Assembly: GCA_031254875.1 (NCBI GenBank)
Contig: JAIRTW010000002.1
Location: 7,899 to 71,898 of the forward strand
DNA length: 64,000 nt
Origin: Candidatus Bathycorpusculum termitum
Lineage (GTDB): Archaea > Thermoproteota > Bathyarchaeia > Bathyarchaeales > Bathycorpusculaceae
Reading direction: 5' to 3'
Shown: piece after piece, positions 1 through 64,000 of the stretch
Layout: every line of letters starts with the position of its first letter
How positions within the stretch are numbered: the stretch's first letter is position 1
Made by a program: the position numbers and the translations under genes
The notes under the pieces: generated by a model
Databases searched by the model: none
Told to the model about the DNA's origin: nothing
What the model saw: the letters and a program-made list of their open reading frames with translations, nothing else

Positions 1-1
1 T

Positions 2-658
2 CCAAAGTATATGAGAACTCTTTGGCGCTTGCCCGTATGGTTGGACGTTTCCTTGGGCGTCGTACCCGCCAGTTAGACTAAATGACGGCCCGCCAAGTCC
101 CCACCAGTTTGAGCCAAGCTGTGAGCCCCAATCAAAGTTTGTTGAGTATATCGGTCGAGACCAATATTCAGTCGGTAGGGGATTGGTCGCGCTTGTTGAT
201 ATCGGGTCTTCTTGCACGGTGAATGTTATAATGGAGCTTTCGGATCCAAGGTATTTGTTAGTGTTTGTAATGTTTTGTCCAGGGTAAAATGCTTGTACCG
301 TATAGTTTCCAGTAACGGTTGGATAGTATGCCATAAATATGCCTCCTGTCGAGTCAGCTTGTTTTGGTCCAAAAGTTTCTTTGTTTCCATTGGGGGATGT
401 GATTACTATCGAAAGTCCTTCGTATCGAGTACCAGCGTCACCCATAGCGGCGCCCTGATTTGGTTTAGTCATGAAGGCGTTAATGTATACGGGTTGACCC
501 ACGCCCACGGGGTCTGGACCAGCGTTGGCTATTATCCAAGTTGGATAATCTATTGCTTGGACTGCCGGTAAGACGGCCATCCAGGTTCCAATAGCAAGCA
601 TACAAATTAAAGAGATAGCAAACAATGTTTTTGACTTGAGTCTTTTTATATTATGCAT
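2..658 (-). CDS. Secreted PQQ-like beta-propeller surface protein, N-terminal part only (runs off the window edge; absent from the ORF track)
   Basis: Manual translation from ATG at 658 (GAGGA upstream): MHNIKRLKSKTLFAISLICMLAIGTWMAVLPAVQAIDYPTW...PDPVGVGQ...NPLPTEYWSRPIY...SNWWGLG...APKSSHILW. It has a signal peptide and shares blocks with 32077..34755 (PLPTEYWTRPIY, SNWLG). Confidence 0.85.
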   Translation of the reverse strand, partial: MHNIKRLKSKTLFAISLICMLAIGTWMAVLPAVQAIDYPTWIIANAGPDPVGVGQPVYINAFMTKPNQGAAMGDAGTRYEGLSIVITSPNGNKETFGPKQADSTGGIFMAYYPTVTGNYTVQAFYPGQNITNTNKYLGSESSIITFTVQEDPISTSATNPLPTEYWSRPIYSTNFDWGSQLGSNWWGLGGPSFSLTGGYDAQGNVQPYGQAPKSSHILW

Positions 659-1237
659 TTTTCTTTCCTCAAATATTTATATTAAGCCCTAATTTTCAAC
701 TTTTAGGCTATATATGTTTTGGATTAAATCACCATTTTTAGGGCTAAAATTGAGGTTGTTTTGGCACATAACGTTTTTGCATGCTTGCTATATCTATATC
801 CGCCCGCCATTTGCCATCAACCTTCAACCATCATCCTTGAAAGAAAAGTCATCACATCCCACAACGAATACTAACTGACGAAGCAAATTAGCGAGACCGC
901 AACATGTTTAGAAACGATAAACTATTCTAAATGTGATGGTTAATAAAACACCAACCTCAAAAGTCTCATCACTGTGCATACAGCTACGATCTTGAGCAAA
1001 CACATTTTTAAGCGTATCAAAACACTGCTCAATAACCACACCGCAACTTGTAGGTCTCATACACCTCCGCAATAGACCCACGCATTGGTACGCAAAACAA
1101 TAATACCAAAAAAAGGACCACAACAAAGTACTCTTGAAAGTTTACACAAGACCCACAGACCACTTCGATGCAACCAGATTTTGCTTTTCAAGCCATCAGA
1201 CGGAGCAATTACGGTTAAACCTCAGAAAAAATCAGAA

Positions 1238-1657
1238 TTAGTTGGAGAAACTGAATTGTTTTTGCGGCAAATAACTGTTGTAATCGAAGTCTTCATCCAC
1301 ATTTAGGAATTGTTTAATTTGTTCCATAACCCTTTGCAACTCTTCATCGGTTAGAGGCGGGTCATAGACAATCCGCAAGACACTCCAGCCCTGTAATTCC
1401 AGTAACTCATCAATTTCTTGATCTCGCCGTTCGGCCTTATCTGTGGAGTGAACCTGTCTACCATCTAGGTAAACGATTTTACGTTTCTCCATCCAGCAGA
1501 AATCGGGTATAGTGAATTTTAGAATTATAGGCTTCTGGGTAACCATGCCACCTGTTAGGTTGGCGGTACTTAGCGCTTTAAAGAGTTCAATTTCGGCTCT
1601 GCTTACGCGTGGATGCATGCGCTGTTTGTAATTCAATTGGTTCACAAACATTAGCAT
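1238..1657 (-). CDS. DUF559/Vsr-like PD-(D/E)XK endonuclease domain protein
   Basis: PDFCW...IVYLDGRQVH...RDQEIDELLELQGWSVLRI matches the Vsr/DUF559 pattern (PDF, xDG..H, RD..L...GW.VLR). Confidence 0.7.
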   Translation of the reverse strand: MLMFVNQLNYKQRMHPRVSRAEIELFKALSTANLTGGMVTQKPIILKFTIPDFCWMEKRKIVYLDGRQVHSTDKAERRDQEIDELLELQGWSVLRIVYDPPLTDEELQRVMEQIKQFLNVDEDFDYNSYLPQKQFSFSN

Positions 1658-1718
1658 GCGGCTAAATGCTAATAAATACTCTACATAAACGACTTAAACC
1701 AACAGGGGAGAGGTAACT

Positions 1719-1867
1719 AAAAGTAGGCCTGGCGGATAAGCGACTGTTAACACAGGGCATAAATCAAAAGCAGATCCCAACCTTCCTTTGGGATATTTGG
1801 CGATTTATACCCAGTCTAACCGCAGATCCGCCAAGCATGGGTGTACCTCTTGGATGGCTATTCTCGC
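1719..1867 (-). ncRNA. Candidate structured small RNA (long nested hairpin)
   Basis: Four nested stems: 1730-37/1826-33, 1742-45/1813-16, 1755-65/1802-12 (closed by a G-U wobble on the minus strand only) and 1774-80/1788-94. TTTATA box at 1895-1890 on the minus strand; T-run after the stem. Ends are estimated. Confidence 0.4.
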
Positions 1868-2010
1868 AAAATAACATTTCTTCACGGAGTATAAATGACC
1901 TTGTGACTGTATACTGTTGACAACAACAAACTGTTGAAAGACAGAAAGAAAAAGACTGACTTGGAACAGATATGTGTATAAATTTTCTTAAACTGTGCAC
2001 AAATAGGTGA

Positions 2011-2715
2011 CTATAGTTTTTCGGTTACGAGTTCCTTTGCCCAGCCGGCGAGGAACTCTACGTTGAGTTTGGTCAGGTAAGTGAATGTTTTAAAACTCAA
2101 AGTACTCAGCGCCGCAAAGGGTGTAAAGATAAAGCGGGCCGCCATTCTCCGGGCCAGCTTGTAGAGCCCAAAATGCCCATAACGACGATAGGAGATGCCA
2201 ATGGTTACATAGTTTTTGGATGTTCCCATATGGGTGGCTCCCAGAAACGGCAGGACTTTCCAGCGGTAACCGGTTTTTTGGACATACCGTTTGAAGACTT
2301 GGTCTTCGCCGAAGAACAGTTTTGGAGGGTTATAGTTCTCCATAAGTTTGCGGCGGATTATGATATTGTTTATATGGGGATTGGTGTCGAGTTTGCTCAG
2401 GTTGTAGATAGCACCCACGACCCGTTCGTAGGCGGCAGCATGTCTGTTCTTGTGCACTGCGACTGTACCAATGGCACCAACATTGGGTTCGATTGCCATG
2501 GCAACTTTTTGGAGCCAATCAGACGGCAGAAGCATGTCATCATCAACCATAGCCACCCACTCGGTCTTAGCCGCCAAAACCCCATGCTTCCGCGCCACGC
2601 TCAACGGTTTTTCATGGGTATTGATGATTTGCCCCGCACACGGCATGACCCTGATTTGGTGAAGTAGTGTGGAATTGGCTTCATCTCTTGAGGGAACGAC
2701 AAAATCAACTTTCAT
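2011..2715 (-). CDS. Glycosyltransferase family 2
   Basis: MKVDFVVPSRDE start (ATG 2715 preferred over 2775); WVAMVDDDM DxD motif; FGEDQ acceptor-base motif. Confidence 0.85.
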   Translation of the reverse strand: MKVDFVVPSRDEANSTLLHQIRVMPCAGQIINTHEKPLSVARKHGVLAAKTEWVAMVDDDMLLPSDWLQKVAMAIEPNVGAIGTVAVHKNRHAAAYERVVGAIYNLSKLDTNPHINNIIIRRKLMENYNPPKLFFGEDQVFKRYVQKTGYRWKVLPFLGATHMGTSKNYVTIGISYRRYGHFGLYKLARRMAARFIFTPFAALSTLSFKTFTYLTKLNVEFLAGWAKELVTEKL

Positions 2716-2810
2716 ATTATCTGAATAAAGTGGCATAATCTTATGTTTTAGCAGACAGAATAAAAGGTTATCCATACTTCGTGAAAGCAGAATTACGATG
2801 ATGGAGAAAA

Positions 2811-4214
2811 CTACATGTTGAGAATTTTGACAGCTTTCTGAGCGGCACGTTTGTAGCTTTTTTTAGTTATCATGCCCTTCTGTATACCGTTGAGAAGCTG
2901 CAGTATCATACCCTGCTTGACGTGCTCCACCATCTGCTGCTCAGTAATACCTGGGAGCCGCATACAATTACCGATTTTGACATTATGAACAGCTATGTTG
3001 TATTTTCGAGCTATATCGTAGAGTTTGCTACCTATGAGGGGATTAGTGATTGACCATGAGATATATTCTATGAGGTTATCGCGAAGACAACTCTTAGCGA
3101 ATTCAAGAGTGTTGTTGACTTCTTCAGGGGTTTCGTATTCAAGTTTTCCATTTGTTTCCCAAGCATTGTAGAGCATAAGGAAACCATAGACTTTGATTTT
3201 GTGTTTCTTTAGTAATTCAAGCGTACAAACATTATCAGCTTGGGTGGCATTTTTGCCGATACCCCTAAGCACACGGTCATTAGCGGATTCTAAGCCTATG
3301 TGCACCAACCAAACGTTGATATCATGGAGACGTTGAGCTAATTCGTCGTCTAGTTTGTCGGCTCTTAGGTTGCATTGGAACGTCATGCCCTTGAGCCCCA
3401 GCTTTTTAATTTCATCACAAACTCGCAAACACCATTTAATATCTACATTGAAGGTGTCAGAACGGAGATAGATTTCCCGTATGCCCCGATTATAGAGGTA
3501 GTTGATTTCTTGGGCAATGTTTTCGGGTGATCGCTGACGTATCCAGGGTTTTTCTAGTTTCCAGACGGGATTGCTACAGTAGGTGCAGTAGTTTGGGCAA
3601 CCACGGATTGGTAGAAGGTACGCCATGCGTTTCTTTTTTGATACAGCGACGTCATAGTTTTCAAAGTCTATTATGTCCCATGCTGGGAAGAAGTTTATGT
3701 CTTTTAGCAGGGAACGCACGCCATTGTCTTTCTGCCTATTTACAGTGCCCTTGATGTCGGTTATGGGGTGACTGACTTGGATTTTTTGGAGCAACTCGGT
3801 TGTGGTTTCTTCGCCTTCGCCTTGGATACAGACATCTACGGCGGTGTTTTTGAGGATGTCTTGGGGGTCGATAGTTGGGTGGGCACCGCCGGCTACAATA
3901 AGTATCTGGAGACCCAGTTCTTTGACTTTGGTTATGGTTTCAAAGGAGAGTTCCCGTCGAGGTGTGGTAAACGAGATGGCGTAAACGTCGGGTTTTATTT
4001 CCTTGATTTTTTGGAGATGTTCGTCCATAGAGAGGAAGGGTTCCAAATAGGAAAATTCCACGTTTGGTAAACGTTCCCGTGCGTAGCCGATGATGTAGAG
4101 GATGCCCAAGTTCGGTGACTCGGTCACCGCTTCCCCTTTGGATTCCCGTCCGAATGGCGGGTCAGCAAAAATGACTTTAAGTTTTTTTTGTGTGTGAACC
4201 ATGTTTCTGTTCAC
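2811..4214 (-). CDS. Cobalamin-binding (class B-type) radical SAM protein
   Basis: N-terminal B12 domain (NLGILYI, GGAHPT, GEGE); CxxxCxxC in GCPNYCTYC; GLESA. Confidence 0.9.
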   Translation of the reverse strand: MNRNMVHTQKKLKVIFADPPFGRESKGEAVTESPNLGILYIIGYARERLPNVEFSYLEPFLSMDEHLQKIKEIKPDVYAISFTTPRRELSFETITKVKELGLQILIVAGGAHPTIDPQDILKNTAVDVCIQGEGEETTTELLQKIQVSHPITDIKGTVNRQKDNGVRSLLKDINFFPAWDIIDFENYDVAVSKKKRMAYLLPIRGCPNYCTYCSNPVWKLEKPWIRQRSPENIAQEINYLYNRGIREIYLRSDTFNVDIKWCLRVCDEIKKLGLKGMTFQCNLRADKLDDELAQRLHDINVWLVHIGLESANDRVLRGIGKNATQADNVCTLELLKKHKIKVYGFLMLYNAWETNGKLEYETPEEVNNTLEFAKSCLRDNLIEYISWSITNPLIGSKLYDIARKYNIAVHNVKIGNCMRLPGITEQQMVEHVKQGMILQLLNGIQKGMITKKSYKRAAQKAVKILNM

Positions 4215-4487
4215 CGAGAGACCATTTACTAGTCATCTTGTGCAACCGTATATATCTTGCTACAAAACTGCTTGGCAATGTCTGTTTTTGCTTGCAGAAA
4301 TCGCCACCTAACCAGCTATGGTGCCGGTTAAGTCTAATCCAAAACACAACTGCACCCAACCCGTTAGAAGATGTTCTCTGCAATTATGGCTAAAAATATG
4401 CTATAAAGCATCGGATGATAAACGAGTAAACTTCTTTAGCCACCATAAAGAAAGGGATAATATCAAACAGAGAAGAGACTGAAAAGC

Positions 4488-5636
4488 TTGGCAACCTTTC
4501 TTGTTGTTCACCCATACCTTGATATTTATGGCGGCGGCGAACGCGTCTGTCATGGCGTAATCAAAACCTTGGTTAATCATGGGCAAAAAGTGGAACTGTT
4601 AACCTTTGACTTCGACGCGGCCAGATACCACGATATCGTAGGCGAAGACTTGCCCAAGCAGGTAGCGGTTCATTCGCTGGGGCAACGCACTAAAGAAAAG
4701 CCGCCCTTTACCATCTATAAACGACATCGCAACTTTGTTAAACTTTTAAAAAAGTACCGTTCTCAACTGGAATACGATTATCTCTTCTCTACCCAATCCA
4801 GCTCACCTTTTGAGCCGGTTTTCCTCAATAAAGCTAAAAAAAACATCGCCTACGTTCATTTTCCCGAAATCCATTACGACTATGCAAGGGGATCGTTCAA
4901 ACGCAGGCTCTACCTGGGGTTGTTTAAGCATTGGGTGGAGCAGGGCATCGGCAAATTGGATTTAGTTTTCTGCAACAGTCTCTACACTAAAGAAGCTATG
5001 GTGAGGCTTTGGAAAAGCCATGGAGCCAGAGAGCCAGTCGTGGTTTATCCGCCGGTGAATCTTGACAAATTCTGGTGTAACAAACCACTCTCAAATCGCA
5101 GAAAACGCGTGGCGTATGTGGCACGGTTTATCCCAGTAAAACGCCATGAAATCCTCAAAAGACTAGCGGCCGATCTGCCGCAGTACGAGTTTGTCAGCGT
5201 CGGCGGCTTAATCGAAGCCGAAAAATCCTGGTTTGAGCATTTTTCAACAGATCTGCCACTAAACTATAGCCTCAAAACCAACCTACCCGGACCCCAGCTA
5301 CTGGATATCCTCTGGGACAGCCGCATCTATGTGCATCTCATGGAGGGGGAACACTTCGGTATTGCTCCAGTTGAGGGGCTGGCAAGTGGATGCATCACCA
5401 TCGTACACAACAGCGGCGGCATGAAAGAATTCATCCCGCAGGATTATCGTTGGGACAACTATGAGGATTTGAAGGCTAAAATTGTCAACGCCATGGAACA
5501 GACAGAAGCAGACAAACCCTGGGAAACCAAACGGGAAGAATTATGGAAGGGAATTTCGGTTTTAACTCCCCAAACTTTCCAAGATAAGATTTGGGCTCAA
5601 CTCGAAACGTTCCTCGAACCTAAAGTCTCAGAGTGA
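4488..5636 (+). CDS. Glycosyltransferase family 4 (Alg11-like)
   Basis: GGGERV N-terminal motif, NSLYT, VVYPPV, EHFGIAPVEGLASG (ExFG motif). Confidence 0.9.
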   Translation: MATFLVVHPYLDIYGGGERVCHGVIKTLVNHGQKVELLTFDFDAARYHDIVGEDLPKQVAVHSLGQRTKEKPPFTIYKRHRNFVKLLKKYRSQLEYDYLFSTQSSSPFEPVFLNKAKKNIAYVHFPEIHYDYARGSFKRRLYLGLFKHWVEQGIGKLDLVFCNSLYTKEAMVRLWKSHGAREPVVVYPPVNLDKFWCNKPLSNRRKRVAYVARFIPVKRHEILKRLAADLPQYEFVSVGGLIEAEKSWFEHFSTDLPLNYSLKTNLPGPQLLDILWDSRIYVHLMEGEHFGIAPVEGLASGCITIVHNSGGMKEFIPQDYRWDNYEDLKAKIVNAMEQTEADKPWETKREELWKGISVLTPQTFQDKIWAQLETFLEPKVSE

Positions 5637-5756
5637 ACAATGACTAAATATTGGTGATTTATTTTAAAAACCAGCGGTCTGATTATTGATTAGTTAATTC
5701 GCATAAGTGAAGAATTGATAAGATAGGGTTTATAACTGAAACGGCGTTTCAATAAG

Positions 5757-7283
5757 TTGGCGTCTGAACAGGCAATGATAACGCTAAGAATCGACGTGGA
5801 CTACCCGTATGCTTCGAGAGCAAGAAGTTTCCTCTATGTAGCGTTGCGGATTAAAAACACCAAAAGCGCAGACTATCTCAAAAACTCTCACATCATTGCC
5901 CATATGATTAACGAATCTCCAAAACAGATTAAGACTTATTGGTTTTTCACACCCTACACAATTCCAGATCAAAGAATGCTAGATTTACTGAATTCAGAGA
6001 AGCATGAGGTGGCGCTACATGTCGCAACCAGACCGCTCGAAGAATGGAAAACTCTGGAAAAGAAAACAAACTGCAAAATCCAGTACTACACCATACATGG
6101 AACTCAACGAGTGTTAGCTCGGCTTCTATGGGGACGTAAATTGAGTCAGGCCAGAGCAACCATACCCCAAGATTTTCCCCTTAAATCTTTCCATGATCGG
6201 CCTGAATTAACCATGAGTTTAGACAGAAACCGCTATCTGCATGGCTATGAAGCGGTGGTTGGGCAGATAGAGGATTGGATACAGCATGACGTTATTATAA
6301 CGTTACACCCCGACTGGCTCTTTAAGACTTCTAAAAAGACTCAGAGGGGGCCCATCTATGATGCGCTTAAGACAATGTTGGATGTAGATAGTGACCTTGA
6401 TACAGTAAGTATACACAAAAAGTTATCCATACGGATTGCGAGGGATTTTCGGGAGTACTACAAAAATATTAACCCAACCAAAACATTTCTCGCAAAGCTT
6501 CAAACAAGGGATGTAGACATCTTCACCTTTATCGATCGGAAATGGTGTTGTCCAATCATCGATCCGTCGCCTGAGTGGATAAAAATCCAAGATAACATTG
6601 CCCTGTTGGAAATCAAAGACTATCAAATATGGTGGAATAACATTGGAAAAAAAACCCGCAATATGGTTCGTAAAGCCGAAAAAGACGGGCTTCAAGTTTC
6701 AATTGTTCCGCAGACAGATAAGCTCTCGGAGGGTATTTGGAAAATCTACAACGAAACTCCGGTGCGTCAGGGACGGGCTTTTCCCCATTACGGCGAAACA
6801 CGTGAAACCGTAGCAACCAACATGTATGCAGAAAAAAACTCTACCTACGTAGGTGCCTACATAGGTGAGGAACTTGCCGGATTCATCCAGGTACTACACG
6901 GCGACAGCATAGCCATACTCTCAAACATACTTGCCATGCAGAAACACTTGGACAAAGCCGTAAACAACGCCCTCATAGCCAAGGCTGTTGAAGTTTGCGC
7001 AGAAAAAGGCGAACGTTGGCTGATGTATGGACGCATAGGCAATCACCCCTCCCTTGACCGCTTCAAAGAAAACAATGGTTTCTCCAAGTTCAGCATAACC
7101 CGCTACTACATACCCCTGACATCGAAAGGTAAGTTGGCGATTAAACTGGGACTTCATCAGGAACCCAAGGATACCCTTCCTGATTCCATCAAATATCCGC
7201 TTCTGCCGGCGGTAAACTGGGTCAGTCGCACAAAAATGCGGGCAAAACTAGCTCTAAAAATAATCAACCCATCAGAGAGTTAA
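5757..7283 (+). CDS. Fusion of a NodB/polysaccharide-deacetylase-like domain and a FemAB/GNAT-like acyltransferase domain
   Basis: N-half LRIDVD...EVALH...TIHG...TLHPDW; C-half IGKKTRNMVRKAEK, FPHY, NNALI..AV, WLMYGRIG, FKENNGF. Confidence 0.6.
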   Translation: MASEQAMITLRIDVDYPYASRARSFLYVALRIKNTKSADYLKNSHIIAHMINESPKQIKTYWFFTPYTIPDQRMLDLLNSEKHEVALHVATRPLEEWKTLEKKTNCKIQYYTIHGTQRVLARLLWGRKLSQARATIPQDFPLKSFHDRPELTMSLDRNRYLHGYEAVVGQIEDWIQHDVIITLHPDWLFKTSKKTQRGPIYDALKTMLDVDSDLDTVSIHKKLSIRIARDFREYYKNINPTKTFLAKLQTRDVDIFTFIDRKWCCPIIDPSPEWIKIQDNIALLEIKDYQIWWNNIGKKTRNMVRKAEKDGLQVSIVPQTDKLSEGIWKIYNETPVRQGRAFPHYGETRETVATNMYAEKNSTYVGAYIGEELAGFIQVLHGDSIAILSNILAMQKHLDKAVNNALIAKAVEVCAEKGERWLMYGRIGNHPSLDRFKENNGFSKFSITRYYIPLTSKGKLAIKLGLHQEPKDTLPDSIKYPLLPAVNWVSRTKMRAKLALKIINPSES

Positions 7284-7322
7284 TCGCCGCCTGCAGAACG
7301 CGGCCGTAATTTGTCTGAGGTA

Positions 7323-8408
7323 TTAATTTTTTAAAAGCTTTCGGTAGATCAGCCAATATTTCTCTGTCTGTCTTTGCCAGCAATAATTTAAAGCAAGATT
7401 CCGGCATTTAGTGGACATTTCTTTTAGCATTGCATCATCGTTAATAATCTGATCAATTTTTTCCTGATAAACCGTTGGGTTTCCACCCTTAACAACAAAA
7501 CCATGAGTTCCTTCCTTGATTATTTCGCCCAGATTTGATTCCTCTGAGACAATAGCGGGCAGACCGCAGGCCAGGGCTTCTATGGGAACCATCGGAAAGC
7601 CTTCGTAGATAGTTGGAAAAAGCAAAATATCTGCTGCGCTATAAGCAGTAATCAGATCCGGCTCGGATATTTTTCCCAAGAAAATAGTTTTTCCCAAGTT
7701 TTGGCCTGTCATTCCGGCGACTATGAGCTTGGAACATTGTGATTTTTCCACAGCTGTAACTGCTGTTGAGAGTCTTTTTCGATAAGGATTGCTACCCACC
7801 CAGAGGGCGTATGTATTCTGCTCTGGCAACGAAAGTTTTCTTCGAGCCTCTTTTTTATCGAGGGGTATAAATTTTTCCACGTTTACGCCATTGTGAATTA
7901 CTTGGACCTTTTTAGGTGATACGTCATAATATTGGACAAGTTCGTTTTTTACTGCATATGAACATGCGACAGCAATGTCACATTTGGCTGCGGCTATTTT
8001 TTCAGCGTAAAAAAAGGGTTTATCTCGCAGATCTGATCCCTGTAGGGCTTTTGCCATGGTTCCGTGAAAAGTCATCAGAAAAGGGGTTTTATCTCTAAAT
8101 AGTGAGGAAAAAAAGCAGTTATCTCCATGACCATGGATTATATCATAGGGACCATAGGCTTTTGTTTTCCGCCAAGCCTTCAAGTTGTACTCAAATTTCC
8201 CGTAGTGTGGGGGTAGGCCTATTCTGGAATAAGGACGAACTCCAATTATTTTACAGTTATATCCTGACTCCACAAAATCTTTGTTGCTTCGACCAAAAAT
8301 ATTGACAACTACGTTATTATGTTTAATCAAAACGTTACTTAAATCGTTGACTACATTTTCCAATCCCCCAGAAAATTTTGCCAGACCAGAAATCATACAG
8401 ACCTTCAT
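7323..8408 (-). CDS. Glycosyltransferase family 4
   Basis: MKVCMIS..GGLE (ATG 8408 preferred over 8474), IHNGV, YEGFPMVPIEALACGLP. Confidence 0.9.
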   Translation of the reverse strand: MKVCMISGLAKFSGGLENVVNDLSNVLIKHNNVVVNIFGRSNKDFVESGYNCKIIGVRPYSRIGLPPHYGKFEYNLKAWRKTKAYGPYDIIHGHGDNCFFSSLFRDKTPFLMTFHGTMAKALQGSDLRDKPFFYAEKIAAAKCDIAVACSYAVKNELVQYYDVSPKKVQVIHNGVNVEKFIPLDKKEARRKLSLPEQNTYALWVGSNPYRKRLSTAVTAVEKSQCSKLIVAGMTGQNLGKTIFLGKISEPDLITAYSAADILLFPTIYEGFPMVPIEALACGLPAIVSEESNLGEIIKEGTHGFVVKGGNPTVYQEKIDQIINDDAMLKEMSTKCRNLALNYCWQRQTEKYWLIYRKLLKN

Positions 8409-8548
8409 ATTTTTACGCTCCTTGAAATATGATTTTGCGACAGCTTCAGAAGGATTGGACACATAAAAAAACAAAACCGATTAATTATTTAAGTCTTTAG
8501 AAAATGAGCCGCTTTCATTCGGCTCTTCGCATCTCAATTTTTAGCGGT

Positions 8549-9643
8549 TTACTGTAGTATCTTTTTCAAATCTGTAAGCGGCGAATAGTTCAACCCTAAT
8601 TTTTTGTAGATAAGCCACCGTAAGCCTATCAGCTCTGCGAAAACCTTGTCTTTGAACATGCCTATACGAGAGGTATCTTTATGCAGACAAACACCCTTAA
8701 TGTCAGCAATTGTTTCAATTAACAGCAACACTATTCTATTTATTATTGAAAGGTCAGGCTCACTGCCATATAACCTATAGAACAAGAGTCTGTTTTCGGT
8801 GCAGAGAACCGTTCTTTTTTTTGCCTCTTTGATGTTACGTGATAAGGATTGGCCGTGATTTATATGGTAGGCTTTTATCTCTGGATTAAAGATTATGCGA
8901 TACCCTTTTTTCCACAGATACCAACCCAAGTATTGCTCAAATGTTAAGCCAAGAACCCACGCAGTTGGAAATTGAAATCCTGCAGAGGCCTCTGAGGAAA
9001 TAGACATGTTTGCCCCCTTGGCAAGAAGAGAATTCACTGGTTGGCTAAGCGCACTAGCTGCAACTTTATAGTTTACAGAAACAAGTCCCGCTTTTGATAT
9101 ATAGATCAGGTAATCCTCTAACCCCCTCAGAGGGCGATTTACAAGCTTTCGGGCCAAAACATTTTTTGAAACTCTTGTGAGCACGATTTCTGAGGGGGTG
9201 TCTTTGAATTTACAAATTTTGTTCTCTCTCAAAACAACAGGCACAACATCGCCAGCAACCCCCCCTACTTCGGGCACTGAATAGGATAAAAGGTAGGACT
9301 CTATCAGATTAGGAAAGGGAATCGCATCATCATCTAGAAAAACGATGATTTTGCCCTCTGCATTTTTTAATCCAAGATTTAATGCATCTGTAACATAACC
9401 ATGATTTTGTATGATAACTTTTATTTTTAATCTTTCACGATATTTTTCAATTACCTGCTCTGTTCCATCTTCGCTGGGTTTCACTACCATCAATATTTCA
9501 AAATCTTTGTTGGTCTGGGTAGTCAGCGCCTCTAAAACATGACTTAACAGGTTTCCGCGTTTGTATGTAGCGATAATAATTGAAACAGCCGGATTTTCCC
9601 CTTTTTGACGCCGCAATATTGGATTATCCTCAGTTTTAGACAA
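8549..9643 (-). CDS. Glycosyltransferase family 2
   Basis: VSIIIATYKR, ALNLGL..AEGKIIVFLDDD, GANMS. Confidence 0.85.
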   Translation of the reverse strand: MSKTEDNPILRRQKGENPAVSIIIATYKRGNLLSHVLEALTTQTNKDFEILMVVKPSEDGTEQVIEKYRERLKIKVIIQNHGYVTDALNLGLKNAEGKIIVFLDDDAIPFPNLIESYLLSYSVPEVGGVAGDVVPVVLRENKICKFKDTPSEIVLTRVSKNVLARKLVNRPLRGLEDYLIYISKAGLVSVNYKVAASALSQPVNSLLAKGANMSISSEASAGFQFPTAWVLGLTFEQYLGWYLWKKGYRIIFNPEIKAYHINHGQSLSRNIKEAKKRTVLCTENRLLFYRLYGSEPDLSIINRIVLLLIETIADIKGVCLHKDTSRIGMFKDKVFAELIGLRWLIYKKLGLNYSPLTDLKKILQ

Positions 9644-9718
9644 GTTCCCACTGAATTATCTGTATCTACCCCTCACCTCTATTTAAGTTGTATAATACCC
9701 TAACAAATCAAAAATGGA

Positions 9719-9994
9719 TTAGGGGTTAAGTAAAAGTTTAGCTAAAAAATCCATCAGTTCAAGTCGCGATTTAAAGCCTCGAAATATAGCCTTGCCGCTG
9801 GTATAGAGCCGAAAAGAGCTACCCTCAAAAGTTAGCTCGAAGATTATACCTGCGATGGTGTTTTTGAGCTGCGCTTTCTTCATTATGTTGGTGATGGCGT
9901 CGTCTTTTTTTTCGTACTTAAAATTAACTATGACATCACTTTCTGCACCACATGTCCCCTCTATACGCGAAACGTAGTCTGCGACGGTAGACAT
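9719..9994 (-). CDS. Small hypothetical protein, last gene of the Fe-S operon
   Basis: Its ATG overlaps the sufS stop (TAATG). The C-terminal FRLYTSGKAIFRG loosely resembles the C-terminal domain of some ThiF/MoeB proteins. Confidence 0.65.
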   Translation of the reverse strand: MSTVADYVSRIEGTCGAESDVIVNFKYEKKDDAITNIMKKAQLKNTIAGIIFELTFEGSSFRLYTSGKAIFRGFKSRLELMDFLAKLLLNP

Positions 9995-11217
9995 TACTGG
10001 TTGAGTTCCCCCAGGATTTCTATGAAGCGATCGATTTCTTCTTTGGTGTTGTAGATGTAGAAACTTGCTCTAGCAGATGATTGTAACTTGAAAATTTGAT
10101 GCATTGGTTGGGCACAGTGGTAGCCACTGCGCAGGGCAATACCGTATTCGTTAAACATTGCGGCTATTTCATGTGAAGAAAAGCCCCGTATGCTAAAGGG
10201 TATGATTCCGCATTTTTGGGATAGGTCACTTGGTCCATAAATGATAATGTTGTCGTAATCTCTTAGGCGTTCTGTGGCGTATTGGGTTAGTTCTTTTTCG
10301 TGGTTAAACACGTTATCCATACCTAAGTTTTCAAGATAATCTACTGCAGCGCCTAACCCGATTACACCGGCGATGTCGGGTGTACCGGCCTCAAACTTCC
10401 AGGGCAACTCATTCCATGATACGGTGCAGTGGTCTTCGCTAAAAGAGACTTCTTTAATCATCTCGCCTCCACCTTGGAAGGGCGCCATTTTCTGCAGAAT
10501 CTCTTTTTTGCCATACAAAACGCCGATACCTGTGGGACCTAGCATTTTGTGTCCCGAGAACGCCAAAAAATCCACGTCCATGTCTTGTACATCAACCTGC
10601 ATGTGGGGAACTGATTGGGCTCCATCAGCTAGCATCAGAGCGCCGTTATCATGGGCAGTTTTGGCTATGCGCTTAACATCATTTATGACGCCGGTGACAT
10701 TTGAGACGTGACTTAGGCAACAGATTTTTGTTTTTTTGGTGATTTTGTTCTCAAAATCCGCGTAGTCTAATGTGCCGTCTTTGTTGATGTTGGCGTATTT
10801 TACTGTGAACCCACGACATTTGGCAATGATTTCCCATGGCACGATGTTGCTGTGATGCTCCATGAGTGAAACCAGTACTTCATCGCCGCCACCCAGATTG
10901 CTACATCCCAAAGAGTATGCAACCAGGTTGATGGCTTCGGTTGTCCCGCGGGTGAAAATAATTTCGTTTGAGAATTTTGTGTTTATAAATTCGCCGATTC
11001 TTTCTCGGGACTCCTCAAACAGGTCGGTAGCTTCGCTTGAGAGAGTGTGGATTGCACGGTGGATATTGCCGTTATGGCAAGTGTAGTAGTCGGTTATGGC
11101 GTCTATGACTTGACGGGGTTTTTGGCTGGTTGCAGCATTATCAAAATAGATTAATGGGTTACCGTTGATTTGGCGATTTAGAATGGGAAAATCTTGGCGA
11201 ATCGCTTGGATATCCAC
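9994..11217 (-). CDS. sufS: Cysteine desulfurase, group II (SufS)
   Basis: YFDNAATSQKP, MEHHSN, DGAQ, SGHK (PLP Lys), EAGT, RSGYHCAQP (catalytic Cys), ARAS. Confidence 0.95.
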   Translation of the reverse strand: MDIQAIRQDFPILNRQINGNPLIYFDNAATSQKPRQVIDAITDYYTCHNGNIHRAIHTLSSEATDLFEESRERIGEFINTKFSNEIIFTRGTTEAINLVAYSLGCSNLGGGDEVLVSLMEHHSNIVPWEIIAKCRGFTVKYANINKDGTLDYADFENKITKKTKICCLSHVSNVTGVINDVKRIAKTAHDNGALMLADGAQSVPHMQVDVQDMDVDFLAFSGHKMLGPTGIGVLYGKKEILQKMAPFQGGGEMIKEVSFSEDHCTVSWNELPWKFEAGTPDIAGVIGLGAAVDYLENLGMDNVFNHEKELTQYATERLRDYDNIIIYGPSDLSQKCGIIPFSIRGFSSHEIAAMFNEYGIALRSGYHCAQPMHQIFKLQSSARASFYIYNTKEEIDRFIEILGELNQ

Positions 11218-11218
11218 G

Positions 11219-11728
11219 TTACTTTTCGGCCTCAGGTTTTTGCCTCTTTGACAGGGTCTTTGCCAATTCCTCTTCTTCTAGGGCCTGTTTCTCCTCAAAG
11301 GTGAAGTCGTGGGGCAACCAGCATGGAGTTGCTATGCCTTTTTGAGTGAAATATTGACGTATAGCTCGTTTGATCGCGCCAACCGCAAGGACGCCACAGT
11401 GGAATTTTACGCTGGGCAACCCGCCGATTTCTTCGGTAACTTTTTTCCAGGTTATGTCGGTCCATGTCTGCTCCAGCGTTAATCCCTTAATCATCTCTGT
11501 AACTATACTGGATGTGGCGATGTTGGCGGCACAGCCGTAGCTTTCGAACTGGGCTTTCTCGATGGTTTGGTTGGCTTCGTCGATTTTTAGGTAAAAAGTA
11601 ATCATGTCTCCGCATGCAGGGTTACCTGCAACAGCGACAACCGTTGCATCCTCCATTTTGCCAAGATTTTTAGGGTTACGAAATAGATCCATAACTTTTG
11701 GGTTGTAGGGTAATGGTATACGTGACAT
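11219..11728 (-). CDS. iscU: Fe-S cluster scaffold, IscU/NifU type
   Basis: GNPACGD, FESYGCAA, KFHC: three conserved Cys plus Asp and His; no SufU-type insertion. Confidence 0.92.
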   Translation of the reverse strand: MSRIPLPYNPKVMDLFRNPKNLGKMEDATVVAVAGNPACGDMITFYLKIDEANQTIEKAQFESYGCAANIATSSIVTEMIKGLTLEQTWTDITWKKVTEEIGGLPSVKFHCGVLAVGAIKRAIRQYFTQKGIATPCWLPHDFTFEEKQALEEEELAKTLSKRQKPEAEK

Positions 11729-11730
11729 TT

Positions 11731-12954
11731 CTAGTGCACTCCTGTTGAGCCAACTATCCCCCTAATACGATTTACTGCTGTAGGTAGAACACTGAGCACG
11801 TAAGATATATCGTCTTCTGTGTGGTATCGGGTGGTTTTCATAAGGATGCTACCGTGCGCTTCTTCAAAGATACGTCCGATGGCGAGGAGAACGTGACTGG
11901 GCTGGAGCAGTCTGCGGCTACATGCAGAACCACTAGATACATAGACACCACTGAGACTGAGTTCGATAGTCAAGGCTTCGCCTTCCGCACGGAGAATGCT
12001 AATGTTGGCATTGTCGGGGCTACGTTTGTCTCCTTTTGGACCGTTAAACCGCAGGTCGGTGAGTTCATCAAATATGCCATTTGCTAGTTTGTCTCGGAGC
12101 CTGCGCATTTTGGAGGTGTTTGCATCAAAGTTTTCAAACGCCAATTCGGATGCTTTGGTAAAGCCTACAATCAGTGGAGTGTTTTCGATACCGGGCCAGA
12201 GTTTTTGAGTGCCGATGGAACCTTCGATGATTCGTTCGAGGTTTATGCCGTCTTTCACATAGAGGGCACCCATGCCGCGGGGGCCTTGGATTTTGAAGCT
12301 GCTTACCGTTGCCATGTCCACGCCTAAGTTTTGAACATTTAGAGGGATTCGGCCATAGGCATCTGAGGCGTCGGTGTGAAAGAGCGTCTGGGGGTTTTTG
12401 GCTTTGACTATATCAACGGCTTCTTTGATGGGCTGTATGGTGCCGATTTCGCTGTTTATACTGGCAATGCTGACTAGTATGGTTTCATTGTCGATTGCTT
12501 TGTTGAGTTTTTCGAGGTTGATGAAGCCTTCACTGTTCACTGGGATTTTGGTGGTTGAAAATCCAAATTTGCTCATCAGCTCCACTGTTTGCAGAATGTT
12601 GATAGGTTCGATTTCGGATATGACTATTTTTTTGCCTTTATCTTTTTGAAGAAATGCGGCGCCTTGGATGGCGGTGTTGTTGGCTTCGGTTTCTCCGGGA
12701 GTAAATGTGAGTTCTTCGAGGTTTTTGGCACCCATATAGCGGCTGATTTTGCCTGAGGCGTTCATGATGGTTTCAAACGCTTCCCAGCCGGGTTTATGGG
12801 TTAAGGTAGGGTTGCCGTAGGCTTTTTTGTTCCAATATGGCAACATAACTTCGAGGATTTCTTGGGGAACGAAGCTAGAGTTTTCGTTGTCGAGATACAC
12901 CTCGTGGGTGATGTCTTTGTGGAGTTTAAGAAGCTCTTTCACATTTTCAACCAT
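11731..12954 (-). CDS. IscS/NifS-like (group I) protein with degenerate PLP and substrate sites
   Basis: IscS fold motifs (YLDN, INSEIGTIQP, GP.G.GALY, SSGSAC) with many active-site substitutions (see findings). ATG 12954 preferred over 13014. Confidence 0.85.
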   Translation of the reverse strand: MVENVKELLKLHKDITHEVYLDNENSSFVPQEILEVMLPYWNKKAYGNPTLTHKPGWEAFETIMNASGKISRYMGAKNLEELTFTPGETEANNTAIQGAAFLQKDKGKKIVISEIEPINILQTVELMSKFGFSTTKIPVNSEGFINLEKLNKAIDNETILVSIASINSEIGTIQPIKEAVDIVKAKNPQTLFHTDASDAYGRIPLNVQNLGVDMATVSSFKIQGPRGMGALYVKDGINLERIIEGSIGTQKLWPGIENTPLIVGFTKASELAFENFDANTSKMRRLRDKLANGIFDELTDLRFNGPKGDKRSPDNANISILRAEGEALTIELSLSGVYVSSGSACSRRLLQPSHVLLAIGRIFEEAHGSILMKTTRYHTEDDISYVLSVLPTAVNRIRGIVGSTGVH

Positions 12955-13221
12955 ACAGTATCCTACCATAAGTTTGTGGATAGATAACTCGTCACTTTTG
13001 TAATGCATGTTCACCTAAAAAAACTTAACCACTACCGCTTTTTAAGATGACATAGCCATTGCATGTAGATACGAGGGGCAATATTTACTTGGATTTCAAA
13101 GATACCCAACATCTATAGTCGTGATATATCCTTAAAGGAAATATGGAATATTGTGTGGTTGAGTGGGAAAGTTCCTAAAACTCTAATAATCTCATATAAC
13201 CCATAGTAGCAGACACAGTAT

Positions 13222-15522
13222 TTGGCGAATTCCATGAAGATTTCAGATTTAAATGTGCCAGAAAGCGTTAAAGATGTTCTTCAAGCGCAGGGCATTTACG
13301 AGTTGTTTCCGCCTCAGGAGGAATGCATACGTGAGGGTGTACTGGATGGAAGAAACATTTTGCTTGCCAGCCCCACCGCTTCAGGTAAAACCCTTATCGC
13401 AGAACTCTGCGCACTCAAACATGTACTAGAAGGCGGCGGTAAAGTTATTTACCTCTGTCCCCTCCGGGCCCTTGCCAGCGAGAAATTTGAGGAATTCAAA
13501 AAATACACAGACATCCAAAAACCAGACGGAGGTAAAGTCTCTGTTGGAATCAGCACCGGCGACTTTGATACCGCCGACAACTGGTTGTCCCGCTATGATA
13601 TAATTGTCACTACCAACGAAAAGGCCGATTCATTGCTTCGACACCGTGCCAAGTGGATGGACAGCATCTCGGCAGTAATCACTGACGAAGTGCATCTGCT
13701 AAATGAAGCCGAACGCGGTCCCACCTTGGAGATTGTGCTGGCACGGCTGATGCAGTGCAATCCCAACATCCAAATTCTCGCCCTATCTGCAACCATAAAC
13801 AACGTGGATGAAATCGCAGGGTGGCTTAACGCTAAACACATAATCACAAACTGGCGCCCCATCAATCTCAAAGAAGGCGTAATTCTCCAAGATGAAATCC
13901 AGTATCGCGACGGTGAAAGCCGCAAAATCGAGCAGGAAACCCGCTTCACATTCATCAACATGGTTCTAAACACCCTGCGTAACGGTGGTCAAGCCTTGAT
14001 TTTCGCTTCTACTCGCAAAAACGCCGTTTCCGCTGCAAAACAAGTTGCCAGTCACATGGATAGAATACTTGTACCCAAATCCGGTTCAAAAATAGTCAAA
14101 AAGAGTCTTGAAGAGCAAACTAGGGGAGGGCTTGAGAAGGAGGCACATAAGATCTTAGATGCAGGAGAACGGACACCGATGGGGGATGAACTTGCTGATT
14201 TGGTGCGCTGTGGAGTTGCCTATCACCATGCGGGCTTGTCCGGTACTCAGCGGACGATTATCGAACAGGCCTTTAAAGACCGTAAAATCAAGGTTTTAAC
14301 TGCGACGCCGACGCTGGCTTGGGGGGTTAACTTGCCTGCGCGGACAGTTATCATCCAAGACTACCGCCGCTTCGAAGCGGGTTTAGGCAACTATCCGATC
14401 CCTGTTTTAGACTACAAACAAATGGCAGGCCGAGCGGGCAGACCCAAATATGACAAGTTCGGTGAATCCGTCATCATAGCGAAAACCGCCGACGAATCAG
14501 ACTATCTCATGGAAAGCTACGTCCTAGCCAAACCCGAGCGAATTTGGTCGCGGCTTGCCGTGGAGAAAATTATCCGTACTCATGTCCTCTCCACCATCGC
14601 CAGTGATTATGCCCATACTGAGGAGGGTATCTATGCGTTTTTCCGCAAAACTTTCTATGCCTACCAATACGACGTTAAAGCCATCCAAAATGTCATCGCC
14701 AAAATCCTCCGCTTTTTGCATGATGAAGAAATGATATGTGTGGTTGGCAATGACATAATAGCCACAAAGCTGGGCAAGCGAATAAGCGAGCTCTACATTG
14801 ATCCGCTAAGCGGTATAATCATCCGTGATGCATTGCAAACTAAGCCGCCGTTACTCGCGGAGTTTAGCCTTCTTCAGCTCATCGCGCACACCCCCGATAT
14901 GGGACCGGTTATGAGGCCATATCAACGGGAAATGGAAAAGCTTGCCGTCACCGCCGAAGACCACCGGCAAGAGTTGTTTGTGGAAATTCCTGATCAGTGG
15001 AGTGACCAAATCGGATATGCTGATTTCCTTGGAGAAGTTAAAACGGCGATGGTGCTCAACAATTGGATAGAAGAGTTATCTGAAGAGAAACTTATGGAGC
15101 GCTTTAATGTGCAACCTGGCGATCTCTACCGTACCATTGAAAGCGCTAAGTGGCTTCTTCATGCCGTCGAAAAACTCGCGCCCATAGTTACTGCCAAAAA
15201 CAATGATGTAACCGCTCTCAGTAATGAGCTTGTTGAGCGGGTGTCAAAGGGTATAAAGCGGGAGCTGATGCCGATTGTCGCCTTGGAGGGCGTAGGCAGA
15301 GTCCGTGGACGTATAATCTTTAACGCCGGTTTCCAAACCATGGATGACCTCAAGCACGCCTCAATCGAGGAACTTACCACATTGCCGTCGGTGGGCCCAC
15401 GCTTAGCCAAAAAAATCAAGGAGCAGGTCGGCGGCTATGTCAAAAAAGACGAGTGGGAAAGCCTCTCAACCGCCGCCAAAGCACCCCAAGAAACCCAACA
15501 GAAAGGACTCTTTGAGTTCTAA
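13222..15522 (+). CDS. hel308: Hel308/Hjm Ski2-like DNA helicase
   Basis: PTASGKT, DEVH, LSAT, AYHHAGL, ATPTLAWGVNLP, QMAGRAGRP; C-terminal HhH; terminal QKGLFEF PIP-like motif. Confidence 0.95.
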   Translation: MANSMKISDLNVPESVKDVLQAQGIYELFPPQEECIREGVLDGRNILLASPTASGKTLIAELCALKHVLEGGGKVIYLCPLRALASEKFEEFKKYTDIQKPDGGKVSVGISTGDFDTADNWLSRYDIIVTTNEKADSLLRHRAKWMDSISAVITDEVHLLNEAERGPTLEIVLARLMQCNPNIQILALSATINNVDEIAGWLNAKHIITNWRPINLKEGVILQDEIQYRDGESRKIEQETRFTFINMVLNTLRNGGQALIFASTRKNAVSAAKQVASHMDRILVPKSGSKIVKKSLEEQTRGGLEKEAHKILDAGERTPMGDELADLVRCGVAYHHAGLSGTQRTIIEQAFKDRKIKVLTATPTLAWGVNLPARTVIIQDYRRFEAGLGNYPIPVLDYKQMAGRAGRPKYDKFGESVIIAKTADESDYLMESYVLAKPERIWSRLAVEKIIRTHVLSTIASDYAHTEEGIYAFFRKTFYAYQYDVKAIQNVIAKILRFLHDEEMICVVGNDIIATKLGKRISELYIDPLSGIIIRDALQTKPPLLAEFSLLQLIAHTPDMGPVMRPYQREMEKLAVTAEDHRQELFVEIPDQWSDQIGYADFLGEVKTAMVLNNWIEELSEEKLMERFNVQPGDLYRTIESAKWLLHAVEKLAPIVTAKNNDVTALSNELVERVSKGIKRELMPIVALEGVGRVRGRIIFNAGFQTMDDLKHASIEELTTLPSVGPRLAKKIKEQVGGYVKKDEWESLSTAAKAPQETQQKGLFEF

Positions 15523-15712
15523 CTAAGGTCAGCGCTTTTGATGGTGAGTTACCGAAAGCATTTGTGCTTTCTGTAGTTTATGTTTTTTTGATCAGTAGCA
15601 TTCATGGATTTCGGCATGTTTTTTCTTAATTGACCCTTCTTGTTATAGTTGTTACTCAAGCTTAATGTTTTAGCGCTGTATTAGCCGTTGATGTGCTACT
15701 GGAGTTGTAGAT

Positions 15713-17176
15713 GTGAAGGTTACTGTTGCGGTTTTGAGTAAAGAAGACAGGAGCGTTGTCGAGTCTGTACTGGATATTCTTAGAAATAATAATGTAGGGC
15801 AACCAATGCATTTTGGGTTCATGACGCCCAAGAGAGGCAATTTTGACAAGAATCTTGCGTTGCTTAGTAAACAGAGCAGCGAGTCATCTGTGGTAGCAGG
15901 ATTTGCAACTACCCAGTCCAAAGTAACGGCTGGGTATGATTTTTTGCAACTGGAAGATACATCAGCGCTGTTTGAGGGCAGAATCTATGCACCGGTTTCC
16001 AAGGCCACTTTTATCACGCAAGCCGCCAAGAGTCCCCAGCATTGCGAAGCTACCTTGCAGACACTCCTTGAGGAAGCAGACGGCGATTATGCGTTTTGGA
16101 TGTTAAAAAACGGCTGGATGGCCGCAGGCAGAGACCCAATGGGCATGCAACCGCTCTACTTTGGTGAAAACAACGATATCACCGCCTATGCCACCAACCG
16201 AGCGGCACTCTGGAAACTGGGTATCAGAGAACCGAAGTCGTTTCCGCCAGGAACGCTTGGCTCGGCAGATAAAAACGGCTTCAAATTTAAGCCAATTAAA
16301 ACCCCAAGTTATGCAGAACCCACGCAGGTAACACTCGATGAAGCCGCGCAGACACTACAAGTGTTACTAACAGAAGCCGTCCGGCGCAGAGTTCAAGATC
16401 TAAAAGAGACAGCCATTGCATTCTCGGGGGGATTGGACAGTAGCATCATAGCCTACTTAGCCGCCAAGCAGGGCACCAAAGTTAGCCTTCTCCATGTCAG
16501 CCTCGAAAATCAGCCGGAAACCGAGCAAGCTATCGAAGCTGCCGAAGTGCTGGATTTACCCATGCAAATACATTTCTTCAAAGACTCTGACGTCGAAACC
16601 GCTCTGCCCAATGTGGTAGAGCTCATCGAGGAACCCGATCCAATAAAAGCCGCTATCGGAGTGTCCTTCTACTGGATCGCAGAGCAGGCAACACAAGCCA
16701 AGTTCCGGACGGTTCTGGCAGGGCAGGGTGCAGATGAATTATTCGGTGGATATCAGCGCTACGTCAACCAAGCCTGCAAAAACGGAACTGAAGATACCCG
16801 CAGAACCATGTACCATGACGTCATCACAATGCATGAGAGCAATCTTGAACGCGATATGAAAATCACTGGATTCCATGATGTAGAGTTGCGATGCCCCTTC
16901 GCTTCGTATGCCATTGCCGAGTTTGCTTTGGGTTTACCGCTTGAATACAAAATTGAGCCGAAAACCGATACATTGCGAAAACTGGTTCTGCGCAGAACTG
17001 CCAGAAACCTCGGTATCCCAGCCGTCATTGTGAATAAGCCCAAGAAGGCGGTACAGTACTCCACTGGCATCAACAACGCAATGAAACGGATTGCCAAAAA
17101 TAACACTAAAACCATTGGCGAATACACCAGAGAACTGTTTGAGCGCTCCTTTCACCTACAGCAAAAAAGGTATTGA
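15713..17176 (+). CDS. Asparagine synthase-like ATP pyrophosphatase with a degenerate Ntn glutaminase domain
   Basis: GRDPMGMQPLY, AFSGGLDSS, GQGADELFGGY, RKLVLR, KKAVQY; no N-terminal Cys. Confidence 0.85.
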   Translation: MKVTVAVLSKEDRSVVESVLDILRNNNVGQPMHFGFMTPKRGNFDKNLALLSKQSSESSVVAGFATTQSKVTAGYDFLQLEDTSALFEGRIYAPVSKATFITQAAKSPQHCEATLQTLLEEADGDYAFWMLKNGWMAAGRDPMGMQPLYFGENNDITAYATNRAALWKLGIREPKSFPPGTLGSADKNGFKFKPIKTPSYAEPTQVTLDEAAQTLQVLLTEAVRRRVQDLKETAIAFSGGLDSSIIAYLAAKQGTKVSLLHVSLENQPETEQAIEAAEVLDLPMQIHFFKDSDVETALPNVVELIEEPDPIKAAIGVSFYWIAEQATQAKFRTVLAGQGADELFGGYQRYVNQACKNGTEDTRRTMYHDVITMHESNLERDMKITGFHDVELRCPFASYAIAEFALGLPLEYKIEPKTDTLRKLVLRRTARNLGIPAVIVNKPKKAVQYSTGINNAMKRIAKNNTKTIGEYTRELFERSFHLQQKRY

Positions 17177-17470
17177 GAATCGGTTGGCTTAATATGAAAG
17201 GAGCTTTGGTGGATTTAGCGCCTAAATGTGAGACACCACAGAGAGCCGCACACACCATTTTAAAAGATACAATTCTTAAACTATCCCACTATTGAATGAA
17301 AAAATTAAAGCCCATAAAATGATTTAAAGGCAAAAAAGAAGCTGAATCAACCGTTAAAATTTTATGTTGCACCTAAATGGCGGGAACGTCGCTATAATAA
17401 ATGCCGCGATACAACACACAACTTGAACTGGTTTGCTATAAAGGAGAGAAAACAGAACAACAAATGTGGT

Positions 17471-18790
17471 TTATGGTGTTAATCTTACACGGTCACGCGG
17501 ATACAGGGTAACTTCGCGAATGTTCTTTATACCTGTTAGGATCATTGTCAACCGCTCTAGACCAATTGCCCAGCCTGCATGCGGGGGCATGCCGTAGTCA
17601 AAGGCTTGCAGATGCATCTTGAAAGAGTCTGGATTTAGGCCTTTCTCTTTGAGGCGTTCGATTAACTGGTTTTTGTCACAGATACGAGTACCGCCTGAGG
17701 TCAATTCAATGTAACCGTACATCAAATCAAAACCCTCGCTGAGCTGAGGGTTGTCGCTATGGGGTTTGATGTAGAATGCTTTGGCGTGTGTTGGCCAATC
17801 GGTTACGAAGTAGAAGTATGGGTAGATTTTACCCAAGATACGGAAAGCGTCGGTTGAGATGTCTTCGCCCCATGGGATATCTATGCCCTGTGCTTTGAGG
17901 TCTTCTAGTACTTGGGTATAAGTTAGACGTTTAAACGGTAACACGGGCACTTCAAGCGTGTGGCCTAAGAGGGCGAGTTCAGTTTGACACTTCTCTTTAA
18001 CCACATCAAAGGTGTGATGGATAACCTGCTCAAGCAACACCATGACGTCGTCGGCGTTTGCGAATGCCATTTCGATATCAACCGAAGTGAACTCGCTTAG
18101 ATGTCGTCGTGTATGAGATTCTTCAGCACGGAAAAACGGGCCTACTTCAAAGACTTTTTCAAAACTCAATGTGAGTTCTTCTTTGTAGAGTTGTGGACTC
18201 TGCGCCAAGTATGCCTTCTGCCCAAAATAGTCGATACAGAACAGTTCGGCGCCGCCTTCTGTTGCTGAGGCAATGATGCGCGGACTGTGGGCCTCCAGGA
18301 AGTCTTTGGTGAATAGAAAGCTACGGATGGCTTGTAGTGCCACATGTTGAATTTTAAATACGGCTAAACTTGACTCCAATGTGAGGTCAAGCGGACGGGC
18401 GTCAAGACGGACTTCTATATTGGCGGGGGTTTTACCGGTGATGTCAATGGGCAGCTGTTCGGTGGCTGTGCTGAAAACTTTGATATCTGAGGGGATAATT
18501 TCGATGCCCCGTTTGGTCATGTTTGTTTTTTTAACGGCACCCCTAACACCGAAGCTGAAGCGTTTCTGGAGCAAGTCAGATTTTGATAGAACTTCGGGGG
18601 AGACACGTTTTTTGGGTATAGTTATTTGGACTGTACCTTCGCGGTCTTGGAGGATGATGAAACGTAACCCGCCAAGGTCCCGTACTTCTTGGACCCAGCC
18701 AAAAAGAGTTACTTCTTTGCCATCTATATCGGGAGTTACCTGTGAGGTATACTGAGTTCTAACCCAGTCACCAATAGAGTCCAAGTTCAT
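17471..18790 (-). CDS. aspS: Aspartyl-tRNA synthetase, archaeal type
   Basis: GWVQEVRDLGG, LAQSPQLYK, FRAEES..RHL.EF, GMPPHAGWAIGLERL, YPRD. Confidence 0.95.
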   Translation of the reverse strand: MNLDSIGDWVRTQYTSQVTPDIDGKEVTLFGWVQEVRDLGGLRFIILQDREGTVQITIPKKRVSPEVLSKSDLLQKRFSFGVRGAVKKTNMTKRGIEIIPSDIKVFSTATEQLPIDITGKTPANIEVRLDARPLDLTLESSLAVFKIQHVALQAIRSFLFTKDFLEAHSPRIIASATEGGAELFCIDYFGQKAYLAQSPQLYKEELTLSFEKVFEVGPFFRAEESHTRRHLSEFTSVDIEMAFANADDVMVLLEQVIHHTFDVVKEKCQTELALLGHTLEVPVLPFKRLTYTQVLEDLKAQGIDIPWGEDISTDAFRILGKIYPYFYFVTDWPTHAKAFYIKPHSDNPQLSEGFDLMYGYIELTSGGTRICDKNQLIERLKEKGLNPDSFKMHLQAFDYGMPPHAGWAIGLERLTMILTGIKNIREVTLYPRDRVRLTP

Positions 18791-18802
18791 ACTGCGCCAA
18801 CC

Positions 18803-19333
18803 TTAATCTGCAATTTCTACACGCAGAGACATCTTGCGTGTTTTATTGGCAATCTCCTTAAGGGCTTTGAGGTCCATAGGCAATTGTTGGCCGCGTTTAC
18901 GCCTCAAAATAACCCGGGTTTCGGTGGTTCCGTCGGGAAGCCAGATCGTGTTTATGGTCAAGATGCTAAACGGCACAAAGAGGTCCTCGAGAAACTTGCG
19001 GTCATCAACACCGTACTCAAGCACTCGAATATTTTTGCCGGTTTCATCGCTTATGGCTTTAACGATTTTACCGCCGTAACCTAAAAGTTTGGGGACATCA
19101 CCGTGTCCGACGAGGACGGCTAACGTTTTTTCAACGTCGACTGCTTTGTGAAAACAGACGTTTTGCAGTGAAGGATACTTTTCTTCAAGATTGAGCAGTA
19201 AACGGGTGATCTTCAAGTCTAAGTCGCTGATTTCTCCAGCCTTCACTTTAGTTAGACACTTTTGGCATAGTATGCCGCTTTTTAGACAGAAACTGCATAG
19301 TTCGGTTTTCATTTGCGAGCCGTTTTCCTGCAA
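18803..19333 (-). CDS. KH-domain protein (NusA-like/RNA-binding) with N-terminal Cys motif
   Basis: CSFCLKSGILCQKC; KH signature LLGYGGKIVKAIS...IRVLE. Confidence 0.75.
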   Translation of the reverse strand: MQENGSQMKTELCSFCLKSGILCQKCLTKVKAGEISDLDLKITRLLLNLEEKYPSLQNVCFHKAVDVEKTLAVLVGHGDVPKLLGYGGKIVKAISDETGKNIRVLEYGVDDRKFLEDLFVPFSILTINTIWLPDGTTETRVILRRKRGQQLPMDLKALKEIANKTRKMSLRVEIAD

Positions 19334-19359
19334 AGAAGGAATTTTGCTTACCGCGTGAC

Positions 19360-19656
19360 TTAACGCATCAACGTTATCTCGATGGTGCTTACGTTTGTGG
19401 TGGCGTTGCCCTGAAACCCTTCATCTTGGTCGTGGGGCTGGAATTGGTCTGTACCGATGCCGATGTTCTTTATTCGAACATTGGGCAAGAATCGATGCCT
19501 TACCACTTCAGCGACGTCGATAGCTCTGCTTATACTTCTGCCGCGTGCTTTAATGCTGACTTCTTTTGCGCCGCCATGGAAGAATGTGATACATGCAAGG
19601 ACATAGTTCATTGTGGGTTTTTTCCCGATTAAGACTGCGTTGAGGTTTTCCGTCAC
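19360..19656 (-). CDS. albA: DNA/RNA-binding chromatin protein Alba
   Basis: [38 protein letters not shown]. Confidence 0.95.
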
Positions 19657-19896
19657 GGTTCCGCTTCACTCCTAGTTTACTTTTAAGTGGCTTCAGTTAG
19701 CCTTTTTTTGACATAAATAGGTTGTGGTAAATGTACGGGGTTCTTGCGGAACGTTTCAAGCACGTCAACGGTTGAACATGCAGATTCGATTTTGAGAAAC
19801 GCATTAAGCAGTTTCTGATTTGGGAAACGTCAGATTCTTAAGCAACTTCACTATTGTAAAGGTTTAGCTTAACAAACTTTAGCATAAGGGACCAAG

Positions 19897-20355
19897 TTGG
19901 AACCATTAACTAAACGCTCAATCCAGCTCTTAAGAACCCTCTACGAAAAGGGAAAAGCCACCAGCACCTATACACTAAGGGTTAAACAAGACGAACTCTC
20001 AGCTCAGCTAGGTGTAAGCCGTCAGGCTCTAAATGTGCATCTCCGCAAACTCAAAAACCGCGGTTACATCCGCACAGGCAGAGGATTCATAGACGTCACC
20101 GAAAAAGGGCTCAGTGCACTAGGCATATCCACCACCCCCGCCTTCATATTGATCAAAATTTCTCCGCTTAAACGTATCCGTGTCTATGAGGAATTGCGTG
20201 AATTGCAAGTTTCACGGGCGTTTCGAATCGCAGGTGAAGTTGATGCCTTAATCATCTTGGAGCGCGAGAACCTCGATGAATTTCTCAAGAAGCTCTACTG
20301 CATAGATGGCATAGAAGACACGCGATCGTATGTCACCATTGAAGTAATCAAGTAG
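19897..20355 (+). CDS. Lrp/AsnC family transcriptional regulator
   Basis: HTH QDELSAQLGVSRQALNVHLRKL; RAM domain IAGEVDALI...IDGIEDTRS. Confidence 0.85.
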   Translation: MEPLTKRSIQLLRTLYEKGKATSTYTLRVKQDELSAQLGVSRQALNVHLRKLKNRGYIRTGRGFIDVTEKGLSALGISTTPAFILIKISPLKRIRVYEELRELQVSRAFRIAGEVDALIILERENLDEFLKKLYCIDGIEDTRSYVTIEVIK

Positions 20356-20437
20356 TGGCTTCAGAAAAGTTTGCCCAAAAGGTATATTTGAGGCGTGACC
20401 ATCAAAGAGTTACCCAAAACAGAAGGTTAACAGTAAA

Positions 20438-20599
20438 ATGCCGATATTAGACCCAGTGAAGAAAACCATCGCGCAGAAGCATCGGCTCTACATGAAAATC
20501 TGTCGAGACTGCGGTGCCCGCAATGCAGAAACAGCACTCAAATGCAGAAAATGCAAGGGCAAAAACCTGCGTTGGAAGAAACGAGAAATCGTAAAGTAA
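20438..20599 (+). CDS. rpl40e: 50S ribosomal protein L40e (53 aa; below the ORF-track cutoff)
   Basis: Manual translation: MPILDPVKKTIAQKHRLYMKICRDCGARNAETALKCRKCKGKNLRWKKREIVK. Confidence 0.95.
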   Translation: MPILDPVKKTIAQKHRLYMKICRDCGARNAETALKCRKCKGKNLRWKKREIVK

Positions 20600-20673
20600 T
20601 AACGGTTTACTTTTCTTTTATGCTTTTATTCATTTTTTTGTTCTATAGTTGATACCCATTGGGTTGTTTGGGG

Positions 20674-21903
20674 TTATATTGTGTTAAAATCTGCAAAAGT
20701 TTCAGGGTTATTTTCCACAGATGAGGGTTCAGGTTCATTGGCTACAGGAGGCAGTTGGGGATTTTTGTGTCTGAACTTGACAAACGTCACAAGCATAACC
20801 GTCAGCGCTGCCGTTGCAGAGATAATTACCGCAATGAAGTAGAGAGGGAGAACAACTATGCTACGGGGGTTGCTGGATGCTCCGTTGTATTGTTTGTTGC
20901 CTGTCCAGCTTACTTTTAGTTCGATTGGGCCCACAGCGGGGGGTGTCCAGTTATAGCTGAATTTGCCGTCTTGCTGGGTTTGTGCGGTGGCGATTGTTAC
21001 CCAGCCGCCACTGTTAGTCTGTGCCGTGATAGTGACATTTTCGTCTGCGACTATTGGCAGAATCTGTCCGCTTATTGCTATCTCTGTGTTCTCCATCATA
21101 AATGAAGAGGAAAGCTGTAGGGTAAGTGCACTGGAATCAAGTTCTCGAATAGATGCAGATACTTGTCCTATGGAGGTCTGCTCCAGGCCTTCAAGCGGTA
21201 TTACTTGGGCAGTGACGTTTTGGTAATTTGTGGGACATTCGCCGACGCGCCAGCTACTCCTCCACATGCTACCTGTGCACTCCGCAATATAGTAAGAAAC
21301 ATTTTGGTAGGTAACACAAAATACTTCGTTTCGTGCATCAATGGGTGGACGGCCCAAGTCCACTCCGATTTCCACATGGGCCAACTCGTCGTAGAATAGC
21401 AGAATCGTAGAGATACCACCTGCTTCTAGAATCGAAGCGGCGATGTAGGCAAAGAGGTCACAGTCACCTTTTCCCACCACCAATGTTTCCACGGGATACC
21501 TGCTTGGGATTGTTTCTTCATAGACAATTTGATGGACAAGCATCAAGACACCGTTGGTAAAGTCTTCAGTGCTGTTGTATAGTTGCCAAAGCGTATCAGC
21601 GACTGGTTTAAACACATATGGCGTGACAAATTTAGAAAAGTCGTTACTTGAGAACACATAGTGATTTCTCATCACGTAGTACCAGTAGAGACTTTGAGAT
21701 ATGGTTAGATCGAGTTCGTAGGTTTTATCACCGTCAGGATGGTTAAGTAGCAAAAAAGACATTGTGTAATCCTGCGCAGTCTGCCCCTGGATACTGTCAG
21801 GGGATAACAGTGATAAAATAGCCGCCGAAACCGCCAGCAGACATACCAGTCTAAGTACTATTTTCTTCATTGGAATGCCCCGTATTCTTTTTTTAGTGAG
21901 CAC
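20674..21903 (-). CDS. Secreted, membrane-anchored transglutaminase-like protein with an Ig-like domain
   Basis: Signal peptide; RYPVETL...GDCD (Cys), AHVEIG (His), IAECT; C-terminal TM helix. Paralog of 63275..64000. Confidence 0.75.
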   Translation of the reverse strand: MLTKKRIRGIPMKKIVLRLVCLLAVSAAILSLLSPDSIQGQTAQDYTMSFLLLNHPDGDKTYELDLTISQSLYWYYVMRNHYVFSSNDFSKFVTPYVFKPVADTLWQLYNSTEDFTNGVLMLVHQIVYEETIPSRYPVETLVVGKGDCDLFAYIAASILEAGGISTILLFYDELAHVEIGVDLGRPPIDARNEVFCVTYQNVSYYIAECTGSMWRSSWRVGECPTNYQNVTAQVIPLEGLEQTSIGQVSASIRELDSSALTLQLSSSFMMENTEIAISGQILPIVADENVTITAQTNSGGWVTIATAQTQQDGKFSYNWTPPAVGPIELKVSWTGNKQYNGASSNPRSIVVLPLYFIAVIISATAALTVMLVTFVKFRHKNPQLPPVANEPEPSSVENNPETFADFNTI

Positions 21904-21951
21904 AATTGTTTAAATGGTTATTCCCAAATCTGCCGGCCAGCTAATTGCGGA

Positions 21952-22770
21952 TTATCTCGCTGTTTTCTCGATCAAGCGGGTCAGATGCTCTATTGCTCTT
22001 TGAAGCATCTCATCAGGTTTCTGCTTTTGTGCAGCTATTAGGGTTAAGTGGAGTTCTATGCGAGGTATATTGTCTGAGTGTAACGGCAAAGGATGAGATT
22101 TCACATACACCCCCGCATTATCACTCATCACCCTATCGATTAAGGGCGCCAACTGGGCTTCAGCAACACCCTCCACAAAAAGGCTACGCTCGCAAAAAAC
22201 GCAGGAACCGACCGCATATCTGAGAAGCGGCGCTATGGTTTGAGTAAAAATCGCCATCATTTCCATGGGGACCCCGGGCAGGGCAAACATGACTGAGGTG
22301 CCGATTTGGGCCTTTAGGGCAGGCGCAGTGCCGATAGAATTGATTATGGGCAGAGTATTCTCGGGAAAAACCGCCATCTTTATCCTTGGAAGGGTCATCT
22401 CCACCGCTTCGGTGAGCCCACTTCTTTTGGCATATTCATTGCATCTTGCCTTTACCATCTCAAGTGCCTCGAGGTTCACTTTGAGCGGCTGGTTTAGGGC
22501 TTTGGCGATACCTTGGAAGGTTTTATCATCAAATGTGGGGCCTAATCCGCCGGTGGTAACTATAAAGTGGGGTTTACGTGCTGATGCTTCATGGATACAA
22601 GCGGCGATTTCCTCAACTATATCTTGAATGACAGTAACCCTCCGTACATTAGCACCTAAAACGGTAGCCTGCACTGCTAGCCAGTGCGCATTGGTGTTTT
22701 CTACTTTGCCGATAAGCAACTCATTGCCTATACAGATAAACTCGATATCAACGGTCACAGCAACACCCAA
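21952..22770 (-). CDS. CinA N-terminal/molybdopterin-binding domain protein
   Basis: IGNELLIGK..NTNA, TTGGLGPTFDDKT, GTAP, LPGVP.EM; no PncC domain. Confidence 0.85.
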   Translation of the reverse strand: MGVAVTVDIEFICIGNELLIGKVENTNAHWLAVQATVLGANVRRVTVIQDIVEEIAACIHEASARKPHFIVTTGGLGPTFDDKTFQGIAKALNQPLKVNLEALEMVKARCNEYAKRSGLTEAVEMTLPRIKMAVFPENTLPIINSIGTAPALKAQIGTSVMFALPGVPMEMMAIFTQTIAPLLRYAVGSCVFCERSLFVEGVAEAQLAPLIDRVMSDNAGVYVKSHPLPLHSDNIPRIELHLTLIAAQKQKPDEMLQRAIEHLTRLIEKTAR

Positions 22771-23023
22771 ATGAAGTAGTTACATAGAGGGATTTAATTG
22801 CTTGTGATGCGTTGGCTGAATCTTAGGATAATTGGCTTGAATAATTAATGCAGTTTGGCGCTGGAGTGCTTTTTGGATCGGCGGTTCGCCTAAAGTTAGT
22901 CACAAAACCCAGAAACACAAATGAAAGAATGTAAAAATAAAAATATTCAACCTTGGATAGCCAAGAAAGCGATGCATAGTCAATACTAAGATAACGTGTG
23001 GACACCGCCTTTTGGGGCGGATT

Positions 23024-23230
23024 TTACTTTTTACTAAGATACCATTTGAGGTATTCTTTGCGGCGGGCTTGCTTGACTTCTTCGTCAGTTTCGTAATCGG
23101 GACGATTCTTATCATGGAGGTCGTTTAGTTCCTGTCCAGTACAGGATAAACCGCAACTCTTGCAGACGTAGTGCTTAGTCAAAGAGATGTAGTGCATTTC
23201 TCCGCCGCATTCAGGACAATAATTAACCAT
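23024..23230 (-). CDS. Small zinc-ribbon protein
   Basis: CPECGG...YVCKSCG; charged C-terminus ending in WYL. Confidence 0.7.
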   Translation of the reverse strand: MVNYCPECGGEMHYISLTKHYVCKSCGLSCTGQELNDLHDKNRPDYETDEEVKQARRKEYLKWYLSKK

Positions 23231-23328
23231 TTTCTTTAGCCCTTTTTCGGTTTGTACTAATCATTCATGCGGAAAATATTAGTCTTCGCATACAGCATAG
23301 AGGTTTTGCCCTAAAAACTAAAAAAGGG

Positions 23329-24381
23329 TTAGACGTGACTGTACATTTTGTCGCTACTGTACTGCCCCGTATCCATCTCCTGCTCGATTTCGCGAAGCAG
23401 AAGGATACGTTTGAACGTTGCGGGGTGCGTTGAAAAGAGACCACTCATCTGTGCCGAGGCTGACTGGGCTTCTTTTTCCATCGCCAACGCTAATTCCCGT
23501 TCATCCAATACACCGTCATTGTTGAGATCATATTCGCTTTTTTTGCTCATTATGCGCGAGATTTCCTGTTTTGCCATACTGGGGTCCTCGATGTAGAAGG
23601 CACGGGCACTTTCGGTCGATTTTGGCGGCTCAAGGGATAAACCGTAGGTGATTTTTGATAGAGCACTCTGTAGATTCCGCGGTGACCCCGTCAAATACGC
23701 AGAGAAGGCATCGGCATAGTGTTCCCGCAACCGGCTTAGCCGCATAACTATAAGGAAAGTAAGTATGTAGATGATAAACGAGATAACGCCTATCACCAGT
23801 AAAATAGCACCAGAGTTGTCCTTGCTGTTTCTGCGTCGCCCTCCACCACTGAGCATGCCCGTAAACAGTGTCACCTGTGCAATATAATATGCAATTAGGG
23901 GCAAGGCCGAAAGGATAGTCATAACGATATAGTCTTTGTGTCTGATATGCCCCAGTTCGTGCGCTATGACACCCCGAATTTCCCCCTCGTTTAGTTGCTT
24001 TAGCAGTCCCTCGTGAACAGCTAGGGTAGCACCTGCGGTACTTCTGCCAAAGGTAAAAGCATTAGGTGTGTTACTGGGTACTGTTGCCAGCTTGGGCATC
24101 GGTATTCCTGTTTTATCAGCTAATTCTTTGACTATTTTTTCCAGCCACGGGTTTTCACCGGGTTTTAGGTAATGCAGTCGTGTGGTTGCAACGACAACTG
24201 TGGGACCGATTGCATACTGAAACAGAATGAAAAGCGCAGACCCACCTATGGCAATAAACAGCCCCAGAAACAAATCGAGTTCCAAGAAGAAAATGATAAC
24301 AACCAGTAGAAGACCAAAGATGAAAGCGGATAGGAAGATGGATGTTGCCATTGCAAACTTTAGTTGCGACAGATTAGCCAA
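23329..24381 (-). CDS. htpX: M48 zinc metalloprotease HtpX with an EF-hand-like insert
   Basis: Two N-terminal TM helices, PNAFTFG, HELGH, REHYAD, STHP; DLNNDGVLDERE loop. Confidence 0.92.
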   Translation of the reverse strand: MANLSQLKFAMATSIFLSAFIFGLLLVVIIFFLELDLFLGLFIAIGGSALFILFQYAIGPTVVVATTRLHYLKPGENPWLEKIVKELADKTGIPMPKLATVPSNTPNAFTFGRSTAGATLAVHEGLLKQLNEGEIRGVIAHELGHIRHKDYIVMTILSALPLIAYYIAQVTLFTGMLSGGGRRRNSKDNSGAILLVIGVISFIIYILTFLIVMRLSRLREHYADAFSAYLTGSPRNLQSALSKITYGLSLEPPKSTESARAFYIEDPSMAKQEISRIMSKKSEYDLNNDGVLDERELALAMEKEAQSASAQMSGLFSTHPATFKRILLLREIEQEMDTGQYSSDKMYSHV

Positions 24382-24479
24382 AGAGACTCTCCTCTAGATA
24401 TGTTTGAAAGTGACAGACTAATGAATAAGTCTTTCCCAAAAAGTAAGATAAGAAATGTTTCCAAAAAAGAAGAAAGAAA

Positions 24480-25463
24480 TTAGATAGGATAAGCTCCGCA
24501 GATTTTGCAGAACTGAATTTTAGTTTTGATGTGCCCGTGACATTTGGGGCATTCGACTGCGCCTTCGACTTTGGGAAATACGTTTTTGGGTTTGCCGAAT
24601 TTCTTGCGGAAAACTTCATAGTAGAGCAGTTGTTCTTGGTCTTGGATTTCTACGTCGTCTTCGGCTTTTATGGCGGCTTTCCTTTCATTGAATTCTGTGT
24701 CTTCGATGAGGTCGTTGAAGTAGGTGCGTAGTGCTTCGGTTCCGGTTCCTTGTTCGAGCGGTGCTTTGGGTCTCCAGATGATGTCTTGGGGGAGAACGTC
24801 TTCGTAGGCTTTACGTAGGATCCATTTACTGTATTTTATACCGTTGGTGAAATTAATTTTATATTTAATTGGGAGCTTCATTGCCCAATCCATGAATTCT
24901 GGATCACGGTATGGTGCTTTGATTTCCATGCCAAGGGATGCAGCCATTGGGAAAGAGGCGAAACCCATTTCAGCCCACATTTCCTGCTGTTTAATTATAA
25001 ATTGCTCTTCTGTTAGGTGGAACTGCCAAGGGTATCCGAATAATTCGTCTAAGGCATCGCCGGTGTAGACAGTTTTGATACCTTGGGATTTTAGTATTGT
25101 TAAGCCGATGTAGAGTGGAAGGCTGTTTCTGATCTCCATAGGGTCGTATTTTTTGAGTGCTTCGACCGCTTGGGGGTAGAATTTGTAGACGTCTTCTTTG
25201 CCGAACTGATAGGTTTCTTGGTTAAGGTGGAGGAGTTCAACCATTTTTTTGACGTATTCAGCGTCTTTGGGTTGACCATGTTTGAAGGCTAGGGTGATGC
25301 ATGGGATATCGGGTTTGTATTTGATTGCTTCGTAGGCGATGATTTGGGTGTCTGTCCCGGCGGAGAAGAGAAAACCGTCTGCGAGATTTTTCTTGACTAC
25401 TTTGTTTACGAGGGTTTTGATTTCCGGCAGGAGCTTGTTAACTTCAGATTCATTGAAGCTCAT
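24480..25463 (-). CDS. Asparagine-synthase C-terminal-domain-only protein with a C-terminal Zn ribbon
   Basis: LFSAGTDT PP-loop variant, GDALDELFG, KWILRKA, WRPK; CPKC...CKIC; no glutaminase domain. Confidence 0.8.
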   Translation of the reverse strand: MSFNESEVNKLLPEIKTLVNKVVKKNLADGFLFSAGTDTQIIAYEAIKYKPDIPCITLAFKHGQPKDAEYVKKMVELLHLNQETYQFGKEDVYKFYPQAVEALKKYDPMEIRNSLPLYIGLTILKSQGIKTVYTGDALDELFGYPWQFHLTEEQFIIKQQEMWAEMGFASFPMAASLGMEIKAPYRDPEFMDWAMKLPIKYKINFTNGIKYSKWILRKAYEDVLPQDIIWRPKAPLEQGTGTEALRTYFNDLIEDTEFNERKAAIKAEDDVEIQDQEQLLYYEVFRKKFGKPKNVFPKVEGAVECPKCHGHIKTKIQFCKICGAYPI

Positions 25464-25716
25464 CTTTTTATCACTCGATGTGGTAGGATTTGTCAGTTGT
25501 CGTGCATATAAAGTTAACTGGTGCGTATAAAAGGCGTTAAAATATAAATATTTGTGCAGAAAATTATGTTAAATGCAAATGAATGTGATGTCTTACGAAT
25601 AATCACCCTCCAAACCACCTCAAAACACAGCAAACAAGCAACCACCCAAACAGAAACTATCAGCAGTAAACTTAAAAACCAGCAACCAGCAGTACACAGT
25701 ACATGAGGTTTAGGCA

Positions 25717-26472
25717 TTGAAAGTCAGCATACTCCACATGAAAATCCGCAACAGCCTCCAAGATAATCTAACAGCCGCCAAAACAGCAGTCCTAAAAGCC
25801 GCTAAAGATAACCCTGCTCTTATCGCATTGCCTGAATACTTTACTGTTCCCTGTTGCATGGCACACTTCGCCGACGCCCCAAAAATCAGCAAAGAAACCT
25901 GCAACGCAACCCTTAACCTCCTCCAAAAAGTATCCGCAGAAATCGGCGGCATCTACCTTCTAGGCGGCTCTGTTCTACAAGAAGACGACGGTAGATACTA
26001 TAACACCAGCACACTTTGGCAAAACGGCACAATCCTGGCTAAGTACAAAAAAATCAACCCCATACAGATTGAAATTGATGCTGGCGTATCCCGAGGCAAC
26101 GCCCCTATGGTTATAGATACCGAGTTGGGCAAATTGGGTATGATTGTCTGCGCAGACAGCTTTGACCCGGATCTTGTCAAAAAAGTAGCAGCAGGGTTAG
26201 GTGCAGAAATTGTTACACTGCCAGTAGCGGCCATGGGTGCTCACCCCGTCGTCAAAGGCCATCCTCTCACTGAGGGCATTGCCCGGGACTACGGTGTGTT
26301 TATCCTCAAAGTGGGCAATGTCAGCTCTAATATGCGAGGCGGCAGAAGCGCCATTATCGCGCCATGGGGTGTGCTGGGAGAAGTTACAGATGCTCCGGAG
26401 GATAGCATATTGACAGCTGATTTAGATATGGAGCGGCTAAAAGACTACCGCCTCAAATTTAAACAAGTCTGA
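25717..26472 (+). CDS. Nitrilase-superfamily carbon-nitrogen hydrolase
   Basis: E-K-C triad: LPEY, KYKK, IVCAD; GRSAIIAPWG. Confidence 0.9.
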   Translation: MKVSILHMKIRNSLQDNLTAAKTAVLKAAKDNPALIALPEYFTVPCCMAHFADAPKISKETCNATLNLLQKVSAEIGGIYLLGGSVLQEDDGRYYNTSTLWQNGTILAKYKKINPIQIEIDAGVSRGNAPMVIDTELGKLGMIVCADSFDPDLVKKVAAGLGAEIVTLPVAAMGAHPVVKGHPLTEGIARDYGVFILKVGNVSSNMRGGRSAIIAPWGVLGEVTDAPEDSILTADLDMERLKDYRLKFKQV

Positions 26473-26552
26473 TTGTAAATTCTATCGTTTTGGACACTAA
26501 AGAATTTGATTTTTGATGAGAGCTACAGTGGTTATAGTTATAGGCTTGTAGA

Positions 26553-27437
26553 TTAGTAGATTTTTGCCCAGTTATCCACTATCTTTTGCATCTTGGTGAA
26601 TTCATAGCTGGCTAGCCATTCACGGAAAGTGTTGTTGTGAACGGCAAACCTTGCGATTTGGCGAGCGTTTTCAGAATCATGGACCAACAGCAGGGTTGCT
26701 GTAAGATTGTGACGGGAAAGGTAGGCAACCGTTTTTAGGAGAGCTTCGAGTTTTTCGTCGGTTGGCATCTCTGCGCTGAGTTCCACTACAACGGGTTTTT
26801 TGAGTGTCGCAACAAAGTCCCGTACAATTGTATCAACCCAGTAGTTGGTAAAATAATCTCGTGATGAGAGAGGCACATGAAAGTAATCTACCAACCCGGC
26901 AATGGCATCAAAATCTATGCCGAAGCGCTCTTTAGCCAGCACGGGATCGGGGAACATTTCCACAGCGAAAGTGCCTTTGGTATGAATTTTAGCTTCTGTC
27001 AGAAAATTGGTGATAGTTTGGGCACGCCACGCGGTCCAGTCTAAACCGCTTTTTTGGTGTTGCTCGGTGCATCTTGGGCAGGTACAGAAATCCTGATCGG
27101 CAAAATGATAGAGGTTAAGAGTTATGCCGGTTATGTTTTGTTCGGATAGGTTGTCAAGGTACTCATAGACTTTAGCCCGGTAGTCGAGATGGGTTGGACA
27201 TATGTAGTCAAAGGGCAGGTTATTTCTTCTGTTGCGCCTCAACGCCGGCCCATATTTAGAGGTCTGGATGATTGATGGATCATCACGGATGGCTTTAGCA
27301 TCACAGAAAACGGTGACATCATTTTGCATCCCCTCAGCCGCTGGAAAAGCCTGCCCGTCAGCCCATTTAGAATAGTAAACATGAAGATCATAGCCTTCAA
27401 CATGTTCAGGTTTGTATGTAACTAGCCCTATCTGCAT
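26553..27437 (-). CDS. Uncharacterised TIM-barrel protein (DUF187/GHL10-like) with C...CxCxxC motif, paralog A
   Basis: DYICPT, HFADQDFCTCPRC, WRAQTITNFL, RFGIDFDAIAGLVDYFHVP; paralog of 29247..30149. Confidence 0.65.
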   Translation of the reverse strand: MQIGLVTYKPEHVEGYDLHVYYSKWADGQAFPAAEGMQNDVTVFCDAKAIRDDPSIIQTSKYGPALRRNRRNNLPFDYICPTHLDYRAKVYEYLDNLSEQNITGITLNLYHFADQDFCTCPRCTEQHQKSGLDWTAWRAQTITNFLTEAKIHTKGTFAVEMFPDPVLAKERFGIDFDAIAGLVDYFHVPLSSRDYFTNYWVDTIVRDFVATLKKPVVVELSAEMPTDEKLEALLKTVAYLSRHNLTATLLLVHDSENARQIARFAVHNNTFREWLASYEFTKMQKIVDNWAKIY

Positions 27438-27483
27438 GCCCTAACACCTGCTCACAACAAATATATTCTTGGCGCTTATTTAA

Positions 27484-27714
27484 TTGTTGATCCATATGAA
27501 CAAGCAGACATCACCTCTAACAATCGACCTAACAAAATGTACACCTTGTACGGGGCAGATCTGCATAGGCGTCTGCCCACAGGGCGCATTGGAAGAGAGT
27601 AAAAGCCGCAAACCACAAATTATCGCAGTAGTACAGTGTACAGGATGCGGGGTCTGCGTAAATTTGTGCCCAAACAAAGCCATCACCTTAAATTCAACCA
27701 AACCCCAAGGGTAA
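27484..27714 (+). CDS. Small 4Fe-4S dicluster ferredoxin
   Basis: CTPCTGQICIGVCP and CTGCGVCVNLCP. Confidence 0.88.
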   Translation: MLIHMNKQTSPLTIDLTKCTPCTGQICIGVCPQGALEESKSRKPQIIAVVQCTGCGVCVNLCPNKAITLNSTKPQG

Positions 27715-27723
27715 CCAAGGGAA

Positions 27724-28752
27724 TTGGCTAATTTGGAAGAGTTCCACATAGCTGAGGACACCAAACTTATCATCAAAGAAAACGTGCTAGCCGTAATTTG
27801 TGATAATACCCTAAAGACTGTTAGCTCCGCCATTTTTAATGGCGGAAGCAGGCAGGTTAAGGCCGTCCTCAATGTAGGGGTACCGGAAGGCTACAGTGAT
27901 ATTTCTCTGCATCTTGAACCGTTACAACTTATAACTTCTTTAGCGGCAAACATGGGTATTACACAAGATTATCTTGCGATGATTACAGCCGCTAAAATCA
28001 AAAACTATAGTCTTATCTCCAAAAAAACAGACACCTATGCGGTCTATGTTGCCGCCACAGCGGGTTGCTCACATGGCGAATCCAGCGGTGAGAACATGAC
28101 CGTAGAAGAAATCGCCGGAACCATAAACATCATCGTCTTCATCGATGGCAACCCAACCGAGAGCTGCATGGTCGCGGCCCTTATAACCGCAACCGAAGCC
28201 AAATCCGCAGCCCTCCGCGACTTTGATGTACGTAGCCGCTACACCGGCGACTCCGCTACAGGCTCCATAACTGACGCCGTTACCATCGCCTCAACAGGCA
28301 AAGGCAAAGAGATCTTTTTGGGTGGGCCTGCATCAAAGTTGGGTAAGCTCGTCGGCTACTGTGCCAGAAAAGCTGTCACCGAGGCACTATTGAAGCAAGA
28401 GCCGGTTTGGGCAAGCCGAAGCGTGTTTGATAGATTAAAGGAGCGACATCTCCCCATTGAGAAACTGGCCACTGAAGTATCCAAATTAGATGACTTAGCT
28501 ATAACAGCTGAAGAATTAACAGAGATTCTAAGACACAATCCCCAAATGCTGGCTACACTTTTGGCGGCGGCAAAGATGGATGACGACTATAACAAAAACT
28601 TGTTACCCACCGATTTTAAGGACTGGAACATCGCAAGTCAATCCCCCAACGAAACAAACCAAAATACGCTAAACTATGTTACAGTTGACTTACCGCCCTT
28701 CATAAAAGCAGAGTTAATCAAAATCATCAAGACAGCCCACAACTCAAACTGA
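27724..28752 (+). CDS. cbiZ: Adenosylcobinamide amidohydrolase CbiZ with a C-terminal helical extension
   Basis: VSSAIFNGG, AMITAA, ATAG, GTINI, TATEAKS, ATGSITDAV, GPASKLG. Confidence 0.88.
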   Translation: MANLEEFHIAEDTKLIIKENVLAVICDNTLKTVSSAIFNGGSRQVKAVLNVGVPEGYSDISLHLEPLQLITSLAANMGITQDYLAMITAAKIKNYSLISKKTDTYAVYVAATAGCSHGESSGENMTVEEIAGTINIIVFIDGNPTESCMVAALITATEAKSAALRDFDVRSRYTGDSATGSITDAVTIASTGKGKEIFLGGPASKLGKLVGYCARKAVTEALLKQEPVWASRSVFDRLKERHLPIEKLATEVSKLDDLAITAEELTEILRHNPQMLATLLAAAKMDDDYNKNLLPTDFKDWNIASQSPNETNQNTLNYVTVDLPPFIKAELIKIIKTAHNSN

Positions 28753-29246
28753 ATTGAAATTCAGCCACATACATCAAATTTTCTGGAAAATTAGCTTCAC
28801 TTGACCTTGTAGATCGTAACACATTTGTTAACACTGTGCCACACCTCTTTGGTGCAGTATCTTGGAGTAGACAAAAATCAAACCTTGCGGCGTTTAATGG
28901 CGTTGACCGCTTGACAGAGTCAACGGAACCATCTCAAAAGGGTGGATAAAGGTTTACCAATGAAAAAACCCAAATAAAACTGAAAGACTACACACCATCA
29001 ATGATGATTTAGATACTTTCTGAACACTATTTTTAACCCTAGCGAATTTGATAGGTTTGTATGAAGACACTAAATGGGTTTATGCTTTTGTCTCAAAAAT
29101 GAGGTAACTCTACAGTGCAAACGATATTTCCGTAACGCTTGAGCTGGTGGTCTAATAACAGGGTAGCAGTGATGATGGGCCACAAACATAGTTACCCCTG
29201 TAATATAGGCGATTAAAATAAATAAACAGAAAAGAGAAGGGGAGGA

Positions 29247-30149
29247 TTATAGGTAGAGTTTTTCCCAGCGGGCAAACAGTTCCAAAACGTCGTCGCCGCC
29301 GTGGCCTTTTAGAAACTCGCGGGTTTCTTTATCTGCTGCGGCTTCTTTTTGGAACTTTTGGATATATTCCGCTTTCTCTGCTAGGAAGATAATGCCGTCT
29401 ACACCTTGTCGGGCGACGCGGGTAGCAACTGTCATGATCTGGTTGGTTGGTGCAACGGTGTCCCAGGTTTCGTCAGGTCCGCGGACATAAAAGTTGACGA
29501 AGACGGGTTTTTTAAGGACACTCTTGAAGCCCCTTGCGATGGTTTCCCAGTACCAAGGTGTTGGGTAGGATTTGCTAAACATGGGAATAACAAAATAGTC
29601 GGCGTATTGTGCCATGGCTTCAAAATCGTAGCCAAAGCGTATTTTGCCCAGCATTGGGTCAGGCAGGCAGTTGACAAAGAGGGGTTTGCCGGAAACGATT
29701 TCTTTGACTTCGGCGAGGAAGTCTGTGACTGTTTTTGCGCGCCATTCAACCCAGCTTAAACCGCTTTTGGCTTGTGCTGCGATGCATCTTGGGCATGTGC
29801 AAAAGCCTTGATCTGCGAAGTGTTGACTACTGATGCTTATGCCGGGGGTTTGCTTGGCAGATTCTTTGATGATTTTGAGATTGTATTCGCGGGCTTCAGG
29901 GTTAGTCATGCAGACAACGTCCCATCGGAGGTTAAAGCGTTTGTTTGTGCGCAACGCAGGGCCGAAACTACTAACAGATACCCAGTCAGGGCGCTGTCCT
30001 GCCATGTTGTTGTCGCCGAAAACCGCGATGTTTGTGTACATTTGGGGATTTACTTTACCGACAATTCCAGATTCAGATTTTTGACGGTAAAAGTTGTAGT
30101 CGACGCCTTCAACAGGCTCGGGTTGATAGAGAAACACGCCGAATTTCAA
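29247..30149 (-). CDS. Uncharacterised TIM-barrel protein (DUF187/GHL10-like) with C...CxCxxC motif, paralog B
   Basis: DVVCMTNPEAR, HFADQGFCTCPRC, WRAKTVTDFL, RFGYDF. TTG 30149 start chosen because it aligns with the N-terminus of paralog A. Confidence 0.65.
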   Translation of the reverse strand: MKFGVFLYQPEPVEGVDYNFYRQKSESGIVGKVNPQMYTNIAVFGDNNMAGQRPDWVSVSSFGPALRTNKRFNLRWDVVCMTNPEAREYNLKIIKESAKQTPGISISSQHFADQGFCTCPRCIAAQAKSGLSWVEWRAKTVTDFLAEVKEIVSGKPLFVNCLPDPMLGKIRFGYDFEAMAQYADYFVIPMFSKSYPTPWYWETIARGFKSVLKKPVFVNFYVRGPDETWDTVAPTNQIMTVATRVARQGVDGIIFLAEKAEYIQKFQKEAAADKETREFLKGHGGDDVLELFARWEKLYL

Positions 30150-30496
30150 GTCTAATACACCATTTTTACCAAAACATGACTTTACAACCTTATTAAGCCT
30201 TCGCAGAAACCGGCTTTTGGACAAAAATGTTAGTTTTCTTTGCTTAGGATTTTTTCATCTTCAGACGTTAGGGTAACCTCTTGGGTGCAGACCTCTGCAC
30301 CTCATTTAAAAAACTCAAAACCCGCTCCAAATCCACTTCCCGCACAATTATAACACTACAAGCAAGCTTCACATGCGCAAAATATCCGCCAACAACCCGC
30401 GCCGATGATACCTAGGTTCTAGCTAGTTCAGAGTGTCTTCTACGTAAACATTATATTTCGTTTAACCGTTTAACCACCTCTACAAGGGTAATAGAC

Positions 30497-40953: not shown

Positions 40954-43277
40954 ACCTATCTGCATTGATCCATACCATGCTGAAAGATAAAAAGAAGCTC
41001 GAAGTTGCTTTTATAGCTGTTTTCTCAGCAGTTATTCTAATCCTCTTCTATACTGTTTTGTCGATGAACGGGGTGATTTTAGGCAACGATCCGGCGGTGC
41101 ATCTCGAGAAATCCCGCATATTTCTAGACACCGGGCAGATACCACTAGGCAACCTAGGCTGGACTCCGCCACTCTACCAAATCGCGCTTGCCATGCTTAT
41201 ATCTCTTAGCGGCGCCAGTGACATTGGGCAACTCATCTTTCTTGTTAAGGTTCTAACCATCATTGTTAACTGGCTCATGGTTATGGCTGTTTATCTACTG
41301 GCATCCAAGGTTTTCACCAAAAAAATCGGTGCCATCGCTTCAGTTTTGTTGCTGTTTTGTTTTCCAGTATTTGAACTCAATCAATGGGGCGGCAGTACAA
41401 GTGTTTTGGGCATAGCATTTTTGATGCTTCTTTTGCTGTATCTGCCGTTGTCGGTTGAAAAATTCAGATACCTAATAGTGACCTTTTTTGCCGCGCTCTC
41501 GGTTGTGCTGGCTCATCAGCTGGCGACTTTTTTGGCTGTGTTGATTCTATTGCCGATTTTGATTTATATGCTTATAAAGTCCCGGGGTGCATCTCTTAAA
41601 GTCTTGGCGGCGCTGGTTTTTGGCGGAGGTATAGTCTTTGTCCTCTACTATCTCGGTGCCATGATAGGCTATATCGGCGTAATGTTTGAACACCTGTTTT
41701 TTAGTCAAAAAGCCTATGCCTACCAAATAGGCGCCACTACTCTAAACTCGTTTATCGTCAACTTTGGCTTCATATCACTCTTAACTATAGCCGGTGTTTA
41801 TTTTGCCTATAAACAGCTCAAAGCCGTCAAGCGAATGGCGTTTTTTATAGTTTTAATTTCCGCGTTGATTATTCCGTTTATACTAGCGGAATCTCATCTG
41901 TTGGGTTTGTATCTGCCTTTCCAGTGGTTCATCTATTACTTGATGCCGCCTATGGTTATTTTTGCTGCAGTTACCATTGCATTTGTTGCGCAGAAATTCG
42001 TAGATTTCTATACCAGACATCGAGCTAGTTTCCGCAAAACATGGGTTAGAGCGGTTTCGGTTGTTTTAATCATAGCAATGTGTTTAGCGGTTGGTGTCCG
42101 TTCAGAGGTGGTTTATGGAAAAATAATGGAGGCCGGCACATTCTACTCCACCTCGGATATAAAAGCCTACGATGCAGGCATCTGGCTCAAAGACAACTAT
42201 CCCGAGAACGCGTCAGTAGTTGTTACAGAGGTTCCGGGGTTTTGGTTTCAGGTGTTCTCCGATAAATCTGTGATCGCCCAAACTAATCCCATTATCGAGA
42301 GAAACCTGATTGCTGAATCCGTTTTAACTCTGTCTTATGAGATGGAGCATCCGCAGACTCTGCTAAAAGCTTATGGAGCAAAGGGAGACATCTCAGACGA
42401 AAACTATGTTACCATAGATCACGTTTGGAACCGCGTAGCGTATTCCTCGGCAAACGGTGATTTTTTGTATTTCACCCAAGACGGCACAAAGCAGCAACTT
42501 CCCCTGTCTGCTTTAGGCAAACAGATCACTTTTGAAAGCCAAAGTGACACCAAAAAAATCAACTTTATCTACTCTAACGAAAACTTTACAGTGACCAAAA
42601 CCGTGCAGTCCCAAAACAGCACCTACGCCTGGGATGTTTTTTGGACGGTTACGCCACTGATGAGCAGCGTATCTAATGTCACACTGTATCTGAGCACCTT
42701 CTTTGATCTCCGCTTCACCTTTGACAAAGTGCAGATTCCCCAAGCGATGGATTGGGTTAACCCATGGGACGCCGATCCCATCAGAGTAACCAAGCCGGAA
42801 ACCAACAATCCTCAAGCTGACTGGGCAGTTGCTGGCTTTTTAAACACAGACCTCAAAGACGGCTATTTAGGCATCTATGACAACCAAAACAACATTGCGT
42901 ATGCGTTTAACTTTACGGATCGCCCCGAATGGGGAAACATTGGGGCCTTAGCTAACCGTCAGATTGATGCTGTACGATTTCAGTATTCTTTTAGCGATGT
43001 CGGCATTAACCAGACAGCCAAGTGTTCCTATCAGATATTAACTCTCTCAAAGGATAGTTTCCCACAACTTACACCTGACAACTTGAAAGACCTGTTTAAC
43101 TACCCAACTGCAGAGTTTACAGTAATGACACGAGACTACAGCGACTACATCCGCGAAAATAACATAGGCTTCATCGTCTACGACCGAAACCAGCTTGACA
43201 CACAAATCATCCACAGCAAAATACTGCAACTCATCTACTCAAACGATCGATATGTCATCTTCAAAATCCAGCGTTAA
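40950..43277 (+). CDS. GT-C fold, AglB/STT3-like polytopic membrane protein B
   Basis: GNDPAVH; W.PPLYQ; many TM segments; WLKDNYPENASVVVTEVPGFWF. Overlaps gene A by 4 nt. Confidence 0.65.
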   Translation: MNLSALIHTMLKDKKKLEVAFIAVFSAVILILFYTVLSMNGVILGNDPAVHLEKSRIFLDTGQIPLGNLGWTPPLYQIALAMLISLSGASDIGQLIFLVKVLTIIVNWLMVMAVYLLASKVFTKKIGAIASVLLLFCFPVFELNQWGGSTSVLGIAFLMLLLLYLPLSVEKFRYLIVTFFAALSVVLAHQLATFLAVLILLPILIYMLIKSRGASLKVLAALVFGGGIVFVLYYLGAMIGYIGVMFEHLFFSQKAYAYQIGATTLNSFIVNFGFISLLTIAGVYFAYKQLKAVKRMAFFIVLISALIIPFILAESHLLGLYLPFQWFIYYLMPPMVIFAAVTIAFVAQKFVDFYTRHRASFRKTWVRAVSVVLIIAMCLAVGVRSEVVYGKIMEAGTFYSTSDIKAYDAGIWLKDNYPENASVVVTEVPGFWFQVFSDKSVIAQTNPIIERNLIAESVLTLSYEMEHPQTLLKAYGAKGDISDENYVTIDHVWNRVAYSSANGDFLYFTQDGTKQQLPLSALGKQITFESQSDTKKINFIYSNENFTVTKTVQSQNSTYAWDVFWTVTPLMSSVSNVTLYLSTFFDLRFTFDKVQIPQAMDWVNPWDADPIRVTKPETNNPQADWAVAGFLNTDLKDGYLGIYDNQNNIAYAFNFTDRPEWGNIGALANRQIDAVRFQYSFSDVGINQTAKCSYQILTLSKDSFPQLTPDNLKDLFNYPTAEFTVMTRDYSDYIRENNIGFIVYDRNQLDTQIIHSKILQLIYSNDRYVIFKIQR

Positions 43278-43290
43278 CCATATTCTTTCG

Positions 43291-43933
43291 CTATAAAAAC
43301 GCTATATAAAACAGAAACCAGCAACCACTTATTTGTAAGAGACCGAAACCAACAGTTACTACAACGGGAACACCTTCTATCCAAGTGCCTGTTTCCAGGG
43401 TAACAGGGGATATTTGGGGGATAACAGATAAAACGGCATTTTGCTCATCATAGTCGGTGTTTAATACCGTTATTAGATTAGAGGGATAATCGGTGCCGGG
43501 TATCCAAGTTTCAGCAAGCCAAGTATCATCGAGATAGACACCCTCAACCACCCCGCCTCTACCAAACGCCCTAAAGTATTGGGGAGAGTCAAATAGGGCA
43601 CGGCTTATGTACATTCCGCCCAATGCTGAATCCAGTTGTTCTACGTGCTGGGCTCCTGCAAACCCTGTTTCATAGAGGTGCCCTTCCCTGCCAGAGAGGT
43701 TGGTAATATTGGCAACGATTGTATAAGCAACCATTAGCTCAGCATCGTCCACCTCACTTACGCTAAGGTCAGCATACACCATGTCTATGTTAAAGTATGC
43801 TTTGGGACCTTCAGGAATCCTTGGAAAGGGAGGAACATCCATCATAAACAAAGGCGCAGCAAATACGGTTCCAGCCATCAAAAGCCAAAACAGCAACTGC
43901 AACGAGCTTCAGATTAAAGTCCATACGTTTCAC
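43291..43933 (-). pseudogene. Frameshifted, probably 3'-truncated membrane-anchored protein gene
   Basis: Upstream frame (GTG 43933/ATG 43924) reads MDFNLKLVAVAVLA. Removing one T from the T4 run at 43880-83 joins it to the MAGTVFAAPL frame. The sequence appears to degrade after WIEGVP. Confidence 0.55.
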
Positions 43934-44062
43934 CACTAGATAGTGTAGATTAGGTACTTATTAGCTCTGATGATAGAACAATTTGTTCTAGTCCAAGAAC
44001 AACAGACCCCGAAAGAACCGACAACTAGAAGGAAAGGGGTTGGACAGGATAATTTGTTGGAG

Positions 44063-44140
44063 TGGCGGGCCCGCTGGGATTTGAACCCAGGATTCCCGGC
44101 TCCGGAGGCCGATGCCTTATCCGTGCTAGACTACGAGCCC
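44063..44140 (-). tRNA. tRNA-Arg(CCG), CCA encoded
   Basis: GGGCTCG acceptor stem; anticodon arm TCGGC-CTCCGGA-GCCGG; GGTTCAAATCC T-arm; CGGGCCC-G-CCA. Confidence 0.96.
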
Positions 44141-44183
44141 ACAAACAAGCAAACAAACACAGATAATTTAAAGCTAACCACCG

Positions 44184-44684
44184 TTATTCTTGGATTAATT
44201 CTTCGTCAAGCCACCATGCCTTCTTCTTTCCCGAACGTTCCCCCGCATAGTATTCAATGATGGATTTTCCCGCTTGCCTTTTGCTGTTTTTTTCGATTTT
44301 CTGCAGTCTGTTTAGCACCAGCCACCGGTTGGTTTTGAGGTAATCGGCTATTTCTGGTGTGGTGGCGGATTTGTAGTTTAGGAGGTATTCGATGATTTTT
44401 CGGTCGATGTCGTCTTGGGCGTATTGGTAGGGGTTGATTTTGCCATGTTTGAAAGTGAGAATTTCAAGGTCGGATAGGTATTTTTTGATTTGGCCAAAAT
44501 GTTCTTCTAGTTGCGTCATGCGTTGTTCGAGGGCTAAGAGTTTGTCTGGTTTGGGCGTTGTTTGTAGTTTCTCGGCTATAGCGTCTCGGATAAATATACT
44601 TCGGTCGCCTTCTGGAATGCGCAGAGCAATTTCTTGGTATATTTCTTCAGGTAGCTTAACGGTGACAACCCGCAGTTCAGTCAT
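44184..44684 (-). CDS. Ribbon-helix-helix plus winged-HTH regulator
   Basis: VVTVKLPEEIY...RSIFIRDAI (RHH); coiled coil; DDIDRKII.YL...TTPEIADYL (HTH). Confidence 0.75.
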   Translation of the reverse strand: MTELRVVTVKLPEEIYQEIALRIPEGDRSIFIRDAIAEKLQTTPKPDKLLALEQRMTQLEEHFGQIKKYLSDLEILTFKHGKINPYQYAQDDIDRKIIEYLLNYKSATTPEIADYLKTNRWLVLNRLQKIEKNSKRQAGKSIIEYYAGERSGKKKAWWLDEELIQE

Positions 44685-44742
44685 GCTTTAGACCTTAGGG
44701 TTAATATGTATGCTTTGTATTTCATATTTTCCCCAATCCCTG

Positions 44743-44764
44743 TTATCCGAAATAAAGCGGATAA
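44743..44764. promoter_or_regulatory. Candidate operator TTATCCG-N8-CGGATAA
   Basis: Perfect 7-bp inverted repeat in the divergent promoter between the regulator and the aldolase-glpX operon. Confidence 0.4.
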
Positions 44765-44813
44765 GTAATAAGGCATTTATTGGAGAAAAAACAGATAAAA
44801 GTACGGTGAACAC

Positions 44814-45728
44814 ATGACTGATTGGTCAAAGAATGACTTGTTGATTCTAGCGTTTGATCATCGTGCATCTTTTATTGAAAAATTATTCGGAATTAAAGGC
44901 CGCCCCCCAACAGCTGAAGAGAAAAGAGGCATCCAAGAGGCCAAACAGATAATTTTTGAAGGTTTCAAACTGGCGCTCCAAATGAAGGTACCTAAAGAAA
45001 TCGCGGGTTTATTGGTTGATGAAGAGTTCGGTTCGGACATTCTTCGGGAAGCCAAGCAGAATGGCTTCCAATTCGCTATGCCGGCGGAAAAATCTGGGCA
45101 GGATGAGTTTGATTTTGAGTATGGCGATCAATTCAGTGAACACATCGAGAACTTTAGCCCTACGTTTCTCAAAGTGTTGGTACGCTACAACCCTGAGAGT
45201 GATTTGGCTCTCAATCATCGGCAACTACAGCGGCTCAAAAAACTCAGTGACTATCTTGCAGAAACCAAGCGGCCGTTTCTCTTTGAACTCATCGTCCCAG
45301 CAACTCCTCTGCAACTGGCTAAGTTGGGTGGCTCCAAAGAAAAGTATGACACCGAATTGCGCCCTCAGCTTATGGTTGAGAGTATAAAGCAGATTCAAGA
45401 CGGCGGAGTCGAACCGGCGATTTGGAAACTCGAAGGTGTTGAGAAACCGGAATCTGCCAAAAATGTTGTTGCACAAGCCCAAAGTGGCGGACGCAAGGCA
45501 GGTGTTATCACCCTGGGACGCGGTGAATCCAAAGAGAAAGTTCAAGAATGGCTCAAAGTCGGTGCAACAATTCCGGGCATCATCGGCTTTGCAGTCGGAC
45601 GAACTATCTTTTGGGATCCATTAGTTGAATTTAAAGCAGGAAAACTTGATGAGAAACAAGCGGCTGAAAAAATTGCTCAGAACTACATTGAATTCGTAGA
45701 TTTATGGCAAAATGAGAGGAAAAAGTGA
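44814..45728 (+). CDS. DUF2090/LacD-like class I (Schiff-base) aldolase
   Basis: LILAFDHR, GLLVDEEFG, LKVLVRYNP, FLFELIVP, IWKLEG (Schiff-base Lys), ITLGRG, GFAVGRTIF. Confidence 0.8.
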   Translation: MTDWSKNDLLILAFDHRASFIEKLFGIKGRPPTAEEKRGIQEAKQIIFEGFKLALQMKVPKEIAGLLVDEEFGSDILREAKQNGFQFAMPAEKSGQDEFDFEYGDQFSEHIENFSPTFLKVLVRYNPESDLALNHRQLQRLKKLSDYLAETKRPFLFELIVPATPLQLAKLGGSKEKYDTELRPQLMVESIKQIQDGGVEPAIWKLEGVEKPESAKNVVAQAQSGGRKAGVITLGRGESKEKVQEWLKVGATIPGIIGFAVGRTIFWDPLVEFKAGKLDEKQAAEKIAQNYIEFVDLWQNERKK

Positions 45729-46717
45729 TAGACATGACATCGCTAAGATCGTTGTCTCCATCCCTGACACGAATAACCACCGCCGGAGCAGTCGGAGCTG
45801 CACTACACATAGGCAAAGGCGATTCTGACAAGGTAGACCAAATTGCTCTGGATTTTTCCAGAGCCGTCCTCAACCAAACGGAGGTGGACGGTGAAGTTAT
45901 CTGTTGTGAAGGCCCCAAAGATAATGCCCCTGCCTTTAGCTACAAAGAAAAAGTCGGCACCGGCAACGGACCCAAAGTTGAATTTGTCATCGACCAAGTT
46001 GACGGCACAACTGCCACCTCAAAGGGTAAAAAAGACGCTATCTCCGCCTTAGCCTGCGCTCCAGCAGGTTGTCTTCAGGTGTTGCCTGATGATGGCTATT
46101 ATTTCAAAATAGCCACCGACGGCCAATCCAAAGGTAAATTGTCCGCGGATATGACTTTTGAAGAAATCGTGCAAACTGTCGCAAAACAGAAGGGACTAGA
46201 TCTTTCCAACTTTACGGTGATTATGCTAGAACGGGAGCGTCATCAGAGTCTGCTTGAACGGCTCAGAAAGCTGGGGGTACGGCTTATTTTGATAACCGAC
46301 GGTGACATTGCCGGATCCATCGTTACCTGCCTGCCCAACTCAGGCATCGATTTACTAATAGGTGCAGGAGCGGGAGCGGAAGCAACCATAGCGGCAACCG
46401 CAGTGAAATGCTTAGGTGGCACGATGTTGGTTAAGGTTTGGCGTGACAGAAAAGACGATGCCAACAGGCTCAATAGACTGGAGGCTGCAGGCGTTGACAT
46501 TAACAAAACTTACACTGAAGACGAATTGGCAAAGGGCAACGAGATGATATTTGCAGCATCGGGCATCACCAAAGGCGAATTACTCGACGGCGTCAGATTC
46601 ACTCCAACCGGCGCAATCGTTAAATCTATCTGCACCCGGTTGCCCAGTGGAACCCTTGAATGGTCAGAAACCAATCTCAAATTCAAAGGACACCCAGTCT
46701 ACAGCCACATAACCTAA
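45725..46717 (+). CDS. glpX: Class II fructose-1,6-bisphosphatase GlpX
   Basis: GKGDSDKVD, EG.KDNAP, IDQVDGT, LERERH, LITDGDIAG, FAASGITKGELLDGV. Overlaps the aldolase stop. Confidence 0.88.
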   Translation: MIDMTSLRSLSPSLTRITTAGAVGAALHIGKGDSDKVDQIALDFSRAVLNQTEVDGEVICCEGPKDNAPAFSYKEKVGTGNGPKVEFVIDQVDGTTATSKGKKDAISALACAPAGCLQVLPDDGYYFKIATDGQSKGKLSADMTFEEIVQTVAKQKGLDLSNFTVIMLERERHQSLLERLRKLGVRLILITDGDIAGSIVTCLPNSGIDLLIGAGAGAEATIAATAVKCLGGTMLVKVWRDRKDDANRLNRLEAAGVDINKTYTEDELAKGNEMIFAASGITKGELLDGVRFTPTGAIVKSICTRLPSGTLEWSETNLKFKGHPVYSHIT

Positions 46718-46802
46718 ACCTTTTTTCAGTTTATTTTATTTTCTTCTTTTAGTCGATTGCCTCAATAAACGGTTATTTTGCTGATCTAATTAATGAAAGG
46801 GG

Positions 46803-47375
46803 CTATTCGGTTGGGACAGGCACACCTGCGAGTTTAGAAAGCTCCAGATATCGTTGTTTTGTGATAGATTGCAGTTTTTTGCGTAGTTCCTCGCCGGGGA
46901 GGTTTTTTTGTTTAAGCAGGATTGATTTTTTAGCAAGCTCTTCGTCACCTAAACCCTTAAACCACGCTTCGAAGTCACCGCGTTTAAGGTGAAATTCAAG
47001 CGAGCTGATGTCGACTTTTTCGAGTTTTGTAGTGAAATCCCGCAGATTATGAGCATGAATACTTAGCGGTTTATCAACCGTTGCATAAAAGTTGAAGGCT
47101 TTATCGTGTGGTGCATAGGAGAGTATAGCAAGGGCTTTCTCTTTGGTGATTTCCGGTATGCCCAGTACGCGTTTGCCGTTCTCAGTTATGGCATAGAGGC
47201 CTTTTTCGGGTAAGCCCACATAGCCCATGCGCTGGAGTCCTAAGAGATGCATCATGACCGGCTGAAACTCTTTTTCGGCATCTTTAGCGATATCCATGGC
47301 TTTCTGCGGTTTTTCGCTTAGAAGCATTGATTCCAGTATTTCCTGTTTAGCGGGTGGCAAACTCATACAGAACAC
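46803..47375 (-). CDS. Winged-HTH plus DUF5752-like domain protein
   Basis: N-terminal wHTH; C-terminal AFNFY...AHNLRDF..KL..V...SLEFHL.RGDF..W. Confidence 0.7.
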   Translation of the reverse strand: MFCMSLPPAKQEILESMLLSEKPQKAMDIAKDAEKEFQPVMMHLLGLQRMGYVGLPEKGLYAITENGKRVLGIPEITKEKALAILSYAPHDKAFNFYATVDKPLSIHAHNLRDFTTKLEKVDISSLEFHLKRGDFEAWFKGLGDEELAKKSILLKQKNLPGEELRKKLQSITKQRYLELSKLAGVPVPTE

Positions 47376-47527
47376 TTGCCTCTATGACTATATGGTTCCA
47401 GTCTAATCAAACTTTTCCTCACAACCCACAATGGTACAGGAGATTACCGGGGTTAAGTGCCAGCGGGATGGGTAAAGTTTTAGTATACAGATTTTCTTAC
47501 TCCTACAAGTGACGGTGACTTGAACGC

Positions 47528-48778
47528 ATGAAAATTGCTGTCTTTGTCTACGAATACCCCCCAAAAATCGTCGGCGGACTCGGCACCTATGCCGCTGAAA
47601 TCACCCGCAAATTCGTCCTAAACGATCACGACGTAACAGTCTTCACCATGAATGATGATGCCGGTTCCATGCCAACCCGCGAAATCTGGCGCGGCATAGA
47701 AATCCATCGCCCCCTCCACATCGATATCTCCGATTCACTTCCAGATGTCATATCTGAGGACATCAAAAAATGGGGACGCGGACAACAGCTCTTTGGCAAA
47801 CTCATGGTTTACAATTATCTCTCCGCAGCCAAACTCATCAACGAACTAATTAAACATGAAGGCATGAAATATGACGTTGTAGTTGCTCACGACTGGCTCT
47901 CAGCTATGGGTGGTGTAACCGTTAAACGTGAAACAGGTTTACCGTTTGCTTTTCATGTACATTCCACCGAGAAAGGCCGCACCATGGGTACCGGCTCAGG
48001 CGTAGTCAGCAACATCGAACTGCGTGCCGGCAAGATGGCAGATATGGTTGTCACAGTTTCCTATGCCATGAAAGACGAACTTATCGGATTGGGTTTTCCA
48101 AGGGAGAAAATTCAAGTCAGCTATAACGGTGTTGACCCACAGAAGTATAATCCGGAAAACATTGCTAAAGAGGATATTCAACGGATACGCGCCAAATACG
48201 ACATCAAAGACGACGAAACCATGATACTCTTCATAGGCAGACTAGTCGGTGTGAAAGGCGTAGACAAACTCATCCTATCCATGCCCCACATACTATCCAA
48301 GATACCCAAAGCTAAACTGGTCATCGTCGGTGTCGGCGACCTCCAAGAGTACCTCACCAACCTAACTCAAATAACTAAAATGGGTAATTATGTTAAATTT
48401 TGCTTCGACTTTATCCCTGAGGAAGAACGAATTCTCCACTATGCGGCGTGCGATATCGCGGTGTTCCCAAGTTTCTATGAACCATTTGGTATCGTTGCTT
48501 TGGAAGCCATGAGTATGGAAAAACCCGTCGTCGTAGGAGCGGCCGGTGTGAGCGGTATGCGAGAAATCGTCATCTGTTGCGGACCCGAACAATGCGGCTA
48601 TCATATTGACCCTTACAATCCAAGTGACATTGCATGGGGCGTCACCAGCGCCCTCGAGTCGGTGAATTGGGCAAAGAAGCTAGGTAAAAATGGCAGAAAG
48701 CGTGTCTTGTCAGAGTTCACTTGGAGCAAAATTGCTGAGAAAACTGTGGAGCTCTATGAAACGATCCTTAAACGATGA
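47528..48778 (+). CDS. Glycosyltransferase family 4, glycogen/alpha-glucan synthase-like
   Basis: EYPP.IVGGLG, VAHDWLS, HVHSTE.GR, FIGRLVGVKG, YEPFGIVALEAM. Confidence 0.85.
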   Translation: MKIAVFVYEYPPKIVGGLGTYAAEITRKFVLNDHDVTVFTMNDDAGSMPTREIWRGIEIHRPLHIDISDSLPDVISEDIKKWGRGQQLFGKLMVYNYLSAAKLINELIKHEGMKYDVVVAHDWLSAMGGVTVKRETGLPFAFHVHSTEKGRTMGTGSGVVSNIELRAGKMADMVVTVSYAMKDELIGLGFPREKIQVSYNGVDPQKYNPENIAKEDIQRIRAKYDIKDDETMILFIGRLVGVKGVDKLILSMPHILSKIPKAKLVIVGVGDLQEYLTNLTQITKMGNYVKFCFDFIPEEERILHYAACDIAVFPSFYEPFGIVALEAMSMEKPVVVGAAGVSGMREIVICCGPEQCGYHIDPYNPSDIAWGVTSALESVNWAKKLGKNGRKRVLSEFTWSKIAEKTVELYETILKR

Positions 48779-48955
48779 TGATCTGCTATTGGCTTTTATG
48801 GGCTGGGCATCAAGTTGCTGTTTGTTTATGTGGCAAAAGACAATAAGAAGCGAACCCAAGTTGTAAGACTTGGATATCCATTTTTGCTCTGACCTAAATC
48901 TTGGGTTATGCGGTGTTTTCATCAAAAAAGCACATAAACCTCGTTTAGATAGTTT

Positions 48956-49381
48956 ATGTGTAAATTGATTCCTATGGCTGTGAGTAAAAAAGACATCAAA
49001 AAAATGTTCCCCAATCTCTACCGTGAACTCGAAGAAGGGGGAGAAAACAGCGTTTCCATCGATGGAATTCGAGAAAACGCAACTGAAGCTGAAAATGAAA
49101 TTAGCGAATGCACAGAAACCCATCAACATGAAAAAAAGTTGCCGCAACGCACTCCTATGCCGGATAAACTACGCCATTTTAACCCGCAGGCAGTGGATTT
49201 TCTGCGGCGATGTGATACCACAGAGCAGGCTGAGGAAATTATTGCTTATCTGCAGAATAAGGGCGAAATCACCAAAGAATACGCCGCGGAACTCCGAAGT
49301 CAGCTTGAGAAGGGCGGGGTGCGGAGTTTTGGTCCTAAAAAAGAGGAGAACTATTATTTCCACGAAGGCGGTATCGCCTAG
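48956..49381 (+). CDS. DUF2095-like protein
   Basis: FKKMFP-like start, P.AVDFLRRCDT.EQAEEII.YL...GEIT, G.RSFGPKKE..YY. Confidence 0.75.
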   Translation: MCKLIPMAVSKKDIKKMFPNLYRELEEGGENSVSIDGIRENATEAENEISECTETHQHEKKLPQRTPMPDKLRHFNPQAVDFLRRCDTTEQAEEIIAYLQNKGEITKEYAAELRSQLEKGGVRSFGPKKEENYYFHEGGIA

Positions 49382-49487
49382 GCATCGCTCCGGACCCGTC
49401 TTATCACTTAACGTACTATAAACTACCAAAAACCCCATGAACTAAAACGCATGCGTTTCATTTAGTGGATGTTTGAATGCTGAGTAG

Positions 49488-49835
49488 CTATTCAACTGCC
49501 TGTCTGCATATCACTGCTACGGTTTTGGTGACGGGTTTAGGCTGGTAGATAACGACTTTGTCTTTTTCTTCTTTGGTGACTAGTTGGTGTGTTTGGGCGA
49601 TGGTTTGTATTTGGTTTTTTGTTTCGTCATCTATATTGAGGTGAATATGAACTTGGTAACCGGTGGAAAGCGGGTCGTTTGCTGGAGAATTAATGAGTGT
49701 GACAGCGTCAGGTGATATCTGCCTGCAAGCGCTGTTGATTTCTTTGAGGCAGGCGACTGCTTCATATCGCTTCATTTTACAAATTCCCACATAATCTGTG
49801 TCGTATATAACAATATAAATCTTGGCATTTTCCAC
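49488..49835 (-). CDS. Hypothetical protein
   Basis: 115-aa ORF filling the gap with protein-like composition; true start may be the internal MKRYEAV. Confidence 0.55.
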   Translation of the reverse strand: MENAKIYIVIYDTDYVGICKMKRYEAVACLKEINSACRQISPDAVTLINSPANDPLSTGYQVHIHLNIDDETKNQIQTIAQTHQLVTKEEKDKVVIYQPKPVTKTVAVICRQAVE

Positions 49836-49899
49836 ATATCCACAACGTTTTCTATATGGTGTTCTAAATATGTGCTGTGATGAAACAAATCAAAATTAA

Positions 49900-51387
49900 C
49901 TATTTAGTCAGGCTCTTAAGGTACTTTAGGATAAGTTGCGGTTGGTCAAAAGCGGTTCCCAGAGCCTTCTTTGGGTTTTTGATGTGATTTAGGAGTGAGA
50001 GCTGCTTATACTGGGCAAGGGCCTCAGCCGCTATTTCCTTAATGTCTGCAGGAGTAAAATCTGGAGTGGTGATAAGAGACATGCCGCTGGGCTGGCGGGC
50101 CTGCGCAAAAGCATTCCACGACAAATCCGCATCAATGTATCCTTTGGCTTTGCAATCTTCATAGAGGTGGGTACCATAAGAGGGCGTAGCCATAAACAGA
50201 TGCATCCCAACATCGTATTTCCGCTTCAACTCAAGCGCAAAATCGACGGTGCGCCACATATTTTCCTTTGTTTCTCCGGGGAATCCAATGATGTAGAAGG
50301 CGCCGGTTTTTAATCCAATTGCTTTAGCGTTCTTGGCAAATTCAACCACACGATTGAGATCAAGGCTTTTGCAGATCACATTATCGAGGATTTGTTGGTC
50401 TCCAGATTCTACACCTATAAAGATGCTCTTAGCGCCTGATTTCTTCATTTTTTTGAGTAATGTTATATTGAGGCAGTCTGCTCTGACGCCGTTTGGGGTT
50501 TCCCAGCCGATTCTTATTTTCCGCTCAATTAAACCATCACAGATGGCTTCAAAGCGTTTAAGATCTAAAGTGAGGTTGTCATCTTCGAAAAAGATGTTTT
50601 TCACCCCATATTTGTCCACGACATATTGTATATGATCTAAGACGTAGGCTGCGGAGTGAGCACGAAAACCCTGCCCCATATGGAGATGCACAGCGCAAAA
50701 ACAACAATTAAACGGGCAACCGCGGCTGGTTACCATAGATATTGCTCGGTTTTGGAAGCTACGGTATCCGATGTGTTTAGGGTTGAGATACTGCGCCATA
50801 TCGACTAAATTGTAAGCGGGGTAGGGCAGTTCATCTAGATTAGTCATGAAGGGATAAGGAGAGTTTACGATAACACTGCCGTTTTGGCGATAAGCGAGAC
50901 CTTTAATTTCGCCAAGCGATTTTTTATCCTCATATCGCTTGGCAATTTCAAGCATGACATACTCGCCTTCGCCACAGACGGCTATATCAACAGTTTGGGC
51001 TTCCTCAAGAAACTCTTTAGGCACCAAAGTCACATGCGGGCCCCCTACAACGGTTAAGATGGCTGGGTCAACTTCTTTGGTAACCCTGCTGGTTTTGAGG
51101 GCATTACCTATCTGGCTGGTAAAAGGACCAGCGATACCGACGATGTCGGGCTTGCGTGTTTGGATTTCCTGCCCTATCTGAGCAAAGGACAAGCCAACGG
51201 TGACTATTTCTCCGGTATGCTCAAACCCATCGCCCATAAAAAAGGCATCTAAAATCTCCACTTGATAACCAGCGTTTTGGAGCACCGCAGCTATATACAT
51301 CAAGCCTATGGGCAAGTTGCCTGCCGGCGACTCAGAGCCTGGATAGAAGGTCTGGGGAGGATTAATCAGGAGGATCTTCATCAGCAT
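49900..51387 (-). CDS. Cobalamin-binding radical SAM protein
   Basis: LLINPP, PIGLMYIAA, GGPHVT, SRGCPFNCCFC, FEDDN, GVESG. Confidence 0.92.
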   Translation of the reverse strand: MLMKILLINPPQTFYPGSESPAGNLPIGLMYIAAVLQNAGYQVEILDAFFMGDGFEHTGEIVTVGLSFAQIGQEIQTRKPDIVGIAGPFTSQIGNALKTSRVTKEVDPAILTVVGGPHVTLVPKEFLEEAQTVDIAVCGEGEYVMLEIAKRYEDKKSLGEIKGLAYRQNGSVIVNSPYPFMTNLDELPYPAYNLVDMAQYLNPKHIGYRSFQNRAISMVTSRGCPFNCCFCAVHLHMGQGFRAHSAAYVLDHIQYVVDKYGVKNIFFEDDNLTLDLKRFEAICDGLIERKIRIGWETPNGVRADCLNITLLKKMKKSGAKSIFIGVESGDQQILDNVICKSLDLNRVVEFAKNAKAIGLKTGAFYIIGFPGETKENMWRTVDFALELKRKYDVGMHLFMATPSYGTHLYEDCKAKGYIDADLSWNAFAQARQPSGMSLITTPDFTPADIKEIAAEALAQYKQLSLLNHIKNPKKALGTAFDQPQLILKYLKSLTK

Positions 51388-51591
51388 GCCCGGGACTATT
51401 TAGGTCCCACACAAATATAAGTTAACGTATACATGCCTTTTTAGATGCTTAAATTTATCAGCTGATCTTGTGTAAACTGGTTTCTGTAAGGCATAATCTG
51501 TTATTGCCAGGCGACAACAACATATATTTATGAGCGGTTATTCGGCTCTATTCTTGTTTACTTTTCCGTAGTATATTAGGAGGTGAATTTT

Positions 51592-51912
51592 TTGAGTACA
51601 CGAACTGAAGAAACAAGAAAGGGTAAAATGACCGTTGCTGAAGCAGGCAGGAAAGGCGGACAAAAAACAGCATCAACACATGGGCGGGAATTCTATGAAG
51701 AAATCGGACGCAAAGGCGGAGAAAAAGTTTCAGCTGAACGAGGACCAGAGTTTTACAGCGAAATAGGTAGCAAAGGAGGTTCTGAGCGGGCAAAACAGCA
51801 TGAAGGCACAAAAGAAGCAGAAGGTAAAACCAGTCTCGAAGAAGCAGGACACCGCGGCGGTCAAAGAGTTCGGCGCCTAATTCAAGCCGGAAAGGAACAT
51901 GAATCACGCTGA
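51592..51912 (+). CDS. KGG-repeat / group-1 LEA (GsiB/Em-like) hydrophilin 1
   Basis: 20-aa repeats GRKGGQKTASTHGREFYEEI and GRKGGEKVSAERGPEFYSEI; GGAGGTG RBS 6 nt before the TTG. Confidence 0.88.
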   Translation: MSTRTEETRKGKMTVAEAGRKGGQKTASTHGREFYEEIGRKGGEKVSAERGPEFYSEIGSKGGSERAKQHEGTKEAEGKTSLEEAGHRGGQRVRRLIQAGKEHESR

Positions 51913-51980
51913 CCCGGCGAGTTTCCAATGTTTTGTTCCACTACCTAGCTTTTAATTTTTGAGATGGAGGTGAAATTTTT

Positions 51981-52169
51981 TTGGAAGAAAGAAAAGGAAA
52001 AATGACTGTAGAAGAGGCAGGACGTAGAGGCGGATTGAAAACAGCTGAAACGCATGGAGAAGAATTCTACAGCGAAATCGGACGCAAAGGCGGAAGGATT
52101 GGCGGACCAAAAGGAGGGGAACGCGTCCGAAAGCTCATCCAAGAAGGAAAAAAACACGAGAATAAATAG
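51981..52169 (+). CDS. KGG-repeat hydrophilin 2
   Basis: GKMTVEEAGRRGG...HGEEFYSEIGRKGG; GGAGGTG RBS; TTG start. Confidence 0.88.
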   Translation: MEERKGKMTVEEAGRRGGLKTAETHGEEFYSEIGRKGGRIGGPKGGERVRKLIQEGKKHENK

Positions 52170-52354
52170 CACACCAACACCCGTTATTTTGTTTTTTCAT
52201 TTTTGTCTATTGTAAACATATCCCTAAAGACTAGAAACAGGATTTTTGCTGTTGCTGTACATGAATAGCCACATATGTTTAAGAATAATGTTTGGGGCTA
52301 GACAACTGGAAGAAAAACAAAGCGACTGTTTAACTTTTTTTGGAGGTGAAATGT

Positions 52355-52603
52355 TTGAGTGAAGACAAAAGAAGAGGCAAAATGACCGTTGAAGAAGCAG
52401 GGCGTCTCGGAGGAGAAAGAACCGCTGAAACACACGGCCCCGAATTTTACAGTACAATCGGTAGCAAGGGCGGGTCCCAAAGAGCCAAACAACATGAAGG
52501 CACACGTGCAGCAGAAGGCAAAACCAGCCTCGAAGAAGCAGGGCACCTCGGCGGACAGCGCGTCAGGAAACTGATTCAGGAAGGCAAAAGTTACGAGGAA
52601 TAA
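52355..52603 (+). CDS. KGG-repeat hydrophilin 3
   Basis: GKMTVEEAGRLGG...HGPEFYSTIGSKGG...GKTSLEEAGHLGG; GGAGGTG RBS 6 nt before the TTG. Confidence 0.88.
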   Translation: MSEDKRRGKMTVEEAGRLGGERTAETHGPEFYSTIGSKGGSQRAKQHEGTRAAEGKTSLEEAGHLGGQRVRKLIQEGKSYEE

Positions 52604-52673
52604 TAGCTTCAACATTCCTTTTTGAAAAATAGCCCATCTTTGAGGGATGGGGTTCTAACAGGAGGTGAAGATG

Positions 52674-52856
52674 TTGGCTGATTACCGAAAGAAGGGAACG
52701 ATGAGTGTTGAAGAAGCTGGACGCTTAGGCGGACAGAAAGGCGGGCGGAGAACTGCAGAAACTCATGGCAGGAAATTCTATGAGGAAATAGGACATAAGG
52801 GTGGGCAAAAAGTCCGAAGGCTTATCCAGGAAGGAAAAGCACACGAAAGGAAATAA
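52674..52856 (+). CDS. KGG-repeat hydrophilin 4
   Basis: GTMSVEEAGRLGG...HGRKFYEEIGHKGG; GGAGGTG at 52661-67 (ATG 52671 is an alternative start). Confidence 0.88.
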   Translation: MADYRKKGTMSVEEAGRLGGQKGGRRTAETHGRKFYEEIGHKGGQKVRRLIQEGKAHERK

Positions 52857-52900
52857 CTAGTTTTTTACAATTAACGCGTACTTGAAAGGAGGTGAAATGT

Positions 52901-53062
52901 TTGTCTGATAGAAGGAAAGGCAAAATGACCGTTGAAGAAGCAGGTCGCCGTGGAGGAGAAAAAACTGCTAAAACACACGGTCCCGAATTTTACAGTGAAA
53001 TTGGCCATAAAGGCGGTCAAAAAGTAAAAAGACTCATCGAAGAAGGCAAACAATACGAATAA
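52901..53062 (+). CDS. KGG-repeat hydrophilin 5 (53 aa; below the ORF-track cutoff)
   Basis: Manual translation: MSDRRKGKMTVEEAGRRGGEKTAKTHGPEFYSEIGHKGGQKVKRLIEEGKQYE; GGAGGTG 6 nt before the TTG. Confidence 0.88.
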   Translation: MSDRRKGKMTVEEAGRRGGEKTAKTHGPEFYSEIGHKGGQKVKRLIEEGKQYE

Positions 53063-53114
53063 AATTAACTCATAGTCAGTTCCTTTCTTTATTTTTTTAA
53101 CACAATATAAAACC

Positions 53115-53414
53115 ATGTTGGAGGTGGAATCAACGAGTGAACAAGTAACAGCTACCCGGCGCAGAGGAATCGGACAAGGGCGAGGCTCAAGAAGGCAGTA
53201 CACAAACAGAAACGGGAAAGCAGGACATGTCAGTCCAGCCATCATAGTAAAGTATCTCAAAGGTATGCGTTATCCTGCGGATAAAAAGAACATGATAAGT
53301 AGCGCCCAAAGCAAAGATGCCCCCGAAGACGTTATGAACTTGATTTCTAAACTTCCAGATAAAACTTACAATTCACCCATCGATATAACAAAAGAGATAG
53401 GCAAAATAGAATAA
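53115..53414 (+). CDS. DUF2795 family protein with an Arg/Gly-rich N-terminus
   Basis: YLKGMRYPADK..MI..A....AP..V...I.KLPDKTYNSP.DI; start codon uncertain. Confidence 0.8.
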   Translation: MLEVESTSEQVTATRRRGIGQGRGSRRQYTNRNGKAGHVSPAIIVKYLKGMRYPADKKNMISSAQSKDAPEDVMNLISKLPDKTYNSPIDITKEIGKIE

Positions 53415-53561
53415 TTAACCAAAGTAAACTCATTTTATTTTAAGTAGCAAATCAAGGCTTGAATAGGTAGAATTTTATTTGTGGCTTTTCGGAAACCCAC
53501 TATCCTATATGGCCTCTACTGCTAGAAGCATAGACAGTATATTTTGTTTGGAGGTGACTTT

Positions 53562-53756
53562 TTGACAGGCGAAAAGAAAAAAAAGATGACCCGGCAGGAA
53601 GCTGGCAAAAAAGGCGGCGAAAAAGTTGCTCGAGAGAGGGGAACTGAATTTTATCGAGAAATCGGCCGCAAAGGCGGAGAAAAAGTTTCAGCTGAACGAG
53701 GACCAGAGTATTATCGGAAAATCGGCAAAAAAGGTGGCGAAAAACGTAAAAAATAG
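53562..53756 (+). CDS. KGG-repeat hydrophilin 6 (strongly basic)
   Basis: KMTRQEAGKKGGEKVARERGTEFYREIGRKGGEKVSAERGPEYYRKIGKKGG; GGAGGTG 5 nt before the TTG. Confidence 0.88.
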   Translation: MTGEKKKKMTRQEAGKKGGEKVARERGTEFYREIGRKGGEKVSAERGPEYYRKIGKKGGEKRKK

Positions 53757-54157
53757 CACCGCTATTTTCTGTTAACAAAAATTAAATTGCTAACCCATTT
53801 GGGGTTATGAAAAATCCTTGTTTATATTCACTCACATAGTCACGTCAACATAGAGTGTATCTATATATAATGCAAGTTTATGGACACACCTGCCAAAGAT
53901 GCCCTTTGAGTTTCAAGAAGCTCTTCGACAGACGTTGTGCAGTTAGTTGAAAGGAAGATAGCCCCCATGCTCGATTCGCAGGGGGTGGAAGCGCCAAATT
54001 GATGCGGGAGTCCTCCAAGCAACGTTTAAGATACAGATACCTGATCAAACCCTACCAAGTGTGCCGCCAAGTCACATTCGAGGATGCGAAAGCTCAATGG
54101 AAATTTCCGAAAACTTGATGAGCCGCTTTAACAACAATTTGTGTAGGAGAGTTATTT

Positions 54158-54646
54158 ATGGCAGAGGATAAAAAAAGGGAAATAGTGGATTTTCTCAAAA
54201 AACAGGTAACAGTAGAGAAGGAAATCGTGGATTCTTTGGAGAAAGCACTTGTCGGCATGAAAAACCCTGCCGTCGAAGGCGTGTTGAGAGGCGTCTCGTT
54301 AGATTCTTTGAAACATGCTGATCTCTACACTTCAGCCGTCACCTTACTGTCTAGTACCCCTACTGCCTTAGCCCAAGAAGACCTTGATAAACAGCGGGCT
54401 CTTGTGGAGAAGCACATCGCGATAGAAGCTGAACTCATAAAAGTTCTCAAAGAAAAAATCCCCGAGATAGAGAATGATAAAGTGGTTTTTCTCCTAAATG
54501 CCATCCTCGAAGATGAATGCCGGCATCATGCCATCTTAAAGAGAGTTTTAGACATAATTGTGCATGGCGAAACCATAACGGAGGATGACTGGTGGGAGTT
54601 TCTCTGGGAAGGCTCACCTTTTCACGGCTCACCCGGCGGTGGATAA
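54158..54646 (+). CDS. Ferritin-like di-iron protein
   Basis: Four-helix metal motifs E.E, DSLKH, HIAIE, EDECRH; C-terminal WEGSPFHGSPGGG. Confidence 0.8.
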   Translation: MAEDKKREIVDFLKKQVTVEKEIVDSLEKALVGMKNPAVEGVLRGVSLDSLKHADLYTSAVTLLSSTPTALAQEDLDKQRALVEKHIAIEAELIKVLKEKIPEIENDKVVFLLNAILEDECRHHAILKRVLDIIVHGETITEDDWWEFLWEGSPFHGSPGGG

Positions 54647-54659
54647 GCAAAAAAGGCTG

Positions 54660-55601
54660 TTAGGTATTGTTGTTGCGAAAGATCTGCTGTGAGCCGTTCC
54701 AGGTTTCGTCAATTATCCACTGAAGTTGTTGCAACACTGAGGCTAACTGTTCACCCTTACTGGTTAAGCCGTAAGCTTTGGGGGTTTTTCTTACGAAAAC
54801 CAGCTTTTTGCCTTTTAATCCCCGCAGATACTTGTAGATTAGCCTCATCGATAATCCTGTTTCTTTGGCAAGTTTACCCGCAGAGATACCTTCGGCGGGG
54901 AGGGTTTCGTAGACTTTTCGTTCAGTAGTGCTGAAGGTTTCTTTGTTTGGGTCGCGTTTAGATTTGAAGAAAAAGATATAGTCACGTTCTTCAGGGGTTT
55001 CTATCAAACCAACTTCCCGGAGGCGTTTTAATATGCGGGAAGCAATTTTTGGTGAGAGAACAGTTTCTATATTTTCGAGGGTTTTGGGGCCCGTAAGCAA
55101 TACCGGTAGAAGCATTTCCTCATAACACTCTGAGTGAGCCGGCAGTACATCTACGAAATCGGGGAAGACACCCAGCACTTCAGTTAAACGTCCGCCGAAG
55201 TGGGTTGCATAGTATTCTTCACGAGATTCGTTAGCTAAACCTACTGCCATCAGCGGCTGGAGGTACTCTTCGTTTATGGTGTCTTGGCTGTGGGTGTGTC
55301 CGGTTTTTTTGAGTACCTGCTGAAGCTGGCTGACCGAACACCTGCTGTTAACTATAGCGTATAATATGTGGAGCCGGGTCTCATTTTTTAGGACGTTAAA
55401 CAATTCTTTGATGTAGTTGGGTTGATCCATGGCTGTTCGGAGATTGCGGAGTTCATTTTTTAGTTTGTAGGCTTGGCAGTGATTTATGCATTCAAGCGGT
55501 GAAGTGGGTGCGCAGTTGCGGCATTCGGCGTCGAGAGTTTTTAGCATTGTTGTGAGATTTAGTTTTTCGCAATTGCTGGTTGGTTGGAGGACATTACCCA
55601 T
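54660..55601 (-). CDS. Multi-wHTH transcriptional regulator with an N-terminal four-Cys motif
   Basis: CRNCAPTSPLECINHC followed by ArsR-like NETRLHIL and a second HTH, ISAGKLAKETGLSMRLIYKYL. Confidence 0.7.
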   Translation of the reverse strand: MGNVLQPTSNCEKLNLTTMLKTLDAECRNCAPTSPLECINHCQAYKLKNELRNLRTAMDQPNYIKELFNVLKNETRLHILYAIVNSRCSVSQLQQVLKKTGHTHSQDTINEEYLQPLMAVGLANESREEYYATHFGGRLTEVLGVFPDFVDVLPAHSECYEEMLLPVLLTGPKTLENIETVLSPKIASRILKRLREVGLIETPEERDYIFFFKSKRDPNKETFSTTERKVYETLPAEGISAGKLAKETGLSMRLIYKYLRGLKGKKLVFVRKTPKAYGLTSKGEQLASVLQQLQWIIDETWNGSQQIFRNNNT

Positions 55602-55688
55602 TTTGCTTAGTCTCCTTTCCGGCGTATGCCATTACGGGGAAGGGACAAAGATGGAGTGTGAACTGTTTGGTTAGCTGATAACCCGTCT

Positions 55689-55720
55689 TGACACGCGTCA
55701 TAATTTATGACAAGCGTCAT
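55689..55720. promoter_or_regulatory. Tandem palindromic operator, TGAC-N4-GTCA x2
   Basis: TGACACGCGTCA (55689-55700) and ATGACAAGCGTCAT (55707-55720) lie between two divergent regulator genes. Confidence 0.6.
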
Positions 55721-55766
55721 ACTTAAATAATTTACTCCCAAAAATAAAATATATTCGGGTGTAAAC

Positions 55767-56144
55767 TTGATACTGCCATGTGAAGTCGGAGTTAAAACAG
55801 TACTACCAGCCGTCAAAGCCATAATGGCACGAACCATCATGGAAAAACACGGCTACAACGAAAAACAAACCGCCACCCTCCTTGGCCTATCCCAATCCGC
55901 CATAAGCCGCTATGCCGGCAGAGAAAGAGGCACAAACCTCATAGCCATCGAAAACACCCCCGAAATTCTAGCCCGCATCGACCAAATGGTCCAATCACTG
56001 ATAAAAGAACCACAGAATAAAACCAAAGTCCTTGAACTCTTCTGCGAAATCTGTACCATCACACGAGAAAAAGGCTTAATGTGCCCCAAATGCGAAAAAC
56101 ATAGACCCAAAAATTGGACAGAAAAATGCTTCTTCTGCCGCTAA
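55767..56144 (+). CDS. COG2522-type HTH regulator with a Cys-rich C-terminus
   Basis: PCEV.VKTVLPAVKA.MAR, LLGLSQSAISRY..RERG; CEIC...MCPKC...CFFC. Confidence 0.8.
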   Translation: MILPCEVGVKTVLPAVKAIMARTIMEKHGYNEKQTATLLGLSQSAISRYAGRERGTNLIAIENTPEILARIDQMVQSLIKEPQNKTKVLELFCEICTITREKGLMCPKCEKHRPKNWTEKCFFCR

Positions 56145-56319
56145 CCACTCTTAACATTAATCGCTCACCAAAAATTGCTTCACTATCCTTTCAAAGTATA
56201 CACCAATTTTTTAGCGTTTTTATACAGAAAAAACCACAAAAGTAATAGAAATCAAACACAATTAATAACGTCAAATACAAGAAAAAATGTTTAGAATAGA
56301 CAAATGAAATAAAGTGAGA

Positions 56320-57492
56320 TTAGGCTCTTTTGGCGGCCTCAAACTCTTTCTTGAGACTGTCTGCCTTATCGGTTTTTTCCCAGGGTAACTCGTCGCGTCC
56401 AAAGTGGCCAAATGTTGCGGTCGGCTTGTAGATGGGTCTTAGTAGATTAAGCTGATCGATGATGGCTTTGGGACGCATATCAAAGTATTTTTTGACAAGT
56501 TCAAGGATTTGTTCATCAGACAGTTTACCGGTTTCATAGGTATTGATAAGCACAGATATGGGCTGGGCAACGCCGATAGCGTAACTGATTTGCACTTCGC
56601 ATTGGTCTGCCAATCCAGATGCAACAACGTTTTTGGCGATGTAGCGTGCCATGTAACATCCGCTTCTGTCTACTTTAGAGGGATCTTTACCGCTAAAACA
56701 TCCGCCGCCATGACTTCCGACGCCGCCATAGGTATCAACGATGATTTTTCTGCCAGTTAATCCTGAATCAGCAAGAGTCCCGCCGATGACAAAACGACCT
56801 GTGCCGTTGATAACATATTTGATGTCTTCTGGAATCAGTTCGCTAGGGATGACATATTTGATGATTTGTTCGACAATCTGTTTTTTAAGAACCCCATCTT
56901 CGATTGACCCGTTATTCTGTGCAGCTATAACAACTGTTTTGACGCATTTAGGCTTACCGTTTTCATATTCAACTGTAACCTGTGATTTACAGTCAGGACG
57001 CAGATAGGGCATAGTGCCATCCTTGCGCACTTCTGCGAGACGCTTTACAAGTTTGTGAGCAAGCAGAATAGGCAAAGGCATGAGTTCTTTGGTTTCATTG
57101 CTCGCATAGCCGAAAACCATGCCTTGATCACCCGCACCCTGTTCGTGACCAATGGATTCGTCAATGCCCATGGCAATGTCTGGGCTCTGGGCAGTCAACG
57201 AAACGAGGATACCACAAGTCTCCCAGTCCAAGCCATCTTTGGCGTTGTCAAAACCTATTTCTTTTAGGGTACTACGGACTATTTTCGGAATATCTACATA
57301 GGCACGAGTGGTGATTTGACCGGTAATTATGACTGTGCCCTGCATAACAATCGTTTCACAGTCGACACGGGCTTTGGGATCTTGGGTGAAAATGGCATCT
57401 AGGACGCTATCGGAAATTTGGTCTGCAACTTTATCTGGGTGACCTTCTCCTACAGATTCAGAGGTGAACAAGTATTTTCCGTTTCGTTTCAT
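56320..57492 (-). CDS. metK: S-adenosylmethionine synthetase, bacterial/eukaryal type
   Basis: [69 protein letters not shown]. Confidence 0.95.
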
Positions 57493-57997
57493 GGGTTTTT
57501 CTTCCGTTAAACAGCTATGTTAGGGGTACCTTACCGCCGGTTTTCTTATATGCCTTTCTGCTTAAAAAATTCTTTGGAATATATAACCTAACTCTATTGA
57601 TTTTGGACAACAAGATATTTGTAATAAACACAGATCAAGTGGCACATTATGGTGTTAACTTGGGTATGTGCCCATTATGACACTCATATAACGTGAATTT
57701 AGTATACATCCAAGCGGTATCCACTTTAGCACAGCTTAAGCCAAATACCGCATACGTACAACAAAAGAAAACAGAGCAACAAAACAGCAACATCTAAAAC
57801 CCAGAGCGCTACTGAGCAACAAACCGTCGGGTTTTCTTTTTGTCTCTGTGCGGTTACCATAAAGCCAGTTGGGAAAGAGTAGATTATTATAAACAACGCG
57901 AGCCAGGCATGTTAGTGAGATTTCAGCCATACCCGCGGGTGGTAGCAACGAATAAATTATAAGTACTCAGCCGTAGCTAGTATGTATAGGCAAGAAT

Positions 57998-58627
57998 ATG
58001 GCGACATCTTTAAAGAAATTCATGCAACAAATTGCGGAGAAAAAGGCACCCGGACCCTCCACGTCTTTCACTATATTCCATTTGTACTACACAATAGAGT
58101 TGTTGGCTGAGAGACCCCTTGGCAGAAACAAGCTAGCAGAGAAACTCCATGTCGGTGATGGGGCAATCCGCACCATCATCAGTCGGCTTAGGGGGGTAAA
58201 GTTGATTGAAACCTCCAAATGCGGCGCCAACTTGACTGTTAGAGGCAAAGAAATCTGGCGGCAGTTCGAAGCTGTTTTTCCTAAACAGGCAGATATACCC
58301 AAATCAGATTTGAACCCCTCTGAATTTAATCATGCCTATCTGGTGAGGGGGCAGGGGGAAAAAGTGGGTTCTGGCATCGATCAGCGGGATGCAGCCATCA
58401 TTGCAGGCGCACGCGAAGCTCTTGTTATAGTATACAGAGACGGGCATCTCTTGATTAAATCAGTGAGCAACAACATAGAGGAACAGTTTCCAAACGCCGC
58501 TAACCAGTTGCTTAAACAGCTAACCCCTCAAGATAATGATATAATTGTTGTGGCGGGTGCCGAGTCAGCATTAAAGGCTAAACGGGGGGCATTTGCCGCT
58601 ACCTGGTCGCTTATTAGCAGTGTCTAA
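57998..58627 (+). CDS. DUF4443-like HTH-containing protein
   Basis: GP...F..FHL..., GRNKLAEKLHVGDGAIRT, SGIDQRDAAI..GA. Confidence 0.7.
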   Translation: MATSLKKFMQQIAEKKAPGPSTSFTIFHLYYTIELLAERPLGRNKLAEKLHVGDGAIRTIISRLRGVKLIETSKCGANLTVRGKEIWRQFEAVFPKQADIPKSDLNPSEFNHAYLVRGQGEKVGSGIDQRDAAIIAGAREALVIVYRDGHLLIKSVSNNIEEQFPNAANQLLKQLTPQDNDIIVVAGAESALKAKRGAFAATWSLISSV

Positions 58628-59385
58628 GTTGTGTATTTTTCGCCTTCATTTAAAATGCGTTCTAAGATGGTGTTGATGTTAACCATACCCTCGTTGGTTT
58701 TCGACGATATCGGTGATAGGAGGAATTTTAAGCCCAGTTTATTAATGGCCTGCATCATGTTACGGCTGAAGAGACGTTTGGTGCCGTCCAGTTTCGCTTC
58801 AATGGCGTCTTCGAGCGCCATTGGGTTAGCTGACCAAGATGCAATCGCCTGAGTATCTTTTGAGGGAATCAAATCGGTTTTGGAAAGCACATGCAACTGG
58901 GGCTGGAAGAAGCGGTTGTAAACTGCGGCGGAGAGAAACATGTTAGAGACGTAGTTGAGGGGGTTGACGCTGAAAACGGCGTCAAAGAGGTAAATGAGTG
59001 CTTTGGGTTCTTTGGTTAATTCGTTGACAATATAGGGACCACTGGCACGAAATGCAAAAAGCTCCATTTGACCCGGTGTGTCCACCAAAACGAGATCGGC
59101 ATGGGCTTCGTCGATGTCACGGGTTATGTTTTCAATTTCGTCAGCGATTAGATCTGCCGCCATAATGAGGGCCCCGTTGGGTCCCAGATTGTATTTCTCC
59201 ATCAAGTCGCCAACATCCACATAGTTGCGGACGTCAACGTCGGGTTGATAGGGCAGTTTAAGCGCTCCGGGGTCAAGGTTAACGACTGCGACGTCTTGCT
59301 TGCTCATCTTTAACCAGTCGGCGAAGGCGGCTGTGAAAAGGGATTTGCCTGAACCCGCGGTTCCGATGATGAATGCTAAGGGCAT
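58624..59385 (-). CDS. GPN-loop GTPase (PAB0955-like)
   Basis: GTAGSGKS, VNLDPG, LGPNGAL, DTPGQME.F, SKTD. Confidence 0.92.
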   Translation of the reverse strand: MPLAFIIGTAGSGKSLFTAAFADWLKMSKQDVAVVNLDPGALKLPYQPDVDVRNYVDVGDLMEKYNLGPNGALIMAADLIADEIENITRDIDEAHADLVLVDTPGQMELFAFRASGPYIVNELTKEPKALIYLFDAVFSVNPLNYVSNMFLSAAVYNRFFQPQLHVLSKTDLIPSKDTQAIASWSANPMALEDAIEAKLDGTKRLFSRNMMQAINKLGLKFLLSPISSKTNEGMVNINTILERILNEGEKYTT

Positions 59386-59991
59386 AAAGGTATCTCCTAT
59401 ACTGGTGACACCTCAGTTTGGGTAAAGAAGGTTTCTATCTACTAACTAGCATCGGCCAAACGGTGAGGTTGTTTGTGCGGCCGCCTCCAATATGTACAGC
59501 GATCGTGATACAAACGCCTACTTTGGTGTTGGCAACGGCTAAGAAAGTGATACTGGATAACGGGCTGTGTTCGCAACCACATGGCAAAAAATGGATAAAA
59601 GAACCTTGCGGAAGAATATGAAGAGACAAACTGAAACACTCAATCATAAATTATAACTTGGTCAAAGCAATACAGGTGTTGGAGGATATTTTATGGTCGT
59701 TTTTGGCTATATAATTAAATTTTAAGGTTTTCAAGCAGTTAGGGAACGAAATGATTGCGTGATGTCTGCAGGCGGTCTGTTGGCTCTTTCAAAGACGCGC
59801 GACTGTTAAAGCAAGCGGAAAAGAGCATTTGTGTACACTTTTCAAAGAAAATAGAACAAATATCTAAGTATTCTCAGACATAGTCAAAACCACACGGGTA
59901 ATTTGGGAAAGTTACGGTAAAAATTTAAAAAGTTCTATGTAAAGCTTATATTAGGAAGGATATTGTAAAAATTTTATTGAAGGGAAAAACC

Positions 59992-61329
59992 ATGACACCA
60001 CAAAAAATCATTATTATTGGTGCGGCTGGACGCGATTTTCACAATTTTAATACCTTTTTCCGAGATAATCACGCCTACAAGGTAGTGGCATTCACTGCCG
60101 CACAAATCCCAGATATAGCCAATCGGAAATATCCAGCCGAACTATCCGGCAACCTTTACCCCGAAGGCATCCCTATTTACGCTCAGGATGATCTACTGTC
60201 ACTCATCAAAGATCTTGATGTTGACGAATGTATCTTTGCATACAGCGACGTCCCCTACTCGACGGTCATGAGTATCAGTGCTCAAGTGAACGCCGCTGGT
60301 GCCGATTTCTCTTTGTTGGGTTGCAAAAGCACCATGCTAAAAAGCACCAAACCGGTCATCGCTGTGGGAGCAGTTCGCACAGGCTGCGGCAAAAGCCAAA
60401 CTTCTCGGCGCATCGCAGAGGTACTGATGGCACATGGATTAAAAGTGATCGCTGTCCGACATCCCATGCCCTATGGCGATTTAGTTGCTCAAAAGGTACA
60501 GCGCTTTGCCACCATTGAGGATCTAAAAAAGAATCAGTGCACCATCGAAGAGATGGAAGAATATGAACCACATATCGCTAGAGGAAACGTGATTTATGCG
60601 GGTGTAGATTATGAAGCGATACTGCGAGCGGCAGAAAACGATCCAAACGGCTGTGATGTCATTTTATGGGATGGCGGCAATAACGACTTCCCATTCTACC
60701 AACCAGACCTGATGATCACAGTGGTAGATCCACTCCGCCCCGGACATGAACTATCCTACTACCCAGGTGAAGTGACACTACGCTTGGCTAACGTGGTGGT
60801 AATTAATAAAATCGACAGTGCCGATTTTGACAATATCTTAACAGTTAGAAACAACATTGAACGCGTGAACCCAAAAGCCACGGTAGTAGACGCGGTTTCC
60901 ACTATCAGTGTAGATAAACCAGAGATCATCCGAGGTAAACGGGTACTGGTGATCGAAGACGGCCCAACTCTAACTCACGGCGAGATGAAAATTGGAGCCG
61001 GGATTGTGGCAGCCCGACGATTTGGCGCGGCCGAAATCATTGACCCACGCCCCTATGCGGTAGGCAAACTAGCTGAAACATACCGTATCTACCCAAATAT
61101 TGGAAAATTATTGCCAGCCATGGGTTATGGCGAGCAACAGATGAAAGATCTGACCGCCACCATCGAGCGAACCGAATGCGATTCGGTAGTCATTGCCACA
61201 CCAATCGATTTAGGCAGAGTCATCCAAATCAACAAACCAAATACACGCGTACAATACAACTTGCAAGAGATTGGCCACCCCAACATGGAAGATGTTTTGG
61301 AAAAATTTATCAAAAAAATCAAAAAATGA
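59992..61329 (+). CDS. COG2403 P-loop protein (cyclic 2,3-diphosphoglycerate synthetase family), probable ArcE-type arginine synthetase
   Basis: IIGAAGRDFHNFN, AFTAAQIPDI..R.YP, RTGCGKSQT, RHPMPYG, EEMEEYEPH, WDGGNND, EDGPTLTHG, LPAMGY. ATG 59992 preferred over TTG 59977. Confidence 0.75.
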   Translation: MTPQKIIIIGAAGRDFHNFNTFFRDNHAYKVVAFTAAQIPDIANRKYPAELSGNLYPEGIPIYAQDDLLSLIKDLDVDECIFAYSDVPYSTVMSISAQVNAAGADFSLLGCKSTMLKSTKPVIAVGAVRTGCGKSQTSRRIAEVLMAHGLKVIAVRHPMPYGDLVAQKVQRFATIEDLKKNQCTIEEMEEYEPHIARGNVIYAGVDYEAILRAAENDPNGCDVILWDGGNNDFPFYQPDLMITVVDPLRPGHELSYYPGEVTLRLANVVVINKIDSADFDNILTVRNNIERVNPKATVVDAVSTISVDKPEIIRGKRVLVIEDGPTLTHGEMKIGAGIVAARRFGAAEIIDPRPYAVGKLAETYRIYPNIGKLLPAMGYGEQQMKDLTATIERTECDSVVIATPIDLGRVIQINKPNTRVQYNLQEIGHPNMEDVLEKFIKKIKK

Positions 61330-61381
61330 GAGTATTGCAAAAAGGAATGGGGTGTGTTAACCCTTTGTGCATATGAGGATT

Positions 61382-61480
61382 ATGCGGTGTTCAAAGTGGG
61401 GGAACCAGCGTTGTGTAAAAGCTGGATTTAATCACAATAGGCAACACTACAAATACAAAGAGGGGCAAGTGCCAATTCAC
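61382..61480 (+). pseudogene. Possible decayed Zn-ribbon N-terminus of an IS1/IS6-like transposase
   Basis: MRCSKWGNQRCVKAGFNHNRQHYKYK resembles CPxCG...VKxG.....QRYxCK with two Cys lost. Confidence 0.35.
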
Positions 61481-61618
61481 ACAAACAAAAGGCAAAAACA
61501 CCACAAAACGAGCCTTGCCGGCGACTTTGTCTCCCACAAATTAAGAGCCCCATGCAACCTATTTCGTTTTTTGGGGTTTTAAAAACCGAAACATGAGGAA
61601 GGCTCAGACACAACAATG

Positions 61619-61697
61619 TGGTGCGGTCGCCGGGATTTGAACCCGGGATCATTAGCTTGGAAGGCTAAAGTCCTAAACCAGACTAGACGACGGCCGC
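61619..61697 (-). tRNA. tRNA-Gly(TCC), CCA encoded
   Basis: GCGGCCG acceptor stem; TTAGC-CTTCCAA-GCTAA anticodon arm; GGTTCAAATCC; CGACCGC-A-CCA; TTAAAT box upstream near 61722-61728. Confidence 0.96.
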
Positions 61698-61751
61698 GCT
61701 GGATAGTCCATATTCTCGCGAAATTTAAGGGTATCTAGTTAAAAGGCTTCT

Positions 61752-62659
61752 TGTTCTATCTTTTGAATGGGCCACACTTTTTCAAGGTTGGGAAAGTGTG
61801 TTAAAGTTGGATAGGGATTGGGAAAAGCTCAAAATATGGATGATTAAAAAGAAATTGGAAGGGCAACCTGTTACAGATATTTGTTCTCAAATACGGGTTG
61901 ATAGAAAAGTGTTTTATCGGTGGTGGAACCGTTACCAAACCAGCGGATGGAGTGGACTAAAAGAAAAACCAAGAGGTCGCCCCTTTGGCCCAGACGTGGA
62001 TAAAGTTTTGAAAACTAAAATCATTAAACTTCGTGCTCGATATGAGTGGGGACCCAAAAAGATAGCGGGATATCTTCCGCAAGGTTGATGTAGATAATAA
62101 CCAAGCATACAAGGTCATCTGCCAAGCAGGCTTAAACCATCCAATAGGCAACCGCGCAAAACCTGGGGCACATCTCGTTTTGAGCGTGAACAGGTAATAG
62201 TTTGTGACAAGCGGATTTTAAATTCGGCTCTGATGATTTCTGGATGATACACTATCAGACGATCATTCACGTTTCATAACAGGTTCAGTTAAGATTGGAG
62301 TCCTACGACCAGAACGCTATACCTGCTACTTGAGTGCGTTAAACGGTTTGGTGTTCCGCGTCAGATTTTAACTGATCAAGGCACACAGTTTAAGCCTGCA
62401 AGAGGAGAGATTCCTGCATTTAGACACCACTGCACTGAGTTAGGTATCGAACATACTAGGCTAGTGTTCGCAGGCCCACCACCTGCGGCAAAACTGAAGC
62501 CTTCCACAAAGCCTACCAAACAGAATCACACCTCTTCAACAAACACTGGACCTTCACAAGATACTACAATTATACAAGACCCCCGAAGGAATAAACTATT
62601 TAGCCCCATCAGAAATATACCTCAAAAAACAAAGTGTTGTCCATTTAAAAAATAGAACA
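61752..62659 (+). mobile_element. IS481-family insertion sequence, non-autonomous (908 bp)
   Basis: TGT...ACA ends; 29-bp terminal inverted repeats matching at 25/29; 15-bp direct repeat AGTTAAAAGGCTTCT at 61737-51 and 62660-74. Confidence 0.88.
61798..62640 (+). pseudogene. IS481-type DDE transposase with multiple frameshifts
   Basis: HTH in 61798..62088 (FYRWWNRY, WGPKKIA); fragments in other frames QADFK, DDHSRF, ILTDQGTQF, GKTEAF, YNYTRP. Confidence 0.85.
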
Positions 62660-62916
62660 AGTTAAAAGGCTTCTCTAAGGATACCCGCGAGTTTAAGGAG
62701 AGCAAATATAATAAAAATCACTGTGATGTCAGCAGTATCATGGATTTTTGTGTTGTGACGTTCATGCGGCAGTGCATGATGAATTTTTGTGTTCTCACAC
62801 AACAGCTCTCCCCCAGTTAGTGAGGGTTTTTATGGTTAGTTTTCTGTGTTTTGAGGTAAAAATGTGGGTTTTGAGATGGAAGAGTATATCTTTATGCAGG
62901 CATAACTTTCTAGAAT

Positions 62917-63213
62917 ATGAATTCAGAGAAACCCGCCAAAGAAAGTAAAGAGTTACATAGAGTCGTTACTGGTCATATGAAAATCCTCACCAAAGATGCC
63001 AAACAGATGGTGAATGGCCCCTACTATTGTCCCAAATGTCGTAAAGAATTTTTGCAAATGTTTGTAGATATCAAAAATAAAAAAGCCTATGCCGTCTGTA
63101 AATGCGGTCTTGAGTGGGAACTCGCTTATGCACCTGTTTTTCAGGGTGTTGATTATTATAACAAGTTTCGTGATGCTTGGAAAAAGCAAAACTATGGTAT
63201 AATAAAGAAGTAG
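62917..63213 (+). CDS. Elf1-like zinc-ribbon protein
   Basis: YCPKC...KAYAVCKCGL.WE...VDYYNKFRD resembles transcription elongation factor Elf1. Confidence 0.55.
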   Translation: MNSEKPAKESKELHRVVTGHMKILTKDAKQMVNGPYYCPKCRKEFLQMFVDIKNKKAYAVCKCGLEWELAYAPVFQGVDYYNKFRDAWKKQNYGIIKK

Positions 63214-63274
63214 ATGACGATTTGGAAAAACTTAAACGGTATGGTGCGACTCTTTTTGTTAGAACAGGATAAAA

Positions 63275-64000
63275 ATGCGTTACCTGAGTTTTAAACCACT
63301 TCGATTCTTGATCATTACTTTGTTGGTTTTTGCCATGTCTCTATCTATGATGGTTGTTCCCCAAAGAGTCGCCGCTCAAACCAGTAGCCAATACTACGAG
63401 AGATCGTTTGAATGGGACTACGACGGACAGCATTGGACATGGAATCTAAGTATCCCTGTAGCGCTCTATGACGCGTATTGTGCGGTTCCGAATTCCATAA
63501 GAACAAAGGATGGTCCCGCGGGATATGGGTATCTCACTACCACTCGGGATTATTACATAAGGTTGTTAGCACAGAAACTCGATGACACCGCGACCCAGAT
63601 GGGTTATGATGATTATGCTAAGGCCAGTTTTGTATTGGCATTTGCACAGAGCATACCCTACACCTCTGACTTAGAAACAACTGGCTATGATGAGTATCCG
63701 AGGTTTCCCATTGAAACACTAGTAGATTATGGTGGAGACTGCGAAGACACCGTTATACTTTTCGCTTCACTGACACTGATTATGGGCTACAGCGTCGTCT
63801 ACATTAATCCTCCAAATCATTATGCAGCCGGCATCTTGGGCGATAACTGGAGGGGCGCCGGGGTAACTTATCCCAAAGATTCCAACCAGACATACTACTA
63901 CTGTGAAACCACAGGAACCAATTTTAAAATCGGCCAGTTGCCCCAAGAGTTTACAGGACAAAATATGTATATCTACGCCATAGATGAAAACAGACAATTT
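63275..64000 (+). CDS. Secreted transglutaminase-like protein, partial (runs off the window edge; absent from the ORF track)
   Basis: Manual translation is open from ATG 63275 to the end: signal peptide, EYPRFPIETLVDYGGDCED, NHYAAG, YCETTG. Confidence 0.82.
   Translation, partial: MRYLSFKPLRFLIITLLVFAMSLSMMVVPQRVAAQTSSQYYERSFEWDYDGQHWTWNLSIPVALYDAYCAVPNSIRTKDGPAGYGYLTTTRDYYIRLLAQKLDDTATQMGYDDYAKASFVLAFAQSIPYTSDLETTGYDEYPRFPIETLVDYGGDCEDTVILFASLTLIMGYSVVYINPPNHYAAGILGDNWRGAGVTYPKDSNQTYYYCETTGTNFKIGQLPQEFTGQNMYIYAIDENRQF

Follow-up and report, generated by a model that had tools for sequence, protein, structure and literature searches.

A conserved operon of a termite-gut archaeon appears to pair a non-catalytic IscS-like protein with an IscU-type scaffold and a canonical SufS

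Organization of the locus

The window, a 64,000-nucleotide stretch of a 93% complete MAG from a termite-gut archaeon of the Bathyarchaeia, holds four close-packed genes on the minus strand, which encode, in 5'-to-3' order, an IscS-like protein, an IscU-type scaffold, SufS and a small protein (Table 1). Gaps of 2 nt and 1 nt separate the IscS-like gene from iscU and iscU from sufS, respectively, and sufS and the small ORF share a stop/start overlap, TAATG. The start of the IscS-like gene at position 12954 agrees with homologues of 407 aa. Genes of this kind carry the source name 'cysteine desulfurase'. The IscS-like protein belongs to a group of Bathyarchaeial sequences referred to as clade A, whose IscS-like protein is labelled MisS* hereafter.

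Table 1. Features of the operon, with positions in the window.
Feature	Position	Strand	Basis or remark
IscS/MisS-like putative pseudo-desulfurase, 407 aa, clade A	11731..12954	-	PF00266, 174 bits; residue comparison
IscU-type scaffold, 169 aa, N-terminal MSRIPLPY and C-terminal extension	11219..11728	-	PF01592, 134 bits
Type II cysteine desulfurase SufS, 407 aa, canonical	9994..11217	-	TIGR01979
Small single-Cys protein, 91 aa, probable single TBP-like domain	9719..9994	-	AF2, sub-threshold profiles
Cys345 codon (E. coli IscS C328, SSGSAC loop)	11920..11922	-	Invariant in 29 clade genomes
Lys221 codon (K206, Schiff-base Lys, kept)	12292..12294	-	Invariant in clade; F220 (H205F) adjoins
Pro117 codon (H104P; PLP-stacking/acid-base His lost)	12604..12606	-	Invariant Pro in clade A
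Leu371 codon (R354L; substrate alpha-carboxylate Arg lost)	11842..11844	-	Invariant Leu in clades A and B
WPGI segment (R240W, T243I; partner-subunit contacts lost)	12187..12198	-	Trp invariant, Val/Ile fixed in clades A and B
IscU C-terminal extension, residues 131-169	11222..11338	-	Motif P.WLP...T.EEK.ALEEE.L
Cys15 codon of the 91-aa protein	9950..9952	-	Invariant column in 29 genomes

Remodelled active site of the IscS-like protein

The class V aminotransferase fold and the IscS/NifS homology of the IscS-like protein were recognized with PF00266, and the nearest solved structures are cysteine desulfurases (9WER, 284 bits; 4R5F, 277 bits). Its scores lay well under the cut-offs of all NifS/IscS equivalog models, including TIGR03402 (360 vs 530.75), TIGR02006 (290 vs 643) and NF010611 (288 vs 548). 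It was aligned with E. coli IscS and 142 representatives of the nearest 50%-identity clusters (n = 144), and 10 of the 16 mapped PLP/substrate positions were found to be changed. In E. coli IscS numbering, the changes are A11N, T12S, T13S, A75E, H104P, N155S, Q183D, H205F, R240W, T243I and R354L, with P117, D198, F220 and I256 as the new residues at H104, Q183, H205 and T243, respectively. Residues T76, D180, S203, K206 (K221 here) and C328 (C345 here) were kept. The changed positions are canonical in at least 120 of the 144 aligned sequences, with His at H104 in 136, Arg at R240 in 135 and at R354 in 131, Thr at T243 in 128, and Gln at Q183 in 124; at the kept positions, Lys is found at K206 in 131 and Cys at C328 in 142. 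A preliminary description of this DNA had named six motif changes in the IscS-like protein, all of which are present in the residues and codons checked against E. coli IscS, as is every substitution that it listed. It had also noted that the SSGSAC loop cysteine is kept, which is the case in all 29 clade genomes.

Across these 29 Bathyarchaeia genomes, P117, D198, W253 and L371 show no variation, and conservation reaches at least 90% for N25, S26 and E88. The kept residues Lys221, Asp195, Ser218 and Thr89 are also invariant in the clade, and the Cys-loop segment S340–H354 is almost wholly invariant, as the most conserved stretch of the protein. The dN/dS values of the IscS-like gene (0.04–0.17) are like those of iscU (0.03–0.13) and sufS (0.03–0.12). 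Since the changed residues vary little or not at all and the selection values match those of the neighbouring genes, we regard the IscS-like protein as a case of conserved remodelling, not of decay. Its enzyme site appears to have been lost and its mobile Cys kept, and the residue pattern points to a loss of desulfurase activity. The proposal that this IscS paralog is a pseudo-enzyme thus gains support in silico from the loss of the stacking His, the phosphate/O3' contacts and the carboxylate Arg, with replacements that are fixed in the clade under strong purifying selection.

IscU scaffold and Fe–S machinery of the genome

That an IscU-type scaffold lies in the same operon was borne out: the protein matches PF01592 and keeps C39, D41, C66, H110 and C111, that is, the three Cys, the Asp and the His that serve as NifU_N ligands. 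It missed the IscU equivalog cut-offs of TIGR01999 (105.7 vs 192.4) and TIGR03419 (135.8 vs 187.9), and its partial match to the SufU model also scored below cut-off (60.6 vs 92.5). By its sequence, it is IscU-like rather than SufU-like. Clades A and B have a conserved C-terminal extension of ~40 aa that clade C and E. coli lack; in the AF2 model, it comprises a linker and a helix (residues 144–163), with pLDDT values of ~90 up to residue 150. The pattern of sequences indicates that this extension co-evolved with the IscS of clades A and B. At the clade A loci, the gene following the IscS-like gene is always iscU, and MisS* is predicted to bind the IscU protein.

The operon IscU contains the sole NifU_N domain found in the genome. 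Within the 93% complete genome, SufB/D, SufE (PF02657) and an A-type carrier (PF01521) were not found, SufC gave no match above cut-off, and neither a second IscS nor a second IscU was detected; these absences are provisional because the genome is a MAG of that completeness. Two Mrp/ApbC-like genes are present. The four-gene module therefore looks like the only de novo Fe–S assembly machinery of the genome.

Sister clades and sulfur supply

A quick IQ-TREE analysis placed clades A and B together (SH-aLRT 96), apart from a clade formed by C1 and P0256 (98), with weak support at the deep nodes. Clade B is the direct sister of clade A and shares with it Q183D, R240W, R354L and the IscU extension, along with T243V; it keeps His104, whereas clade A has additionally lost His104 and His205. 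The members of clade C1 have Asp at the K206 position, and their best PDB match is 4EB5 (499 bits). The operons of clades B and C1 resemble that of clade A in their core of a putatively dead IscS and IscU and in carrying small Cys-bearing sulfur genes. They differ in having TusA (PF01206) and DsrE/DrsE_2 upstream, usually in a genome that lacks SufS, as do most clade B genomes. Both tusA and dsrE adjoin iscS-iscU in 10 of 10 clade B loci, and in clade C1 tusA is present at eight of eight loci and dsrE at seven of eight. Neither gene occurs in any of the 47 clade A locus records; clade A instead has SufS and a probably TBP-like Cys protein. As the sister clades have tusA/dsrE where clade A has these two genes, the comparison suggests that the sulfur-supply module was exchanged, with SufS and the small protein in place of tusA and dsrE.

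SufS itself had been described as a fully canonical group II enzyme, in agreement with its score above the NCBIfam cut-off (TIGR01979, 580.8 vs 475.1 bits) and its identity to E. coli SufS at all 11 catalytic/PLP sites (H123, N175, D200, Q203, S223, H225, K226, T278, R359, C364 and R379). Fourteen orthologues are likewise canonical at 11 of 11 sites. Among solved structures, B. subtilis SufS is the best match (485 bits), and the equivalent of its His342 is kept. The gene adjoins the others in ~30 of ~35 clade A genomes, through three different gene orders, and was found in every clade A genome except one (G006). In one genus (G077 and G136), SufS lies elsewhere, and the IscS-like, iscU and small genes stay together.

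The earlier assignment of SufS as the sulfur donor is thus favoured in silico by its canonical sites, its linkage and its occupation of the place of tusA/dsrE in the sister clades; the route of the sulfur would run from there to the scaffold. Thiolation pathways may be supplied by SufS as well, and the clade A system could also draw on sulfide or carrier-borne sulfur. We consider it unlikely that SufS is a mere neighbour whose persulfide goes into tRNA thiolation, thiamine or molybdopterin, with the scaffold relying on sulfide or on sulfur from the stand-alone TusA/DsrE pair, as is presumably the case in A. fulgidus and in clade B, which lacks SufS. Such an arrangement would be in keeping with the clade B and C1 systems, which run without SufS, with a stand-alone DsrE-TusA pair on another contig of the same genome, with the genomes in which SufS is unlinked or was not found, and with the SufS tree, in which the SufS of clade A operons is intermixed with non-operon Bathyarchaeial SufS. 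However, the genes stay linked through all three orders, separated by 1 nt or overlapping, no clade A locus having SufS carries tusA or dsrE, and the genome has neither SufE nor a SufU partner other than the operon IscU. Moreover, the SufS genes of the two families f1 and f17 group in a single clade, and so do their MisS* genes. SufS as the original cause of IscS decay was ruled out because clade B shows most of the same substitutions without it; by the same token, SufS is dispensable for a working dead IscS, since most clade B genomes lack it.

Comparison with known systems

The preliminary description had likened the protein to A. fulgidus IscS, as desulfurase-inactive and donating its Cys to the cluster on IscU, and the literature agrees: Asp199 replaces the Lys, desulfurase activity is absent, and the Cys ligates a [2Fe–2S] cluster on IscU (PMC8918507, PMC7585200, PMC13066941). 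Its statement that the A. fulgidus protein is inactivated by loss of the PLP Lys was correct in that the Lys is lost and incomplete in that Asn stands at H205 and Leu at R354. Because A. fulgidus IscS2 also reads Leu at the latter position, the Arg-to-Leu exchange is common to both inactive types. The solved A. fulgidus structures comprise the IscS2-IscU entries 4EB5, 4EB7 and 4HVK of this 'inactive cysteine desulfurase paralog' and the D199K variant 4R5F. Shared with the clade A protein are the type I IscS fold, the loss of desulfurase residues, the mobile-loop Cys, an adjoining IscU with all its ligands, and the QPSHVL...EEAHG segment. In contrast, A. fulgidus IscS2 loses the Schiff-base Lys and keeps His104, whereas clade A keeps the Lys and loses His104, Gln183, Arg240 and Thr243. 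The A. fulgidus-like Bathyarchaeial clade C1 falls apart from clades A and B in the tree, and its A. fulgidus-type loci have tusA and dsrE instead of SufS and the small Cys protein. The C-terminal extension of the clade A IscU is a further difference. The operon thus appears to be a conserved variant of the 'inactive IscS' arrangement known from Archaeoglobus.

MisS* may still bind some PLP or PMP because Lys221, Asp195, Ser218 and Thr89 are kept and invariant. This leads to the possibility, which we judge improbable, that the protein remains an enzyme with altered chemistry, in which PLP or PMP would be held through Lys221/Asp195 and the pocket would be a new active site for a different substrate, such as one without an alpha-carboxylate, a protein-bound persulfide or a thiocarboxylate. 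The invariance of those four residues would be consistent with such a role, as would the fixed replacements, which fit a selected pocket, and the finding that A. fulgidus IscS2 binds PMP even without its Lys (PMC8918507). Against it, Pro replaces the stacking/acid-base His, and the phosphate-contact positions H205 and T243 are now hydrophobic. In addition, the new carboxylates E88 and D198 would, by analogy, lie where IscS binds the PLP phosphate and O3', a placement that we take to follow from the established E. coli IscS structure. To our knowledge, no fold-type-I PLP enzyme functions when the stacking residue and the Arg are both missing.

Two other systems bear comparison. The MIS system (MisS-MisU; Garcia et al. 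2022, as reviewed in PMC13066941) is a two-gene system with a cysteine desulfurase that can use sulfide. The operon resembles it in having an adjoining IscS-like and IscU-like pair in an anaerobic archaeon, with no HscAB-type or A-type genes in the operon, and differs in that MisS is here non-catalytic as judged by its residues and is joined by a type II SufS and a single-Cys protein. The B. subtilis SufS-SufU pair (5XT5, 5J8Q) likewise has a type II SufS beside an IscU-fold gene and no SufE. However, the operon IscU keeps His110 and lacks the SufU insertion, and there is here no SufBCD scaffold to receive the sulfur. No description of this gene combination was found in the literature searched.

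The 91-aa protein

Strong matches to the 91-aa protein were obtained in 33 genomes, all of which have a clade A IscS, and always in the operon; among 29 genomes (23–85% identity), the only invariant columns are Cys15 and Gly16. These observations lend support in silico to the idea that the fourth gene encodes an accessory factor. No Pfam family was matched above cut-off. Below threshold, DUF3378 was hit by 20 of 27 family members (best E 0.004) and TBP by 15 of 27 (best E 0.0015). The AF2 model (pLDDT 91.5) has a beta-alpha-beta4-alpha order after an extra strand, with Cys15-Gly16 in a loop of lower pLDDT (mean of 76 for block 11–20). Its fold matches are weak, with Z scores of 5.5–5.6 for TBP and 6.0 for the best overall, as are those to the RNase H3 N-domain (Foldseek probability 0.85–0.92); Foldseek E values were at least 0.075. 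An Atlas neighbour cluster is a family of single-TBP-domain proteins. According to the model, the protein probably adopts a TBP-like fold, as a single domain after a strand and the Cys-Gly loop. Homology to TusA or SufE was rejected, as PF01206 and PF02657 gave no match even at E values up to 10; the likeness to such carriers is functional only, namely small size, one invariant loop Cys and operon position.

A nucleic-acid-binding operon regulator with one TBP-like domain and no handling of sulfur or iron, to which the sub-threshold TBP and RNase HIII N-domain profiles, the weak TBP and RNase H3 fold matches and the Atlas cluster would lead, is an improbable identity for this protein: the Cys-Gly pair that makes up its sole invariant residues sits in a flexible loop, away from the TBP-like core, its gene is last in the operon and translationally coupled, its strong matches are restricted to genomes with clade A MisS*, and fold matches of Z 6 or less are too weak to carry function.

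Proposed mechanism and significance

On the observed residue pattern, conservation, gene linkage and co-distribution, we favour, with a probability of about 0.6, a hybrid Fe–S assembly system in which a non-catalytic MisS* partners IscU and the sulfur comes from SufS. MisS* would no longer be a cysteine desulfurase: Pro, Phe/Tyr, Trp, Ile/Val, Leu and two new carboxylates now occupy its former PLP/substrate pocket, and because these residues are fixed, productive PLP binding and cysteine binding have most likely both been lost. The protein would survive as a structural partner of the IscU-type scaffold, and Cys345, on its long mobile loop, may reach the assembly site as the fourth cluster ligand and/or as a persulfide relay, by analogy with A. 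fulgidus IscS2-IscU. SufS would mobilize sulfur from L-cysteine, and the MisS*-IscU complex would receive this sulfur directly or by way of the 91-aa Cys-Gly-loop protein. SufS and the small protein would take the operon place of the TusA and DsrE persulfide carriers of the sister clades. The downstream carriers are likely Mrp/ApbC-type proteins.

More tentatively, and as a combination that we consider less likely than not, the operon may represent an undescribed, self-sufficient Fe–S system, in which a MIS-type scaffold receives sulfur from SufS by means of a novel type of persulfide/iron carrier and the old PLP pocket is re-used. That carrier would consist of one TBP-fold domain bearing a Cys-Gly loop and would have replaced TusA/DsrE, and the pocket, with its carboxylates D195, D198 and E88, Lys and Tyr/Phe, would bind the carrier, the IscU extension or metal.

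MIS is the least studied of the systems according to a 2026 review (PMC13066941), and in several near-complete genomes the present module is the only Fe–S assembly machinery detected. The widespread Bathyarchaeial genes of this kind call for caution against annotation as 'cysteine desulfurase'. As only four small genes are involved, the pseudo-enzyme role, the sulfur route and the accessory protein lend themselves to direct testing. A natural experiment is provided by a single monophyletic set of apparently dead IscS proteins whose branches are wired either to TusA/DsrE or to a canonical SufS and a one-cysteine protein; it bears on the source of sulfur for Fe–S clusters in anaerobic archaea and on the role of 'inactive' IscS paralogs.

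Active site of MisS*

The E. coli iscS gene (NC_000913) was taken as the reference, and its landmark residues were confirmed before the IscS-like protein encoded by the first gene of the operon, hereafter MisS*, was mapped onto E. coli IscS. The mapping yielded the substitutions A11N, T12S, T13S, A75E, H104P, N155S, Q183D, H205F, R240W, T243I and R354L, with T76, D180, S203, K206 (K221 in MisS*) and C328 (C345) retained; each of the IscS motif changes listed in a preliminary description of this DNA was thereby found to be real. An alignment artefact was ruled out as their source, since the canonical residue dominates each column in the representatives. The alignment comprised 144 sequences: the query, E. 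coli IscS and 142 full-length proteins representing the nearest 50%-identity clusters of a 1.8-billion-protein library. The canonical residue was counted 136 times for His104, 131 for Lys206, 131 for Arg354, 135 for Arg240, 128 for Thr243, 124 for Gln183 and 142 for Cys328. MisS* matches PF00266, yet scores far under every curated NifS/IscS cut-off.

In the E. coli enzymes IscS and SufS, the PLP cofactor is stacked by His104, which also serves as acid-base catalyst, Gln183 contacts O3' of PLP, Thr76, Ser203, His205 and, from the partner subunit, Thr243 contact the PLP phosphate, and Arg354 anchors the substrate carboxylate. The MisS* pocket has a proline at the stacking position, a leucine in place of Arg354 and two hydrophobic residues at phosphate contacts, and two new carboxylates (E88 and D198) would lie where the PLP phosphate and phenolate oxygen sit. 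By analogy, these changes should work against PLP and prevent cysteine from binding in the normal way, and MisS* was read as non-catalytic on account of the established roles of the altered residues. The retained and invariant Lys221 and Asp195 may nonetheless still permit a degree of cofactor binding; A. fulgidus IscS2 was found with bound PMP even without its lysine (PMC8918507). The replacement residues are fixed within the clade to which MisS* belongs, which argues for a pocket that would either be filled in for the sake of stability or serve a different ligand.

Operon organization and genomic context

The operon genes lie head to tail, with intergenic gaps of 2 nt and 1 nt; sufS and the small-protein gene overlap through a shared TAATG stop/start, and a T-run is found downstream of the last stop codon. 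Judged by eye, the flanking ORFs resemble a Hel308/Ski2-type helicase and glycosyltransferases, and no Fe-S-related gene was recognized among them. A search of sequencing runs returned a single one holding the stretch, a termite-gut DNA metagenome that may be the sample of origin, and listed no RNA run.

Coordinates of the operon genes and flanking ORFs in the window
Feature	Position	Strand	Length
Divergent flanking ORF	13222-15522	+	766 aa
IscS-like gene (MisS*)	11731-12954	-	407 aa
IscU-type gene	11219-11728	-	169 aa
sufS	9994-11217	-	407 aa
Small-protein ORF	9719-9994	-	91 aa
Two downstream ORFs	7323-9643	-	

The assembly containing the window (93% complete, 2.5% contamination) gave no match for SufB/D, for which 14/14 control genomes were positive, and none above cut-off for SufC (best score 83 versus 213 bits). 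Neither SufE, an A-type carrier nor a second IscS-type gene was found in this genome, which holds one NifU_N domain and two Mrp/ApbC-like genes. SufB/D was detected in only 50 of the 151 sampled Bathyarchaeia and in one of the five other sampled genomes of the genus. On these grounds, the operon is probably the only means by which this genome supports de novo Fe-S assembly, subject to the incompleteness of the metagenome-assembled sequence. A stand-alone DsrE-TusA pair lies on another contig (G000:C51:10233-10809; loci L097/L098) without a link to Fe-S genes, flanked on one side by an M48 peptidase gene and on the other by an 88-aa ORF that has no family.

Conservation and phylogeny of MisS* in Bathyarchaeia

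The source labels of near-identical proteins assign the organism to Bathyarchaeia. Assemblies of this class contain many close homologues of MisS* (82-90% identity), and the IscS-like matches from the 151 sampled genomes of this class form discrete groups, of which clade A includes the protein of the window. Two proteins 83-84% identical to MisS* (P0019 and P0040) carry the NCBI labels 'Deferrimicrobiaceae bacterium' and 'Betaproteobacteria bacterium'; they likely sit on mis-binned contigs, as all other such relatives are from Bathyarchaeia. The best solved canonical relative is a 406-aa 'cysteine desulfurase' (PDB 9WEP-9WFY), whose entries look like a series of variants because a few active-site positions vary between them.

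Groups of Bathyarchaeial IscS-like proteins, their key residues and associated genes
Clade	Identity	Residues (E. coli IscS numbering)	Associated genes
A	at least 59% to MisS*, about 35 genomes	full MisS* change pattern	long IscU, SufS, small Cys protein
B	47-54%	His104, His205, Lys206 kept; Q183D, R240W, T243V, R354L	long IscU, tusA, dsrE
C1	40-44%	K206D, H205N, R354L/M	short IscU, tusA, dsrE
C2	41-43%	Lys and Arg kept; H104N	IscU, SufS

Across 29 clade A genomes, P117, D198, W253 and L371 are invariant, and conservation of N25, S26 and E88 reaches at least 90%; within the protein, conservation is highest in the stretch surrounding Cys345. Pairwise dN/dS values of MisS* span 0.04-0.17, no different from those of IscU and SufS, and its protein sequence is better conserved than that of SufS across the same genomes. 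A decaying pseudogene was accordingly ruled out, given reading frames intact in 29 genomes and dN/dS values that do not exceed 0.17.

A quick IQ-TREE calculation grouped clades A and B together (SH-aLRT 96) and nested them with C2 in a supported group (97), separate from C1 (98), in a tree whose deep nodes are weak and which is unrooted except for a long SufS outgroup. This separation of A and B from C1 implies that catalytic residues were lost at least twice in Bathyarchaeia.

IscU and the small one-Cys protein

IscU is encoded by the next gene after IscS in every case, and the protein of the window retains all three Cys ligands together with the Asp and the His. An N-terminal MSRxPLPY motif and a conserved C-terminal extension of ~40 aa (P.WLP...T.EEK.ALEEE.L) occur in the IscU of clades A and B only, and the extension was modelled by AF2 as a well-placed linker followed by a helix at 144-163. 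Assignment as SufU was ruled out, as His110 is kept, the insertion is missing and the score lies under the SufU cut-off.

The product of the fourth gene gave no family above cut-off in Pfam and NCBIfam, with sub-threshold matches to TBP and the RNase HIII N-domain. Its AF2 model (pLDDT 91.5) shows a beta-alpha-beta4-alpha core after an extra strand. Fold searches (Foldseek PDB; VIA-align wide) produced weak matches only, and neither TusA, SufE nor frataxin was among those listed. Cys15-Gly16, located in the least confident loop of the model, are the only invariant residues in 29 genomes, over which identity ranges from 23 to 85%. Strong matches (E ≤1e-28) were obtained in 33/151 genomes, all 33 of which belong to clade A, with the gene always in or beside the operon; the search revealed no fused or longer forms, which is weak evidence. 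This accessory protein is probably new. A complex prediction of MisS*, IscU and the small protein, with the last as the partner, had a score of 0.14 and a mark of 0.32 and spoke neither for nor against an interaction.

SufS and proposed alternative sulfur modules

SufS of the window exceeds the cut-off of the NCBIfam SufS model and, like 14 orthologues, agrees with its E. coli counterpart at 11/11 catalytic and PLP positions. It adjoins the module in about 30 of the about 35 clade A genomes, in which three gene orders were found: IscS*-IscU-SufS-small, SufS-IscS*-IscU-small, and IscS*-IscU-small convergent with SufS. The exception to this linkage is one genus (genomes G077 and G136), with SufS alone elsewhere; in a further clade A genome (G006), SufS was not found. 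In the SufS tree, from which the row for genome G048 is to be disregarded (wrong ORF), the operon copies of two clade A families (f1 and f17) form one clade (96), parallel to their MisS*, and the remaining operon copies are mixed with non-operon Bathyarchaeial SufS.

The other clades were surveyed for neighbouring genes. Operons of the form tusA-dsrE-iscS(inactive)-iscU were found in clades B and C1. In 10/10 clade B loci (L037-L046), the genes immediately upstream of the inactive IscS and its IscU are tusA (PF01206) and dsrE (DsrE/DrsE_2; PF13686/PF02635), and in clade C1 (L047-L052, L054, L056) tusA occurs in 8/8 loci and dsrE in 7/8. Both genes are absent from all 47 clade A locus records and from the two C2 loci, where SufS takes their place. 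So the dead-IscS/IscU core appears to draw its sulfur from either of two alternative modules, and that of clade A would consist of SufS plus the single-Cys protein. Most clade B genomes lack SufS altogether, and this sister-clade comparison shows that the IscS site decayed before SufS became linked, or independently of that linkage.

The C2 loci (L053 and L055, from genomes G010 and G002) run in the order HTH_3 regulator, SufS, IscS and IscU, followed by a protein of 318-335 aa with 10-11 Cys and without Pfam family, and then by a ~700-aa protein with an ATP-cone-like start.

The natural acceptor of B. subtilis SufS is SufU, a protein of the IscU fold. B. subtilis SufS is the closest to SufS of the window, which keeps the His342 equivalent, so that direct transfer from SufS to IscU is conceivable by analogy.

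The preliminary description had proposed a division of labour, in which a dead IscS with retained Cys pairs with IscU and an intact SufS donates the sulfur. Its observations (the residue changes of MisS*, the canonical SufS and the IscU-type scaffold) were confirmed, and the occurrence of tusA/dsrE and of SufS plus the small protein as alternative modules supports the interpretation in silico; we infer the inactivity of MisS*, its partner binding and the sulfur route.

Comparison with known systems

The closest known case is IscS2-IscU of A. fulgidus, which likewise combines an inactive IscS with retained Cys and an IscU partner, and A. fulgidus IscS2 is the best solved relative of clade C1 (499 bits). 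Alignment of the crystallized IscS2 (PDB 4EB5) with a clade C1 protein (L048:3983-5173:+) shows Asp for the Schiff-base Lys, Asn at His205 and Leu at Arg354, so the crystallized protein lacks the substrate Arg too, and Leu at this position is common to both IscS2 and MisS*. The lesions differ, as MisS* keeps the Lys and loses His104, Gln183, Arg240 and Thr243, whereas IscS2 loses the Lys; the two modules also differ in clade and accessory genes. IscS1 of M. acetivorans is a further Lys-less example (PMC7585200). The module can be classed as MIS (MisS-MisU; reviewed in PMC13066941), except that MisS of the window is presumed non-catalytic and is accompanied by two extra conserved genes. The literature searched included no account of a SufS-linked form or of this small protein, and nothing relevant was found on Bathyarchaeota cysteine desulfurase with IscU or on inactive archaeal desulfurase with SufS.

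The inactive IscS paralog is thus already a known kind, of which the SufS-linked form is a new variant. The module is well conserved and testable, and it bears on inactive IscS paralogs, a matter for specialists in Fe-S biology.
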